This document shows, piece after piece, positions 1 to 64,000 of a stretch of DNA of 64,000 bases (the first letter of the stretch is position 1; every line of letters starts with the position of its first letter). A program made the position numbers and the translations under genes. Source of the stretch: an uncultured Pseudoflavonifractor sp. (GTDB lineage Bacteria > Bacillota > Clostridia > Oscillospirales > Oscillospiraceae); assembly GCA_947644625.1 (NCBI GenBank), contig CANRZY010000002.1:2878-66877 (forward strand), in the 5' to 3' direction. Below the pieces are notes generated by a model. That model searched no databases, was not told where the DNA came from, and saw only the letters and a list, made by a program, of their open reading frames with translations.

Positions 1-1139
1 GCGTCCTCAAAGTCTTCGGCGGACACGTCTACCCCCCGGCTGGAGGAGCGGGAAGCGGCCTCTTCCTTCCCGGAGGCTTTGCTGGAGGAGCGGGAAGTCC
101 CTTTCGTGCCGGTCAGTTTGGAGGCGTTGGCCCGGATGTCCGCCTCCAGCTTTTCCGCAACATCGGGATTGTCCTTCAGATACTGCCTGGCGGCGTCCCG
201 GCCCTGACCGATCCGCACCTCTCCCATGGAGAACCAGGAACCGGACTTCTGGACAAAGCCAAGCTGAACGGCCATATCCACCAGCTCTCCCTCCTTGGCG
301 ATCCCCTCCCCAAAGAGAATATCAAACTCCGCCTGTTTAAAGGGAGGCGCCACCTTGTTTTTCACGATTTTGGCCCGGACATGGTTGCCGATCACGTCGG
401 AGCCGTTTTTCAGCCCCTCTACCCGGCGGATATCGATACGGACGGAGGAATAGAACTTCAGCGCCCGACCTCCGGTGGTGACCTCAGGGTTGCCGTAGAC
501 CACCCCCACCTTCTCCCGGAGCTGATTGATAAAGATAACGATACAATTGGTCTTGGAAATGACGCCCGCCAGCTTCCGGAGGGCCTGGGACATGAGCCGG
601 GCCAGCAAACCCACATGGGCGTCGCCCATATCCCCCTCGATCTCCGCCCTGGGAGTCAGAGCCGCTACCGAGTCCACCACCACCACGTCAATCGCGCCGG
701 AACGGACCAGGGCCTCACAGATCTCCAGCCCCTGTTCGCCGGTATCAGGCTGGGAGATGAGCATGGAGTCGATGTCCACCCCCAGAGCCTGGGCGTAGAC
801 GGGATCCAGGGCGTGCTCGGCGTCGATGTAGGCTACCTCTCCCCCCCGCTGCTGGGCCTGGGCCACGATATGGAGGGCCAGAGTGGTCTTACCGGAGGAT
901 TCCGGGCCGTAAATCTCAATGATCCGGCCCTTGGGAACGCCGCCGATCCCCAGCGCTATGTCCAGAGCCAGGGATCCGGTGGGAATGGCCTCCACCACCA
1001 CATGGCTGTTTTCTCCCAGGCGCATAACAGCCCCTTTGCCATAGTCCTTCTCGATCTGGGCCAGAGCCGTATCCAAAGCCTTTTTCTTATCCGCAGCCTG
1101 TCCGGGCTGGGTAATGGGCGTCTTTTTCTTCTCTGCCAT
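1..1139 (-). CDS. recA: Recombinase RecA (3' end runs off window edge)
   Basis: Manual translation of the minus strand from ATG at 1139: MAEKKKTP...[35 protein letters not shown]...[11 protein letters not shown]...[16 protein letters not shown]...KNKVAPPFK; not in ORF track because the stop lies outside the window. Confidence 0.98.
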
Positions 1140-1249
1140 GTTCCTTCTCCTCTCGAAAGGCGGGGCCTTTCCAAATGTATTGATCCAGTTGGCCCGGAGG
1201 CCTTTGGTATGGTTTCATTGTAATCTGTCAGGTGTACGATAAAAGGGAC

Positions 1250-2113
1250 TTATTCGTTGATGGCCCCGGAAACCACCCGCCAGATGTTCTGGGTATCCTG
1301 GAAGGACTGGATATCCTCAAAGCCGTTTTGTCCCATCAGCAGCTCCACATCGGAGGCCTGTCCCGCTCCCACCTCGAACAGGAGCCTGCCCCCCAGACGG
1401 AGAGCCCCCTTCCACTTGGAGCAAACCGTCCGGTAAAAGTCCAGACCGTCCGTTCCTCCGTCCAGCGCCTCACGGGGCTCGTAATCCTTCACCGACACAT
1501 CGAGGGTCAGGATGTCCGCCGTGGGGATATAGGGCGGGTTGCAGGCAATGACGTCAAAATCCCACAGCGCGGGCAGGGGGGGAAGCTTGGCGTCGGCAAA
1601 GGCGCAGATCACCCGGTCGGAAAGCTCACAACGGCGGATGTTCTGCCGGCAGACCCGAAGGGCTCCCTCCGAAACATCAGCCAGCACCACCCGGCATTCA
1701 GGCACATTGGCAGCTACCGCCAGCCCCACACAGCCGCTTCCCGCACACAGGTCCAGCACCCGGCACCCCTCCCCGGCGGCCCTTGCCGCCAGAATGGCCC
1801 GCTCAGCCAACACCTCCGTGTCCATCCGGGGGATCAGTACATCCCGGCACACGTCCAGAGAAAGACCGTAAAACTCCCACTCTCCGATGATATAGGCCAC
1901 CGGCTCCCCCGACAGACGGCGTTGGGTCAGCTCCTCGATCCTGTCCGCAGTCTGGTCGGAAGCGTAGAGAGTCAGATCCCGGTAAAACTCCTCCCGGTTC
2001 TTTCCCGCCACATAACAGACGATCTCCCGTGCCTCCAGCTGGGCGGAGGGGATCCCCGCTGCCTTCAGCTTCCGTCTGGCATTTAAATAGAGGGTATTAT
2101 AGGTGGCCGCCAT
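1250..2113 (-). CDS. prmC: Release factor glutamine N5-methyltransferase
   Basis: RRLSGEPVAYIIG, VLIPRMDTE, LDLCAGSGC, NPPY motifs; start MAATYN after GGAGGTG RBS. Confidence 0.95.
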   Translation of the reverse strand: MAATYNTLYLNARRKLKAAGIPSAQLEAREIVCYVAGKNREEFYRDLTLYASDQTADRIEELTQRRLSGEPVAYIIGEWEFYGLSLDVCRDVLIPRMDTEVLAERAILAARAAGEGCRVLDLCAGSGCVGLAVAANVPECRVVLADVSEGALRVCRQNIRRCELSDRVICAFADAKLPPLPALWDFDVIACNPPYIPTADILTLDVSVKDYEPREALDGGTDGLDFYRTVCSKWKGALRLGGRLLFEVGAGQASDVELLMGQNGFEDIQSFQDTQNIWRVVSGAINE

Positions 2114-2144
2114 CTCTCTCACCTCCACAGAGCTGTCACGCTCC

Positions 2145-2316
2145 ACAAGGGTCTGGTCGCTCGGTCGCTTTACCCGCAAGGAGTACGCCCCATCCGTAAG
2201 GTCGCTTCGCTCCCAACGGCTGGGCTGTCTCTCCGACTCGGCCTGGTCTCCGGACCGAAGGGGCACGGCCCTGTGCTCTGCCTCGCTCCAGTCCAAGCTC
2301 CCTCGCTGACCCTTGT
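2145..2316. repeat. Structured intergenic insert bounded by 9-bp inverted repeat (MITE/REP-like)
   Basis: ACAAGGGTC (2145-2153) and GACCCTTGT (2308-2316) enclose short GC-rich hairpin-like motifs. Confidence 0.4.
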
Positions 2317-2330
2317 TCCGCGCTTCTATT

Positions 2331-3311
2331 TTACCATTTGTCCGCTCCCTCCACCTGGGGCAGTACCTCGGTGAGAGCGCGTATGCCTACCTCGATCATG
2401 CTCTCGTCCGGCTCAAAGGTGGTCCAGCGCTGGATCGCCATGCCGGGGGTCCGGACCAGCCGGCACAGAGGGCCTTCATGGCCGCCCACATAGCGGTTAA
2501 ATTCATAGGTGATGCTGACGATCAAAGGCAGCATCAAAAGGTGCATCCCCATCCGGGCAAAGGTATTTTCCACTTTGATATAAGAGAATACCACACTGGA
2601 AAGAAGGATAGAAACAACGATCACAACAAACAAAAAGCTGGTGCCGCAGCGGGGGTGGTGCTTGGGCTGAATGCGAACGTTCTCCACCGTCAGGGGAAGG
2701 CCCGCCTCATAGCAGAAAATAGTCTTATGCTCCGCCCCATGATATTGAAAGGTACGGTGGATATCTTTCATTTTGGAGCACAGGATCAGATAGAGAAGGA
2801 AAATAATCACCTTCAAAATTCCCTCGATCAAATTTCTTCCCCAGATGGGGCAGCCGGGAAACAGCCGGGTAACAAGCCCTCCCAGGGCCGTGGGCAGCAG
2901 GATAAACAGCCCCACGGAAAAGGCCATTCCCATCACCACGGAAAGGGTAATGATAGCTCCCGTAAGCTTTTCGCTGCCCAGCTTTTCATCCAGCCATTTC
3001 TCCAGCCTGGAGGGCTCCTCCGGCTCTGTCTCTTCGGGGTAAAATTCAGCGGAGTACATCAGAGCGGTGACCCCGTTATACATGGAAGAGCAAAAATTTA
3101 CCACTCCCCGGATCAGAGGCAGTCCCACAAAGGGAAGACGGTCTTTCAAAAGCTTTCTGGGCTCTGTCTTGACCTCCAACGTCCCATCGCTCTTCCGGAC
3201 CACGATGGATTTTTTGTCGGGCCCCATCATCAGAATACCTTCCAAAAGAGCCTGACCGCCGATCATGGTCTTAAAGCCCCCGGCAGCAAGAAAAAGCAGT
3301 CGTTTCAGCAT
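2331..3311 (-). CDS. DUF1385 (YqhQ-like) membrane protein
   Basis: IGGQALLEGILM, YHGAEHK, HPRCGTSF motifs; usual neighbour of prmC. Confidence 0.9.
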   Translation of the reverse strand: MLKRLLFLAAGGFKTMIGGQALLEGILMMGPDKKSIVVRKSDGTLEVKTEPRKLLKDRLPFVGLPLIRGVVNFCSSMYNGVTALMYSAEFYPEETEPEEPSRLEKWLDEKLGSEKLTGAIITLSVVMGMAFSVGLFILLPTALGGLVTRLFPGCPIWGRNLIEGILKVIIFLLYLILCSKMKDIHRTFQYHGAEHKTIFCYEAGLPLTVENVRIQPKHHPRCGTSFLFVVIVVSILLSSVVFSYIKVENTFARMGMHLLMLPLIVSITYEFNRYVGGHEGPLCRLVRTPGMAIQRWTTFEPDESMIEVGIRALTEVLPQVEGADKW

Positions 3312-3442
3312 AGGATTTCGGTTCTCCTTCAGATATCGCCATATGGAGCGGTGTTTTCACAAAAATGGGCCCTGGAGCCCTATCTTTTTCATTTTATCAA
3401 ACCCGCGCCGCTTTTGCAAGGGGCGCGGGTTAAATATAGAAC

Positions 3443-4873
3443 TTATGTTCCACCAACAGTTGGTACGCCCACCGGAAGGCGAATGGTAACGATACACCCG
3501 CCCCCCTCGGCGTTGCCGATGGTAAGCTCCCCGCCGTGGCGGGTCACGATCTCCTCGCAGACCGCCAGACCGATCCCGGAGCCCCGAGCCTTGGAGGAGC
3601 CCTTATAAAACTTATTCTTCACATGGGGAAGCTCATCCGCCGGGACGCCAGGGCCATAGTCCCGAACGGTAATGACAGCCCACTCCTCCTCCAGATGAAT
3701 GGCACAGTCGATCCTTCCACCGCTCCCGCCGTGCTTGGCGGCATTGTCCATAATGTTGCAGAACACCTGCCGGAGCCGCTCCGGATCGGCGTCCACAGGC
3801 GGAAATTCCTCCTCCCTGTCCACATAGGTAAGCTCGATACCATCCTTGCGGAAGAACTCCCGGTAGGTATAGACCGCATCCTCAAATTCCGCCTTCAGAT
3901 CCAGGGGCTCAATGGACAGGGTAAAGCGCCCATCCTCGATCCGGGAGAACTCCAACAGCTCCTCCACCATGTTGGTAAGGCGCTTGGCCTCGGAAACAAT
4001 GATCCCCATTCCCTTTTTCACATCGTCCGCATCCCGGACCTCTCCCCGCTGGATGGTCTCGGCCCAGCCATTGATGGCGGTAAGGGGGGTACGCAGCTCA
4101 TGGGAGACGGAGGAAATGAACTCCGACTTTATCTTCTCTGCCTGGTCGATCCGGGTGGACATATCATTGATAGCGTCGGTCAGGTCTCCGATCTCATCGT
4201 CATGCTGCTTTTCGATCTGAATACCGTAGCTGCCCCCGGCGATCCGCTTGGTGATCTCGGTAATGCTGGCCACCGGCTCCACGATGGATTTGACAAAATA
4301 AAGGTTGGAAACATACACCAGCAATAATATCACAAGCCCGATGGCGGCCGTAATGGAGACAATGATAATCAGCTGCCGGTCCACCAGTCGGAGAGAGGTG
4401 ACATACCGAACCGCAGCCACCGCCCGTCCATCCATGAGGACCGGAACGGTAACCGCCATGATATGCTCCCCGGTGGAGGGATCCATGCCGGTCCAGGGGG
4501 TCGTCTGAGGCGTCTCCCCACTGAGGGCCCCGGCGATATCAGGGGTGCCGGGAGAACTGTAGGCCGCCAGGCCAAAGGTGGAAAAGCGGATGGAGCCGTT
4601 GGGGTCCAAGAACTGCATTTCCACCTTATCCTTTCCCTCCGTGTTATTATTCACGTAGGTGACCACATGCTGGTAGTACTCACTCTGGGTAGAATAGTCG
4701 CTGAAAAACTCCACCACATATTCCGCCTTGGTCTGCAAGCCGTTGGAAAGGGTCGCATAATAGTAGCCTCCCATGGCCACGGAGAAAGCGGTAATGGCAA
4801 AGAGAAGCACAAAAAGGACCACGCCGATGGAGTTTGTCATCCAGCGCCGGCGAATGCCCTTCACTTTTGCCAT
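3443..4873 (-). CDS. HAMP-domain sensor histidine kinase
   Basis: Two TM segments, HAMP (DEIGDL), H-box SHELRTPL, NAAKH, DYGPG, GSGIGL. Confidence 0.95.
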   Translation of the reverse strand: MAKVKGIRRRWMTNSIGVVLFVLLFAITAFSVAMGGYYYATLSNGLQTKAEYVVEFFSDYSTQSEYYQHVVTYVNNNTEGKDKVEMQFLDPNGSIRFSTFGLAAYSSPGTPDIAGALSGETPQTTPWTGMDPSTGEHIMAVTVPVLMDGRAVAAVRYVTSLRLVDRQLIIIVSITAAIGLVILLLVYVSNLYFVKSIVEPVASITEITKRIAGGSYGIQIEKQHDDEIGDLTDAINDMSTRIDQAEKIKSEFISSVSHELRTPLTAINGWAETIQRGEVRDADDVKKGMGIIVSEAKRLTNMVEELLEFSRIEDGRFTLSIEPLDLKAEFEDAVYTYREFFRKDGIELTYVDREEEFPPVDADPERLRQVFCNIMDNAAKHGGSGGRIDCAIHLEEEWAVITVRDYGPGVPADELPHVKNKFYKGSSKARGSGIGLAVCEEIVTRHGGELTIGNAEGGGCIVTIRLPVGVPTVGGT

Positions 4874-4934
4874 GGGTGGTCACTTCCTTTCTCTTCCAAT
4901 TTTTCAGAGGTCAGGCGGACTGGAAACCCGCTTT

Positions 4935-5627
4935 CTAAAACCCCCACTTATACCCGTAGCCCCATACGGTGGTAATATAGGTGGGGTTCGTGGGGTCGTC
5001 TTCGATCTTGATCCGTAGACGGCGGATGTTTACGTCCACGATCTTTACTTCTCCAAAATAGTCCTTTCCCCATACTGCGTCCAGGATCTCCTCCCGTGCC
5101 AGGGCCTTTCCGATATTGTCCATAAAAAGCTTGACAATGGAATATTCCACCTGGGTCAGCTTCACCCGCTGCCCATTTTTTTCCAGAGTCCGGTTCCGGG
5201 TATTCAACAGGAAGGGAGGACAACTGATTTCCCCGGTGTCCGCAGGGGCGGGCTCTCCGGTGGTCCGCCGGCACAAAGCGTCGATACGGGCGGTAAGCTC
5301 CGCAGGAGAAAAGGGCTTGGTCACATAATCGTCCGCCCCGGTCATAAGCCCCGTCACCTTATCCATCTCCTGGGTCCGGGCGGTGAGCATGATGATCCCG
5401 ATCCGGTTATCTCCCGCCCGGATCCGGCGGCAGACCTCAAACCCGTCCATATCGGGAAGCATTACGTCCAAAAGGGCCACATTTATATCGGGGTTCCGGC
5501 GCAGCTGGTCCAAGGCGTCCTGCCCCGTACCCGCCTCTACCGTTTCGTAGCCCGCCCGCTTCAGGTTTATCACAATGAAAGAACGGATATTGGCCTCGTC
5601 CTCCAGCACCAATACTTTTTTACTCAT
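4935..5627 (-). CDS. OmpR/PhoB-family response regulator
   Basis: LLDVMLP receiver, GADDYVTKPF, winged-helix VDVNIRRLR...TVWGYGY. Confidence 0.95.
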   Translation of the reverse strand: MSKKVLVLEDEANIRSFIVINLKRAGYETVEAGTGQDALDQLRRNPDINVALLDVMLPDMDGFEVCRRIRAGDNRIGIIMLTARTQEMDKVTGLMTGADDYVTKPFSPAELTARIDALCRRTTGEPAPADTGEISCPPFLLNTRNRTLEKNGQRVKLTQVEYSIVKLFMDNIGKALAREEILDAVWGKDYFGEVKIVDVNIRRLRIKIEDDPTNPTYITTVWGYGYKWGF

Positions 5628-5647
5628 GCAGCCTTCTCCTTCCTTGT

Positions 5648-7036
5648 TCAGTATCCCCCGTACCAATCGGTACGGATGATGGAAAACCGTTCCTGGACCA
5701 TTTCCTCCGTCAGCCCACTGTCCCAGCCATCCCGGAACTCAGCGGCGTAGATGGTAGGACTTTCGTCCAGACGGTCCAGCGCGTTCATGGGAAACAGAAT
5801 AAAACGGTTCCCCTCCCTGGCCCGCAGCGCCCGGCTGGTCCCTGTCAACTTGTAGATAGTAAGGAAGGGCTTCGGTACGGCAGAGGGCTCCGGCCAGTAG
5901 GAGAAGGTGACCCCCCGCTCCCCACCGCCGGGCAGATCGCTTCGGGACAGGCTCAGATTATTGTCCCACTCATCGGGAAGAATAAAGTACCAGCCGTCCC
6001 GTTCATTATGGTAGGTGGTGAATACCGGAACGGCGTTTCCCCAGGCGTCAAACTGCCGCCAGTGGATCAGCCAAAAGCTCACCGCGTCGGTGGTGATCCG
6101 GTAATCCGTCAGAGGCACCGGCTGCGGGAGCTCCATCACCCCATCGCCGTTGATATCCCGGGGGGAGACCTGGGTATAGAACCGGATGGTCTCTCCGCTT
6201 TCCCCCGTCTCCTGATCCAGGGTCACATTCCTCAGCTCCCCTTCCTGAACAGCAAAAACGTCGGTAATAGCGCCGTTCTCCCCGTAGGAAGAGGAAACAA
6301 AAAGGGCGGGGACCCGGTCTGTCAGGTATCCGGTCTGAACACCGGTAAGGTAATCGCTTTTGATGGTCCCGTCCGCCCCCACATAAGCCCCCACCGAAAG
6401 AGGGGCCTCGCTGGTCTTGGCAAGCACGCCGTCAAAGTCGTAAAGCTCCGCCTGAGGCACTCCCCCGGCGGCGGTACGGAACACCACCAGCTCCTGTTGA
6501 TTGTCCTGATCCAGGTCAAACAGGCGGTATCCGTCGTAATCGGTCCGCATCAGCTCCTCCACCTGCTCAGGGCCAACGGAATAGGCCGCCAGGGAGTGGA
6601 CCTGGGCGGTCATCTGCCAGGAGACCACCACCTCCTTGAAAGGCTCGTCGTCCATCTGGACATAATCCACACAGTTGATGGCGGCTCCTGCTCCCTCAAT
6701 CACGGAGAAGGTTTCATATTCCTCCCCTACCTGGCGAAAAATATATATTTTCAGCGGTTTTTCCTCACTGGGCAGGCGGAAAAAGGCGATGGCCTCCTGC
6801 TTCCCGTCCCCGTCCAGATCCTGAAGCTGGACCGACTGGATCATCTCTCCTGTCAAAGGAGCGGCGTACTCTCCCCCCCGGGCCACCACCTCGCTGAGCC
6901 GGGCCTGAAGAGCTTCATAATCCTTGGAGGGCTGGGGAACAGCGTACAGCTCGTCCACCGGGCGGAAGAAGCAGCCCGTCAAAAGCAGGCACATGAGCGC
7001 CATCATTCCCAACAGTCCTATTCTGTTCTTTTTCAT
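5648..7036 (-). CDS. Lipoprotein with FG-GAP/VCBS-like DxDxDG motifs, directly upstream of the two-component system
   Basis: Lipobox LLTGC; DLDGDG, DLDQDN, DINGDG motifs. Confidence 0.8.
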   Translation of the reverse strand: MKKNRIGLLGMMALMCLLLTGCFFRPVDELYAVPQPSKDYEALQARLSEVVARGGEYAAPLTGEMIQSVQLQDLDGDGKQEAIAFFRLPSEEKPLKIYIFRQVGEEYETFSVIEGAGAAINCVDYVQMDDEPFKEVVVSWQMTAQVHSLAAYSVGPEQVEELMRTDYDGYRLFDLDQDNQQELVVFRTAAGGVPQAELYDFDGVLAKTSEAPLSVGAYVGADGTIKSDYLTGVQTGYLTDRVPALFVSSSYGENGAITDVFAVQEGELRNVTLDQETGESGETIRFYTQVSPRDINGDGVMELPQPVPLTDYRITTDAVSFWLIHWRQFDAWGNAVPVFTTYHNERDGWYFILPDEWDNNLSLSRSDLPGGGERGVTFSYWPEPSAVPKPFLTIYKLTGTSRALRAREGNRFILFPMNALDRLDESPTIYAAEFRDGWDSGLTEEMVQERFSIIRTDWYGGY

Positions 7037-7191
7037 GGCTTCTCCTTCCCTCAAGCTATAGTTATATTTATTTTATCATATACAGCGAAAAAATGATATG
7101 GGTCTAACGCAACTTTTTTGCAAAATTCCCCCTTCCTTTTTCTCGCAGAGAAAAGCGAAGCCGCGCCATAAACCGGCGCGGCTCCCTTGCT

Positions 7192-7533
7192 TTATTTCTT
7201 TTCGCTCTCTTCGCTTTCCTCTTCCTTCTCCTCCTGCTTGAGCTCAAAAGCCAGGATCGCCCGGAGGATCACTACGCCGCCCAGGATCAGGATATCGTTC
7301 AGTTCCCGGATCACCAGGGTCTTCAGGATCTCGGCGGTCATCATAAATTCCAATCCCAGCAGCAGCCCTACCGCCAGGCGCTTCTTCACATGGACCGACC
7401 GTCGGGTCGCAAGGGCGTATATGTAGCGGACAAAGCTGGCCAACGCCGCCTCTGCCACAATAAAAATCCCCGCCAGCTCCAGCACGGGTACCACGATCTC
7501 CAAAACAAGCTCAATGATCTTTTCCAATTCCAT
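7192..7533 (-). CDS. DUF1622 small membrane protein
   Basis: LAVGLLLGLEFMMTAEILKT...LGGVVILR pattern; GGAG RBS. Confidence 0.8.
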   Translation of the reverse strand: MELEKIIELVLEIVVPVLELAGIFIVAEAALASFVRYIYALATRRSVHVKKRLAVGLLLGLEFMMTAEILKTLVIRELNDILILGGVVILRAILAFELKQEEKEEESEESEKK

Positions 7534-7577
7534 ATTTTCTCCCTCTCTTCTCTGTCCTTCGACAATTTTCTGACAGG

Positions 7578-7614
7578 AAAAGACCACACCGCCGCAAAGA
7601 GGTGTGGTCTTTTT
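7578..7614 (-). terminator. Intrinsic terminator after tRNA cluster
   Basis: AAAAGACCACACC...GGTGTGGTCTTTT hairpin immediately 3' of tRNA-Cys. Confidence 0.75.
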
Positions 7615-7688
<74 letters not shown>

Positions 7689-7696
7689 ACAACGTC

Positions 7697-7800
7697 AGAA
7701 GAACTCTGCTCCATTCCGCTTCCGGCTTCGCCGAAAGCTCCATATCCGCAGCGTCCTTCTTCCTTCTCCCCAAAAAAGCTGGGGACCGCTTTTTCGGGGG
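7697..7800 (+). repeat. ~100-nt structured spacer repeat, copy 1
   Basis: Homologous to the reverse complement of 8302-8412; two hairpins with compensatory changes. Confidence 0.75.
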
Positions 7801-7883
7801 CCCCTTTTAGGGACCTTGAGCTTTGCTTGCCTGTCAAGCTGACGCCGCTGGCGGCGCCAGCTGACATGCATGCAAATTTCGAT

Positions 7884-7959
7884 TGGAGCGGGCAACGAGG
7901 CTCGAACTCGCTACCTCCACCTTGGCAAGGTGGCGCTCTACCAGATGAGCTATGCCCGC
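7884..7959 (-). tRNA. tRNA-Gly(GCC)
   Basis: Revcomp GCGGGCATAGCTCATCTGGTAGAGCG...TTGCCAA...GTTCGAG...GCCCGCTCCA. Confidence 0.97.
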
Positions 7960-8061
7960 ATATTTTGTTGGTGCTTTCCTGCCGTTCGAGCCTGCGGCTC
8001 GATCCATCGGCTTCGCCGATATTAACTCCCGCTAATTCGCTTCGCTCACAGCGGGAGTAAA

Positions 8062-8113
8062 TCGCTACCTCCACCTTGGCAAGGTGGCGCTCTACCAGAT
8101 GAGCTATGCCCGC
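8062..8113 (-). pseudogene. 5' 52-nt fragment of tRNA-Gly(GCC)
   Basis: Identical to 7908-7959 but lacks the T-loop and acceptor 3' strand. Confidence 0.85.
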
Positions 8114-8190
8114 GTTTGAGGGTACTCTATACTATGCAATACCTTGGAAAAGGATTCTCCCGGAATGTCCCCATTCCGGGAGAATTTTTC

Positions 8191-8266
<76 letters not shown>

Positions 8267-8301
8267 ATTTCAGAGCCTGCCGGTCCTTGACCTTCAAGCC
8301 C

Positions 8302-8412
8302 TTGACCCTATCCAAAAAAAGCGGTCTCCAGCTTTTTTTGGAAGGCGAGAAAGGAGCCTGTGGATGTGGAGCTTCCGCCTACGGCGGAAGCGGAACGGAA
8401 CAGGCTTCTTTC
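8302..8412 (-). repeat. ~100-nt structured spacer repeat, copy 2 (inverted)
   Basis: Revcomp aligns with 7697-7800. Confidence 0.75.
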
Positions 8413-8416
8413 GAGC

Positions 8417-8493
<77 letters not shown>

Positions 8494-8495
8494 AT

Positions 8496-8571
8496 TGGTG
8501 GGAACAACAGGGCTCGAACCTGTGACATCACGCGTGTAAGGCGTGCGCTCTACCAGCTGAGCTATGCTCCC
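8496..8571 (-). tRNA. tRNA-Val(TAC)
   Basis: Revcomp GGGAGCATAGCTCAGCTGGTAGAGCG...CTTACAC...GTTCGAG...TCCCACCA. Confidence 0.97.
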
Positions 8572-8601
8572 CTGTGGTTACCGTCCCAAGCGGCGATGAT
8601 T

Positions 8602-8630
8602 ATTATACTAAAACCCCCGCCGCCTGTCAA
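8602..8630 (-). promoter_or_regulatory. SigA promoter of tRNA operon
   Basis: Perfect TTGACA-N17-TATAAT on the minus strand. Confidence 0.9.
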
Positions 8631-8672
8631 GGCAAAATTCAACATTCAGGCATTTTTCTTTTGGCCCTGCCT

Positions 8673-9572
8673 CTATTTCTCCCGGTGATCCGGGTCTTCT
8701 CCCCGGATCAGCTCTTCCAGCTCCTCCCGCTCGAAATGATATACCGCGTCACAAAACTGGCAGGTAAGCTCCGCTCCTCCCTGCTCTTCGATCAGGGCCC
8801 GCAGCTCCTGGGGCCCCATGCTGACAAGGGCGTTTTTGACCCGAGACCGGCTGCAATAGCATTTATACTCTACCTTATGCCGCTCCAGCGTTTCCAGTTC
8901 AAAGCCGGACAACGCCCGGCGCAGAAGGGCCTCGGCGTCCATCCCTTCCTCCATAAGCGCAACGGTCACAGGCCCAAGGGCGGCTACCCCCGCCTCCACC
9001 TTCTCCACCACTTCCTCCGACGCTCCGGGAAGAAGCTGGATCAGATACCCTCCCGCCCGAAGGACGGATTGGTCCGTATCCACCAGCACCCCCAGGGCGC
9101 AGGCGGAGGGGATCTGTTCACTGACGGCAAAGTAGGCCGTTACATCCTCGGCAATCTCTCCGGAGACCAGGGGGATCATCCCCACGTAAGGCTCCTTCAT
9201 CTCCAGGTCCTTAATGACGGTGAGGGTCCCCGACCTTCCCACGGCCCCGCCCACATCCAGTTTTCCATTGGACTTCAAAGGCAAGAGCACCGCCGGATTC
9301 TGGACAAAGCCCCGCACGTTCCCCTGGGTATCCGCCACGGCGGTAAGGGATCCCATGGGGCCGTTTCCTTTGAGGCGCAGGGTCACAGAGGCACCCTCCC
9401 CCTTAAGCTGATCTCCCATCATAGAGCAGGCCATCAGCGACCGGCCCAGAGCGGCGGTAACCACAGGCAGGGTCCGATGGATCTGTCTGGCTCTTTCCAC
9501 AAGGCCCCTTCCGGTCACTGCCATAGCCTTTACCGGAGCGTCCCTGGCGATCATACGGACGATCTCGTCCAT
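8673..9572 (-). CDS. hslO: Hsp33 redox-regulated chaperone
   Basis: AALGR, SGEIAED, SEQIPSA, CYCS...CQFC zinc motif. Confidence 0.95.
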   Translation of the reverse strand: MDEIVRMIARDAPVKAMAVTGRGLVERARQIHRTLPVVTAALGRSLMACSMMGDQLKGEGASVTLRLKGNGPMGSLTAVADTQGNVRGFVQNPAVLLPLKSNGKLDVGGAVGRSGTLTVIKDLEMKEPYVGMIPLVSGEIAEDVTAYFAVSEQIPSACALGVLVDTDQSVLRAGGYLIQLLPGASEEVVEKVEAGVAALGPVTVALMEEGMDAEALLRRALSGFELETLERHKVEYKCYCSRSRVKNALVSMGPQELRALIEEQGGAELTCQFCDAVYHFEREELEELIRGEDPDHREK

Positions 9573-9574
9573 GC

Positions 9575-10318
9575 TCACTCTTCCTTTCCCGCAACAAAAA
9601 ATACCCGCTGTTCCCCTATACGGGGCGCACGGCGCGTGAGTTCTCCATATCGTTTGATCCGGACAAAGCCCGCTTCCTTTAAATAACTCTCCAGCTCGTC
9701 CATGGTGTAAGCATACTCCTGGTGGAGCTCGCTGCCCCGCTCCCAGGCTTGCCCCCGCCGACGGAAAATATCCATCCAGAAGGAGCATACCCGCCGCTTG
9801 GCGCTGTATTCTCCCCTCCAGACGCAAAACTCGTTCTCCGTCTCGTCCAAAAAGACCTGCCCGTCCATGCTTTCCAGTTTTTCCGGCGTATCCGCGTCAA
9901 AGAGAAACATACCTCCCGGCTCCAGCACGTCATAGACCCGTTGAAACGCCTTTTGCAGTTTTTGAGGCTTTAATACATAATTCACGCTGTCCAGACAGCA
10001 CACGCAGGCGTCCACCGGACCGGGAAGCCGGAGCCGCTCCATCCCCTGACAGAAGAACCGGGGCCTGTTCGGCAGGTCCCGGCACTTTTCTTCCGCAATG
10101 GAGAGCATATCGTCGGACAGATCCACCCCTGTCAGCTCATAGCCCCGCAAAGACAGCTCATAGGTAAGGCTCCCCGTACCGCAGCAAAGGTCCAACACAG
10201 TATGGACCGGCCTTTTCAGGCGGGCAAAATGGCCCTCAATGTAGTCGGCCCAGCGGGGATATTCCACATCGGCGGTAAGGGCGTCATAGCTGCCCGCCAA
10301 AAATTCATAGCTTGCCAT
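9575..10318 (-). CDS. Class I SAM-dependent methyltransferase
   Basis: VLDLCCGTG, GVDLS, DSVNY, LEPGG. Confidence 0.9.
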   Translation of the reverse strand: MASYEFLAGSYDALTADVEYPRWADYIEGHFARLKRPVHTVLDLCCGTGSLTYELSLRGYELTGVDLSDDMLSIAEEKCRDLPNRPRFFCQGMERLRLPGPVDACVCCLDSVNYVLKPQKLQKAFQRVYDVLEPGGMFLFDADTPEKLESMDGQVFLDETENEFCVWRGEYSAKRRVCSFWMDIFRRRGQAWERGSELHQEYAYTMDELESYLKEAGFVRIKRYGELTRRAPRIGEQRVFFVAGKEE

Positions 10319-10616
10319 CGGCCTTCAGTTTTTCCTTGATCCGGGGCAGCACATCCTGATACCCGTCCGCCCCGTACTGCAAGGAGCGGTTCACCCGGCT
10401 GATGGTGGCGCTGGAGGCTCCTGTCCGGTCCAGAATGTCGTTGTAGATCATTCCCTCACTGAGAAGAAGCGCAACCTCAAAGCGCTGCTCCATGGCCCGC
10501 AGTTCCGAGACGGTACACAGATCCTGAAAAAACTTTTTGCACTCGTCCAGACTTTGCAGGGTAAGGATGGCCTCGTAAAGGGTATCGCTCTCCCCTTTTT
10601 TCCCGCTTTTGCTCAT
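10305..10616 (-). CDS. YerC/YecD TrpR-related protein
   Basis: FFQDLCTVSEL...QRFEVA...TGASSATISRVNRSLQYG. Confidence 0.9.
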   Translation of the reverse strand: MSKSGKKGESDTLYEAILTLQSLDECKKFFQDLCTVSELRAMEQRFEVALLLSEGMIYNDILDRTGASSATISRVNRSLQYGADGYQDVLPRIKEKLKADGKL

Positions 10617-10747
10617 CTGGGATCTTCCCCCTTCTTTATGATACTTTCTTTTCATGCCTATATTATCAAAGTGAAGTGTGAAAGTAAAGCCCCGAACCGA
10701 AAAATTTTCCCCGCATAGACTGTTTTAGTGTGAAAGGGGGAGGTTTT

Positions 10748-11428
10748 ATGAAAAACGAGCGTCCTGAGCTTCGCCTGGCTCCGCCGGAAACCTACGAGGA
10801 GGTCTTCCGTGACGGCGAGCGGGTCCTTCTCACCCTGCGCTCCCGGTGGCCCCGGCTGGAGGAGACCTGTCCGGGCTGCCGCAGGGTGAACCGTTATTAT
10901 GACGCTCTGGCCCAGCGCTGGAAAAAGCGGTGGACCGGCCCTCTGCTAGCTGACGCCAAAGCCGCGGCGGGACCGGAGACCCCTCCCTGGGAGGCCAGAC
11001 TGGATTTTACCGTCACCCTTTTCCAGGGGGAGCTTTTCAGCCTCTATTGGGAGGTTACGGAGGATGTTGGCGCCCGGCGGCCCCGCCGCCTTCGCCAGGG
11101 AGACATCTGGCAGCTTCCCCAGGGCGCCCCCCTCTCCCTCCGGGAGCTTCTTCCCCCACGCCGCTGGTGGAAGGGGCCCATTCTGGAAGAGGTCCGGCGG
11201 CAGATCGGAGAGCGGGTCCAGTCCGGCGAGGCTCTCTTTTTTGACAGCTGGCCCAGCCTGGCCTCCCGGAAATTTTCACCGGGCCGGGCGTATCTGACGG
11301 AGGAGGGGCCTGTGGTCTTTTATCCGGTGGAAGCCCTGGCCCCCGCCATGGAGGGCTTTCCCACCTTTTCTTTAAAAGGACTTACGCCTCCCGCCGCCCC
11401 TTCCGTTTCCGGCGGCGTCAAAAAATGA
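10748..11428 (+). CDS. DUF3298/RsiV-like protein
   Basis: RBS GGAGG; C-terminal YLTEEGPVVFYPVEALAPAMEGFPTF resembles DUF3298. Confidence 0.6.
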   Translation: MKNERPELRLAPPETYEEVFRDGERVLLTLRSRWPRLEETCPGCRRVNRYYDALAQRWKKRWTGPLLADAKAAAGPETPPWEARLDFTVTLFQGELFSLYWEVTEDVGARRPRRLRQGDIWQLPQGAPLSLRELLPPRRWWKGPILEEVRRQIGERVQSGEALFFDSWPSLASRKFSPGRAYLTEEGPVVFYPVEALAPAMEGFPTFSLKGLTPPAAPSVSGGVKK

Positions 11429-11544
11429 CAGGCCGTTTCCTCCCTTTCTAAAAAAAGTACTTGCATTTTTCCTCCCGTTCTGGTAATATAATGTCCGATA
11501 CTTTTTAAAGTGTATTATCCTGCCAGTAAGGAGGGAATAGCGAA

Positions 11545-11733
11545 ATGGCTAAATGCGAATTCTGCGACAAGGGCGTTACCTTCGGGATCAAAGTTTCCCA
11601 CTCCCACCGTCGCTCCAACCGGACCTGGAAGCCCAACGTCAAGCGGGTCAAGGCTGTCGTCAACGGCACGCCCAAGCATGTGTACGTCTGCACCCGTTGC
11701 CTCCGTTCGGGCAAGGTCACCCGCGCTGTGTAA
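11545..11733 (+). CDS. rpmB: 50S ribosomal protein L28
   Basis: MAKCEFCDKG...VSHSHRRSNRTWKPNV...VCTRCLRSGKV. Confidence 0.98.
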   Translation: MAKCEFCDKGVTFGIKVSHSHRRSNRTWKPNVKRVKAVVNGTPKHVYVCTRCLRSGKVTRAV

Positions 11734-11842
11734 GGCGCCACTTCACTGGAAAAGCCGCTGTCTAAGGACAGCGGCTTTTTTGTCAAAAACTCCCGCCCAT
11801 CCTTTTCTTCTTTCCGGGCATACTTGCTTTGGGGGTGACGGG

Positions 11843-12028
11843 ATGAAAAAGAAGGATGAAAACAGGCATGAAGAAACTGCCTGGCCCCGGGACTGTCTTC
11901 GTCTGGAGCCGGATAAGCGCCTTTGCTCCGAGGTAGACAACGTGTCTATCCGCGAATTTCCCTTGCCGACATGGGAGGAAATGGGCGTTCGGGTCCTGGA
12001 CGACTGTGCCAGGGAAAATATCCAATAA
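11843..12028 (+). CDS. Small hypothetical protein (61 aa)
   Basis: GGGGTGA RBS, ATG at 11843, MKKKDENRHEE...ENIQ. Confidence 0.5.
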   Translation: MKKKDENRHEETAWPRDCLRLEPDKRLCSEVDNVSIREFPLPTWEEMGVRVLDDCARENIQ

Positions 12029-12117
12029 CCAAACCCCCCGGCCGCCAGATATGGCGGCCTTACATATATAAATAGTTAGCTTCCATGTTATCTTTGGAGG
12101 ATGGGCCCATACTGGGC

Positions 12118-12188
12118 GGGCGACCATAAAGGTCGCTCCTACACACACGTTTGCAAGAAAAGCGTAGGGGCGACCCTTGTGGTCGCCC
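12118..12188. repeat. GTAG-type REP doublet (REPIN-like)
   Basis: GGGCGACCATAAAGGTCGCTCCTAC followed by GTAGGGGCGACCCTTGTGGTCGCCC in inverted orientation. Confidence 0.8.
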
Positions 12189-12239
12189 GCAGCGTAGTGC
12201 CATGCTGTGCTTTCCTGGGAGAGAGCCATGTCAGGCTCC

Positions 12240-12412
12240 GAACAGGTCAGGACGTTGGGGAGATCTAAGCCCTCCGCCCCACTCCCTTCGGTCGTGTGGT
12301 TCCCTTCGGCATTGGCTACGCCAAACTCCGCAAAACAGCCGCCGGGGCAAAGGAGCTGCCCCTCTGGCTGTTTCGCTCCGCTCCGGTCTTAGCCTCCCCA
12401 ACTGACCTGTTC
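12240..12412. mobile_element. MITE-like element with imperfect ~30-bp terminal inverted repeats
   Basis: GAACAGGTCAG..GTTGGGGAG..CTAAG versus CTTAG.CTCCCCAACTGACCTGTTC; internal hairpins; no credible ORF. Confidence 0.55.
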
Positions 12413-12461
12413 TCCGCCCTTCTTTGGAAAATATTGTTCCTTGAAACAGCTCCTTCCTTCT

Positions 12462-12478
12462 ATTACAATTTTATTACA
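12462..12478 (-). promoter_or_regulatory. WalR-like direct-repeat box overlapping -10 element
   Basis: Minus strand TGTAAT-AAAAT-TGTAAT; overlaps TTGAAA-N17-TACAAT promoter. Confidence 0.6.
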
Positions 12479-12498
12479 ACCAGAAAGGAGCGATTTCT

Positions 12499-13278
12499 AT
12501 GAAGCGACAGCTTGCCGCCCTGCTTTTGGGCGCCTGCTTCCTGACCGTCCCCACCCAGGCCGCTCAGCTCACCCTGGATGGCATTCCCTTGGACGCGGGG
12601 AAAACTCCCATTTATGAAAATACCACCTTTGTCTCTCTCAGAAGCCTGATCCAAAAGCTTCGGCCCGACTCCTCCGTGTGGTGGGAGGACGGACAGGCCA
12701 TAGCCCAAACCGGGGAACTGACCCTCTCCGCCCAGCCCGGAGACGATACCCTGGTATGCAACGGCGACCGGGTGGAGCTGGGTCGGAGCATCCGGCTGGA
12801 GGAGGGACGGACCCTGGTCCCCATCCGGCCCCTAGCGGGACTCTTGGGGCTGGAGGTGACCTGGATCCCCGCCACGGGAGAGGTTGCCCTTACCACGCCT
12901 GAGGCCGGGGACCCATATGACGAACTGTATTGGCTCTCCCGGATCATCTCCGCCGAAAGCCAGGGCGAAAGCTGGGAGGGAAAGCTGGCTGTGGGCAACG
13001 TGGTACTCAACCGGGTCAAAAGCCCTGACTTTCCCGACACCATTTATGGGGTCATTTTTGACGAGCGCTGGGGCGGACAATTCGAGCCTGTCCGCAACGG
13101 TACTGTTTATAATGACCCCACGCCGGAGAGTGTCCGGGCTGCTGAAGCCTGTCTGAACGGAGTCACCGTTGTGGAGAACGGACTTTATTTTCTGGCCCCC
13201 GCTCTCACAGAAAATCACTGGATCATGGACAATAGGACCTACATCACCACCATTGGCGTGCATTGGTTCTATCAATAA
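12499..13278 (+). CDS. Secreted cell wall hydrolase (copper-amine-oxidase N-like domain + Hydrolase_2/SleB-like)
   Basis: Signal peptide; TLVPIR; LSRIISAESQGE...AVGNVVLNRV...FPDTIYGVIF...QFEPV. Confidence 0.9.
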   Translation: MKRQLAALLLGACFLTVPTQAAQLTLDGIPLDAGKTPIYENTTFVSLRSLIQKLRPDSSVWWEDGQAIAQTGELTLSAQPGDDTLVCNGDRVELGRSIRLEEGRTLVPIRPLAGLLGLEVTWIPATGEVALTTPEAGDPYDELYWLSRIISAESQGESWEGKLAVGNVVLNRVKSPDFPDTIYGVIFDERWGGQFEPVRNGTVYNDPTPESVRAAEACLNGVTVVENGLYFLAPALTENHWIMDNRTYITTIGVHWFYQ

Positions 13279-13522
13279 TATGGGCCTGAAACGGCAAAAT
13301 TATTTCGCCCCCGGAGGATTCCGGGGGCGTTTTTTTGTTCATTTTTACACCTTGTATATGAGGGCCTTCTTTTCTGATTACTTGTTGTATCTCCTGTCCC
13401 CCAACGGATTCGCTTGTTTCCGTTTTGTAACTTTTTTCAGGAATGTTTTTTTGTCGAACCAGCTCCGTTTTGTTTGTTTCGCCGTTTTCACAGGAGTTTT
13501 ATTGATTTTTGATTCTAAAGTG

Positions 13523-13539
13523 GTTACAATATGGTTACA
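13523..13539 (-). promoter_or_regulatory. WalR-like direct-repeat box overlapping -10 element
   Basis: Minus strand TGTAAC-CATAT-TGTAAC; overlaps TTGATT-N17-TACAAT promoter. Confidence 0.6.
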
Positions 13540-13598
13540 ATTTGAAGGTCAGCGGGGACTTCCCCCCGCGCTGAAAATTGCGATCGGAGGAAAATAAC

Positions 13599-14417
13599 AT
13601 GATAAAGAAGCTGCTTACTCTGGCATTGACGCTTTGCCTGGTCATGGGTCTGGCCGCGCCTGCCACCGCTATTGAAGGTAACGGCCTGGACATCATCGTA
13701 AATGATACTGTCGTTGCCATGGATACCCCCGCTCAGATCTGGAACGCGGTCACCTATGTATCCTACTGGCCCGTAGTCCAGGCCCTTTATCCTGACGCTG
13801 TGGCCGTCTGGGAAAATGACCGGGCCATGATTACGGCTCCCGGCCTCCAGATGGAGATCCGGCCCGGCCTCAAGTACCTTATTGCCAATGGGCGCTACCT
13901 GTACCTGCCCGACGGCGTCCGTACCAGCAATGAAAACCTGATGGTCCCCGTCCGCACTCTGGCCGCGGCTCTGGGCGCCGACGTGGCTTGGGATCCCATT
14001 GGGAACCATGTGGTACTCACTGCCGCCACCGGTCCCATTACCTCCGGCGATATCGCCTATCAGGAGGATGTGGTATACTGGCTGAGCCATATCATCAATG
14101 CCGAGAGCGGCAACCAGCCTTTGGAAGGCAAGATCGCCGTGGGCAACGTGGTTCTCAACCGGGTCGCCAATCCCCGGTTCCCCGGCACCGTCTATGAGGT
14201 CATTTTCCAGCGTGGACAGTTTACCCCCGTGTCCAACGGCTCCATCAATCTGACCCCCAACGCGGAAAGCGTCATTGCCGCCAAGCTGTGCCTGGACGGG
14301 GCCAACACGGCCGGCAACGCCCTCTACTTCATCAACCCCCGGTATTCGCCCAATAGCTGGGCCAGCCGGAACCGGCCCTATGTGGCCACCATCGGAGCCC
14401 ACGCTTTTTACGCCTGA
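13599..14417 (+). CDS. Secreted cell wall hydrolase (paralog of 12499-13278)
   Basis: Signal peptide; LSHIINAESGNQ...AVGNVVLNRV...FPGTVYEVIFQ. Confidence 0.9.
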   Translation: MIKKLLTLALTLCLVMGLAAPATAIEGNGLDIIVNDTVVAMDTPAQIWNAVTYVSYWPVVQALYPDAVAVWENDRAMITAPGLQMEIRPGLKYLIANGRYLYLPDGVRTSNENLMVPVRTLAAALGADVAWDPIGNHVVLTAATGPITSGDIAYQEDVVYWLSHIINAESGNQPLEGKIAVGNVVLNRVANPRFPGTVYEVIFQRGQFTPVSNGSINLTPNAESVIAAKLCLDGANTAGNALYFINPRYSPNSWASRNRPYVATIGAHAFYA

Positions 14418-14585
14418 GCTTTCTCTTCACAGCGTTTCGCCCCTTCCCGCTATGGGAAGGGGCGGTTTTTATGCGGAACAAGCCCATTATTGGCATGCGT
14501 TCTGACATATTTTTCCCTTTTTGACATTTTTCTTGCTTCCCTCCCTTTCCAGGGCTATAATGGAAAGCAGGAAAGGAATGATCCC

Positions 14586-16088
14586 ATGAAGCTTTTTCAG
14601 CGTTTTTGCTGCGCCGTTCTCTGCGCCGCTTTGTCCCTCCCTTTGGGCGCTTTTGCCGCCGAAGGGCCTCAATATCCCGACCTTTCCCAGGATCACTGGG
14701 CCTACAAGGACATTACCCAGGCCGTAAACCTTGGCATTCTCAAGGGCATGGAGGATGGGCGTATGGCCCCCGAGGATACCTTGACCTGGGGCCAATACCT
14801 GGTCATGCTGGTCCGGGCCGTCTACCCTGAGGCCTACGACCTTCAGCTGAAGATGGGTGCCGCTTGGGACCATGCGGGGTATGACGCCGCCATAGAGATG
14901 GGGCTTCTGCAGGAAAACGATTTCTTGCCGGTGTCCGACCTCTCCCTTTCCCAGCCCATTCTTCGACAGGATGCCGCCGTGCTGCTGAACCGGCTGCTGC
15001 TGGACTTCGACTACAAGGAAATGTTCTGGAGTGCCCCCAGCGACGACGAAAATTGGGAGATCCCCACCGCCGCCGCTTCCCTCTCCGACTGGGATACCCT
15101 GGATAAAAACCACCAGGAGGCCGTCTCCCGGCTTTTTGAGGCGGTGATCGTCAAGGGCCGTACCGACGGTACCTTTGGCGGGCAGGAAACCATCAAACGG
15201 GCCGACGGCACAGCACTGCTCATGCGGGCTCTTCCTCTGGTGGAAATGCGGCTGTGGGGCATCGAGTCAAAAACAATCACCCTTCGCCTTTTGGATCAGG
15301 ACGGCGGCCTTCTTGTGGAGGATAAGATCATTCCCGCTGAGTTGGGCGCTTCAACCGCAGAGCTGGCCGACCTGTACGCCCCCAAGCATTATGCTTCCAT
15401 GGACGGCGGCGTCACCGTCACCCGCGCCCAAGACCTGTATAGCGTCACCATGCGTCCCTTCACCCAGGCGGAGCTGGATGAGGAATCCTACTACGAACAG
15501 CTCACCGCCGGACAGGTTACCCAGGAGGAGTACGATACCCAGAACTTCTGGCTGCGGAAGCTGGGGGAAAACGACCAGAAAAAGCTTCTTCTCTACGGAA
15601 ACGCCTCCCAGCGCCGCTACGCCAACCGGCAGGAGGCCGAGCAGCATATGACCACCATCACCGTCCCCATGTGGCGCATCGACAAAAGTGGAAACAAGTA
15701 CGCCTCGGAGGGCAGCTTCCTCATCAATGCCGCCATCGCCCAGGATGTGGTGGCCATCTTTACCGAGATCTTCAACGACCCCGAACAGTTCCCCTTCCGT
15801 GATCTGGGAGGCTACGGCTGGCGGGGAGACAAGGCCACGGGAGAGCACAACTGCGGCACCGCCATCGACATCAACTGGAACGAGAATTACCAGATCCGCA
15901 ACGGACGGATCCAGACCGGATCCCTGTGGCAGCCGGGGAGCAATCCCTACTCCATCAGTCCAGGCGGCTCGGTGGTCCGTATTTTCCGGGAGCACGGCTG
16001 GTCCTGGGGCGGAGACGCCTGGGCGGACAACAGCGACGACAGCTACGGCTATCACGACTATATGCATTTCTCCTATATGGGTTGGTAA
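14586..16088 (+). CDS. SLH-domain M15-family peptidase
   Basis: SLH repeats (YPDLSQDHWA, GRTDGTFGG); C-terminal EHNCGTAIDIN...WGG...DYMHFS. Confidence 0.85.
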   Translation: MKLFQRFCCAVLCAALSLPLGAFAAEGPQYPDLSQDHWAYKDITQAVNLGILKGMEDGRMAPEDTLTWGQYLVMLVRAVYPEAYDLQLKMGAAWDHAGYDAAIEMGLLQENDFLPVSDLSLSQPILRQDAAVLLNRLLLDFDYKEMFWSAPSDDENWEIPTAAASLSDWDTLDKNHQEAVSRLFEAVIVKGRTDGTFGGQETIKRADGTALLMRALPLVEMRLWGIESKTITLRLLDQDGGLLVEDKIIPAELGASTAELADLYAPKHYASMDGGVTVTRAQDLYSVTMRPFTQAELDEESYYEQLTAGQVTQEEYDTQNFWLRKLGENDQKKLLLYGNASQRRYANRQEAEQHMTTITVPMWRIDKSGNKYASEGSFLINAAIAQDVVAIFTEIFNDPEQFPFRDLGGYGWRGDKATGEHNCGTAIDINWNENYQIRNGRIQTGSLWQPGSNPYSISPGGSVVRIFREHGWSWGGDAWADNSDDSYGYHDYMHFSYMGW

Positions 16089-16094
16089 AAAGAA

Positions 16095-16137
16095 GCCCAA
16101 GAAAAAACCTCGCCAGTGGCGAGGTTTTTTCTTGGGC
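16095..16137. terminator. Bidirectional terminator (21-bp perfect inverted repeat)
   Basis: GCCCAAGAAAAAACCTCGCCA-G-TGGCGAGGTTTTTTCTTGGGC between convergent genes. Confidence 0.8.
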
Positions 16138-16144
16138 ATTCCCT

Positions 16145-18493
16145 TTACCAAATACTAACCCGGTCCTCCGGGGCGGTCCACATACCGTCCCCCTCCTGAA
16201 TGTCGAAGGTCTCATAAAACTGAGGGATGGTCTGAAGGGCCCGGTTCACCCGGAGCTTATCAGCGGCATGGACGTCGCCGGCCGCCAGATACTCCAGCGT
16301 ATTCCGGGGGGCGGTGGAGGCCCAGGTCTTAGCTACCGTGCGGAACAGAGCCTCATAGTCCGGGTCCTCCAGCTTTCCGGCACACTCCACGATACAGCGA
16401 AGCGCCCCCAGGTCGGCCACGTTCTCCGAGAGAGTCAACGCGCCTGAACAGACGATCCCCGGAGCGGACTCCTGACCGTCATACCACTCCACCACCGCCT
16501 GACATTTCTCTTGGAAGGCCGCGTAATCCTTTTGCGTCCACCAGTCGGCGGCATTTCCCTTCTCGTCAAATTTGGCTCCGTTATTGTCAAAGGCATGGGT
16601 GATCTCGTGGGCAATGATATAGCCGATCCCGCCCAGGTTCTCCTCCCGGCTGGCATTCACATCGTACATAGGGCTTTGAAGAATAGCGGCAGGGAAGGTA
16701 ATATCGTTGGCGGTGGCATTATAACAGGCGTTAACGGTGTAGGGAGCCATGACCCACTGGGTCTTATCCACCTCTTTATCCTGATAGGACAGCATTTCAG
16801 CCCGTGCGGCCTTCTGGATGGAGATCATGTTGGAAAAGTAGGAACCGCCCTCCTCAGGACCCTTGATGTCGGCATTGTCCAAATAGGTCTCCCAGCGGTC
16901 GGGATACCCCACCTTCACCTGCATGGCGTCCAGCTTTTTGAGGGCCATGGTCCGGGTCTCCTCGCTCATCCAGTCCTGCTCCGCCAGCCGCTCCTTGTAG
17001 ACGGAAATAAACTCCCCGATCATCTCCTCCACGTCAGCCTTTGCCTCGGAGGTAAAATATTCTTCCACATAGGCCCGGGAAAGATAGTCGCTCAGCAGAC
17101 TCTGGACCTGGGCGGCGGCGATCTGTTCCGGCTCCTGGCGGCCCTCCATGCCGTAATATGCGGCCTGGAATTCATACTCGGCCTCCAGGAAATCCTGGCT
17201 CAGGGCCGAGCAGGTCATCATTACAAGGCCCATCTTGGACATAGCCTTCAAATCGTCCAGATGCTCTTCCGTAAAATAGGCTGCGGCGGCCTTCATGGCT
17301 CCCACGTCGCTGACCCCGATCTGAGCGGCCGGCTTCAGACCGCTGGAGGCATAAAACCCATCCAGATCCACCGGGGGGAAAACGGTCTTCAGCTCCTCCA
17401 TGGTATAAAGATTGTATATCAGGTCCACATTGCCCATATCCTGAGGATCCAGAGACGCGGCGGAAACCGCCTTTTCCATGTCATAGATCCGCCGGGCGTT
17501 TGCCTGGGCCACGGTCTCCTCCTCCCCGCTGAGAACGAAAATTCTGGTAACAAAGTTCAGATAGGCCTCGGTGAGCGCAGGATCTTCCTTGGCATAAAAG
17601 TCTTTTCCCAGCATTGGCTCAAAGGCGCTGAACCGAACGGCGTAGCGGCTGGAATCCATCAGATCCACAGTAAGGCCGAAGCTCAGAAGAGTGACAAAGC
17701 CCAGCTCCTCCCGCAGATCGACGTCGGCGTCCATCAGGCCGGCCAGGGTTTTCGCGTTGTCGATGGCGTCCAGATATTTTTGAATGGGCTCCACACCCGC
17801 CTTCTCTCGACTCTCCGTGTCAATGACCGTGTTGTAGAGAGCGGCGATCTTGGCCTCAGCGGTACCGGAGGTCTGGGGCTGGGCGGCAATGTCCGTAATG
17901 AGGCCTGCCACCTGGTCATTGACCTCCATCATCAGCCCATAGAGGGCGCCGTTCACCATCATCCCCGCCGGAATGGAAGACTGGTCCAGCCACTCTTTAT
18001 TGACAGCGGCGTAAAAATCGTCCCTCAGGCTGCTTCCCTTAAAAGCATAGGCCCTCCGGACGAGGGTCTCCAGCTCCTCCCGCGTCACCGACGCGTCAGG
18101 GGAAAGCCTCCCTTCCCCCGTTCCCTCCACGATACCCGCCGCCAGCACCTGGGCCAGCTCGCTTCCAGCCCAGGTGGGAACATCGGCAAAGTCCTTGTTG
18201 GAAAAAGCCATCCGGGCATTGGCCCCCTCCGGGACCTCAAAGCCGCCAAAGGCCCGCTCCAGCATGACCAGCGCCTCCCCTCTGGTCAGAGGCCTGTCCA
18301 AATGCAACTGGCCGTTTTCGTCCCCCTTCAAAATATCCTGCCCCTTCTCGCCGTAGTCATCGGCGGCGGCCAACAGCAGATCCCAGGCCTGACCCCGCGT
18401 CAGATTCTCCTCCGCCAGAGAGGCCGGAGTCAGGGTCAAGGCCAGCGTTAAAGCGGCGGCTCCCGCCGTCAGCCGTTTTTTCCAATCGTTCAT
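16145..18493 (-). CDS. SLH-domain M13 metallopeptidase (PepO/neprilysin-like)
   Basis: N-terminal SLH; DDFYAAVNKEW, VNACY, HEITH, ENVAD. Confidence 0.92.
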   Translation of the reverse strand: MNDWKKRLTAGAAALTLALTLTPASLAEENLTRGQAWDLLLAAADDYGEKGQDILKGDENGQLHLDRPLTRGEALVMLERAFGGFEVPEGANARMAFSNKDFADVPTWAGSELAQVLAAGIVEGTGEGRLSPDASVTREELETLVRRAYAFKGSSLRDDFYAAVNKEWLDQSSIPAGMMVNGALYGLMMEVNDQVAGLITDIAAQPQTSGTAEAKIAALYNTVIDTESREKAGVEPIQKYLDAIDNAKTLAGLMDADVDLREELGFVTLLSFGLTVDLMDSSRYAVRFSAFEPMLGKDFYAKEDPALTEAYLNFVTRIFVLSGEEETVAQANARRIYDMEKAVSAASLDPQDMGNVDLIYNLYTMEELKTVFPPVDLDGFYASSGLKPAAQIGVSDVGAMKAAAAYFTEEHLDDLKAMSKMGLVMMTCSALSQDFLEAEYEFQAAYYGMEGRQEPEQIAAAQVQSLLSDYLSRAYVEEYFTSEAKADVEEMIGEFISVYKERLAEQDWMSEETRTMALKKLDAMQVKVGYPDRWETYLDNADIKGPEEGGSYFSNMISIQKAARAEMLSYQDKEVDKTQWVMAPYTVNACYNATANDITFPAAILQSPMYDVNASREENLGGIGYIIAHEITHAFDNNGAKFDEKGNAADWWTQKDYAAFQEKCQAVVEWYDGQESAPGIVCSGALTLSENVADLGALRCIVECAGKLEDPDYEALFRTVAKTWASTAPRNTLEYLAAGDVHAADKLRVNRALQTIPQFYETFDIQEGDGMWTAPEDRVSIW

Positions 18494-18680
18494 CCCGATC
18501 GCTTCCTTTCAAAAACATTGTGGGACAAGAATAGCACTTTTACAGTAAAAAGGCAAACTTATTTTGCGTCCTTCTGTCCTGAATAAACGGCGGAGCGCAA
18601 AAACGCGCTCCGCCGGACAAAATCAACAGAAATTTACCATTACGCCAACAGGGAAGTCAAATACGGAACCTGATCCTGCC

Positions 18681-18705
18681 GGGCGGGCCAGAGACCCGCC
18701 CCTAC
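18681..18705 (-). repeat. GTAG-type REP
   Basis: Revcomp GTAGGGGCGGGTCTCTGGCCCGCCC. Confidence 0.7.
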
Positions 18706-18740
18706 GGCTTTTGACGAACGTGGTCGTGTGCGGCATTCCG

Positions 18741-21380
18741 TTACTTGTCCTCCACCACCTCGCCTTGAAGGACCTCTTTTCCTTCCACCGTCAGCTCTCC
18801 GTTCCGCTCCTCCACGGTAAGGGTCTGACCAGACTCCACCTTTCCGGAAATAATAGCCCGGCCCACCAGAGTCTCCACCGTGTGCTGGAGATACCGGCGC
18901 AAGGGCCTGGCGCCATAGAGGGGATCGTAAGCGTCGGCAATGATCCGCTCTCTGGCCGCCGGGGTAAGGACACACCGCAGCTCTTGCCGGGAAAGACGCT
19001 CATTCAGGTCATCCATCATAAGCTCCACGATCCGCTCCACGTTATTCCGGGTAAGGGGTTTATAGAACACGATCTCATCCAACCGGTTGAGAAACTCCGG
19101 GCGGAAGGACTGTTTGAGAAGGGCGTCCACCAGGGCCTTCGCCTCAGCCGTGATCTCTCCGGAGTGGTCGATCCCCTCCAGGAGATACTGGCTTCCCAGG
19201 TTGGAGGTCAGGATAATGACCGTATTTTTAAAATCCACTGTCCGGCCCTGGCCATCGGTGATCCGGCCATCGTCCAGCACCTGGAGAAGAACGTTAAACA
19301 CGTCGGGGTGGGCCTTCTCCACCTCGTCAAACAAAATGACGCTGTAGGGCGCACGGCGGACGGCCTCGGTCAGCTGCCCCCCCTCCTCGTAACCCACATA
19401 GCCTGGAGGCGCGCCAATCAGCCGGGTAACGGAAAACTTCTCCATATACTCCGACATATCGATACGCACCAGGTTCCTTTCGCTGTCGAAAAGGGCGGCG
19501 GCCAGGGTCTTGGCAAGCTCGGTCTTTCCCACACCGGTGGGACCCAGGAACAGGAAGGAACCGACGGGCTTGTTGGGATCGGCCACCCCCGCCCGGCTTC
19601 TCAAAATAGATTCGCTCACCAGCCGGACCGCCTCGTCCTGACCGACGACCCGCTCGTGAAGGATATCCTCCAGGTGGAGAAGCTTTTCCCGCTCCCCCTC
19701 CATCAGCCGGGAGACCGGTATTCCCGTCCACCGTTCCACGATCCCGGCTACCTCCTCCTCGGTGACCTTATCCCGGAGAAGGCTCCCCTCCCGGCTCTGG
19801 TTGGCCACCGCCTCCTGCGCCTCCAGCTCCTTTTGAAGCTGGGGGATCCGGCCATACTGAAGCTCGGCGGCCTTATTCAGATCGTACTGACGTTGGGCCT
19901 GGACAAGCTCGGCATTGGCCGCTTCCAGGTCCTCCCGTAGCTTTTGCACACGGCCGATGGCTCCCTTTTCATTTTCCCACTGGGCCTTTTTGGCTTGAAA
20001 GTCCTCCTTTATATCAGACAGCTCCCGGCGAATATCGGCCAGCCGCTCCTGAGAAAGCTTATCCGTCTCCTTCACCAGAGCGTGTTCCTGGATCTCCAGC
20101 TGAGTCATCTTTCCCTGAAGCACATCCAGCTCGGTTGGCATGGAATCCATCTCAGTCCGGACGGTGGCGCAGGCCTCGTCGATCAGGTCGATGGCCTTAT
20201 CGGGTAGAAAACGGTCGGTGATATAACGGTTGCTCAGAGTGGCGGCGGCAATGATGGCCCCATCGGTAATCTTCACGCCATGGAACACCTGGTAGCGCTC
20301 CTTGAGGCCCCGGAGTATGGCGACCGTATCCTCCAGGCTCGGTTCCTTTACCATGACAGGCTGAAACCTCCGCTCCAGCGCGGCGTCCTTTTCGATATAT
20401 TGGCGGTACTCATTGAGGGTGGTAGCTCCAATACAGTGGAGCTCCCCCCGGGCCAGCATGGGCTTCAAAAGGTTCCCCGCGTCCATGCTCCCCTCAGTCT
20501 TTCCCGCCCCCACAATGGTGTGAAGCTCGTCGATAAACAGGAGGATCCTCCCCTCCGACTTCTTCACTTCGCCCAGGACCGCCTTTAGCCGCTCTTCAAA
20601 TTCCCCCCGGTATTTTGCCCCCGCGATCAGGGCTCCCATGTCCAGGCTGAAAACAGCCTTGTCCTTCAACGCTCCGGGCACGTCCCCTTTCACGATCCGC
20701 TGGGCCAGCCCCTCGGCGATGGCGGTCTTACCTACGCCCGGCTCCCCGATGAGGACGGGATTATTCTTGCTCTTCCGGGAAAGGATCCGGATCACGTTCC
20801 GAATCTCCTCATCCCGCCCGATCACCGGGTCCAGCTTATTCTGCCGGGCCCGCTCCACAAGGTCGGAGCCGTACTTTTTTAGCGCCTCATAGGTCTCCTC
20901 CGGATCGTCCGAGGTCACCTGCTGGCTGCCCCGAATGGCGGACAGGGCTTGCAGAACCCCCTCCTGGGTGACCTGGAAGGTTCGGAAAAGCTCCGCCAGC
21001 TCCCGCTCTGGAACCTTTACCAGGGCAAGAAGCAGGTGCTCCACCGAAACATATTCATCCTTCATCTGCTTTGCCGTATCCTCTGCGGCGTTGAGGGCCC
21101 GGTCCACCCCCTGGGAAATATAGAGCTTTCCCGCCTCCCGACCGGGGCCTGAAACCTTGGGAAGCCGTTCCACCTGGGCTTTTACCGCAGCGCGAAAGCT
21201 GGGCACGGTAAGACCCATCCCCGCCAGGAGCTGAGGGACCAACCCGTTTTCCGCCTCCAACAGAGCCAGCAGAAGATGGCATTGCTCCATCTGCTGGTTG
21301 CCGTAGGACAGGGTAAGGGCCTGGGCATTTTGGAGGGCCTCGGTGGTTTTTTTGGTATAGCTTTGAGGGTTCATAAACAT
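18741..21380 (-). CDS. clpB: ATP-dependent chaperone ClpB
   Basis: Two AAA modules ([16 protein letters not shown]), coiled-coil middle domain, 879 aa. Confidence 0.97.
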
Positions 21381-21407
21381 TCACCTTCTTTTAAAGTTTG
21401 AACAGGA

Positions 21408-21429
21408 GGGTGTGGACACCCGCCCCTAC
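21408..21429 (-). repeat. GTAG-type REP
   Basis: Revcomp GTAGGGGCGGGTGTCCACACCC. Confidence 0.6.
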
Positions 21430-21572
21430 ATGGAAAAGGAGCCGGCCAGCGTACGCTGACCGGCCCCACGCCGCAGACTGTCACACTCCGAACCAGGCTG
21501 GCCGCCTCAGGCCTAAGCCGCTCCGTCTGTGCGTCTTACCCCCTCGGCAGCCCGCTTCTCCGCGCTTCTTCC

Positions 21573-22001
21573 TTACTGAATGGCGATGCGGTGGGTCTCC
21601 GGTTCCACAGGCTTGGCCTTGGGGAGGGTCAGGGCCAGCACGCCGTTTTCATAGGCGGCAGTGATACTCTTCTCCTCTATGCCCGTCACATCAAAGCTGC
21701 GCTGGAAGGAGCCATAGCGGCGCTCCCGGCGGATGTAGGTCCCGCCGGTCCCCTTCTCCTCGCTCTCATCGCTGTGGGCGGCTGTGATGGTGAGGATCCC
21801 ATCCTTCAGATCCAGAGTAATGTCCTCCTTCCGGAAGCCGGGCAGCTCAGCCTCCAGCACATAGCTGTCGCCAGTGTCCCGAATGTCGGTACGGAAGGCG
21901 GGCAGATCGGCATTGGACTTGCGGAAAAAATCCCGTGCAAAGGAATCAAAGGTGTCAAACAGATTGTTGTCGCCGCGTTCAAAGGGAAGCATACCAAACA
22001 T
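21573..22001 (-). CDS. Hsp20/alpha-crystallin small heat shock protein
   Basis: AELPGF, RRERRYGSFQRSF, AAYENGVLALTLPK. Confidence 0.95.
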   Translation of the reverse strand: MFGMLPFERGDNNLFDTFDSFARDFFRKSNADLPAFRTDIRDTGDSYVLEAELPGFRKEDITLDLKDGILTITAAHSDESEEKGTGGTYIRRERRYGSFQRSFDVTGIEEKSITAAYENGVLALTLPKAKPVEPETHRIAIQ

Positions 22002-22029
22002 GATGAATTACTCCTTTTTATGTTTTGTC

Positions 22030-22056
22030 TTAGCACTCTTACATTTCGCTTGCTAG
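22030..22056. promoter_or_regulatory. Degenerate CIRCE (HrcA operator)
   Basis: TTAGCACTC-N9-GCTTGCTAG upstream of hsp20-clpB. Confidence 0.6.
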
Positions 22057-22186
22057 CTTTTTATGGGCTCCATGGGACTCAACCTTTCTGTATTCCGGGA
22101 GCTCTTTTGTTCTCCCGTCTTTCGATTTTCAGTATACTCAAAGGCTGTGAACAAATATACCAGAAAATATGTCTAAATTGTAAATA

Positions 22187-22213
22187 CTAGCACTTTACAA
22201 CCAAGAGTGCTAA
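22187..22213. promoter_or_regulatory. CIRCE (HrcA operator)
   Basis: CTAGCACTT-N9-GAGTGCTAA versus consensus TTAGCACTC-N9-GAGTGCTAA. Confidence 0.85.
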
Positions 22214-22263
22214 ATCTATTTAAAAAACTTCCCGGCCAGCAAAGCTGTCCGGGAAGCCTTCTT

Positions 22264-23352
22264 TTATGAAAACAATCCGATACTCTCCAGGATCTGATTC
22301 ACCGTCTCAGCCCTCTGACTCCAGGCCGCCGCCTTGCCGTATTCCCTCCGGCGGTCTTTGGCCCAGCTCCCTGTTTCGCCCAGCGCACGCTCACACAAAA
22401 GAGCAAATTCCGCTGGGGTATGGGCTCCATAGACAACGTCGGGAAAATGCTCCACCTGGTCAGGGCGGAGCATGGCTACGATGGGCCGCCCCGCAGAGAG
22501 GAGCTCAAACATACGGGCATGGATCACATCGTCCCGCAGTTCGCTGCGGCGCAGCAGATACAGGCACACGTCAAAGGCTCCGAGATAGTCGGGAAGATCC
22601 ACCGGAGAAACCGGACCCAGGAAACGCACATCAGATCGGTCCAAAAGCTGGGGAAGCTGCCGGCAGCCCCTGTCCTCCCCCACCAGGACAAGGGTGCATT
22701 CCGGATGAACGTCCAAAGCCTCCAATGCGGGGCTCAGATCCAAATCAGGCCAGAGGGTCCCCGCGAAGCCCAGAATGGGGCCTTTGATCCCCGCCAATGG
22801 GCGGGGCCGGGGCAGATCGTCCTTGGCAAACATGGGATAATTGCAGCCAAAGGGAAGCAGGGTCACATTGGAATTACAGGGGGAGATATGCCGGACCAGA
22901 TCCGGCGAGGCGGCAAAGCACACATCGGCAGAGACAGCCAGCTCGCTCTCCCAGGCTTCGGGGTAGTCGGGCCAGTCCTGGTAGCAGTCGTAGACCAGCC
23001 CCCGGTAGGCCAGTTCGTCCAGATAGAGAGCTCCCGCAGGGCTGGCGCACCAGAGAAGGGGCTCCCGAAACCGGTGACGCTCCAGCTTGGCCTGTAAAAA
23101 CCGGGTGGTACGCTCAGCGCTAAACCGGTTCAAAAGAGAGAGGGCGGCGTCCTGGGTAAGCTCCGGAGGAAGGGTATAGACCACCAGTCCGGGCCGGACC
23201 CTCCGTCCCGGTTTTTTCCATTCCCGGGAGCCCCGGGGTGCGGGCGGCTCAAAGTAGAGGACCTCCGCGTCCTTCATTCGGGCCATGAGCTGTTGGGTAC
23301 GGGCAGGAAAGGCCGACCAGGGCTCAGCAGCCAGACAGACAACTTGTCGCAT
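22264..23352 (-). CDS. Glycosyltransferase (TuaH-like, GT-B)
   Basis: LVYDC, GFAGTL, FLGPV, FELLSAGRPIVA, SQRA motifs. Confidence 0.8.
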   Translation of the reverse strand: MRQVVCLAAEPWSAFPARTQQLMARMKDAEVLYFEPPAPRGSREWKKPGRRVRPGLVVYTLPPELTQDAALSLLNRFSAERTTRFLQAKLERHRFREPLLWCASPAGALYLDELAYRGLVYDCYQDWPDYPEAWESELAVSADVCFAASPDLVRHISPCNSNVTLLPFGCNYPMFAKDDLPRPRPLAGIKGPILGFAGTLWPDLDLSPALEALDVHPECTLVLVGEDRGCRQLPQLLDRSDVRFLGPVSPVDLPDYLGAFDVCLYLLRRSELRDDVIHARMFELLSAGRPIVAMLRPDQVEHFPDVVYGAHTPAEFALLCERALGETGSWAKDRRREYGKAAAWSQRAETVNQILESIGLFS

Positions 23353-23380
23353 ATGGGGGACATCCTTTCGGGTATACTTT

Positions 23381-25612
23381 TTATCTTATTCCCAGAAGCT
23401 GGGCGACCGCGTCCTGATTCCGCTGCTCCACCTGGCGCAGCCGCTCCACGCCCTCCCGGAGGAAGCCGCTGTCCCCGACACGTGCCGCCGCAGCGTCGAT
23501 ATGGGCTTTCAGGCCGTCCAGCGTCAGTTCTCTCAGTCCGGTATAAAGGTCCTGCCCGATGTAGCTGAGGAAGGAGCTGACCTTGGGATCATAGACCACT
23601 CCCACCAGGGGAACGCCCTGCCCTGCAGCAAAGACCAGAGCATGGAGGCGCATGGAAACTACCACCTTCATCCGGGCAAAAAGGCCGATGGTGTGGGCGG
23701 AGGAGCCGGTCCCGTCCAACAGATAGCAGGGAGCCTTCATCCGCTTGGCTACCAGCTGGGCGGCAGGCAGATCCAGCCTGCGCTCGATGGGCAGAAAGAC
23801 CGGGGTAAGACCATGCTTTTCGTAGGCGTAGTCGGCGGCTTGGGCAAAGATATCCGCCTTGGCCTCAAAGCCGGACCAGGGCCGGAGGGTAAAGCCGATA
23901 TACCGCCCTGCCGGGTCCAGCCCGGCGTTTTCCAAAAGGCCGTCTACCGCGGCTGGATCGGCGGCGGGAAGGATAACGGTGGGATCGGCGGCCAAGATGA
24001 TTTTGGGATTGGTGATCCCCATACTCTCCAGCTCCGTTTTCGAGTGGGTATCCCGCAGGGTGATCACGTCCACCCGCTTCTGGAGCACCCTGGCGCAGAG
24101 CTTCCGGTTGGAGGGATACCGGATAGGGCCAATGCCGCAGCCATACATGATAACCGGATTTCCCAGCACCTTGGCGGCCCAGATGGTAAAAAGGTAGAAC
24201 CACAGGCTTCTCCGGCTGGTGGCGTCCTGCATAAGGGAGCCGCCGCCATTGATGTATAGCCGGATCTTCCCCATCCGCCGGAGGAACCGGGGAACGTTGA
24301 AGGTATAGATGGCGTTGACCCGATAGGTGCGCCGGGTCTCCCTGGGCTTTCGGGACAGGACCCACAGGGGAAGATCCGGATCCAGCTGCCGCATCTCCCG
24401 GACGATGGCCTCCAGGATGGCGTCGTCTCCGGCATTTCCCCGTCCATAGGCCCCGCAGATAAGGACCCCATCCCGCTTTCCCGCTTTCCGCTCCTGACTG
24501 CGGAGGATGGAGCGGTAGATATCCAACTGCCGCTCCAAAGTGCTTTCCAAAGAATAGTCCGCCTTCGCCCGCTGAAACAGCCTCTCTCCCAAATGGGCCC
24601 GCAGGGAAGGATCCCGGACCAGCGTAACAAGGTGGCGGGCCAGAGCGTCATTGTCTCCGGCCTCAAAAAGCAGCCCATGGATCCCGTGGTCGATAAGGTA
24701 GGGCACGCCTCCCACTCGGCTGGCTACAGTGGGCAGGTGGAACCGCGCCCCCTCGGTAAGGGAATAGGAGAAGGTCTCGGACAGGGACGTAAGAGAGTTG
24801 ATGTCAATGGCATTGTAGAAGCTGTCGGTGTCGGTGATCCACCCGGCAAAGCAGACCTCTTTCGCAACCCCCAGCGAGGCGGAAAGTTCCTTCAGCGCCC
24901 CCATTTCCTCCCCGTCCCCCGCGATCAGCAGCCGCAGCTGAGGACAGCTCTCATGGGCCTTGGCAAAGCCCCGGATCAGGGTAGGGATATCCTTCACCGG
25001 ATTCAGCCGGGCGGTAATGCCCACAATGACGCAATCCTGGGGCCAGTCCAGGCCCAGGCTGTGAAGGTATTCCTCCCGGTCCATATGGGGGGTTCGCGGA
25101 GTAAAGTCCAGGCCGTTATAAATGGTAAACATCCGGTCCGGATCAAAGCCCCGGGAGATCAGAAGGTCGGTGGTGGCGTCGCTGACGCCGATGCGGTAAT
25201 CCAAAAGCCGCAGCGCAGCGGTGTTTACCGCGCCGTAGGTATACTTGGCCAAGGGCCGTCCCAGATAATCCAGCCGGTAGTCCGAATGGACGGTGGACAC
25301 AACGGGAAGTCCGGTCGTCTTGCGCAGAAGCGCCCCCATCATATTGCCGCGGGCGCCGTGGCAGTGGATGATATCATAGCCGCCCCGCTTAATAAACTCC
25401 GTCAGCTCCCGGCGGATATGAAGGATATTGTTGCCGGGAAAAATGACGGTATCAATGCCCAGCTCCCGGGCCTCCTGGGCGAAGGGGCCGTCGGTAAAGC
25501 AGACCATGGTCACATCGATGGACTTCCCCAAATTCTGAAGCAGCATATGGACATGGGTCTTGGCTCCTCCCGTGTCGCCGCCGCTGATAAGATGAATGAC
25601 TTTCATGGGCAC
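23381..25612 (-). CDS. csaB: GT4 glycosyltransferase fused to polysaccharide pyruvyl transferase CsaB
   Basis: N-terminal GT4 (LTSLSETFSYSLTEG); C-terminal GAYGRGNAGDDAIL, GGGSLMQDATS, ITLRD, SMRLHA. Confidence 0.88.
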   Translation of the reverse strand: MPMKVIHLISGGDTGGAKTHVHMLLQNLGKSIDVTMVCFTDGPFAQEARELGIDTVIFPGNNILHIRRELTEFIKRGGYDIIHCHGARGNMMGALLRKTTGLPVVSTVHSDYRLDYLGRPLAKYTYGAVNTAALRLLDYRIGVSDATTDLLISRGFDPDRMFTIYNGLDFTPRTPHMDREEYLHSLGLDWPQDCVIVGITARLNPVKDIPTLIRGFAKAHESCPQLRLLIAGDGEEMGALKELSASLGVAKEVCFAGWITDTDSFYNAIDINSLTSLSETFSYSLTEGARFHLPTVASRVGGVPYLIDHGIHGLLFEAGDNDALARHLVTLVRDPSLRAHLGERLFQRAKADYSLESTLERQLDIYRSILRSQERKAGKRDGVLICGAYGRGNAGDDAILEAIVREMRQLDPDLPLWVLSRKPRETRRTYRVNAIYTFNVPRFLRRMGKIRLYINGGGSLMQDATSRRSLWFYLFTIWAAKVLGNPVIMYGCGIGPIRYPSNRKLCARVLQKRVDVITLRDTHSKTELESMGITNPKIILAADPTVILPAADPAAVDGLLENAGLDPAGRYIGFTLRPWSGFEAKADIFAQAADYAYEKHGLTPVFLPIERRLDLPAAQLVAKRMKAPCYLLDGTGSSAHTIGLFARMKVVVSMRLHALVFAAGQGVPLVGVVYDPKVSSFLSYIGQDLYTGLRELTLDGLKAHIDAAAARVGDSGFLREGVERLRQVEQRNQDAVAQLLGIR

Positions 25613-25746
25613 CCTCCGAAAAAAGACTTGTGGGCGGATCAGGAATGTGGTACAATAAGTCCTGATCTTATTTTACCACAAGCTGTAAAATATACAACCA
25701 GAAATCGACGGGGTTTTATTCCCCGTCCCACACGAGGAGAACGGAT

Positions 25747-26286
25747 ATGAAAGACGGAAAAGTGTTTGGCAAGATCAACATCATTGACCTGCTGGTCCTT
25801 ATTCTGGCCCTGGTCATTGTGGCGGCTGTAGCCCTTAAAATGACGGGCCGTTTGGGCGCCGCCGTCCCTGAGGTGGGCACCAACATTACCTACACCGTTC
25901 GGGTGGAGCGGGTGGACGCCGACGTTTATGAAAACGTCAAAAGCTTTATCGACGAGGCCAAGGCCGCAGGTAAGACCGGCGACCAGCTCATGTCCAACGG
26001 TGCCAGGCTGTCGGCCTATGTCACAGACGTAAAGGCCGTTCCCGCCCAGGAAAAGACGGAGATGTCGGTGGGCGACAACTATGTGGGGATCGTTACCGCC
26101 GGTAAGGATCTTCTGGACCTGACCTTTACCGTGGAGGGCTATGTCGCCAACAACACCAAGACCGAGCTGGGCAGCCAGGAGGTCCGGGTAGGCAAGCGGC
26201 ACATCGTCAAGACCACCCATTTTGAGCTTGAAAACGGCACCATCCTCTCCTGCGAGTGGGAGAATGGTACTTCGGCGGATAACTGA
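25747..26286 (+). CDS. DUF4330 protein
   Basis: N-terminal GKVFGKINIIDL plus TM segment; QEVRVG. Confidence 0.8.
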   Translation: MKDGKVFGKINIIDLLVLILALVIVAAVALKMTGRLGAAVPEVGTNITYTVRVERVDADVYENVKSFIDEAKAAGKTGDQLMSNGARLSAYVTDVKAVPAQEKTEMSVGDNYVGIVTAGKDLLDLTFTVEGYVANNTKTELGSQEVRVGKRHIVKTTHFELENGTILSCEWENGTSADN

Positions 26287-26401
26287 TACAGATCAACGAA
26301 AATGGCGGCGGCCCCGTGCGGTCACAGGGTCCTACGAGGAAAAACCGTAGGGTCCTTCGGCTCACGGGCCGCCGTTTTTATTCCCTTGGAAAGGAGAAAA
26401 C

Positions 26402-26959
26402 ATGATGTGGATATCCCTATCTCAAGTTGAGGGTCAACTTTTACTCTGGATCCAGGAATTTTTCCGCCAGCCCTGGCTGGATCCTGTGGTATCCCTATAC
26501 ACCAGGCTGGGAGACCACGGCCTTATCTGGATCGTAGCCTGTGCCCTTATGCTCCTGTGGCCCAAGACCCGGCGGGCGGGCATAGCCGGAGCTTGGGCCC
26601 TGATATTGAGCCTTTTGTGTACCAACGTTATTCTGAAGCACCTGTTCACCCGGCCCCGTCCCTGGCTGGTACTGGAGGGCCTTTTTCCCCTTGTGGCGGA
26701 GGCGGATCCCAACTCCTTTCCCTCCGGCCACACCAGCGCGGCCCTCTCCTGCGCGGCAACCTGGTGGCGCTATCTGCCACAGTTCTGGCGCCTCGCGGCT
26801 GCGGTGTGCGCGGTACTGATGGGACTTTCCCGGCTTTATGTAGGCGTCCATTTCCCCACCGACGTCCTATGTGGGATCCTGGTGGGCCTTTTTTGCGGCT
26901 GGGGTGGCCGGAAGCTGGAACAGGCCCTGTCAAAAGATCAGGCGCCCGCCCATCTTTAA
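26402..26959 (+). CDS. PAP2-family phosphatase
   Basis: KxxxxRxRP, SFPSGH, SRLYVGVHFPTDV. Confidence 0.92.
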   Translation: MMWISLSQVEGQLLLWIQEFFRQPWLDPVVSLYTRLGDHGLIWIVACALMLLWPKTRRAGIAGAWALILSLLCTNVILKHLFTRPRPWLVLEGLFPLVAEADPNSFPSGHTSAALSCAATWWRYLPQFWRLAAAVCAVLMGLSRLYVGVHFPTDVLCGILVGLFCGWGGRKLEQALSKDQAPAHL

Positions 26960-27057
26960 AATGACGCGCAGGCGTTTGAGGACCGACCCACGTTCCCTCC
27001 AAAGCGCCGCCCCAGTATAGTACATATGGAAAAACAGCCAGGAAAAGAGGGTGTTTT

Positions 27058-27942
27058 GTGCGATATCTTGAGTTTTATGTAAACCAAGAGGAGGAGGGTA
27101 AGCGGGTGGACGCCATCCTTCGCCGCCACGGGCTGTCTACCTCCGCCATCCGCCGGTCCAAACGGCGTGAGCACGGGCTTTTGGTGGATGGGGAGGACAT
27201 CTATACCAGCTATCTGGTCCACGCCGGGCAGACGGTGGCCATTCTCTGTGACGACAAAGCCCCCTCGGATATCGTGCCCAATGAGGGGCCAGTTCATATT
27301 TTATATGAGGATGAGGATCTGTTGGTGGTGGACAAGCCCGCCGGTTTAGCGGTCCACCCCTGCGCCGGAAGCTGGGAGGACTCCCTAGGCGCCCGGCTGG
27401 TCCATTACTATCAGACCATCGGCCTTGCCGCCGACTTTCACCCGGTCCACCGGCTGGACAAGGGGACCTCCGGACTCATGGTGGTGGCCAAACACCCTGC
27501 CGCCCAACACGCTCTTACCGCCGCGCTCCATTCAGGCCGCTTTCTCCGGGAATACCTGGCGGTATGCGAGGGTTGCCCCTCCCCCGCTTCTGGAACCATC
27601 GACGCTCCTCTGGGGCGGACAGAGACCTCCTACATCCGCCAGGAGGTCCGTCCCGACGGAAAGTCCGCCCGTACCCATTACCAGGTCGTGGAAGGAGGAG
27701 AGCGGTTTTCCCTGATCCGGTTGGTCCTGGAGACGGGCCGCACCCACCAGATCCGGGTCCACATGGCCTATATCGGCCATCCCCTGGCAGGGGATTTTCT
27801 CTATGGCACCGAGGACCCCAGCCTCATCTCCCGGCCCGCCCTCCATTCCGCCCATCTGGAATTATGTCAACCATTTACAGCGGAGAGCCTGTCCTTTGAC
27901 GCTCCTCTCCCCAAAGACATGGCCCGGCTCACAGCAAGGTGA
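27058..27942 (+). CDS. RluA-family pseudouridine synthase
   Basis: VVDKPAG, HRLDKGTSG, TGRTHQIRVH, LHS. Confidence 0.95.
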   Translation: MRYLEFYVNQEEEGKRVDAILRRHGLSTSAIRRSKRREHGLLVDGEDIYTSYLVHAGQTVAILCDDKAPSDIVPNEGPVHILYEDEDLLVVDKPAGLAVHPCAGSWEDSLGARLVHYYQTIGLAADFHPVHRLDKGTSGLMVVAKHPAAQHALTAALHSGRFLREYLAVCEGCPSPASGTIDAPLGRTETSYIRQEVRPDGKSARTHYQVVEGGERFSLIRLVLETGRTHQIRVHMAYIGHPLAGDFLYGTEDPSLISRPALHSAHLELCQPFTAESLSFDAPLPKDMARLTAR

Positions 27943-27955
27943 GCCAGGCCATCAT

Positions 27956-29296
27956 TTATTTTATGACTGAGCAGCTTTCGATCCCATAATACCGAAAGCA
28001 CTCCACCGCATCTTCGCCGATCTCCTCCCCGCATACCAGGACGGGCACTGCCGGGGGGCAGCTTACCGTGGGGGCAGCCAGGATCCGGCCCAAACAGTTT
28101 TCCAAAGGAAGCTCCTCCTGAGGCGCCAGCAACGCCTCCCGGATGGACCTTACCCGCCTTCCCAGGGCCATGGGCGGAAGGGTGGACTCCGAGGGCCGGG
28201 GCGTCCCACAGTCCAAGGCGTCCGCCAACCTTTGAAGATCCTCTCCGGTGGTATTCCCGGAGGCCATCAGCACCACATGGTCCCGGTCGGCAAACTCAGG
28301 CTCCACCCCCCCCACGCGCAGAAGGTCCGCAAGCTCCTCTCCAGACCAGCCCGATGCGGCGGCGTCCACCGTCAGCTTTAAGGGTTCCTGGCCCCAGAGC
28401 GTCCAGCCCTGCCGGGTCAAATGAGCTTTGAGCGTTGTAAGGGCGGCGGCCACAGCCCGGATCCGCTCCGGCCCCTCTCCTGCCAGCCAGCCGTTGCAGC
28501 CGTCCAGGGAGGCCAACAGCAGATAAGAAGGGCTGGTGGAGCCAAAGAGGGCCAGGGCCTGCTTGGCCTGTTCCAGCGCCGCTTTGGGAGCGGTTCTGGC
28601 TATATGGAGATAGGCTCCACCCGTCAGCACAGGCAGAGTCTTGTGGGCGGAATCACAGCACAGGTCCGCCCCCAGATCCAGGGGATGGCAGGGCTCTTCC
28701 AGAAAGTGCAGGTAGGAGCCATGGGCGTTGTCCACCAGCAGCAGCGTATCCCGCCGGTGACAGATTTCCGCCAAAGCCCGGACGTCCGCCATTGCGCCCA
28801 GATAGTCCGGGCTGGTAAGATAGACCGCCATGGGAGGCGCTTCCATAGCGGAAAGGGCCTTTTCCAGCCCCTCCGGGGTGACAGGGCAGCTGCACAGGCT
28901 TCGCCGCGCCCCCTCCGGCCAAAGCCACTCCACTTCCAGGTCCAACAGGGCGGCGGCATAAAGAAAGCTCTTGTGGACGTTTCGGGCCGCCAGTACCACC
29001 GGGGCCCGCCCGGCTGGGCGGTTCAAAAGAGCCAGGGTCAGCATGGCCCGAATACACTGGCTGGAGCCCTCGGTAGAATAGAGGGTCCGTCCGCTTCCAA
29101 AGAGCCTGGCGGCATTTTCCTCGCTGCGGGCAATGACCCCCTCCGCCTCATAGAGCACGTCGGCCCCCTTTACCTCGGTGATATCCCAATCCTCACACCC
29201 CAAAGGTCCCAGTCCCTTGTGCCCCGGCATATGGAAGCGGGACATCCCCTCCCGTTCGTAGCCCTTTAAAAATTCCAGAATGGGGGTATCCATCAT
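27956..29296 (-). CDS. PLP-dependent Orn/Lys/Arg decarboxylase-family protein
   Basis: FHMPGHKG, RNVHKS, DNAHG, SAHKTLP, STSPSY. Confidence 0.9.
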   Translation of the reverse strand: MMDTPILEFLKGYEREGMSRFHMPGHKGLGPLGCEDWDITEVKGADVLYEAEGVIARSEENAARLFGSGRTLYSTEGSSQCIRAMLTLALLNRPAGRAPVVLAARNVHKSFLYAAALLDLEVEWLWPEGARRSLCSCPVTPEGLEKALSAMEAPPMAVYLTSPDYLGAMADVRALAEICHRRDTLLLVDNAHGSYLHFLEEPCHPLDLGADLCCDSAHKTLPVLTGGAYLHIARTAPKAALEQAKQALALFGSTSPSYLLLASLDGCNGWLAGEGPERIRAVAAALTTLKAHLTRQGWTLWGQEPLKLTVDAAASGWSGEELADLLRVGGVEPEFADRDHVVLMASGNTTGEDLQRLADALDCGTPRPSESTLPPMALGRRVRSIREALLAPQEELPLENCLGRILAAPTVSCPPAVPVLVCGEEIGEDAVECFRYYGIESCSVIK

Positions 29297-30678
29297 TCTT
29301 CTCCGAGGACCCTGGCCGCCTCCAGAGCGATAGCGCACTCCATCCGCTTGCGGAACAGCTCACAGCCCTGGTCATAGACCCCATTCACCGAGCCGGTGGC
29401 ATGGTAGGCGTTGGCGGCGCAGCCTCCCGAACAGTAGAGCCGGGCCCAGCAGTCCCGGCACTGGGGCCGGGTATAGACGTTGCAGGCGGCAAATTGGGCC
29501 TGGACCTGGGAGGCGGTAACGCCCTGCCACACATCCCCCAGCTTGAACTTCTCCTCCCCTACGAACTGGTGGCAGGGGTACAGGTCTCCCCAAGGGGTGA
29601 CCGCCATGTACTCGGTGCCTGAGCCGCAGCCCGAAATGCGCTTATAGACACAGGGCCCCCCCGTCAGGTCGATCATGTAATGATAGAAGGTAAAGGGACG
29701 GCCTTCCTTTCTCCGCTGGGCCATAAGCCCGGCCAGCTTCTCATACTGGTCCATGACAATGGCCATGTCCTCCTCCGTAAGGGCGGAGGGATCGTCAGGA
29801 GCACAGACCACCGGCTCCATACTAAGCTCCGTAAAGCCCAGGTCCAGCATGGCCCTGATGTCCTCCAGAAAGTCGGGGTTATGGTGGGTAAAGGTGCCGC
29901 GCATATAGTAGCCCTTGTTCCCTCTGGCCTTCACCAGCTTCTGGAACTTGGGCACGATCTTCTCCCAGCTCCCCTTCCCGGCGTAGTCCACCCGAAACCG
30001 GTCATGGACCTCCTGTCTGCCGTCCAGGGAGAGGACCACGTTATGCATCTCCTTGTTGGCAAAGTCGATAACGTCGTCGTCAATAAGCACCCCATTGGTG
30101 GTGAGGGTGAAGCGGAAATTCTTCCCCCGCCCCTTCTCCACCGAGCGGGCATAGCGCACCAGATCCTTCACCACCTGCCAGTTCATCAGAGGCTCCCCGC
30201 CGAAGAAGTCTACCTCCAGGTTCCTCCGGGAGCCCGAATGCTCCATGAGGAAGTCCAGGGCCTGCTTTCCTACCTCAAAGCTCATAACCGCCCGGTCCCC
30301 GTGATACTTTCCCTGACTGGCAAAGCAATAAGAGCAGTTGAGATTGCAGGTGTGAGCCACATGGAGGCACAGGGCCTTCACGATCCCGGCGCTTCTCTCC
30401 TTCAGCTCTCCGGCCAGGGGCTCGAAGGTATCCGGGGCAAAAAGCCTACCCTGGGCCTTCAGCTCCTCCACCTCGTCACAGCATTCCTCCAGCTCCGGCG
30501 CTGTGACCTCCGGGTCCCCGGCGTACTTCTCCAGCATGGCGGGAATGATCTCAGCCCGTGTCTTTCCCTCGTCATAAAGCCCGATCACGTCATAGGCCGC
30601 CTCGTCCACCAGGTGGACTGAGCCCGAATGGGTGTCAATGACCACATGCATTCCGTTCAGAGTATAGCGGTGTATCAT
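29293..30678 (-). CDS. scfB: SCIFF radical SAM/SPASM maturase
   Basis: CNLNCSYC, FFGGEP, SPASM cysteines (GCGSG..YPCH..CRDC..CSGGC); adjacent to scfA. Confidence 0.95.
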   Translation of the reverse strand: MIHRYTLNGMHVVIDTHSGSVHLVDEAAYDVIGLYDEGKTRAEIIPAMLEKYAGDPEVTAPELEECCDEVEELKAQGRLFAPDTFEPLAGELKERSAGIVKALCLHVAHTCNLNCSYCFASQGKYHGDRAVMSFEVGKQALDFLMEHSGSRRNLEVDFFGGEPLMNWQVVKDLVRYARSVEKGRGKNFRFTLTTNGVLIDDDVIDFANKEMHNVVLSLDGRQEVHDRFRVDYAGKGSWEKIVPKFQKLVKARGNKGYYMRGTFTHHNPDFLEDIRAMLDLGFTELSMEPVVCAPDDPSALTEEDMAIVMDQYEKLAGLMAQRRKEGRPFTFYHYMIDLTGGPCVYKRISGCGSGTEYMAVTPWGDLYPCHQFVGEEKFKLGDVWQGVTASQVQAQFAACNVYTRPQCRDCWARLYCSGGCAANAYHATGSVNGVYDQGCELFRKRMECAIALEAARVLGEE

Positions 30679-30876
30679 AGGTATCTTCCCTTCCAAATCC
30701 GTATCACAAGTGGGGATGCCCTTGGGGTTGTCAGACCGCGAACAGGTCATGCCGTTGGGGAGCTCTATGCCCTCTGCCCCGCTCCGGTCTCAGCCTCCCC
30801 CCACTACCCTGTTCTCCGCCCTTCTTTTGTAGCAAAAATGCCGCCGAAACCGGCGGCATTTTCAGGCTCGAACTTC

Positions 30877-31023
30877 TTACTTGCGAACGCTCTCGCACTG
30901 CTGGTTGGCGATGCCGCAGCTGGTCTTGCAGGCGGACTGGCAAGAGGTCTGGCACTCGCCGCAGCCGCCGGTCCTGGCGCTGTCGCAGAGATTCCGGGTC
31001 TCCAGAGTCTTTACATGCTTCAT
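30877..31023 (-). CDS. scfA: Six-cysteine ranthipeptide precursor SCIFF
   Basis: MKHVKTL...GGCGECQTSCQSACKTSCGIANQQCE. Confidence 0.97.
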   Translation of the reverse strand: MKHVKTLETRNLCDSARTGGCGECQTSCQSACKTSCGIANQQCESVRK

Positions 31024-31171
31024 GGGGCTTCCCCCTCCTTGTGGTAAAAATATATTTGTAATATACCACATTTTTGATTTTTTGTCAATTCACAATGACG
31101 CCCTTCCCTTTTCAAAGGGAGGTTATCCGGCGTCGTTTGCGCTTTCCTTCCACCGGATGAAAAATACCGGC

Positions 31172-31417
31172 TCATTCCGCTATCTGCCCAGCGCTTTTCA
31201 GCATTCCCGCCACAATTTTTCCATACTTCACCATCAAAGGAATGTAGGTGGCAATAAACGCCGCTGCGGCCGTCAGAACAGCAGGCTTCTTCACCTTAGG
31301 CGGCAGCAGGATTCCCGCCACCACTCCCATGGAGAACAGACAAATCTTAACGAGGGCAAAGTCCCGCCAGTCGCTTTGCCGCAAATATTCATCCGCACTG
31401 TTAAACAGGAATTTCAT
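31172..31417 (-). CDS. Small two-TM membrane protein
   Basis: RBS GGAGG; MKFLFNSADEYLRQSDWRDFALVKICL...FIATYIPLM. Confidence 0.7.
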   Translation of the reverse strand: MKFLFNSADEYLRQSDWRDFALVKICLFSMGVVAGILLPPKVKKPAVLTAAAAFIATYIPLMVKYGKIVAGMLKSAGQIAE

Positions 31418-31507
31418 AAGATCGCCCTCCTGTTGATTATTTATCGAACTGACGATATCGCGCAATTCCTTCCGTATTTACAGGAACCGCCGAAGTCCCC
31501 CGGCGGG

Positions 31508-32752
31508 TCACTCCAAAACGCTCTCTACATCCTCCGTCCCGGCGCACAGCAGGGTCACCAGCAGCGCCTGCTGGCAGCCCTTCCAGGCCTCCTCCTCCTT
31601 GAACCGCTCCTTGAGAGAATGGATATAGGGATCGTAGTCTCCCTCTCCCAGACACACGGCGGGGATCCCGGCGGCAATGGCCCGGCTACAGTTGGTGCAG
31701 CCCTCTTCAGGAAGCCGGGGCTCCTCACAGCCCAGGAATTGGGACGCCGCCACGGCGGCCTGGACGATGGGCGCTTCCTTCTCCTGCCGTCCGGCGGGAA
31801 TATCGCAGAGATAGTGGCACTCCCAGGTTATGGTATCCTTTCCCCAGAAATCCGTCTCCTCCCGGCAGGCCTCCTCCACCGCGTCAAAGATCTGTCCCCG
31901 CAGCTTCTCCAGCTCCTGGGGGGAGTTGGAGCGGAAATTCACCACGATCTTCGCCTCGCCGGGGATGGCGTGAACGGCGGACATGTTCCCCGCGTGGAGA
32001 TTGGTAACGGCGTAGGTAGTCCTGGGGTAGTCAGGTACCTGGAGACAGGCAATTTTGGCCGCAGCCCGGCAGGCGGCGTGGATGGGGTTTGCCACCTCTC
32101 CGAAAGCCAGATAGGCGTGCCCCCCCTTCCCCCGGAAGGTGATCTCGGCAGTCTGGATCCCGGTGGCCAGATAGATGGCCCCCCGGTGACCTGAGCCGTC
32201 GATGGAGACGCTGGCCTGCAACTCCGGGTGATGGTTTACATAATATTCCATCCCCCGCATACCGCCCATCCCTTCCTCCTGGACGGTTCCCACAAAATGA
32301 ATATCCCCTTTTGTCCGGAGCCCTGCGGCGTTCATGGCCCGGAGGACGGAGAGCACTGTCACGCAGCCCCGGGTATCGTCCACGATGCCGGGGCCGTAGA
32401 TCCAGCCTCCCTCCCGCTTTTGGGTAAGGTCGGCGTCCAGGGGAAAGACCGTATCCATGTGAGCCTCCAAAAGGACCGTCTTTCCTCCCCCCGTTCCCCG
32501 GCGAAGCCCCGAACAGTTGCCCTGCTCGTCGATCCGGCACTCCTCCAGTCCCTCGGAGCGCAGAAGCTCCAAAAGCCGCCGGGCTTTCTCCTCCTCGTGG
32601 TAGGTAGGGGCGGGGATGGAGGCCAGCTCCATCTGCCTTTGGATGATCTCTTCCTGGTCCGTCTCCATAAAAGAAAGGGCCCTTTGGATCTGTGGATCGG
32701 ATACAAGGGCGTCCAGCGCCGCTTTGATCCGTCCGGAAACCTGATAAGTCAC
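31508..32752 (-). CDS. M20/M25/M40 metallo-hydrolase
   Basis: AHMDTVF, GIVDD, VQEEG, GGHA, IHSLKE. Confidence 0.9.
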   Translation of the reverse strand: MTYQVSGRIKAALDALVSDPQIQRALSFMETDQEEIIQRQMELASIPAPTYHEEEKARRLLELLRSEGLEECRIDEQGNCSGLRRGTGGGKTVLLEAHMDTVFPLDADLTQKREGGWIYGPGIVDDTRGCVTVLSVLRAMNAAGLRTKGDIHFVGTVQEEGMGGMRGMEYYVNHHPELQASVSIDGSGHRGAIYLATGIQTAEITFRGKGGHAYLAFGEVANPIHAACRAAAKIACLQVPDYPRTTYAVTNLHAGNMSAVHAIPGEAKIVVNFRSNSPQELEKLRGQIFDAVEEACREETDFWGKDTITWECHYLCDIPAGRQEKEAPIVQAAVAASQFLGCEEPRLPEEGCTNCSRAIAAGIPAVCLGEGDYDPYIHSLKERFKEEEAWKGCQQALLVTLLCAGTEDVESVLE

Positions 32753-32861
32753 ATCAAATCCCTCCTATGGGGTGTCTGGTCTTCTTATTATAACGGTTTC
32801 GACCCCTTTTTTCAACGCTTTGACAGAATTTCTCTCCAATGGGAAATTCCCTTTGGGCGGA

Positions 32862-32890
32862 TTGACAATGATGGGGAAAACTGTTATAAT
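32862..32890 (+). promoter_or_regulatory. SigA promoter of nucleoside catabolism operon
   Basis: TTGACA-N17-TATAAT with extended TG. Confidence 0.85.
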
Positions 32891-32959
32891 TTTGGTGCTT
32901 CAGAACCGTTTTATATCCTCTTCCGCCCCTTTATCCTTTCATAAGAACAGGACAAGGCT

Positions 32960-33952
32960 ATGTGTGTTGACTTGAAGACCGGGAACCCTCCGGAATCGGA
33001 GCGTTATATTCTGGGCATTGGCGCCGCCAATATCGATATGATGGGCCGCAGCGCCCTTCCCTTGGTCATGGAAGATTCCAACCCCGGAATCATCGGTGCA
33101 AGCGTAGGAGGCGTGACCCACAACGTCTGTGCCAACGCTGCCCGCCTGGGACTAAAGGTCAAGCTTATCACCGCCCTGGGCAGCGACATCCATGCCGGGG
33201 AGATCCAGCGGGATTGCCGGGAAATGGGGATCGATCCCTCCCACTCCATGGTAGTACCCGGCCATGGCTCCTCAGTCTATCTTTCCCTCCACAACGATTT
33301 GGGAGAGATGGCCCTGGCCATCTCCGACATGCGGGTCCTCCAGCACCTTACGGTAGAGTTTCTGGAGGAAAAGCGGCAGGTCCTTCTGGGGGCCGGAGCC
33401 ATTACGATGGACTCGGGGCTTCCCGAGGCCATTCTTACGTATGTTACAAAGACCTATGGGGACCAGATCCCCATTTTTATTGATCCGGTCAGCTGCACAT
33501 ATGCCCGGAAGCTGTCCGGAGACCTTACCGGTTATGATACCATCAAACCCAACCGTTTCGAGCTGGAACAGCTCAGCGGTCTGAGCCTTTCCTACGGTCT
33601 GGAGCAGGCCTGTCGGCGCCTGCTGGAGCGAGGGGTGGGCCGGGTGGTGGTAAGCCTGGGCCGGGAGGGGTGCTTTTCTCTGGACCAGGAGGGCCGAGCC
33701 GTTCGGGTCCGTGGGGAGCCACTGGACCTTATCGCCAACGCCACCGGTGCGGGAGACGCCTTTATGGGTGGACTTCTCTACGCCTCCGTTCACGGTCTTG
33801 ATCCGGAACAGACCTTGATCTTTGCCTCCGGGGTGGCCCGGCTGGCCCTTCAGCACTCCCACACCATCAACCCCAACGTCAGTGTTCAGGCCGCCTGGGA
33901 CGAAGCCGAAAAAGGCCGCCTGCGGGCGGAGAGCGCTTGTCTTCAACTGTAA
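32960..33952 (+). CDS. PfkB-family kinase, probable pseudouridine kinase
   Basis: IGAANID, GGVTHNV, IKPNRFE, NATGAGDAF; in operon with psuG. Confidence 0.8.
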   Translation: MCVDLKTGNPPESERYILGIGAANIDMMGRSALPLVMEDSNPGIIGASVGGVTHNVCANAARLGLKVKLITALGSDIHAGEIQRDCREMGIDPSHSMVVPGHGSSVYLSLHNDLGEMALAISDMRVLQHLTVEFLEEKRQVLLGAGAITMDSGLPEAILTYVTKTYGDQIPIFIDPVSCTYARKLSGDLTGYDTIKPNRFELEQLSGLSLSYGLEQACRRLLERGVGRVVVSLGREGCFSLDQEGRAVRVRGEPLDLIANATGAGDAFMGGLLYASVHGLDPEQTLIFASGVARLALQHSHTINPNVSVQAAWDEAEKGRLRAESACLQL

Positions 33953-33963
33953 AGGAGAATACT

Positions 33964-35712
33964 ATGGGAGTGGACTGCGTCGCTGCCATCAATGGAAAAA
34001 AGCCCTTTGATCTGGTGATCGAGCACGTAAAGATCGTCAACGTGTTTACCGAACAGATTCTGGAGGGCTCTGTCGCCGTCTGCGGCGACACCATCGCCTA
34101 TGCAGGGGAGATGGACTTCCCCTATACCGCCCTGCGGACCATTGACGGCGCAGGCCGCTATGCCATTCCGGGGCTTATCGACGCCCACATGCACTTTGAA
34201 AGCAGCATGATGGCTCCCGCCCACTTTATTGAGACCATTCTTTCCTTCGGCACCACCACGGTGGCCGCCGACCCCCATGAGATCGGCAACGTCTTTGGCC
34301 TGGAGGGGATCCGGGCCCTGACCGAAGCCGCTCTGGGCACCCCCCTTCACGTTCTGATGATGGCTCCCTCCACCATCCCCTCCGCCCCTGGGCTGGAGCG
34401 CTCCGGCTTCTCCATGGAGGCCGGGCAGATGGCGCAGGCTCTGGATATCCCCGGAGTTAAGGGCCTGGGGGAGGTCATGGACTTCAACGGTGTGGCCGAC
34501 GGAGATGAACGGATCCTGTCGGTGGTGGAGACCGCCCGGAAAAAGGGCGTCATGATGGACTGCCACGTTCCCGCCCTTACAGGGAAGCGGCTCCAAGCCT
34601 TCCGGTCCACCGGGCTGGACTGCGACCACACCGATATGTCCCTGCCCCGGCTGAAGGAAAAGCTGGCGGCGGGTTTTTCCGTTCAGGTCCAGCGTAGCTT
34701 CTTCTCCGCCGAGACCATGGAGTATCTTAACCGCTTCCCCCTCCAGGACCGGATCATGCTCATCACTGACGACGTACCCTTTATCGACCTGGTCAGGGAG
34801 GGGCATTTGAACGCCAATCTCCGCCGGGCTGTAGCTCTGGGTCTGGATCCTGTCCGTGCGGTGCGCTTTTCCACCATCAACGCCGCCGCCCGGCTGCGGC
34901 TCTATGACCGGGGAGCTGTCTCCCCCGGCTACAAGGCGGATGTGCTGCTTGTGGAGGATCTGGAGCAATTTGTTCCCAGTCTGGTCCTTTCCGATGGCCA
35001 TGTAGTGGCGGAGAATGGGAAATGCCTCGTCTCCGTTTCCTCCAAGCCCTTCCCTGATCCCTTTTATCACTCCGTCCACGTCCTCCCCTTGGAGGAGGCG
35101 GACTTTTCCCTTCCCCAGGCAGAGGGCTCAAAAGCCCTATGCAATGTGCTGGGAGGCAATTCCAAGGTCACCCGCACCACCAGGACCCAACAGTGGATCC
35201 CCATTCGGAACGGGCAGCTGGATACACGGGAACTTATCAAGCTGGCAGTCATTTACCGCCATGGCTATGGTCCGGAGAAGGCTCCCGGTAAGGAGGTCTC
35301 CCTGGCCCTTCTCAGCGGCTTTCCCCGTTTCCGGGGCGCCCTTGCCACCACTTATGCCCACGATAGTCACAATCTCATGGTCTTCGGCCAGAACGACGCC
35401 GATATGGCCCTGGCCGCCAACCGGCTCATTGAGATTGGGGGCGGACTGTGCGCGGTACTGGAGGGCAAGGTTTTGAGTGAGGTGTCTCTCCCCGTAGCCG
35501 GGCTTCTCACCGAAGAGCCGGTGGAGATTCTCACCCATGTCTTTGAAACGTTTTTCCAGGCGGTGAAGACCCTTCGTCTGGAGCATGAAAATCCCATGAT
35601 GTTTCTTACCCTCATGTCCTTGGCCGTGTCTCCTGAGATCAAATGTACCGACCTGGGACTGGTGGACGTGCTGGAGAAGAAGTTTATCCCTCTGATCGTC
35701 AGCACCGAATGA
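33964..35712 (+). CDS. Adenine deaminase-family amidohydrolase
   Basis: PGLIDAHMHFESSM, DPHEIGNV, LGEVMD, TDD, AHDSHN. Confidence 0.88.
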   Translation: MGVDCVAAINGKKPFDLVIEHVKIVNVFTEQILEGSVAVCGDTIAYAGEMDFPYTALRTIDGAGRYAIPGLIDAHMHFESSMMAPAHFIETILSFGTTTVAADPHEIGNVFGLEGIRALTEAALGTPLHVLMMAPSTIPSAPGLERSGFSMEAGQMAQALDIPGVKGLGEVMDFNGVADGDERILSVVETARKKGVMMDCHVPALTGKRLQAFRSTGLDCDHTDMSLPRLKEKLAAGFSVQVQRSFFSAETMEYLNRFPLQDRIMLITDDVPFIDLVREGHLNANLRRAVALGLDPVRAVRFSTINAAARLRLYDRGAVSPGYKADVLLVEDLEQFVPSLVLSDGHVVAENGKCLVSVSSKPFPDPFYHSVHVLPLEEADFSLPQAEGSKALCNVLGGNSKVTRTTRTQQWIPIRNGQLDTRELIKLAVIYRHGYGPEKAPGKEVSLALLSGFPRFRGALATTYAHDSHNLMVFGQNDADMALAANRLIEIGGGLCAVLEGKVLSEVSLPVAGLLTEEPVEILTHVFETFFQAVKTLRLEHENPMMFLTLMSLAVSPEIKCTDLGLVDVLEKKFIPLIVSTE

Positions 35713-35745
35713 CCGTCCCACACTTTGAAAGGAGACTTGACCGGC

Positions 35746-36657
35746 ATGAACAAGTATCTTGATGTTTCCTCTGAGGTCCAGGCCGCTCTTGACAAGGGCT
35801 TACCCGTGGTCGCTCTGGAATCCACCATTCTCTCCCACGGTATGCCCTACCCCGAAAACGTGGAATTTTCCCACAAGGTGGAGGAGGTCATCCGGGCCGA
35901 GGGCGCCATTCCCGCCACCACCGCCATCATTGGCGGCAAGCTGAAGGTGGGCCTCACCCCCGAGGAGCTGGAGATCATGTGCCGGGCCGATGGGGTAGGC
36001 AAGGTGAGCCGTCGGGATGTAGCGGTCTATTTGGCTACCGGCAGGACGGGAGCCACCACCGTTGCCACCACCATGATGCTGGCCGAAATGGCCGGGATCC
36101 GGGTCTTTGCCACCGGCGGTATCGGCGGCGTCCACCGGGGAGCCGAGGTCACCATGGATATCTCCGCCGATCTTCAGGAGCTGGCCTCCACCGCCGTGGC
36201 GGTCGTCTGCGCCGGAGCCAAGTCTTTGCTGGACATTCCCAAAACCCTGGAATACTTGGAAACCCAGGGCGTTCCCGTACTGGGCATGAATACCGAGGAC
36301 TTCCCCGCCTTCTACTGCCGCAAGAGCGGGTGTACGGTGGACTGCAAGGTGGATTCCCCCAAGGAGGCCGCCGCCATCCTCAAGACCAAGTGGGACCTGG
36401 GACTCAAGGGCGGCGTGGTCATTGGAAACCCCATTCCCGCCCAGTACGAGTTGGACTACGAGAAGATAGAGGCCGTCATTCAGCGAGCCCTGGATTCCGC
36501 CAAAAAAGACAACATCCACGGCAAGGAGACTACCCCTTATCTTCTGGCCCATATCAAAGATTACACCAAGGGCGTCTCCTTCGCCTCCAACCTTCAACTG
36601 GCCTACAATAACGCCAGAGTAGCCGCTCAGATCGCCATTGAGTACGCCAAGCTCTAA
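35746..36657 (+). CDS. psuG: Pseudouridine-5'-phosphate glycosidase
   Basis: VALESTILSHGMPYP, GATTVA, FATGGIGGVHRG, DISADL. Confidence 0.96.
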   Translation: MNKYLDVSSEVQAALDKGLPVVALESTILSHGMPYPENVEFSHKVEEVIRAEGAIPATTAIIGGKLKVGLTPEELEIMCRADGVGKVSRRDVAVYLATGRTGATTVATTMMLAEMAGIRVFATGGIGGVHRGAEVTMDISADLQELASTAVAVVCAGAKSLLDIPKTLEYLETQGVPVLGMNTEDFPAFYCRKSGCTVDCKVDSPKEAAAILKTKWDLGLKGGVVIGNPIPAQYELDYEKIEAVIQRALDSAKKDNIHGKETTPYLLAHIKDYTKGVSFASNLQLAYNNARVAAQIAIEYAKL

Positions 36658-36671
36658 GGGAGGATCTTTCT

Positions 36672-37571
36672 ATGAGGATCCTCAATATCGGTTCTCTGAA
36701 CATTGACAAGGTCTATGCCGTAGACCACTTTGTCCGGGCCGGGGAGACCCTTACCGCCAGGCATATGGATATCTTCCCCGGAGGCAAGGGCCTCAACCAG
36801 TCCATCGCTCTGGCTAGGGCAGGCGCTGAGGTCTGGGCCGCAGGAGCCGTGGGGGAGGACGGGGCTTTTCTCACCCAACTGCTTCGGGACAGCGGCGCTC
36901 ATACGGAGTTGGTATCGACCCTTCCGGATACGGCCACAGGCCACGCCATCATCCAGCTTATTTCCCAGGGCCAAAACTGTATCATCATCTCCGGCGGCGC
37001 CAACCAGGCGTTGACCGAGACAGCGATAGACCGGGCTTTCAGCAGGTTCGGACCAGGGGATCTCCTTTTGGTGCAGAATGAAACCAATCTCGTTCCCTAC
37101 GCCATGAGGAAGGCCAAGGAACAGGGCATGGAGATCGCCTTGAACCCCTCCCCCATCGACGACGCCCTTTTCTCCTATCCTCTGGAGCTGGTGGACTATT
37201 TCATTCTCAATGAGATCGAGGGACAGGCCATTGCCGACATCCGGGAAAGCGAGCCGGACGAGGTAATGGAGGCCCTTCTCCGGAAATTTCCCCAGGCCGC
37301 TATTGTGCTGACTCTGGGAGGAGACGGCGTCCGCTACGGTAAGGGAACGGACCGTTTCTCCCATGGGATCTTTTCAGTCCCTGTGGTGGATACCACCGCG
37401 GCAGGAGATACCTTCTGCGGTTACTTCCTGGCCTGCCTTGCCAAGGCTATGGAGCCACAAGCGGCCCTCCGCACCGCCAGCATGGCCAGCGCCCTGGCCA
37501 TCGGCGTGAAGGGAGCGGCAGTCTCCATCCCCACCTGGGTCCAGGTTCAGGAATTTGCAACAGCTCATTGA
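36672..37571 (+). CDS. Ribokinase (PfkB)
   Basis: GSLNID, GGKGLNQ, LNEIE, DTTAAGDTF. Confidence 0.88.
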   Translation: MRILNIGSLNIDKVYAVDHFVRAGETLTARHMDIFPGGKGLNQSIALARAGAEVWAAGAVGEDGAFLTQLLRDSGAHTELVSTLPDTATGHAIIQLISQGQNCIIISGGANQALTETAIDRAFSRFGPGDLLLVQNETNLVPYAMRKAKEQGMEIALNPSPIDDALFSYPLELVDYFILNEIEGQAIADIRESEPDEVMEALLRKFPQAAIVLTLGGDGVRYGKGTDRFSHGIFSVPVVDTTAAGDTFCGYFLACLAKAMEPQAALRTASMASALAIGVKGAAVSIPTWVQVQEFATAH

Positions 37572-37609
37572 CCCTTTGAAACTTTTATATATTGAAAGGA
37601 GCAACCATC

Positions 37610-38326
37610 ATGGCTCACGCGAAACTTACCGCGCCCACCCCCCATATCGCCGCCAAGGTCGGCGAGATCGCCGAGACCATCCTGCTTCCCGGCGATCCCC
37701 TCCGGGCCCAATTTATTGCGGAGAACTACCTGGAAAATGTGAAGCAGTTTAACGCCACCCGGAATATGTTCGGCTTCACAGGTACTTATAAGGGCAAGCC
37801 CGTCTCCGTTATGGGTACCGGCATGGGCTGTCCCTCCATGGGCATTTACAGCTATGAGCTGATCCATATTTACGGCTGCAAGAATTTGATCCGGATCGGC
37901 ACCGCCGGTACCCTTCAGCCCTACGTCCGCGTGAAGGAGATGGTCTTCGGACAGGGAGCCTGCACCACCGGAAATTATGTAAACCTTCAAGGCCTCCCCG
38001 GTACCTTTGCTCCCATCTGTAGCTTTGAGCTGCTGGAGAAGGCGGTAGCCTCCGCCAAGGAGCTTGGGTACAAATACCATGTGGGCAACATCCTCTCCTC
38101 CGACGTGTTCTATGGGGTGGACCTACCCCACGGCAAGACCTGGCCCGAAATGGGAGTGCTGGCGGTGGAGATGGAGTCCGCCGCCCTCTACACCAACGCC
38201 GCGGCGGCGGGGGTCAACGCCCTTTGTATCCTGACCATCTCCGACGGCCCAGACGAGATCACCACCGCCGAGGAGCGGCAGACCGCTTTCACTCAGATGA
38301 TGGAAGTGGCTTTGTCTCTGGCGTAA
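37610..38326 (+). CDS. deoD: Purine nucleoside phosphorylase DeoD
   Basis: PTPHI, LPGDPLRA, GMGCPS, IRIGTAG, VEMESAALY. Confidence 0.95.
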   Translation: MAHAKLTAPTPHIAAKVGEIAETILLPGDPLRAQFIAENYLENVKQFNATRNMFGFTGTYKGKPVSVMGTGMGCPSMGIYSYELIHIYGCKNLIRIGTAGTLQPYVRVKEMVFGQGACTTGNYVNLQGLPGTFAPICSFELLEKAVASAKELGYKYHVGNILSSDVFYGVDLPHGKTWPEMGVLAVEMESAALYTNAAAAGVNALCILTISDGPDEITTAEERQTAFTQMMEVALSLA

Positions 38327-38399
38327 GATGTCAGAAGATACCTATGACGATGGGTGGCGCTACTTTATAGATATTTTTCACAAGGAGGATCATCGGCCT

Positions 38400-39347
38400 A
38401 TGAATAAGCGCCCCTTTCTTATCGACTGCGACACCGGCACCGACGACGCCATCGCCATTATGGCCGCTCTGGGCAGTCCCCAGGTGGAGGTCAGGGCCGT
38501 CACCTCAGTCAACGGCAACGTATCTGAAAACTATACCAGCCAGAACAACCTGGATCTGCTGGAATACCTGGGCCGGACGGATATCCCTGTCGCTCACGGA
38601 GCGGTACGCCCTCTTTTGAGCGGTATCGTCAACGATGAGGGAGGGACCGGTACCCACGGGAAAACCGGCTTGGGGACCATCACTCTTCCCCACGCCCAGT
38701 GCTCCTCCTTTGACTGCCGGATCGCCTCCGAACTCGTATACGACTTGGCTGTAGAGTGCGCAGGGGACCTGGAGCTGCTGGTGATCGGCCCTATGACCAA
38801 CATTGCCATTGCCTTATGTAACCACCGGGATCTGGCGGGACTCATCAAACACATTTGGTTCATGGGAGGGGCTGCACACGGCGGCAACGTATCTCCCACA
38901 GCGGAATTTAATATCTGGGTGGACCCTGAGGCGGCCCACATTGTCTTTCAAAGCGGGATCCCCATGACCATGGTGGGGCTGGATGTGACCCTGAAGGCCG
39001 TTATGACGGAGGAGGACGTGGCCCAGCTTCGGTGCAAGGGCTCCAAGGCCGGGACCTTGGCCGCCGACCTTTTGGATTTTATGCTTCAGCGCCGGAGCAA
39101 GGGCGGCGAGGATCTGGTCATGCACGACGCCCTGGCCCTTGCGGCCGCCCTCTGCCCGGAATGCCTTACCTGCAAAGACTTTTTCGCGGATGTGGAGCAT
39201 ACCGGAAGTTATACCGCGGGCCACACCTTTGTGGATCTGCGCGGCGTCTCTGGCCGGGCTCCCAACATGTCCGTTGCCCTGGAGGTCGACCCTTCCCTGT
39301 TCCGTAAATGGCTGGTGAACGCCATTTGCTCCGTTCCGGAAAAATGA
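38400..39347 (+). CDS. Nucleoside hydrolase (IUNH family)
   Basis: DCDTGTDDA, HGKTG, GPMTN, AEFNIWVDPEAA, HD. Confidence 0.93.
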   Translation: MNKRPFLIDCDTGTDDAIAIMAALGSPQVEVRAVTSVNGNVSENYTSQNNLDLLEYLGRTDIPVAHGAVRPLLSGIVNDEGGTGTHGKTGLGTITLPHAQCSSFDCRIASELVYDLAVECAGDLELLVIGPMTNIAIALCNHRDLAGLIKHIWFMGGAAHGGNVSPTAEFNIWVDPEAAHIVFQSGIPMTMVGLDVTLKAVMTEEDVAQLRCKGSKAGTLAADLLDFMLQRRSKGGEDLVMHDALALAAALCPECLTCKDFFADVEHTGSYTAGHTFVDLRGVSGRAPNMSVALEVDPSLFRKWLVNAICSVPEK

Positions 39348-40711
39348 GTCAGGGCCTTTTGATCCGGGACAGGACCTTTTACGGCAGTATCTTCTCCCTG
39401 GCCTTTCCCATCGTTCTTCAGCAGCTTCTGCGCCTCAGCGTGGACACGGTCAACAGTATTCTGCTGGGCAGCATCGACCAGCTGCAAATGACCGCTGTTA
39501 CTCAAGCCGATCAGATTTTCTTCATCTATTATACCGTCTGCAACGGCTTTGCCGTGGGCTGCTGTGTCCTGATCGCCCAGTATTGGGGCCGCCGGGATCT
39601 GGAAGCCATCCGCACCGTACTCGCCACCGCTCTCAGAACCATCGCCCTGTTTGGCCTTATTTTTACTGCGGTGGTCATGGCCGCCCCCCATCTGGTGATG
39701 CGTATTTACTTAAAGGATCCCCAGGTGCTGACCCTCAGCGCATCCTACCTTCGGAAGGTAGCGGTGATGTATCTTCCCTGCGCCCTCAGCGTCATGATCT
39801 TCGCCGCCTGCCGGGGGGTAGAGAAGGTCCGGATCGTTCTTGTCACCAATCTCATCTCCTATTCCGTCAACATCGGTTTGGATTACTGTCTGCTCTATGG
39901 CCGGTTCGGTTTCCCCCGGCTGGGGGTCGCCGGGATCGCCGTAGGCACCGTAACCGCAAGGCTCCTGGAGCTTCTTATCTGCGGGTACTATCTTTTCAGG
40001 CTGGAAAACCGGCTGAGCTTCCGTTTTCACCATTTGAAACGGCGGGACAAGCAATTGGGCCGGGATCTTTTTCGGGTAAGCGCCCCCATCGTGGCCCATG
40101 AGATGATCTGGTCCCTGGGCACCAGCGCCGGCAGCATGATCACCGGGCAGCTTGGTACCAGCGTGGTGGCCGGCTACAACGTATCCATGGTCCTTTACAA
40201 TCTCTGCGCCAGCGTGGGAAACGGTTACCTCAACGCCTGCAACGTGATCGTCAGCAAGACCATCGGCATGGGACGCCGGGAGAGCGTGAAACGGCAAACC
40301 AAGAGTATGCTTTGGCTGGGCGCCGCCATTGGTGTGGGCCTTGGGGGGATCACCCTTCTGGCTCGAACGCCTTTCCTGTCCCTCTACAATCTGGAGCCCG
40401 ACGCGGTGGCCTACTCCCGGCAGTTTATGGTGGTCATTGCCTGCATCTGGCCCTTCTCCCTGCTGGAAATGACCGGCATGATCGGTATTCTCCGGGCGGG
40501 TGGAGACGGTAAAACAGGCTTTTATTCCGATATCGTCATTATGTGGATGCTCTGTATTCCCTTGGCAGCGGCCGCTGCCTTCCTATGGGAGCTTCCCCCG
40601 GTGATCGTGGTAGCCATCCTTAAGGCCATCATCGCTTTGGAGGCCGTGGTGGGCATCCTTCGAGTCCTCTCCATGAATTGGATCCACGATTTGACCCGGC
40701 GTCCGAAATAA
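39344..40711 (+). CDS. MATE-family transporter
   Basis: LAFPIVLQQ, AQYWG, FPRLGVAG, GILRAGGD; many TM segments. Confidence 0.9.
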   Translation: MSQGLLIRDRTFYGSIFSLAFPIVLQQLLRLSVDTVNSILLGSIDQLQMTAVTQADQIFFIYYTVCNGFAVGCCVLIAQYWGRRDLEAIRTVLATALRTIALFGLIFTAVVMAAPHLVMRIYLKDPQVLTLSASYLRKVAVMYLPCALSVMIFAACRGVEKVRIVLVTNLISYSVNIGLDYCLLYGRFGFPRLGVAGIAVGTVTARLLELLICGYYLFRLENRLSFRFHHLKRRDKQLGRDLFRVSAPIVAHEMIWSLGTSAGSMITGQLGTSVVAGYNVSMVLYNLCASVGNGYLNACNVIVSKTIGMGRRESVKRQTKSMLWLGAAIGVGLGGITLLARTPFLSLYNLEPDAVAYSRQFMVVIACIWPFSLLEMTGMIGILRAGGDGKTGFYSDIVIMWMLCIPLAAAAAFLWELPPVIVVAILKAIIALEAVVGILRVLSMNWIHDLTRRPK

Positions 40712-40790
40712 GGGCGCCCTCCCAAACGGGAACTTCCTTTTCTCTCTGGAGAAAAGTTTGTTCAAAATACGAAAAGGAGTGGAAAAAGAA

Positions 40791-41915
40791 ATGAACAAGA
40801 AATTGACCAGTATCCTGCTCGCCTCCACCATGGTTCTGTCCCTGGGCCTGACAGCCTGCGGTGGGGAGAAAACTCCCACCACCGAGAGCAAGGCTCCTAC
40901 CACGGAGAGCCAGGCTCCTGTGGAGCCCGCCGGCAAGGGCAAGATCGCCTACATTGTGGGCAACCTGGGCGACAAGTCCTTCAACGACTCCGGTGAGCGG
41001 GGCATGGAGACCCTTCGCAGCGAGGGCTGGGACGTAAAAACCATCGAGACCGGCGACGCCTCCAACGCCGACAAGTACAATGACTACATCCGGGACGCTC
41101 TGGAGCAGGGCTATGAGTATCTGGTGGCCTCCTCCACCTACACCGGCAACTTCCTGGAGATCGCCCCTGAGTATCCCGACCAGAAGTTCCTGGTGTTCGA
41201 CGACTCTCCCGACCTCACCGGTCACGACAACGTCTCCTACATCGCCTACGCCCAGAACGAGGGCTCTTATCTGGTCGGTATGATGGCTGCCGGTATGAGT
41301 GAGACCGGCACCGTGGCCGTCAACGTAGGCATGGAGAACCCTGTCATTAACGACTTCGTCACCGGCTTCATTGAGGGCGTCAAGGCCAAGGATCCCAACT
41401 GCAAGGTGGTCACCGCCGCCTGCGGCTCCTGGAGCGATCCCGTTATCATGAAGAACCTGTGCCTGGACCAGCAGCGCAACAACAACGCTGACGTTTTCTA
41501 TCAGGTGGCCGGCGGCTCCGGCGACGGCCTGTTTGAGGCCGCCATGGAGACCGGCACCTGGGCTATCGGCGTGGACTCCGACCAGTATCAGACCTACAAG
41601 GACAGCGCCAACCCTGAGAAGGCCGACGTGATCCTCACCTCCATGCTGAAGGAAGTGGGCAACTCCTTCATCGCCTTCTTCCATCAGGTGGAGGCCGGCG
41701 AGGCCGTTTGGGGCCAGGGCGTGACCCTGGGTCTGGCCGACAACGCCGTGGGCTACGTGGACAACGCCTTCTTCCAGGAGATGGTCCCCCAGGAACTGCG
41801 GGACGAGATGGCCGGCGTGGCCGACAAGGTCAAGAGCGGCGAGCTGAAGATCAAGAGCTACTTTGACTTTGCCTCTGAGGCCGAGTACATGGACTACGTC
41901 AATGCAGCGAAGTAA
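40791..41915 (+). CDS. BMP-family nucleoside ABC transporter binding lipoprotein
   Basis: Lipobox LTAC; GDKSFND, WAIGVDSDQ, ILTSMLK. Confidence 0.92.
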   Translation: MNKKLTSILLASTMVLSLGLTACGGEKTPTTESKAPTTESQAPVEPAGKGKIAYIVGNLGDKSFNDSGERGMETLRSEGWDVKTIETGDASNADKYNDYIRDALEQGYEYLVASSTYTGNFLEIAPEYPDQKFLVFDDSPDLTGHDNVSYIAYAQNEGSYLVGMMAAGMSETGTVAVNVGMENPVINDFVTGFIEGVKAKDPNCKVVTAACGSWSDPVIMKNLCLDQQRNNNADVFYQVAGGSGDGLFEAAMETGTWAIGVDSDQYQTYKDSANPEKADVILTSMLKEVGNSFIAFFHQVEAGEAVWGQGVTLGLADNAVGYVDNAFFQEMVPQELRDEMAGVADKVKSGELKIKSYFDFASEAEYMDYVNAAK

Positions 41916-42014
41916 GAAACGTCCTACCTTTTATCCCAGCATCTGAACGAGACGGATCGGGGCCGGCAACGTTCGCCGCTGCCGGCCCCTTCCGATATAG
42001 AGGGAGGTAACCTC

Positions 42015-43565
42015 ATGGCGGATGAAGTGCTTCGAATGCAGAACATTACAAAGATCTATTCCAACGGCTTTATTGCCAACCGGGACGTGAATCTGGTGGT
42101 TCAGAGAAATGAGATCCACGGTCTGGTAGGCGAGAACGGCGCGGGAAAAACCACCCTGATGAAAATGCTCTTTGGTATGGAGGTCCCCAATGAGGGAAAG
42201 ATCTTCATCGACGGGAAGGAAGAAAAGATCGCCAACCCCCTGGACGCCATCCACAAGGGTGTGGGTATGGTCCACCAGCATTTCATGCTGCTTCCCTCCC
42301 TTTCTGTAGCGGAAAATGTCACCTTGGGCATCGAGCCCGTCAAGAACGGCCTTTATGACTTTGAAAGGGCTGTGGCCGATACTCAGGCCATCGCCGACAA
42401 GTATAATTTCAAGATCGACGCCCGTGCCAAGGTCGCAGACCTGAGCGTGGGTCAAATGCAGAAGGTAGAAATTCTCAAGGCTCTTATCAAGGGCGCCAAG
42501 ATCCTCATCATGGACGAGCCCACCGCCGTCCTCACCCCCCAGGAGACGGAGGAGCTGTTCGAGCAGCTGTTTATCCTCCGGGATGACGGCGTTTCCGTCA
42601 TTTTCATCTCCCACAAGCTGGAGGAGGTCATGCACATCTGTGGCCGTGTCACTGTTCTGCGCCACGGCGCCTGCATGGGCTCCTACAATACCAAGGACCT
42701 GACCCAAGCTTCTCTTTCCAAGCTAATGGTGGGTCGGGACGTGGTACTTAAAATCGAAAAAGAGGATCCCACACTGGGTACCCCCGTGGTCTCCATCCGG
42801 GATCTGGTCAAAATAAATTCCTTTGGCAAGAACGTTATCGACGGCCTTTCCTTCGATATCCGCGCCGGAGAGGTGGTTGGCATCGCCGGGGTGGAGGGCA
42901 ACGGCCAGACAGAGCTTGCCCAGGTACTCTCCGGCCTGGGCTCCTTCGCCTCCGGCGAGGCGCTTTTGAACGGCGAGTCCATCAAAGGCAAAAGCGTCCG
43001 GGAGATCCGGGACCTGGGCATGGCCTACATTGCCGAGGACCGGATGGTGGAGGGCGTGGCCGGCAACATGTCCATCAAAATGAACATCGTAGCCGACCGC
43101 TTTGCCAAAAAGGAGTTCAAAAAAGGACTTTTTATGGACGCCAAAAAGATCGATAAATTGGTGGACCAGTACATCAAGGACTTTGAGATCGCCTGCGACA
43201 GTCCTGACGAGCCGGTACGGATGCTCTCCGGCGGCAACATCCAGAAGGTGGTGGTAGCCCGGGAGTTTACCTCCGGCGCCAACTTCCTGCTGGCCTGCCA
43301 GCCTACACGGGGCATCGACGTGGGTACCGCCGAGATGATCCGCAAGACCATTGTCCGCAAGGCCAGGGAGGAAAATCTGGCCTGTCTGCTGATCTCCGCC
43401 GATCTCAACGAGGTGCTGGAGTGCTCCGACCGGCTGCTGGTCATGCGAAAGGGCAAGATCGCCGCCGCCTTCCCCAAGGCCAACCAAGTCTCCGAGGATG
43501 TACTGGGCGAATACATGCTGGGCGTCCGGGAAATGACAGGGGCAGAAATGGAGGGATTACTGTGA
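42015..43565 (+). CDS. ABC transporter ATP-binding protein (nucleoside/sugar, tandem NBD)
   Basis: GENGAGKT, MVHQHF, DEPT, LSGGNIQK, QPTRGID. Confidence 0.95.
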   Translation: MADEVLRMQNITKIYSNGFIANRDVNLVVQRNEIHGLVGENGAGKTTLMKMLFGMEVPNEGKIFIDGKEEKIANPLDAIHKGVGMVHQHFMLLPSLSVAENVTLGIEPVKNGLYDFERAVADTQAIADKYNFKIDARAKVADLSVGQMQKVEILKALIKGAKILIMDEPTAVLTPQETEELFEQLFILRDDGVSVIFISHKLEEVMHICGRVTVLRHGACMGSYNTKDLTQASLSKLMVGRDVVLKIEKEDPTLGTPVVSIRDLVKINSFGKNVIDGLSFDIRAGEVVGIAGVEGNGQTELAQVLSGLGSFASGEALLNGESIKGKSVREIRDLGMAYIAEDRMVEGVAGNMSIKMNIVADRFAKKEFKKGLFMDAKKIDKLVDQYIKDFEIACDSPDEPVRMLSGGNIQKVVVAREFTSGANFLLACQPTRGIDVGTAEMIRKTIVRKAREENLACLLISADLNEVLECSDRLLVMRKGKIAAAFPKANQVSEDVLGEYMLGVREMTGAEMEGLL

Positions 43566-44707
43566 GCAAGACGCAAAAGATCGAAACCACCATGGAGATC
43601 GTCCGTACGCTGGTGGGCCTTGTCATCGCCTATGCGGTAGCCCTTATCATCCTTTTTGCCATCAGCGACGATCCCGTCTTTATCGTCCGGCAGTTTATTC
43701 TGGGTCCCTTCTCTTCCCCACGCCGGATCGGAAGCGTCATCAACCTGGCTATCCCCTTTACCATCTGCGGCCTATCCATGTGCTTTATGTACGCAGTAAA
43801 CCGCTTCAACCTGGTACCTGAGGGTATCTTCATGCTGTCGGCCTGTATGGTCACCTTTGTCTCGGTGAAGCTGGGCAACGCTCTCCCCGCCCCTGTGATG
43901 CTGCCCCTGCTCTTTTTGGTGGCAGCCCTCACCGGTATTGTCATGGCCTTTATCCCCGCCATCATGGAGCGGAAATTCAACGCCAACGTGGTGGTGGTCT
44001 CCCTGATGCTTAACAGCATCATCGGCTTTTTGGCCACCTGGATCATGCGGTATCACATGAAGGACAATACCATCTCCTTCATCGGCTCCCTGGAGCTTCC
44101 CGAAAATGCCCAGATGCCCCGGCTGTTCTCAGGCGTCCAGGAAAAGGAGGGTTTTCTTGCCGTCCTTAAGTCCTTCCGGGTCCAGTCCGGCCTTATCATT
44201 GCTATTTTCTGTGTTATCATTGTCGCCATTGTCTTCTACAAGACCAGCTTTGGCTGGAAGATGCGCCTGGTGGGTGAGAACCCTCAGTTTGCCGGGGCGG
44301 TAGGCCTTTCGGCGGTGGGTATTTCCTTTGCCGCCCAGCTCATCGGCGGCGGCGTGGCCGGCATCGCCGGCGCCACCGAAATGCTGGGCAACTACACCCG
44401 CTTTCAGTGGACCGCCACCACTCAGCACGGCTTTGACGGTCTTTTGGTGGCGGTGCTGGCCAAGAAGAATCCGGCGCTGGTGCCCATAGGAGCCCTGTTC
44501 CTGGCCTACATCCGCATCGGCGCCGACGTGGTAAATACCTCGGGCGACATCCCCAAGGAGTTCATTACCGTGATCCAGGGCATCATCATCCTGCTCATCG
44601 CCGCCGAGTCCTTTATGTCGGGCACCAAGCACAAGCTTATCTTCAAGGCTGCCGAGAAGGAAGAGGCCGAGAGGAAGCAGAAGCAGCAGGCCAATACGGC
44701 GGCTTAA
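43562..44707 (+). CDS. ABC transporter permease
   Basis: GTG start overlapping upstream stop; GFDGLLVAVLA motif; hydrophobic. Confidence 0.9.
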   Translation: MSKTQKIETTMEIVRTLVGLVIAYAVALIILFAISDDPVFIVRQFILGPFSSPRRIGSVINLAIPFTICGLSMCFMYAVNRFNLVPEGIFMLSACMVTFVSVKLGNALPAPVMLPLLFLVAALTGIVMAFIPAIMERKFNANVVVVSLMLNSIIGFLATWIMRYHMKDNTISFIGSLELPENAQMPRLFSGVQEKEGFLAVLKSFRVQSGLIIAIFCVIIVAIVFYKTSFGWKMRLVGENPQFAGAVGLSAVGISFAAQLIGGGVAGIAGATEMLGNYTRFQWTATTQHGFDGLLVAVLAKKNPALVPIGALFLAYIRIGADVVNTSGDIPKEFITVIQGIIILLIAAESFMSGTKHKLIFKAAEKEEAERKQKQQANTAA

Positions 44708-44726
44708 GAAAGGAGAGAGCAACGCT

Positions 44727-45692
44727 ATGAGTATTGATTGGGTAGCATTTATTGCCGACGCCATTCGTCTTTCCACCCCCCTCATCTTTGCCGCTCTCGC
44801 CGCTCTCATCTGCCGGCAGGCGGGCATGTTCAACATGGGCCTTGAGGGCATGATCCTCTGGTCCGCCCTGGGAGCCGTCATCTGCGCCCACTATAGCGGA
44901 AGCATGTGGATCGGCCTTTTGGGCGGCATTGCCGTGGGCCTTGTTTCCGGACTTATCATTGCCTTCGCCAGTATTTCCGGCAAGGCGGACCTGTACCTGA
45001 CCTGTATTGCCTTCAACCTGGCGGCTACAGGCGGCACAGTATTCGTCATGTATCTCCTTACCGGAGAGAAGTCCACCACCGCCGGCGCTTTCCGGTCCTA
45101 CCAGATCCCCAACCTTGGACCGGATACCCCCATTATCGGCGGGCTGTTCAAACTGATCGAGAAGATCCCCGTTATCGGCAGGATCATTTCCGGCCAGAGT
45201 CTCCTCACCTGGCTGGCTCTTCTCAGCGTGGTCCTGGTGTGGGTGCTGCTGAAAAAGACCCGGCTTGGCCTTCGGATCCGGGCGGTGGGAGAAAATCCCC
45301 ACGCCGCCGAGTCCGTCGGGATCTCCGTTCCCAAGGTAGGCTATGTCTCCTTCTCCATCTGCGGCGTCATGACGGGCCTTTCCGGCGCGTTTTTGTCCAT
45401 GAGCTTCGTCACCTTCTTTATGAAGGGCATGGCCAACGGCCGGGGCTATATCGGCCTGTCCGCCCAGAACATGGCAAACGGCGAGCCCATCGGCTCCGCC
45501 CTGGCCTCCCTTCTCTTCGGCTTCTGCCAGGAGCTTTCCACCACCATGAAGAACCAGACCACCTTCCCCACCGAGTTCCTGGAGATGATCCCCTACGCCG
45601 CCACCATTATCGCTCTGGGCATTACCGGGATGCTGGCCATCCGCCGCCGCCGGAGGGTAGAGTCCGGACAGGCCGCCGCTAAAGAGGAGTAA
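44727..45692 (+). CDS. ABC transporter permease
   Basis: NMGLEG, GLRIRAVGENP, GRGYIGL. Confidence 0.92.
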   Translation: MSIDWVAFIADAIRLSTPLIFAALAALICRQAGMFNMGLEGMILWSALGAVICAHYSGSMWIGLLGGIAVGLVSGLIIAFASISGKADLYLTCIAFNLAATGGTVFVMYLLTGEKSTTAGAFRSYQIPNLGPDTPIIGGLFKLIEKIPVIGRIISGQSLLTWLALLSVVLVWVLLKKTRLGLRIRAVGENPHAAESVGISVPKVGYVSFSICGVMTGLSGAFLSMSFVTFFMKGMANGRGYIGLSAQNMANGEPIGSALASLLFGFCQELSTTMKNQTTFPTEFLEMIPYAATIIALGITGMLAIRRRRRVESGQAAAKEE

Positions 45693-45696
45693 GCCT

Positions 45697-46668
45697 ATGG
45701 CGGACAAGCGCAAGGTAGTTATCGACTGTGATACTGGTGTAGACGACGCCATGGCCCTTCTCCTGTGCCTGAAGCGGCTGGATGTGTTGGGCATTACCAC
45801 AGTGGGCGGCAACGTGGGACTCCAAAATACCCAGCGCAATACCCGTTATGTCACAGAGATCGCCGGACGGACCGACGTACCTGTTTTTGCCGGGTACGCA
45901 AAGCCCCTGCTGGTCCCCCTTCAGGACGCCTCCTATGTCCACGGCGCGGGAGGGCTGGGCAATATCCAGGTCCCCGAACCCCAAAAGCCCCTGGAAAAGC
46001 AGCATGCTGTAGATTTCATCATCGAAACCTTTATGGATCAGAATGACGTTTCCCTCATCACCCTGGGCCCCCTGACCAACATTGCCCAGGCCCTCTTAAA
46101 GGAGCCCCGGCTGGCCCAAAGGATCCCCGATATCCTTACTATGGGAGGCAGCACCGCCGGTGGAAACGCCACAGCGGCGGCGGAGTTCAATATCTTTGTG
46201 GATCCCGAAGCGGCTAAGCTGGTCTTTGAGTCCGGCATCCCCATCCGAATGGTGGGCCTGAACCTGACCCGGCAGCAGGTAGCCACCCCGGAAATGAGGG
46301 ACAGGGTAAAGGCCATAGGCAACCCCGCCGCCCAATTTGCCGCCCGGCTCTTTGGAGACCGGGAGGGCAAGCCCGGCCGGGACAGCTTCTGCGACGCCTG
46401 TGCGGTAATGTGGATGATCGATCCCACCGTCATTACTAAAAGCGCCAAAATGCATGTGACGGTAGAGACCAGGGGGGAATTTACCCGTGGCATGACGGTA
46501 TGCGACATCCGGGGCTTCCGCTCCGACGTCCCCCCGTCAGATATCGCCCACGAATATCACTTTGACCCCCTTCCTGCGGGCGGGACCCCCAATGTGGAGG
46601 TTGCCTTGGAGCTGGACGCCCCCCGGTTCGACCGGGTACTGCTGGAGACGCTGGAAATGTACTCCTGA
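45697..46668 (+). CDS. Nucleoside hydrolase (IUNH family)
   Basis: DCDTGVDDA, VHGAGG, GPLTN, AEFNIFVDPEAA. Confidence 0.93.
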   Translation: MADKRKVVIDCDTGVDDAMALLLCLKRLDVLGITTVGGNVGLQNTQRNTRYVTEIAGRTDVPVFAGYAKPLLVPLQDASYVHGAGGLGNIQVPEPQKPLEKQHAVDFIIETFMDQNDVSLITLGPLTNIAQALLKEPRLAQRIPDILTMGGSTAGGNATAAAEFNIFVDPEAAKLVFESGIPIRMVGLNLTRQQVATPEMRDRVKAIGNPAAQFAARLFGDREGKPGRDSFCDACAVMWMIDPTVITKSAKMHVTVETRGEFTRGMTVCDIRGFRSDVPPSDIAHEYHFDPLPAGGTPNVEVALELDAPRFDRVLLETLEMYS

Positions 46669-46775
46669 CGAAAAAACGAATTTGAAACGACAAAACCAGG
46701 CGCGGCGGGGATCCTCCCGCTACGTCTGGTTTTTTGCGTCGAAAGCGATCAGCGTCTTCGCAAGGTCGCAGGGCC

Positions 46776-46903
46776 GGACCGTCGGGGACGACGGTCCCTA
46801 CGGATTCTGTCAACCCGTCGTGCCATACCCAGGCGGGAGGGGCAAGCCCCTCCCCTACGGCGTTCCCCTGCTTTTTTCGTAGGGGCGGGTTCCAAACCCG
46901 CCC
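46776..46903. repeat. Cluster of three GTAG-type REPs
   Basis: Palindromes ending CCCTAC (46776-46801, 46835-46858) and GTAGGGGCGGGTTCCAAACCCGCCC (46879-46903). Confidence 0.75.
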
Positions 46904-46904
46904 C

Positions 46905-48758
46905 CTATCCCGGCCGAGCCAGCAAAAGCTCCCTCTCTAATTCCCTGGCGAAGATCTCCGCCGCCTGGGCCGGGTCGGAGACCGACGAGCCAAAGCTCAT
47001 CTGCCCGATCTCCACCTTGACCCCTCCACCCCCCCGGTCCTCCGCTCTGGCCTGGGAGGCCGTCAATACCCGCTCCCCCTGGTGGAGCAGGGCCGGGAAG
47101 TTATCATAAGGCACCCGGTCCAACCCGTAGGCGTAGCCCCCTGTCAGGTAGGAGGATGCAGGCGTCAGGGTCCTTTCCCCTGTCAGATAAGGAGAGTTGG
47201 GATCATAGCTGCCGGAAATCCCCTCCGGGTGGTCCCTCTTCCAGTTTCGCAGGGCAAGGGTCTGCTCTCCGTCCAACATTCCCTTGCTCTCCTCCAGTTG
47301 GACCATGTACTCCCGGTTCCAGGCCGCCCCGCCCAAAGCCTGTGTGTTGGCCCGGATGGCCTCGATCATCTCCAGCTCCGTATCCCGTAGGGCGATCCCC
47401 GTTTCGCTGGCGTTGTAGGCGTCCTTGGCAAGGCTTTCCGCCTCGCTCTTCAAGGCTTCGATCTGGGCCCCGATCTCCGCTTTTCGGGCTTCGTCCGCCG
47501 TGTCAAACTCTGTTTTCATGGCGGCGTACTCCTGGTGCATTTCCTCCAGCCGCTTTTGGCCCTCCCCCTCGTAGAGGGTATTGCCCTCTCCCGTGGCCAG
47601 CATACTCAGGGCCTCCCGTTGGTATTGCCGCTCCATGTTTTCCGCCATGCCCCGGCCCTCGCCGATCATGCTGTTCATGGCCTTCATTTCCTCGCCCAGG
47701 GAACCCTGGAAAGCCTCGTAGTCCGCCTGAAGCCCGGTGAGGGCGGTTTGGTTGTAAGAAGAGCCTATGATCCCGTTTAGCTCCTGTTCCCGTTTTTCCA
47801 GCTGGGTGGTCTTGCCCAGGTAGGTCTCCCCCGAATCCAGCATGGCGCTTGGGAAAGCCTTTTCCACCGCCCGGCGGAGCACCTCCGCCGCCTCTTCTCC
47901 CGCGATCTCTCCAGCGGCCACCTTGTCGTAGATCTCCTCCCGGCCAACACCATAGCGGTCCGCCAGCAGCCCCATGCCGTCGATCCCCCAGCTTTGAAAG
48001 TCCTGGATCAGCTCCGGGGTAGCCCCGCCGGATCCTATTTGTGCCAGAGCGTCCGCCATGGACTTTTCCCGCTGGGCGGCGTAGGTGGAGCCGGAGAGCA
48101 TTTCGTTGTCACGAAGGGCAGATTGGGTATCTACCATGCCTTTGACATGGGATTTGAAGGCGGCGTCTCGGTCTTTAAAGATTTTGATAACGCCATCGGC
48201 CATCCCCATCAAGGCCCCCGCTGCCGCTCCGATCGCTGTGCCGACTCCTGGTGTTCCCAACATAGTACCCGCCATAGCTCCCTGCCCGATATAAGAAGCT
48301 ATTGATGTTGCCATTGTTCCCCCCTCGCTACCAAGGAGACTATTTCCTACAACGTCAATCTCTTCTAACCCAAGCTGTCCCACCATTTTAAACACTCCGG
48401 CATTCTTGAGCTTTTCAAACAGGCCCTCCCCCGTAAGCCCCTGCATGTAATTTTCCGTCTCTCTAATCTTCCGAACAACCTCTTGCTGGTTTCGCTTCAT
48501 GCCATCTAGGGCTATCTGATTGCTTACCAGCGTTTCTCGGTCAGCTTCCCCCGTGGAAAGGAGCTGTTCCTTCAAGTCCTTCAGTTGTTTTTCCGCCCTG
48601 CTGATATCGAGCTCAATTTCATACTTATTTTTGCTCAGATTCTCCAACAGTGCCTCCATTTCTTCTTCATCTTTGGAGAATGCTCTTGTCACCCGAGACA
48701 TTTTTTTGAGAGTCGAGGAATATTTTTCCCCAGAACCTACCATAGTTGTTTCTTTCAT
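46905..48758 (-). CDS. Phage tail tape measure-like protein
   Basis: Helical Ala/Gly-rich; GTAIGAAAG; C-terminal YAYGLDRVPYDNFPALLHQGERVLT typical of Firmicutes tape measures; follows tail chaperone. Confidence 0.8.
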   Translation of the reverse strand: MKETTMVGSGEKYSSTLKKMSRVTRAFSKDEEEMEALLENLSKNKYEIELDISRAEKQLKDLKEQLLSTGEADRETLVSNQIALDGMKRNQQEVVRKIRETENYMQGLTGEGLFEKLKNAGVFKMVGQLGLEEIDVVGNSLLGSEGGTMATSIASYIGQGAMAGTMLGTPGVGTAIGAAAGALMGMADGVIKIFKDRDAAFKSHVKGMVDTQSALRDNEMLSGSTYAAQREKSMADALAQIGSGGATPELIQDFQSWGIDGMGLLADRYGVGREEIYDKVAAGEIAGEEAAEVLRRAVEKAFPSAMLDSGETYLGKTTQLEKREQELNGIIGSSYNQTALTGLQADYEAFQGSLGEEMKAMNSMIGEGRGMAENMERQYQREALSMLATGEGNTLYEGEGQKRLEEMHQEYAAMKTEFDTADEARKAEIGAQIEALKSEAESLAKDAYNASETGIALRDTELEMIEAIRANTQALGGAAWNREYMVQLEESKGMLDGEQTLALRNWKRDHPEGISGSYDPNSPYLTGERTLTPASSYLTGGYAYGLDRVPYDNFPALLHQGERVLTASQARAEDRGGGGVKVEIGQMSFGSSVSDPAQAAEIFARELERELLLARPG

Positions 48759-48858
48759 CGTTTTCCCTCCCTTGACTTTTTATCGTTTTTTGGTATCATT
48801 TTCTTTAGGGATTACTACTCTACTCCCTTGTTACTTCCTTCTGAAAGGAGTTTTACTT

Positions 48859-49002
48859 ATGTTAAAAAAATTCAAAAAATGGTGGAAGTCTCTTAACGTT
48901 CACCAACGTTTCCGATTTGTAACAATTGTTATAGGTTTAGTTCTTTCACTGATTACCATCTTCTACTTCCAGCATTTTTGGGCATCTATTGGAGGATTTT
49001 AA
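48859..49002 (+). CDS. Small single-TM protein (moron-like, 47 aa)
   Basis: AAAGGAG RBS; MLKKFKKWWK...FVTIVIGLVLSLITIFYF; AT-rich. Confidence 0.65.
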   Translation: MLKKFKKWWKSLNVHQRFRFVTIVIGLVLSLITIFYFQHFWASIGGF

Positions 49003-49024
49003 AACACAGGGAGGCGGTTCTTTG

Positions 49025-49047
49025 AACACAGGGGGACGGTTCTTTTG
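49025..49047 (+). repeat. 23-bp repeat, inverted partner of 53869-53891
   Basis: AACACAGGGGGACGGTTCTTTTG is the exact reverse complement of 53869-53891. Confidence 0.8.
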
Positions 49048-49066
49048 CCCCCCTCTTTTGTCCCCG

Positions 49067-49138
49067 ATGGCTGATAGCCGCCCCTACACGACCTTTCAAA
49101 TGAATGAGAGATATTGTAGGGGCGGATATCATCCGCCC
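49067..49138. repeat. GTAG-type REP doublet
   Basis: ...GCCGCCCCTAC and GTAGGGGCGGATATCATCCGCCC in inverted orientation. Confidence 0.7.
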
Positions 49139-49177
49139 GGAGGCAGGCCCTCCGTTTCCCTCCGCGGGGGCGTCCCG

Positions 49178-49339
49178 TCATTGCCTGTGAGCCAGGTCGT
49201 AGGACGCCAGCGCTGAGAGCAGGTCCTTTTCCCCTCCGCTCATGTGGTAGACCTTTTTCAGGTCTACCACATTTTTTTCGCGGAAGAGATAATACAGCAG
49301 ATTCAGCTCGGGATCGCTGCCCTCCCTCAGGCGTTTTTT
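49178..49339 (-). CDS. -1 frameshift extension of tail assembly chaperone (gpGT-like)
   Basis: Slippery A AAA AAC at 49339-49333; -1 frame open: KKRLREGSDPELNLLYYLFREKNVVDLKKVYHMSGGEKDLLSALASYDLAHRQ*. Confidence 0.75.
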   Translation of the reverse strand, partial: KKRLREGSDPELNLLYYLFREKNVVDLKKVYHMSGGEKDLLSALASYDLAHRQ

Positions 49340-49704
49340 ATTTCTTCAATGGTGGTCTTCCGATACCCGCTCAGCCGCTCCACTTCCCGTGCCATGTCCT
49401 CGATCTCTCCGGGCAGCAGCAGTCCCTTTACCGCCTCCGCCGGGGTGGGCCCGCCGTACTTTTCCATCAGGGCGGGGGCCTTCAGGTCAGGGTCCACGCA
49501 CCCGGCCAGCAGAATGGAGACCTCCGTATCCTCCGACGTTCCCTTGATGTCCTGCACCCGGCCATAGGGAAGGGCACGGAGGGTAAAGACCACATCCTCC
49601 CCCACCGCCTTGCTCAGCCGCTTGAGCTTATATTTGCCCGTGGGCAGGTCCTTATTTACATTGGGCGCTTCCGGCTTCAAGAGCCGGTCCAGCATTTCAC
49701 TCAT
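49327..49704 (-). CDS. Tail assembly chaperone (XkdN-like)
   Basis: KLKRLS...FTLRAL...GCVDPDLK...LLLPGEI...RLSGY; follows tube gene. Confidence 0.85.
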   Translation of the reverse strand: MSEMLDRLLKPEAPNVNKDLPTGKYKLKRLSKAVGEDVVFTLRALPYGRVQDIKGTSEDTEVSILLAGCVDPDLKAPALMEKYGGPTPAEAVKGLLLPGEIEDMAREVERLSGYRKTTIEEIKNA

Positions 49705-49806
49705 GTCGTCGCTCCTTTTTATGGTTTTTATTACATTTAATGAAAGGCCCCGATCAGGCTGCAAAGGAGGCTGGACGCTTTTGGTCTAAGCCCCCTTCTT
49801 CGCCCT

Positions 49807-50241
49807 TCAGGCCTGGATCATATCCAGGTACTCAAAGTCCTCAAAGGTAAAGGGGCACTCCACCTTTCCAAGCTGCTTAGCCTCGAAGTCCACCAGGGTC
49901 AGGTCGTCAAAGCTCACGTTGGAAAGACTCACCCGCTCGGCCCCGTAGGCGTCCGGGTCGTCCAGCTTGGTCACGATGGTGAAGCGGGGATCGGTCCCCT
50001 TCTTCATGGCCTCCCCCAAAAGCTGCCCCATGCGGGAGTTGACCTTGTGGAGCTTCAGGCTCCCCGTCCCCGACAGGCCCATGACCTTGTGTCCGTCCAT
50101 CAGCCGTCCGCACAGGGATACCGTTTCCTTGTCCGCAGAGATCTTGGCCTGGCAGCCGTAGCACTCCGCCACCTGCTCGCCGTCCATCCAGACCGTTCCC
50201 CAGGTACCGGCGATCACTCTTTTCGCAGAATCAATTTTCAT
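49807..50241 (-). CDS. Phage tail tube protein (XkdM-like)
   Basis: GTWGTVWMDG, GTGSLKLHKV, LDDPDAYGAERV, CPFTFED. Confidence 0.92.
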   Translation of the reverse strand: MKIDSAKRVIAGTWGTVWMDGEQVAECYGCQAKISADKETVSLCGRLMDGHKVMGLSGTGSLKLHKVNSRMGQLLGEAMKKGTDPRFTIVTKLDDPDAYGAERVSLSNVSFDDLTLVDFEAKQLGKVECPFTFEDFEYLDMIQA

Positions 50242-50257
50242 TTCATTCTCCTCCTTC

Positions 50258-51322
50258 TCAATGATTGACAACGATCACGATGTTTTCGATAGCGTCGAAA
50301 ACGCGGATGGCGCAGGCCAGAAACACGGTATTCCCCGTGTCCGCCGCCTTGATCTCCTGCTCATCCATCCCGGCGGTATCCACGCCCTTGTCCTCCAGAT
50401 AGGCCCGGACGCTCTCCACGTCGATCCCCACCGTGCTTCCCTCCTGAAGGATCCCCTCCTCCTCCAGGGAGATGAGGTAATCCCGCACAGCGGAGATCAG
50501 CAGGCACTTGTCGTCGTAGGAGGCAGTATGCCGCCCGATCCAGCTGTCCTGGCAGGCCCGGCGCAGGTTAGCCTGGATCAGGTCCCGTACCTCCACGATC
50601 TTGATCTTCTTCAGGCTTTCGTTCTGACCGGGGCGCAGGGTCTGAAGGCTGTTGACCCCCAAGCCGATCTTCACCTTTTCCCCATCGTGGATCAGCACCA
50701 GTTTCCCTTCGTCCACCGCCTCATCCGCCTCGACGCCGGAGAGCCGGTCCACATCCGTCACCTCGGGAAGGGGCGCGTAGGTACAGGACATGGTCATAGG
50801 CGTTCCCACCAACAGTCCGGCGATCCGGGAGCAATACTCTCCCGCCGTATAGGTCCGCTCCTTTTCCTGAATGCCGGAAGCGGCAAAGTTGACAATGGCC
50901 TCGTGGTCTCCGGCGTAGTTGGGCAGCACCGCCTTGGCGATGGAGGAGCGTTCCTCCCGGACTCCCTTCACCCAGTCGGCCAGCTCCTTGGCCTCCTCCT
51001 GGGTAAGGCTGGGGGGACCCGCCAGATAGTCAAAGGACTGGCTGCCCAACCAGGCCAAAGGCTCCTCAAACCCGGCGGCGTCCGCCGCTGTCACGCACAA
51101 AAGCACCTTTTGGGGCCGGGTCTCATAGCCGGTAAAGGCGCGCTGGACATAGGCCCTGTTTTCCGCCCCCAGCTCCTTGGGGATCTGCCGCTCCGAGGTC
51201 AGAGTATAATTCCCCGCCGCCTTCGCGTCCCGGACAATGACTGCCACGATCCCCTTACGGATCCGCTGCGCGGCAGTCTCCGCCGCCGCTTTAAAAATCA
51301 CATTGATACTAGGTAAACCCAT
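50258..51322 (-). CDS. Phage contractile tail sheath protein (XkdK-like)
   Basis: MGLPSINVIFK, YCSRIAGL, GVNSL, KKIKIVE, DAIE. Confidence 0.92.
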   Translation of the reverse strand: MGLPSINVIFKAAAETAAQRIRKGIVAVIVRDAKAAGNYTLTSERQIPKELGAENRAYVQRAFTGYETRPQKVLLCVTAADAAGFEEPLAWLGSQSFDYLAGPPSLTQEEAKELADWVKGVREERSSIAKAVLPNYAGDHEAIVNFAASGIQEKERTYTAGEYCSRIAGLLVGTPMTMSCTYAPLPEVTDVDRLSGVEADEAVDEGKLVLIHDGEKVKIGLGVNSLQTLRPGQNESLKKIKIVEVRDLIQANLRRACQDSWIGRHTASYDDKCLLISAVRDYLISLEEEGILQEGSTVGIDVESVRAYLEDKGVDTAGMDEQEIKAADTGNTVFLACAIRVFDAIENIVIVVNH

Positions 51323-51353
51323 TTTTTGTTCCTCCTTGTTTCTGTTGTTTTTG

Positions 51354-51791
51354 TTATTGGATCTTAACGTTCACACTTTGGAGAAGGGGATATTCCTCCT
51401 CCTTGTCCCAGCGTTCGCTGAACGAAACGCTCAGCGTCACCTGGGCGCTTTCATAGCTGCGCTCCCCCTGGATCCGGTCCACATGGGGGCTTCTGTCCCC
51501 CACGGGAAAATATCCGTGGGAGAAAAGGGCCATCACCTCTGCCTCCCGCTGACAGAGAGCGGGGACGTGGCTGTGGTGGTAGAGATCCGTTTCCAGGTAA
51601 ATGGTGATCTTTCCCTCCACGGTAAAGCGGGTATCGTAGCCCCCCGCCTCCTCCTGAACCACCTTTCCCATCTCCACCAGAAAGGCGGGCCGCTGAAACC
51701 CCTGGGGAACATAGTCGGTATAGCAGATCACCTCCGGCCACCGGTCCCTCAGCCGCTGGATCATTCCGTCCATAATATCAAGCTGCGTCAT
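51354..51791 (-). CDS. Phage tail terminator-like protein
   Basis: Position before sheath; VPQGFQRPAFLVE motif. Confidence 0.7.
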   Translation of the reverse strand: MTQLDIMDGMIQRLRDRWPEVICYTDYVPQGFQRPAFLVEMGKVVQEEAGGYDTRFTVEGKITIYLETDLYHHSHVPALCQREAEVMALFSHGYFPVGDRSPHVDRIQGERSYESAQVTLSVSFSERWDKEEEYPLLQSVNVKIQ

Positions 51792-51834
51792 GTTCTCTTC
51801 CGAGCCTCCCTACTCCCGGCGGACCTCCGCCGCC

Positions 51835-52434
51835 TTACGGTTCCACGATCCTTTCGATCTCTGTCTCATGCCTGTCCTCCTCCAGTTCATGACATACCTT
51901 TACCCACCAGGGCGCCGGGTCGTCCCCCACCGTCACCAGGCTGCCCAACCGGAGCTTCACCTCAGCGGGAGTCACCAGCGCCAGCCGAACCGTGTTTCGG
52001 GCCATGGGCCCCTGCTGCTCATGCTCCTGAAGCTTCTCGACGCACACAGCGTCAAAGCGGATCTGCCGCCCGGTCTCCCGCTCCTCTCCCTTGCAGGGCC
52101 GGAGCGTGACCAGTGCGGCTTTTACCGTCAGGTACCCTCTTCCCAGCGGGACGATAGCGGTGGGCAGATAAAACTTCCCGTTCCACATGATGGCGTCATG
52201 AAGGGTAACGCTCTGTCGGCGGAGGATAAATTCCGTCTCCCGCCCCCTCACACCGCTGCCGGTGTATGCAGCAAAACCCCCGGTGGGCGCTGCCTTTGCC
52301 CAGATCTTTCGGTACTCGGTCCATTCCCAGCCCTCGCTGTCCCGGCAGCAACCGCAGCGCCTCAGAGGCCGGAAGGCCAGCAGGCTTATCCTCTGATCCA
52401 GCTCCCCAACGTCAGGACTTCTGATCGTCGCCAT
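51835..52434 (-). CDS. Head-tail adaptor/closure-like protein
   Basis: GELDQRISLL...KIWAKA resembles head-closure proteins; position after connector. Confidence 0.7.
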   Translation of the reverse strand: MATIRSPDVGELDQRISLLAFRPLRRCGCCRDSEGWEWTEYRKIWAKAAPTGGFAAYTGSGVRGRETEFILRRQSVTLHDAIMWNGKFYLPTAIVPLGRGYLTVKAALVTLRPCKGEERETGRQIRFDAVCVEKLQEHEQQGPMARNTVRLALVTPAEVKLRLGSLVTVGDDPAPWWVKVCHELEEDRHETEIERIVEP

Positions 52435-52771
52435 TTTCTCCCCCCTTTCCGGCGTCGGCGTTGGAGCCGTCCGCTTCCTCTGTTTTCTTAAGCTGTTCGA
52501 TGATTCGTTGGACCGCCTTGCTATCCTCCGGGGCGGTTTCGTCAACGCTCCGCCGCTCATAGTAGGCCAGGGCCAGACAGTGGCAGGCCATGTCATAGAG
52601 CGCCCGCTTTCCGCTTCCGGCGGGGGGCAGCGTTACCCCGGCTCCCGCCAGGTACGTCCGGGCGGCCAGGACCGTATCCACCACCAGGGCGTCGTCCTCC
52701 TCCCCCTCCACACGCATATAAGCTTTGGCCGCCGCCAGCTCCTCCGGGTACAGCAATTCGTATGCCTCCAT
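52412..52771 (-). CDS. Head-tail connector (gp6-like)
   Basis: AAKAYMRVEGEEDDALV...AARTYLAGAG...LAYYERR...IIEQLK. Confidence 0.85.
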   Translation of the reverse strand: MEAYELLYPEELAAAKAYMRVEGEEDDALVVDTVLAARTYLAGAGVTLPPAGSGKRALYDMACHCLALAYYERRSVDETAPEDSKAVQRIIEQLKKTEEADGSNADAGKGGENGDDQKS

Positions 52772-52961
52772 AGACTATCCCCCCCTTCCCTGCCGCCTAT
52801 GGCCGCGCTGCTTTTTCCGTTCCTCCATACCTCTCCTCCTTCAAATCTTTTATAGCTCCAGGCTTCCGCAAAGCCAAAGCCAACTGTTTTTCCGGGCCTT
52901 CCCCGGACCGGACGGCAAAGCAAACGCATTTCTGCCGCCATGCAGAGGGCTTCTTCCCTTG

Positions 52962-52976
52962 GTACGCAATACGCAC
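52962..52976. promoter_or_regulatory. Putative repressor operator 2
   Basis: GTACG-CAATA-CGCAC, near-copy of the 53142-53156 palindrome. Confidence 0.55.
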
Positions 52977-53083
52977 CAACTCTTGCAAAAAAAATTTTGT
53001 AAAGTCTCCCTCCGCCCAATATCAACCGCTGAAACATCAGTCTGCACCATGCCGCGTCTTTATTGGTACTTTCCACGTACCAT

Positions 53084-53112
53084 ATGATACCACCCCATCC
53101 GGTACGTGTCAA
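53084..53112 (-). promoter_or_regulatory. SigA-like promoter for tail cassette
   Basis: TTGACA-N17-TATCAT on the minus strand. Confidence 0.75.
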
Positions 53113-53141
53113 GTGATTTTTTCTTATTTTTTAAAAATGTG

Positions 53142-53169
53142 TTGCGCAATACGCAATTTGTGTTATAAT
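53142..53169 (+). promoter_or_regulatory. Repressor promoter with overlapping palindromic operator
   Basis: TTGCG-CAATA-CGCAA palindrome over the -35; TG-n-TATAAT -10. Confidence 0.65.
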
Positions 53170-53224
53170 CATAGTACCTTCCCCTGACAAGGGCAAGCGA
53201 AGGTACTATAGGGAGGTTATATGT

Positions 53225-53854
53225 ATGGGAATTGGAGAAAATATTCGTCTTCACAGGCGTATGCTGAACATGACTTTGGAAGAGGTGGCGGCAAAGGTGG
53301 GAATCAGTCGGCAGACCTTGAGCCGGTATGAGACCGGGATCATCAGCAACATTCCCTCCGACAACATAGAGGCCCTGGCGCAGGCGCTGGACACCACCCC
53401 CGCCTGTCTCATGGGCTGGGAGGAGCCTCCGCTTCCCCCTGAGCTTGTCCCCATTGACTCCTCCCGCTTCAAAAAGATTCCTATTCTGGGCTACATCTCC
53501 GCAGGGCTTCCTTTGTATGCCGAGGAGCATGTGGAAGGGTATACCTACACCGACCTCAACGGCGGCGCCGAGTATTTTGCCCTTCTTGTTCGGGGAGACA
53601 GTATGAACGCCATCGGCATTAACGATGGTTACCAGATCATCGTCCGGCGGCAGGAGGAGGTAGAGAACGGGGAGATCGCCGTTGTGATGGTCGGTGAAGA
53701 AAATGCTACCGTAAAGCGGTTTTACAGCACGGACTCCACCGTTACCCTTATGCCTCAGTCCACAAATCCCATCCATCAGCCCCAGATCTACGATCTGAGC
53801 AAAATACCCATCAAGGTACTGGGAAAAGTGGTCAAGGTAGAGTTCACTTTGTAA
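53225..53854 (+). CDS. XRE HTH + S24 peptidase (CI/LexA-like) repressor
   Basis: MTLEEVAAKVGISRQTLSRYETG HTH; SAG cleavage site; GDSM serine; TVKRF lysine. Confidence 0.93.
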   Translation: MGIGENIRLHRRMLNMTLEEVAAKVGISRQTLSRYETGIISNIPSDNIEALAQALDTTPACLMGWEEPPLPPELVPIDSSRFKKIPILGYISAGLPLYAEEHVEGYTYTDLNGGAEYFALLVRGDSMNAIGINDGYQIIVRRQEEVENGEIAVVMVGEENATVKRFYSTDSTVTLMPQSTNPIHQPQIYDLSKIPIKVLGKVVKVEFTL

Positions 53855-53868
53855 GACCATTCCAAACA

Positions 53869-53891
53869 CAAAAGAACCGTCCCCCTGTGTT
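53869..53891 (-). repeat. 23-bp repeat, inverted partner of 49025-49047
   Basis: CAAAAGAACCGTCCCCCTGTGTT. Confidence 0.8.
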
Positions 53892-53913
53892 TATTGCCCC
53901 TGTGTTTAAGCAT

Positions 53914-53949
53914 AAAAAAGACCGGCCCTTTATAGGGTCGGTCTTTTTT
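53914..53949. terminator. Bidirectional terminator
   Basis: AAAAAAGACCGGCCCT...AGGGTCGGTCTTTTTT. Confidence 0.75.
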
Positions 53950-53950
53950 A

Positions 53951-53976
53951 TGGTGCACGAGGTGGGACTCGAACCC
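53951..53976 (-). other. tRNA 3'-end fragment (probable prophage att site)
   Basis: Revcomp GGGTTCGAGTCCCACCTCGTGCACCA = T-loop + acceptor 3' strand + CCA; no 5' half upstream. Confidence 0.8.
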
Positions 53977-54137
53977 TCCCCACCCATCCGCAAACGTACT
54001 GCGCCGCAATGATTTTAGCCGTATGCGCCATCATTGTGTTGTATTCCGTGTGACAAATATCGTGGTCCCCCTCACTGCCGGGGCCCCCCTCATACAGGTA
54101 GGCATACCATCCAACAAATAGAGAAAGGATCCTTACA

Positions 54138-54506
54138 ATGTCTATCTACATTCCGACTCCAGAGGAGCTGGAAGCAAAATACGAGCCCCACACCATTCTC
54201 CTGCTCCGGCAGCTAAAGATTCCTGACAATCTGCGTGGTTTTACTTACCTCTCCTCCGCCATTCCCCATGCCGCCGCAAACCCCTCTCAGATACTTTATG
54301 TCACAAAGGAGTTGTATCCTTATGTAGCCCGAAAATTCACCTCCACCGACAGCCGGGTGGAGCGGGATATCCGCAACGCCATTCAGATCGGCTGGCGGCT
54401 GGGAATGCAGGAACCCCTGGAGCAGATTGCCGGAACCAGCGTCCCACAGCGCCCCACGAACTCCTTTCTAATTCTGCTGCTTGCCAACTACATACGTCTT
54501 CATTAG
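54138..54506 (+). CDS. Stand-alone Spo0A C-terminal DNA-binding domain protein
   Basis: LKIPDNLRGFTYL...VTKELYPYVA...SRVERDIRNAI...RPTNSFLI; no receiver domain. Confidence 0.88.
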   Translation: MSIYIPTPEELEAKYEPHTILLLRQLKIPDNLRGFTYLSSAIPHAAANPSQILYVTKELYPYVARKFTSTDSRVERDIRNAIQIGWRLGMQEPLEQIAGTSVPQRPTNSFLILLLANYIRLH

Positions 54507-54547
54507 AGCAGACGGGGGTGTCCAATTTGGACACCCCCGCACCTTTC

Positions 54548-55174
54548 TTATTTTGCCTTTATATCAAGCCAAAATGCTCCATATGTTCCATTGTTTTCTG
54601 TACCGCTTAAGGTAAACACCGCATCTCCCACCATACACTCACACGCCTCCTCCGCCGCCGATGGAATGTTGTCCTGCACCCATTCTTTCGTGGCCGTGGT
54701 ATCCGACGTATCATAGGGGACTGTCGCCGCATAGCCCAGGTACATTTGGGCCAGTTCCACAAACTCATCATTGGACAGAGTATACTGGCTCTCTATCCCG
54801 ATAGATCCGCTGATAAGCTCAAAATCCTCATCTGCGGAAAGCTGATAGTCATACATGACGTTAAGCAGCGGATGCGTATAACTTGTTCCCGAGGAGTACG
54901 CAAATACCGCCTTCGCTTCTTCAGGTGCGGACTTGATGGATGCTTCCTCCAGCCCAAAACTTGCCAAGCCCATCCGGATGTCGGTGATATGACTGCCGGG
55001 AAACCCTCTGTCATCGACTACCTGTTCTTCCTCAGGGGTAGGCTCCGGTGTCGGCTCTATGACCTCCGGCGTCGGCGATACCGCTTCGGGGCGACTCGAC
55101 CCAGAACAGGCAGACAAGGAAAACAACAGTATCGCAACAAGAACCCCAAGAATCAGTTTATAAAGTCTCTTCAT
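54548..55174 (-). CDS. Acidic lipoprotein (moron)
   Basis: Lipobox LSAC; PTPE-rich linker. Confidence 0.8.
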   Translation of the reverse strand: MKRLYKLILGVLVAILLFSLSACSGSSRPEAVSPTPEVIEPTPEPTPEEEQVVDDRGFPGSHITDIRMGLASFGLEEASIKSAPEEAKAVFAYSSGTSYTHPLLNVMYDYQLSADEDFELISGSIGIESQYTLSNDEFVELAQMYLGYAATVPYDTSDTTATKEWVQDNIPSAAEEACECMVGDAVFTLSGTENNGTYGAFWLDIKAK

Positions 55175-55194
55175 ATTTTACCCTTCTCCTTCTT

Positions 55195-55235
55195 TTTATA
55201 CTATCGACATTATACCGATATGTCGATAGTATAAA
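55195..55235. promoter_or_regulatory. 16-bp perfect inverted repeat between divergent genes (putative operator)
   Basis: TTTATACTATCGACAT-N9-ATGTCGATAGTATAAA. Confidence 0.6.
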
Positions 55236-55269
55236 GTATAATTGGGTAAACTGTCAAGGGGTTGGTCGA

Positions 55270-55455
55270 ATGGCCTATTCAGACGCCCAAAAAGAGGCGA
55301 CTGCACGGTATAACAAGAAGACTTACGACCGAATAGAAATCAAAGTTAAAAAGGGCCGTAAGGGCTTAATCTTTGAACATGCTGCCAAACAAGGAAAAAG
55401 CGTAAATCAATTTATCGTCGAACTTATTGACGCCGCAATGAAGGAGGACGCCTAA
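55270..55455 (+). CDS. Ribbon-helix-helix (Arc-like) DNA-binding protein
   Basis: AQKEATARYNKKTYDRIEIKVKKG...HAAKQGKSVNQFI. Confidence 0.8.
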   Translation: MAYSDAQKEATARYNKKTYDRIEIKVKKGRKGLIFEHAAKQGKSVNQFIVELIDAAMKEDA

Positions 55456-55474
55456 CTTCAGGTGTCCTCTTTTG

Positions 55475-56197
55475 CTATTTTCCAGCCTTGTCCAGCAGCC
55501 CCAGCCGGTCCATCCACACCAGGGGCTGGAGGTTGCATTCCGGTACGCTTACCGCTCCGGCGGCGTCCATCTTCATGATCCCGATGTTGATGGCCTTGGT
55601 GGCCGCCTCCTGGCCCCAGGAGGGCATTTCGTTCACATAGCGGTATTGTTTCATATTTTCCTCCTTCCCCGCCGTCAGGCGGCCCTTAAACGCCGTCCAG
55701 GCGATTTCGTCCACAAAGTAGGCCGGGCAATGCTTTCCCGTCACGTCAAAGTGCCTTACCACCCGCTCGATGGGGATATCATATTTCTCCATCAGCTCCC
55801 GGCCCAGCGCCGCCGCCCGCTCCAGAGTGGCCTCCGCAGCCATAAGCTTCCCGTCCCGGCTGGTATCGCACATCTCGATGGATATACTGTTGGCGTTTGT
55901 CACCACCCCGTAGAGGCTCCCGCCGCCGGTCTGAGGACAATCGGACCACTTACGGCCACCCACAGCCCAGGCAATAAACAGATCCCCTACCGACTGGTAG
56001 ATCTCCTCATCGTCCACAAAGTAGTGAGCCGACGCCTGCACCACCGTACTCTGATAGTATTTAGCGTTACCCAGCGCCCGGTCCCCATCGTTGCCTGTGT
56101 AGTGATACACCAGGTATCGGATATCATCCGGATTCCTGGCCCCTCCCCGGTTGCCGGGATGGCACAGCAGCCGGATCACCGTATCCAGGATCCCCAT
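55475..56197 (-). CDS. N-acetylmuramoyl-L-alanine amidase (endolysin)
   Basis: VYHYTG, ASAHYFVD, AWAVG, NSISIEMC, RHFDVTGKHCP. Confidence 0.92.
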   Translation of the reverse strand: MGILDTVIRLLCHPGNRGGARNPDDIRYLVYHYTGNDGDRALGNAKYYQSTVVQASAHYFVDDEEIYQSVGDLFIAWAVGGRKWSDCPQTGGGSLYGVVTNANSISIEMCDTSRDGKLMAAEATLERAAALGRELMEKYDIPIERVVRHFDVTGKHCPAYFVDEIAWTAFKGRLTAGKEENMKQYRYVNEMPSWGQEAATKAINIGIMKMDAAGAVSVPECNLQPLVWMDRLGLLDKAGK

Positions 56198-56199
56198 GC

Positions 56200-56397
56200 T
56201 TATTCCACCTCCGGCAGCCCGGCCACTGAGGTCAGCAGGGACAGGATCCCCGCCAACACAGAGGCCGAGGCCACCATAGGCCAGTTGACCTCCCCCATGA
56301 CAGCCGCCGTCCCGATGGTGGCCACTGCCGTCTGGGCCACTGTCTTCACCGCGCGGATCCCTGCCGCCTTCCACCACTTTTTTGTCTTCGCTTTCAT
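56200..56397 (-). CDS. Phage holin (r1t/Dp-1-like)
   Basis: [16 protein letters not shown]...[10 protein letters not shown]...[11 protein letters not shown]. Confidence 0.9.
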
Positions 56398-56409
56398 ATT
56401 CATATCCTC

Positions 56410-56652
56410 CTATTTGTGATATTCCTCCAGGTCCCCCAATCTGTGATTGATGACCTTGATTTTTTCCTCCTGTACCTCTGTTCGCTCCTCCAGATGGTAG
56501 GTCCGCTCCACCAGGTTATTGTGGGCCTGCACCTTCTTTTCCAGTTCCTCCAGCCGGTAGGCGATGAGGGCCGAAGATTTCCGGTTTGCCAGATAGGCCC
56601 CCGCCAGTGTCCCTATCAGAGCCAACACCGCTACGATAATGCTTTCACTCAT
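56410..56652 (-). CDS. Small membrane protein of lysis cassette (holin/XhlA-like)
   Basis: N-terminal TM; LIAYRLEELEKKVQAHNNLVERTY coiled coil. Confidence 0.8.
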   Translation of the reverse strand: MSESIIVAVLALIGTLAGAYLANRKSSALIAYRLEELEKKVQAHNNLVERTYHLEERTEVQEEKIKVINHRLGDLEEYHK

Positions 56653-58058
56653 TCCGGTATCCCCTCTATCCTGTCTGCATACTCGCTCCAGCCTTCAGCC
56701 GTTTTGTACGCCTCCACGCTTTCCGCCGGGACATAGATGGTAAAGCATATCGCTCTTTCATCTACAGATATAGGCGGACCCGATGTGGCAGGGGGTGTTT
56801 TTGGATGAAGATACATCTTCTCCGCTTTCAGCACGACGTCAAATGCATATTTCCCTATTGATTCTACCGTTTCCGGTATGTGGATCTCCCTCCAGTTTAT
56901 CGCCACAGAAAACACTCCATAGCCTTGGCCATTCCCATAGACTCCTAACCCTTTCAGTCCGGGGGAAAGAATAATTTTTTCAGCCGCCGTGCAGCTGAAG
57001 AACACACCATCATAAATATTAGTGACTCCTTCAGGGATCACGATCACGGTCGCCGCAGTGCAATATATAAACGCATCGCACCATATCTCCTTGCACCCTT
57101 CCGGAATTGTGATGGAGGTTATCTCTGAGCAGGTCATAAAGGCATTTTCATCTATTGTCTCAACCCCTTCCGGCAAGGATATAACCCGGGCCCTCGAACA
57201 ATACCCAAACGTCCAACGAGGTATAGAGGTTACACCCTCCGGCAGTATAATGGCTGTCAGCTTATGGGGGCTGTAAAACGCAAAGCCCCATCTTCCCAGT
57301 GATGTGATCCCCTTCGGCAAGGTCAGGTACTCCATACTGTAGCACATATCAAAGGCATATCCCCCGATCTCTGTACGCGCACCGATATGTACCTCCGTAA
57401 CAGCGCTTTTCAAATATTCCTTCTCCGAAAACACTGCTGTACTGCTTTCCCCGCCCAGTTTCAGGGTACATCCCTCCGCCACGGATAAGGAAATGGTATA
57501 CCTGCCCGGCTGGGCATAACTGTGTGTCAGGGTGCAGTATTGATAGCCTGTATTTACCGGATCCGTCTCCACCGGCGACCCATCTCCCCAGTCTACGCTC
57601 ACGCCCCCCTCCACCGTCTGGCTAAATTTGAGGGGCACGGTAAGGGCCTCGGGCTTGTCCGATACCAGATCCAGCTTGATCCTGGTGGCCCCATCGTCGG
57701 TGATGTAGATGGCACCGATGTTGAGATAGCCGTACTTTGCCACATAGGCCTTTGCCTTGTCCAGCGTATAGTTGTAACCCTGGAAGGTAAGCCCCTCATG
57801 CTTTGGCGGCTCGGGCAGCGCCTCCAGAAGGGCGAACTCCTCCGGGGTATATGTCTCCACCAGCAAGCCGTCATAATCGTAGAGGTTGACCTCCTTTTCC
57901 TTCAAGGGTCCCTTCCGGGCCTCGATGGCCCGGACCTGGTCTCCGTAGGCGGAGAAGGGGGTATCCTCCTCCACCTGCCGCCCTTTTTCCAGAAGGGCCT
58001 GCCGGATATCCGCCTTGGTCCCCGCCAATTTGGCCAGCTTGTCCGCAACGGTCCCCAT
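56649..58058 (-). CDS. BspA-type leucine-rich-repeat (LRR_5) protein with PKD-like domain, probable virion adhesin
   Basis: VDWGDGS...THSY; repeated I/LPEGVTxI...AF..C units. Confidence 0.85.
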   Translation of the reverse strand: MGTVADKLAKLAGTKADIRQALLEKGRQVEEDTPFSAYGDQVRAIEARKGPLKEKEVNLYDYDGLLVETYTPEEFALLEALPEPPKHEGLTFQGYNYTLDKAKAYVAKYGYLNIGAIYITDDGATRIKLDLVSDKPEALTVPLKFSQTVEGGVSVDWGDGSPVETDPVNTGYQYCTLTHSYAQPGRYTISLSVAEGCTLKLGGESSTAVFSEKEYLKSAVTEVHIGARTEIGGYAFDMCYSMEYLTLPKGITSLGRWGFAFYSPHKLTAIILPEGVTSIPRWTFGYCSRARVISLPEGVETIDENAFMTCSEITSITIPEGCKEIWCDAFIYCTAATVIVIPEGVTNIYDGVFFSCTAAEKIILSPGLKGLGVYGNGQGYGVFSVAINWREIHIPETVESIGKYAFDVVLKAEKMYLHPKTPPATSGPPISVDERAICFTIYVPAESVEAYKTAEGWSEYADRIEGIPE

Positions 58059-58312
58059 CAGACCACCTCCCCGTTGATAGCGTCAAGGGCGGCGGCAATG
58101 TCTCCCAACGGCTGATCGATCCTGACCGCCATTGCCTGCTCTACCTGGTCCATAGACAATGGATCTTCCCAGCCGAAGTCTCCATCCTTTGCTGAGAGCT
58201 TGGTCAGCGTCTGCCCTTTGATGCCTCCAGCAAGGATGGCTCCCGGCGTTCCAAGTTCTATCGTCTGCAACTCTCCGTCCATCGTTCTGATGGCCACCTG
58301 CCGCGCTAACAT
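58058..58312 (-). CDS. Small phage tail-associated hypothetical protein
   Basis: AAAGGAGG RBS; GGIKGQTLTKLSAKDGDFGW and GDIAAALDAINGEVV motifs seen in tail-region proteins. Confidence 0.75.
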   Translation of the reverse strand: MLARQVAIRTMDGELQTIELGTPGAILAGGIKGQTLTKLSAKDGDFGWEDPLSMDQVEQAMAVRIDQPLGDIAAALDAINGEVV

Positions 58313-58327
58313 GTCATCCCTCCTTTT

Positions 58328-59076
58328 CGCTCTTTGTTCCTTTCCGGGGCGCCGATACGCCCCGGATCGAGAATACACCAGTTATTGGTGGAATAACGGG
58401 ACTATCTTTTGATCTCCGCTCCTGTTACCGGTTTACGGCGATCCCTTGCGCTTCCGGTTGGGCCGCCTCCGCCCAACCGTACTCTACTCCATTCGTGCGG
58501 GTGGGTTCCCGCCTTATTTTCCCCCTGAGCCTTTCCGCCCAGGGCTATGTTTCGATAGTCTCTACACCTTCCGGGAGCCTTTCTCCCGGCTTGGCACGGT
58601 ATTTCCCCTGCCGCCTTTCGGCGGCGCCGCTGCGGGTTCTCTTGATTATATCGGACTGCTTCGTGGCGGCAATGCCGACGGCGCATAGCAGCGTTGCATT
58701 CCTTACCTTTTCCACGCCGACGGGCTTAGTTATTCAATTGTTTGCTGGAGTTGCCGTCCGCCCTTATCCCGTCCAACACCGTTAGCCCAGCTTATCGCCG
58801 GACACCCCCCGCCGTGAAGGCTAGCTGGGGTTCACAAGGTAGTTTTGCGTCTGCCCTGGTCAAAAGGTGTGGGTCAGTCACGCCCAAGGTAGACCTCCAT
58901 GATTCTGCCACGGATCTTGTCGATCTCAGCCGCATACATCTTTAGCATTGAAATCATCCTTTCTTTGTGTTCCAGGCCGGGAACGGCCTGGCCGTTAAGC
59001 GGATAGGTACCGGCATACCGAGCCTGTATCACCCCTCCTTTCCCAGTCTCGGCGCCTCGGAAAAGAACAAAGAGCG
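58328..59076 (-). ncRNA. Group I catalytic intron/ribozyme, intergenic, closed by 28-nt complementary arms (possibly circularly permuted)
   Basis: Core motifs in canonical order: P3 CCTTGTG(58839-33)/CGCAAGG(58450-44), GCTAACGGTG, AATACCGTGCCAAG, GGTGTAGAGACTA, GAGTAGAGTAC, AAAGATAGTCC; P7 GAGACTA/TAGTCC; P9 GTTATT/AATAAC; arms 59049-59076 and 58328-58355. Confidence 0.88.
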
Positions 59077-59104
59077 TTTTAAGTGCTATGGAAACGGACA
59101 GATC

Positions 59105-59374
59105 TCATCCAGCGGCCTCCACCGTCTTCCGCGCCAGATACTGCACCGTGTCGGTGGCGTGGATTACCTGGTAGCTGCCCAACTGCCCTCCAGCCTCCTC
59201 GATCATCTTCTCGATGGCCGCGCTGATTGCTTTTGCCTCCGCCGCTGCGGCCCGCTGCCGGTCCCCCAGCGCTTTCGGCAGCGTAAGGGACCGGATCTCA
59301 AACCCCTCGGGGCAGATCCCCTTGCCAAAGTCCACCCTGACTTGCTCACTCTGTACCTGTACCGCTATTCCCAT
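59105..59374 (-). CDS. Hypothetical protein
   Basis: GGAGGT RBS; 89 aa ORF in the operon direction. Confidence 0.65.
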   Translation of the reverse strand: MGIAVQVQSEQVRVDFGKGICPEGFEIRSLTLPKALGDRQRAAAAEAKAISAAIEKMIEEAGGQLGSYQVIHATDTVQYLARKTVEAAG

Positions 59375-59389
59375 GATCCTTACCTCCTG

Positions 59390-59926
59390 TTATTTTGTTG
59401 GTTCTCCGTACTCCAGTTCCATCAGCCGGTCCTCGTCCTCATCGGTATAGGGGCATTCCGCCGGGCCACCAGGCAGGGGACAGTTCCTGCACCCCTCCCC
59501 ACAGGGCAGCGGCAGGTGCCGCGCCCCCGTGCCATATCCCACCGCCTCATTCCGCCGGTCCGGCTCCGTCTCCGGCTCCCGTGCCGCCTCTGCCCGCTGT
59601 TCCTCCCAAATCTTCCGGTTCCGCCGGATCCTGTCCCGGTTTTCTTGCTGATAAGCATTGTAGTATGCCTTCATCACCTCCGGGACAAAGGCCCACTTCA
59701 GCTGCCGCAGCCGGGCGGAGTGCCTGGCATTCCACCCCGGCTCTGCCTGGATCAGCAGCTTACCATACTTTCCCCAAGGCCAGCACCGCTCCAGCTGTCC
59801 CCTCCCTCCCCGCCCGGCGTCACACCGTTCCTTCAGCGGACAGGACTTTCCGTGGAACAGCCCCTCGCACTGCCCCCGGTCCTTCTGGCAGATATACCGC
59901 CCCGCATACTGCTTCTCCCTGCCCAT
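59390..59926 (-). CDS. Cys-rich hypothetical protein (two putative Zn clusters)
   Basis: TAATG overlap with upstream gene; C-x6-C-x8-C-x5-C and C-x3-C-x2-C-x8-C. Confidence 0.65.
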   Translation of the reverse strand: MGREKQYAGRYICQKDRGQCEGLFHGKSCPLKERCDAGRGGRGQLERCWPWGKYGKLLIQAEPGWNARHSARLRQLKWAFVPEVMKAYYNAYQQENRDRIRRNRKIWEEQRAEAAREPETEPDRRNEAVGYGTGARHLPLPCGEGCRNCPLPGGPAECPYTDEDEDRLMELEYGEPTK

Positions 59927-61539
59927 TATCGCAGCCTCTTGATCCTGACTATCTGGCCCGGCCTTCCTCCTGTTACCGCCTGCCCCCCCGCCAGAGTGCT
60001 GTCCGTTGTGGGGATCACTGTCGCCGTCTCCTCCAGCTGCTGCATCGTCACGCTGCCGTCTGGTCCCTGCCACACCAGCGCCGCCCCATTCCCGCTGCGG
60101 ACCAGTTCCGCCGCCGTTCCCACCGACGCTGCTACCTCCACAGAGGGACCTCCCAGCAGGCGGTCAGGCCCAACCTCCCCCAGCAGCAGCACCCGGTACT
60201 TCCCGGCGTCCCCCTTATACCCGATAGCCACCACTTGCCGTTTTTCTCCTATGATGCAGGCGTTTACCAGCCCCACATTGCTCCTATAGGCCTGATCCTC
60301 TCCGCCAAACCACATAGGGGTCAGCTTACTGCCATATTCTCCAACCCAACTCTCCACCCCCACCAGAGACTTCTGATTGGGGCCTGACAGCCGGGCGATC
60401 CCGCCTACATAGACAGGACCGCAGCTGACCGGCCAGCCTACGTTTAGTCCTGTCACGCAGGCGCCGCAGGGCAGATAGCCCTCCTGGAGCAGGGGCAAGC
60501 ATCCTCCCGGCTCATACTGGTATCTCCGATCCTCAGCCTGATCCATGCTCATGCTGTAGTGGTCCTCCAGCGTCCATAACTCCAGCAGATATCTCCGCCC
60601 GTCATTCCCCGGATAAGTAAGCCAGACACCGCCTGTAAAGGAGGTGAGCGTCCAAGCACGGCTTAAGTAGATCCCTCCATCTGTGGGCGGCACGATAAAA
60701 GCGTCGGTAGAGCCGTTTGGCATTCTCACTCCAGCCCGCTCACCGGGGAGGATCGTCTTCTCCGCATATAGCCCCCCCGTCATGGTATCAGTGCCTTTAC
60801 TTCCATCCGCCGGAATCAGTCTTGGTTCCAGTCCCACCAACTTGATACTCCCGTCGGTCCCTTGGTATCCAAGAGACAGAAGCCCATATGTGGAGCCTCC
60901 GCCTCTGTACAGGATCTGCCTCTTTCCCCAGCTCCCGCACAGGTTCACCGGATCCTCATCTGTCCAGATATCGGTGCCGTAGAAGGTAAATCCAAGATCC
61001 TCCCCCAGTCGCCAAAACTGCAGCATACCGCTGGAGTCCTCTGGATATACAACAGCAAAAAATTCCATATCAAGGAAAGGGAATGGTATCAGAAGCGCTC
61101 GGGAAAGGGCTCTTTCCAGAGCCGGCGTTGTACCACCCAGCACCCAGTTCTCCCCGCTCCACCGGGCCGCTTTCAGCCAGGTCTGCCCGTCCTGGGCAAA
61201 GAGGGAGACCACTGCGTCTCCCACCCCTCCTGCCGCCAACAAGGCAGCCTCTCCGGCAGCCAGAGGCACCGCTGCCTCCCGCTTTTCCGGTTCCCTGGTA
61301 ACGGCCACCATGTCCCCTGGATAGATACTCTTATCCCACGCCGACGCCGGCAGGGACCAATCAGGCAGAAGCACCTCCGCCTCCTCCACCCGCTTGGCCA
61401 GGTCCGCAAGTCCGTTTGGCGGCTTGTCCGACGCCCCGACTGTCGGCATGGCTTTCAGCAAAGAGGCATAATCCGCCCGCAGCCGGTCCATTTTTGATCC
61501 GATGGCCCCTTTCCCCTTCTTTTGCTTCTTAGCCGCCAC
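59926..61539 (-). CDS. Phage tail-region hypothetical protein (beta-rich)
   Basis: Long ORF within tail operon; GTG start overlapping upstream gene end. Confidence 0.7.
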   Translation of the reverse strand: MAAKKQKKGKGAIGSKMDRLRADYASLLKAMPTVGASDKPPNGLADLAKRVEEAEVLLPDWSLPASAWDKSIYPGDMVAVTREPEKREAAVPLAAGEAALLAAGGVGDAVVSLFAQDGQTWLKAARWSGENWVLGGTTPALERALSRALLIPFPFLDMEFFAVVYPEDSSGMLQFWRLGEDLGFTFYGTDIWTDEDPVNLCGSWGKRQILYRGGGSTYGLLSLGYQGTDGSIKLVGLEPRLIPADGSKGTDTMTGGLYAEKTILPGERAGVRMPNGSTDAFIVPPTDGGIYLSRAWTLTSFTGGVWLTYPGNDGRRYLLELWTLEDHYSMSMDQAEDRRYQYEPGGCLPLLQEGYLPCGACVTGLNVGWPVSCGPVYVGGIARLSGPNQKSLVGVESWVGEYGSKLTPMWFGGEDQAYRSNVGLVNACIIGEKRQVVAIGYKGDAGKYRVLLLGEVGPDRLLGGPSVEVAASVGTAAELVRSGNGAALVWQGPDGSVTMQQLEETATVIPTTDSTLAGGQAVTGGRPGQIVRIKRLR

Positions 61540-62527
61540 CGCGCTCTCCCCCCTCGGTCTCCTTGCTTCCCTCCAGGACCTCATCCACGGCCATGTTGAT
61601 CTCCCCCAGCAGAGACCTCAGTTCAGCCATCTCCGCACGCAGCGCGGCCGCTTCAGACTTTGGCTCCCTGGCCCAGATCCAGTAGCCTGCCATGGCCGTC
61701 TCGTGACTTACCAGGGTGTCGTTCAGAATGTAATACTGCACCTGTCGATAAGTAAGCGCCGTTTTTCCTTCATCGGTGATATATCCCACCTCACGGGCCT
61801 TCATACACATATCCCGCAGCCGCCGCGCCAGATCCTCCAGATCGGACGCTGTAAACAGATCTCCGTTGATCGTCCGCCGCAGATTCCATGTGTGAAGCCG
61901 TCCAGGCGTCAGTATGGCCAGGAGTTGTCCAGTTTCCCCATCCACCTCCCGGTCCCCGGCAGAGAGCAGGTCTTTCAGTGTATAGGCATAGTCCGCAGGA
62001 TTTCCCTCCGTCACAAACAACATTTCGCCCGGCAGCAGACTCTCCACCAGTTCTGCCGGTCCGATCTTTGGCTCCCGTGCGAATCCCTCCGCACGCTCTA
62101 TATTTTCCACAATGTATTCTACCGCCGCTTCTGTCTTCGCCAGCAGCTCCTCCATCTTCCGTTCCAGCTGCCGCAGCTCTGACGGCAGGCAGGGCGGGAA
62201 GCCCTCCAGGCCGCCTATGCTGCGGGATACCCGCAAGTAAAACAGATCGCTGTGTACTTCTTTTTCTCCCTGCATTCCCCGGAGCTGGGCGGTATAGTTT
62301 CCCGGCTCCCCCATCATGTCTCTGGTCAGATCCACATAAAGCAGATCATCCTCCCGGTCCAGGGCGATCACATTCCGCTTGCCATCCTTTTGGATCTCCA
62401 GCTTTACATTCCACTCAGAACCCAGGTCGCTGTCGATCTCCAGCCGGTGAGCCAGATTTTCCCCCGCAAAGCCGATCCAGTCGTCTCCCTGGGGTACATG
62501 GACCTTCCAGTTTTCCAGCCGCAGCAT
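61529..62527 (-). CDS. Phage tail-region protein (BppU-like N-terminus)
   Basis: IGFAGENLAHRLEI...YTAQLRG...HSDLF N-terminal module plus coiled coils. Confidence 0.7.
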   Translation of the reverse strand: MLRLENWKVHVPQGDDWIGFAGENLAHRLEIDSDLGSEWNVKLEIQKDGKRNVIALDREDDLLYVDLTRDMMGEPGNYTAQLRGMQGEKEVHSDLFYLRVSRSIGGLEGFPPCLPSELRQLERKMEELLAKTEAAVEYIVENIERAEGFAREPKIGPAELVESLLPGEMLFVTEGNPADYAYTLKDLLSAGDREVDGETGQLLAILTPGRLHTWNLRRTINGDLFTASDLEDLARRLRDMCMKAREVGYITDEGKTALTYRQVQYYILNDTLVSHETAMAGYWIWAREPKSEAAALRAEMAELRSLLGEINMAVDEVLEGSKETEGGERGGG

Positions 62528-62530
62528 GGC

Positions 62531-62689
62531 CTATCCCTCCTCTTTCAAGGCAGTGTCCAAATTGGACACCACCCCCAGGATCGCTGACCGTTCCTCCTCC
62601 GTCAGCCGACCAGCCTCCGTCAACGCATCGATCCGGTCCCGTCCCCACAGCCGGGGATAGTATTTCTTCGCCATCTCAAACACCGTCAT
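62531..62689 (-). CDS. XkdX-like small protein
   Basis: Manual translation MTVFEMAKKYYPRLWGRDRIDALTEAGRLTEEERSAIL... Confidence 0.75.
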   Translation of the reverse strand: MTVFEMAKKYYPRLWGRDRIDALTEAGRLTEEERSAILGVVSNLDTALKEEG

Positions 62690-62916
62690 AACGTCACCCC
62701 CTGCAACGCCGCCAGGTAGTCGATATCAGCCCGGAGGCGCTCTGCCGCAGACGGCATATCCTCTTCCGCCTCCGTTACCGGCGCTGCAATGCCGGATAGC
62801 CATTCTCTGTAAGCCTCCTCTGAGATCTCTTCCATTTCAGGCGCATCATTATCCCGCACATCGCACCTAACATTCACGATATTTCCGCCTCTGTCGCGGT
62901 TGCAAAAGTAGCGCAT
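62686..62916 (-). CDS. Tail fibre-associated small protein
   Basis: EISEEAY...PSAAERLRADIDYLAALQGVTL typical of genes preceding xkdX. Confidence 0.7.
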   Translation of the reverse strand: MRYFCNRDRGGNIVNVRCDVRDNDAPEMEEISEEAYREWLSGIAAPVTEAEEDMPSAAERLRADIDYLAALQGVTL

Positions 62917-62926
62917 GGCTGTCACC

Positions 62927-63763
62927 TCACTCAAAAATATAAAATCTAGCGAAAAATGTCAGTTTCTTTGTGTACGAGGTAGATCCTGCCGCTGAACCTT
63001 GCGGGGTAAATCGGCAGGTAATTCCTGTACTGTTGTACGCAAAATTCCCGACATAAAAACCATAAGCATGAGCTGCATCAGTCGCACCTGGTATACTGGC
63101 TCTCATGAACGCACCTCCGCCGAACCCGTGCCAGCCCGTGTATCCACGTTCATCGCCACCATACCGGAATATCTCGCTATTCGCCCATTCCCCGCCAATA
63201 AGCGGAACAGTGACCCACTCCCCCGGCGTTGCTGCATCCTGGCCAGAAGCTCTAAACTCTCCGCTAACCGTTCCGGACAGATTGCTCCCTGTATAGCACA
63301 TATCCAGTATAACAATTTCCGGTTTGTTTGCGATGGATACTCCACTTTGTACCCAATTGCCACCTGTCCCTGCCCCAATTTTTGCGATTATCCGTTTTGG
63401 CCTTGCCGCCAAAGCCGCAGAAAAAGGGAACGTGAAATTGACGCCAGCTGTCGTGCCTCCCCCGGATGTAACAGACACATTAAGATTGGCGGCCATATCC
63501 GTTTTTGTAAGCCCACGCCAATCCACGATATATGGGATCCGCGCCTCGGCAAATACGCCCGAGGTAATATCCCCCGCCGCATGCTTATGTCCGGCCGCAG
63601 CCACGCCGGTAAGATCTCCAATGCCATGCTTGTGGGACGCCGTTGTGGTCTCCAGCTCCTTCAGTTTCCCGTCAATGGCTTCAAAGTTGTCATTATACTG
63701 CTCCGGGCTCACGAAATCGCTTCCCTCCGGCAGATATAGATGATAATTCTCCGAGTATTTCAC
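62927..63763 (-). CDS. Tail fibre protein
   Basis: N-terminal YHLYLP..DFV...NDNFEAID; HKH repeats; lower-GC C-terminal domain. Confidence 0.8.
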   Translation of the reverse strand: MKYSENYHLYLPEGSDFVSPEQYNDNFEAIDGKLKELETTTASHKHGIGDLTGVAAAGHKHAAGDITSGVFAEARIPYIVDWRGLTKTDMAANLNVSVTSGGGTTAGVNFTFPFSAALAARPKRIIAKIGAGTGGNWVQSGVSIANKPEIVILDMCYTGSNLSGTVSGEFRASGQDAATPGEWVTVPLIGGEWANSEIFRYGGDERGYTGWHGFGGGAFMRASIPGATDAAHAYGFYVGNFAYNSTGITCRFTPQGSAAGSTSYTKKLTFFARFYIFE

Positions 63764-64000
63764 AGGGTCCCTCCTCTCAATTCCTCCCAGGTCATGGCTC
63801 CCGCACTATCCCAGGTCATAGACAAGGCTTTTATATCGTCCCAGGTTTTCAGGGTGGACTCATACCCCACCCCCAGGTGTGCCGGTATGATCTCCGCGAT
63901 AGCCGCCTTCAGGTCGGCCAAGTTGGGAGGCAGACCTATGGCCCCCACAAAATGGATCCTGATCCGGTACTCCTCCGGGATCTCAGTCACCTCCACCTCC
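63760..64000 (-). CDS. Baseplate protein (YmfQ/DUF2313, XkdU-like), partial
   Basis: IGLPPNLADLKAAIAEIIPAHL...TWDD. Confidence 0.8.
   Translation of the reverse strand, partial: EVEVTEIPEEYRIRIHFVGAIGLPPNLADLKAAIAEIIPAHLGVGYESTLKTWDDIKALSMTWDSAGAMTWEELRGGTL

Follow-up and report, generated by a model that had tools for sequence, protein, structure and literature searches.

A group I core between two intact prophage genes

The window, a stretch of 64,000 nt from an uncultured Pseudoflavonifractor sp., carries on its minus strand a 749-nt cassette that lies between two intact genes (Table 1), with genes for a minor-tail-like protein, a BspA-type repeat protein, a holin and an amidase among its neighbours. 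Nine of the 16 window ORFs that we tested match the corresponding region of G070, a genome of the same genus, with their order preserved, and head genes (names read by eye) lie further upstream in G070, which identifies the region as a prophage. Orthologues of both cassette-flanking genes are intact in G070 and only 14 nt apart; therefore, unlike a group I intron, the window cassette interrupts no host gene. The downstream 84-aa gene has its own start and keeps its length where the cassette is absent. These comparisons bear out the initial annotation, which had placed a free-standing core between genes of a prophage tail region. Promoter and terminator scans gave matches at chance level only.

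Nineteen sequencing runs from 12 studies were listed for the window stretch, with stated habitats of gut, mouse or rat metagenomes, and two of the 19 are possible sources of it. The cassette was present in six of eight sequencing runs as contig pieces with no differences over much of its length, none of which spans the whole; thus, its sequence is not an assembly artefact. No joints were found in any of the eight runs. Downstream of the lysis genes and beyond a repressor and a Spo0A_C gene, the window also carries a second, headless tail module (46905–55174) with a connector-like gene, terminator, sheath, tube and tape-measure-like gene, which ends at host genes; paralogues of its sheath and tube, at about 77%, lie on contig C13.

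Table 1 Coordinates of the cassette, its parts and its flanking genes in the window
Feature	Position	Strand	Remarks
Whole cassette	58328..59076	−	749 nt, between two intact genes; homologue L204 13958–13193, 766 nt
Upstream gene	59105..59374	−	89 aa, intact; orthologue in G070
5′ arm	59049..59076	−	Inverted-repeat pairing; extends to 59046
Candidate site A1	59043..59045	−	UG (P9.0 partner of 58398–58397) and candidate omega-G59043; inferred; homologous G13919 in G070
5′ strand of predicted long-range helix	59028..59035	−	With 58397–58390 (extended P9.0 of A2); pairing and duplex energies
Candidate site A2	59023..59024	−	Conserved GG after long-range helix, candidate omega-G59023; inferred; G13903–13902 in G070
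5′ segment, predicted circular exon under A1	58887..59042	−	156 nt, 52 codons, one stop-free frame holding AUG
52-codon ORF	58874..59032	−	SD-like runs near 59039–59034 and 58966–58958; AUG 58957; stop inside P1 loop
P1 hairpin	58849..58894	−	U58887·G58856 wobble; 5′ splice site predicted after U58887
First-proposed P10 strand in P1 loop	58862..58867	−	Not conserved in G070
P3 5′ strand	58833..58839	−	Pairs with 58450–58444
P3.1-type helix	58786..58829	−	Insertion between P3 and P4; pairing
P4 around ~175-nt P5 extension	58596..58782	−	58782–58778 / 58600–58596; read from sequence
P6 region, J6/7, P7 5′ strand	58556..58595	−	G-binding G58560; core profile and pairing
P7.1 / P7.2 insertions	58451..58555	−	Core profile and pairing
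P3 3′ strand and P8	58411..58450	−	Pairing; P8 read from sequence
J8/7 and P7 3′ strand	58399..58410	−	C58400 of G site; core profile and pairing
Post-P7 segment	58359..58398	−	8-nt linker; G58378 predicted buried in hairpin 58390–58386/58380–58376; G58362 in a second, weak hairpin
3′ arm	58328..58355	−	Inverted-repeat pairing; extends to 58358
Downstream gene	58058..58312	−	84 aa, intact; has its own ribosome-binding site, immediately beyond 3′ arm; orthologue in G070

The complete minus-strand group I core that the initial annotation had reported is well supported. A profile built from 41 related intron cores, from which the window copy was excluded, matches 58605–58399 with an E value of 1.2e-16. 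The P3–P7 core is present with conserved J6/7 and J8/7 motifs, and P3, P3.1, P7 and P7.2 pair as expected. In P7, G58560–C58400 with bulged A58561 provides the G264–C311 pair and bulged position 263 of the G-binding site. P1 stands directly before P3, with P2 absent, as it is in several canonical relatives read by eye. From the general features of the class together with P7.1/P7.2, we take the cassette to be IA2-like. These two hairpins, which mark the subgroup in the available part of the IStron ribozyme report (PMC4227781), occupy 58555–58451. The covariance search that had been suggested as a check gave no match: Rfam searches in gathering and E-value modes, and RF00028 run on both genomes, did not detect the cassette. 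The large insertions are the likely cause of the missing RF00028 match. In neither copy of the cassette (the second is described below) does the sequence show clearly the adenosines that J4/5 usually has on its 5′ side. Folding z-scores of the two copies are −4.1 and −7.0, and in the unconstrained fold of the window copy the 59046–59030 region displaces P1.

A second copy keeps the clamped layout

The two ends of the cassette were said to form a 28-nt duplex with one G–U and one A–C. We confirmed this pairing, which gives 28 bp with one U·G and one A×C and lengthens to 31 nt (59046/58358) across one further mismatch; its inverted-repeat score is 24, against a mean of 9.9 and a maximum of 14 in 100 dinucleotide shuffles. 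The core profile had a further match in the tail region of G070, some 3 kb upstream of the slot that corresponds to the window slot and is empty there, so that the two copies occupy different tail-region slots in prophages of the same genus. The arms of the G070 copy likewise span 28 bp (93% complementary; score 26, against a maximum of 14 in 100 shuffles) and have a sequence unlike that of the window arms, which argues for the earlier view of them as RNA architecture. Both of their mismatches are G·U on the transcribed strand, as are three of the four arm mismatches over both copies. The cassette thus has the terminal homology arms of permuted (PIE or 3′-cis) ribozymes. Comparable arms occur in only two of the 310 related-core locus records listed (120 + 42 + 95 + 53, overlapping sets), namely L074 and the tRNA-like L107, and 28-bp arms occur in none of the in-gene canonical relatives. 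In L107, a 29-bp stem encloses an intron-bearing tRNA-like gene (read by eye). In G070, the 3′ arm (L204 13220–13190) covers the ribosome-binding site of the next gene, the window counterpart of which lies just outside the arm.

P1, proposed to present the 5′ splice site at a U58887 wobble, forms as described (58894–58884 / 58859–58849), with U58887·G58856 and an additional A×C mismatch, 58890×58853 at position −4, that the initial annotation did not mention. G070 keeps both the wobble and the −4 A×C mismatch, and its compensatory changes are two double ones (U–A to C–G and U–A to A–U) and one single (G–C to G·U). A first choice of P1 in G070, at U13789, was replaced by U13766 on the basis of homology with the window P1; this choice preceded the computation of the 153-nt length given below. 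Compensatory changes between the copies also occur in P3, with two double changes, in P7, where the 262–312 pair flips from G–C to C–G, and in P4, which flips from U–A to A–U (read from the sequence); the comparison covers two full members, and the tests applied to them were chosen after looking at the sequences. The 5′ segments are weakly homologous (score 60, against a maximum of 57 in 500 shuffles), and the post-P7 sequences are unrelated. The G070 G-binding site (L204 13492–13486 / 13280–13275) has C262, U263 and G264·U311, a combination seen once among 108 cores surveyed, which would weigh towards the last doubts about catalysis. By this comparison, the clamped structure is real and conserved in two prophages, and the arms, P1 and the predicted 5′ splice site at U58887 are its conserved architecture.

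In genome samples at the genus, family and order levels, searches by pattern and by short DNA found no third full member, with G070 as the sole match; one genome-sample pattern would itself have missed G070. BLAST gave no match for the window cassette in phages or for the G070 copy in phages and plasmids. A full-length BLAST over 301 family genomes missed G070, so these blanks carry little weight. Pattern scans of viral contigs showed no further member among the matches listed (in two scans, 40–41 loci each had only 300-nt flanks), nor did scans of genome contigs or of metagenome contigs, in which all 16 matches were chance. A candidate from G750 is a canonical intron and not a member of the cassette. 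Loci from flanking-protein searches contained no core, and one of five whole records carries an unrelated intron.

Diverged homologue fragments, at a depth of about 3 with errors possible, appeared in run X19 (at window 58761–58910 and 58390–58540) and in run X8 (at 58622–58677). X19 has 24 differences, and the 12 that were listed include a double compensatory change at 58823/58792, two that are wobble-keeping, one that is pair-breaking and four within the P1 loop. A further intergenic group I core, antisense to its neighbours, lies on the minus strand of L074 (2794–3109; IMGVR_UViG_3300032317_000216; RF00028 55.5 bits). It is clamped by 27-bp arms. The 5′ arm runs directly up to P3, and upstream there is no P1; instead, a P1-like hairpin of 4 bp that includes a U·G stands just before the 3′ arm. 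L074 is a candidate for a different permutation. It has no full-length match in phages.

Candidate 3′ splice sites

The initial annotation placed the 3′ splice site upstream of the 5′ splice site, at a UGG just inside the 5′ arm. This motif is conserved: the first UGG after the arm contains G59043 in the window and G13919 in G070. The UG/CG P9.0 proposed for candidate omega-G59043 can be drawn from the letters, with 2 bp in the window and a single pair for the homologous G in G070, although the site is ambiguous with respect to G59023 and the downstream Gs. The accompanying P10 between GAAAGG and the P1 loop did not fare well. Its 6-bp duplex (59042–59037 / 58867–58862) is present as letters and has an energy of −13.0 kcal/mol with the P1 loop; in 2,000 shuffles, a YGG with an equally good duplex arose no more than 8 nt from the arm in 1%, and anywhere in the segment in 12%. 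However, this P10 begins 5 nt from the wobble G, which P10 abuts in the canonical introns L149, L162 and L165 (by eye), and the P1 loop of G070, just 8 nt long, reaches no better than −0.5 kcal/mol against the homologous exon. Thus, among the features for which homologues were to be compared, the arms, P1 and the UGG are kept in G070, whereas P9.0 shrinks to one pair and the exon-start guide expected upstream in a permuted ribozyme, the first-proposed P10, is absent.

A second upstream candidate is suggested by the strand after P7, which has its best 5′-segment partner at the homologous slot in both copies (59035–59028 and 13912–13906; −8.3 and −7.5 kcal/mol), with compensatory changes between them. 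The slot-wise shuffle rates of this long-range helix are 0.023 and 0.028, an equally good duplex occurs anywhere in the segment in 35–38% of shuffles, and the post-P7 strand of G070 has two further partners that come close (−7.1 and −6.3). On these pairings, G59023 fits the conserved long-range helix better than does G59043. In the A2 register, P10 next to the wobble is weak (−3.5 and −3.0 kcal/mol), and the A2 strands and Gs are predicted to be buried in local hairpins (0.98–1.0). G59043 is predicted to be unpaired (0.93) in a mini-construct without P1. The A1 and A2 registers compete for G58397, and the back-splice junction may differ from the one first proposed.

Downstream of the core, G58378 and G58362 are possible 3′ sites. 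G58378 has textbook geometry, with a 2-bp P9.0 and a 2-bp adjacent P10, like the queF intron L162; it is predicted to be paired (0.99), as part of a local hairpin that outcompetes the textbook P9. No downstream 3′ site is common to the two copies, and G58378 has no counterpart in G070. Joining at G58362, or at G13255 of G070, would produce an in-frame fusion of the small ORF with the gene that follows. The position of the P9 hairpin is non-discriminating: it starts no more than 6 nt from P7 in 87 of 109 relatives, at 8 in the window and, weakly, at 4 in G070.

A proposed back-splicing model

We propose, with slightly less than even confidence and from the layout of the two copies, that this host-gene-free, IA2-like cassette cleaves after U58887 and back-splices just inside the 5′ arm to release a circle of about 135–160 nt. 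Transcription of the late operon would fold the arms. They would take the place of a P9.1/P9.2 helix whose loop has been opened, and the 5′ segment would thereby come to lie beside P7. An exogenous G would then attack after U58887, and the freed 3′-OH would attack the upstream omega-G, leaving the late mRNA cut, with its two pieces held by the arms. Should back-splicing occur, the junction has a somewhat better than even chance of being at G59043, yielding a stop-free ring of 156 nt with ribosome-binding sites; a junction at G59023, with a ring of 136 nt, is distinctly less probable, and nearby positions, 59046 (159 nt) among them, are the remaining option.

The circle is the predicted product of either copy. 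Under A1 it would measure 156 nt in the window and 153 nt in G070; each length is divisible by 3, the codon phase of the junction is identical, and in both copies one frame has an AUG behind an SD-like run and no stop around the ring. This frame is open in 6% (window) and 11% (G070) of shuffles; with a factor of 1/3 for length, the chance of the G070 result is about 0.04. The A2 circles are both 136 nt (omega-G59023 or 13902). The ring peptides of the two copies share no alignment, and we found no homologue of the window small-ORF or ring peptide. We favour a role in which the expression of the downstream tail and lysis genes would be controlled through mRNA processing, with the circle as a product. 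It is rather unlikely that a circular mRNA of 156 nt (153 nt in G070), stop-free and equipped with ribosome-binding sites of its own, arises by back-splicing at the arm-proximal G and serves rolling-circle translation or ribosome trapping in the late phase.

We favour back-splicing because the arms, the arm-proximal UGG, the long-range helix and the ring frame, conserved parts for which forward splicing has no need, all point to the 5′ segment. It is further supported by the second copy, which has the same layout in a different intergenic slot, and by the predicted pairing of G58378 and exposure of G59043. In the engineered 3′-cis design, whose layout matches that of the cassette, arms near omega-G are sufficient and P10 can be dispensed with (PMC11417360). 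Counting against it are the absence of P10 in G070, the competition between A1 and A2 and the predicted burial of the A2 elements, as well as the frequency of the long-range duplex in shuffles, its near-equal alternatives in G070 and the displacement of P1 in the unconstrained fold. The geometry of G58378, the in-frame fusions, the G070 G site and the ring peptides that fail to align also weigh on that side.

Alternative explanations

The cassette could instead splice forward, removing an intron from 58886 to 58378 (or to 58362) from a small leader ORF and coupling or fusing this ORF to the next gene, with the arms serving as a processing stalk or insulator. We consider this unlikely. It has in its favour that all parts of the core stand in canonical order, that G58378 has both P9.0 and P10, that ligation there would end the ORF 1 nt before the next start and that G58362 and G13255 would give in-frame fusions. 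The covering of the next ribosome-binding site by the G070 3′ arm fits such coupling, as do the canonical splicing of this subgroup in phage tail genes (L331 and L392) and the long stem around the intron-bearing tRNA-like gene of L107. However, the copies share no conserved downstream site or exon, every downstream candidate is predicted to be paired, and the arms would be unneeded. Moreover, the two copies have different flanking genes, and the 84-aa gene possesses a start of its own and is neither longer nor shorter where the cassette is absent.

RNase III acts on long stems. The ribozyme may perform the first step alone, cutting the late mRNA after U58887 by G addition or hydrolysis without ligation, while the arms hold the pieces together or let RNase III excise the cassette. 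This reading, to which we also assign a low probability, is consistent with P1 and the core being the best-conserved parts, with the lack of any 3′ splice site conserved with both P9.0 and P10, and with the atypical G site of G070, but it leaves unexplained the conserved arm-proximal UGG, the stop-free ring of 3n length and the long-range helix to the 5′ segment.

More improbable still is that the cassette is a structured RNA that descends from a group I intron and is now decaying or lacks catalytic activity. The G·U at the G site and U at position 263 in G070, and the missing J4/5 adenosines of both copies, would suit such a relic, whereas the window copy has a canonical G site, the helices show compensatory change rather than decay and the folding z-scores of both copies also count against this reading.

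A MITE-like DNA element, with the arms as transposase-bound terminal inverted repeats and the intron as cargo, is very improbable: the insertion slots do differ between the two prophages and AAAA flanks both arms in the window, but the G070 copy has no matching flanking direct repeat, on which the idea of a target-site duplication failed, the arm sequences differ between copies, the arms have no second copy in the 1.9 Mb of G000 (89% complete) and the cassette encodes no transposase, so that the sequence-conserved terminal repeats, target duplication and multiple copies of a MITE are all missing. We also rejected an IStron, as the 43 nt between P7 and the arm hold no ORF for an IS605/IS607 transposase or TnpB module at the 3′ end. 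Judged by its core, G site and P1, the cassette is a group I ribozyme and not a host-gene intron, an IStron or a MITE.

Relation to known systems

The closest likeness is to engineered PIE constructs and the engineered 3′-cis group I circularisation of Qi et al. 2024 (PMC11417360). In these designs, the whole core stands at the 3′ end, arms at both ends replace P9.0/P9.2, omega-G lies beside an arm and the exon lies between omega-G and P1; the cassette has this layout with a candidate omega-G and a predicted exon. Circles have been demonstrated for the engineered RNAs, whereas the cassette is natural, is read from sequence, retains candidate Gs downstream and is embedded in a polycistronic region. 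The available part of PMC12336344 concerns engineered systems only, and PMC10085705 does not mention group I introns.

Natural group I back-splicing has been described for ND5-717 of corallimorpharian (coral) mitochondria (Chi et al. 2019, PMC6545197). According to the portion of the report available, ND5-717 belongs to a eukaryotic organelle, is split in P8 because the intron contains the genome, and restores a host mRNA, with a circle of 2.1 kb. Terminal arms are not mentioned for it in that portion; the cassette, with arms and without a host gene, would instead have its opening within P9. Circularly permuted group II introns (Roth et al. 2021, PMC8637638) resemble our reading of the cassette as free-standing bacterial ribozymes with reversed splice sites and a small circle, but the available text describes group II chemistry and fold, circles of 15–86 nt, about 290 members and activity shown in vitro. 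In the open-access literature (PMC, bioRxiv), we found no natural arm-clamped bacterial or phage group I example and no natural group I back-splicing beyond coral mitochondria.

If the cassette back-splices, engineered arm-assisted circularisation by group I ribozymes would have a natural equivalent in bacteria or phages, and circularly permuted group II introns would have a group I analogue. The cassette would also supply bacteria with circular RNA in a programmed way, possibly with an endless reading frame, and offer a ready-made compact tool for circularisation. Should no ligation take place, a host-gene-free group I ribozyme that is conserved and held by a terminal stem would still be a use of this type of RNA that we did not find in the open-access literature (PMC, bioRxiv).

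The IStron ribozyme shares the core motifs and P7.1/P7.2 with the cassette but, as described in the available part of PMC4227781, carries an IS. The canonical IA2-like introns of phages and Firmicutes (L062, L141–L182, L331 and L392; recA, queF, nrd and tape-measure hosts by eye) also share the core motifs and P7.1/P7.2, but they interrupt a host gene, whereas the cassette interrupts none. Among these, L331 (~2450–3120) and L392 (~490–770, minus strand) are canonical introns of the same subgroup in tape-measure-like genes, two of them in tandem in L331 (identity by eye). By the reading frames of their host genes, the introns of L149, L161, L228, L237 and L285 seem to end in A rather than G (by eye).
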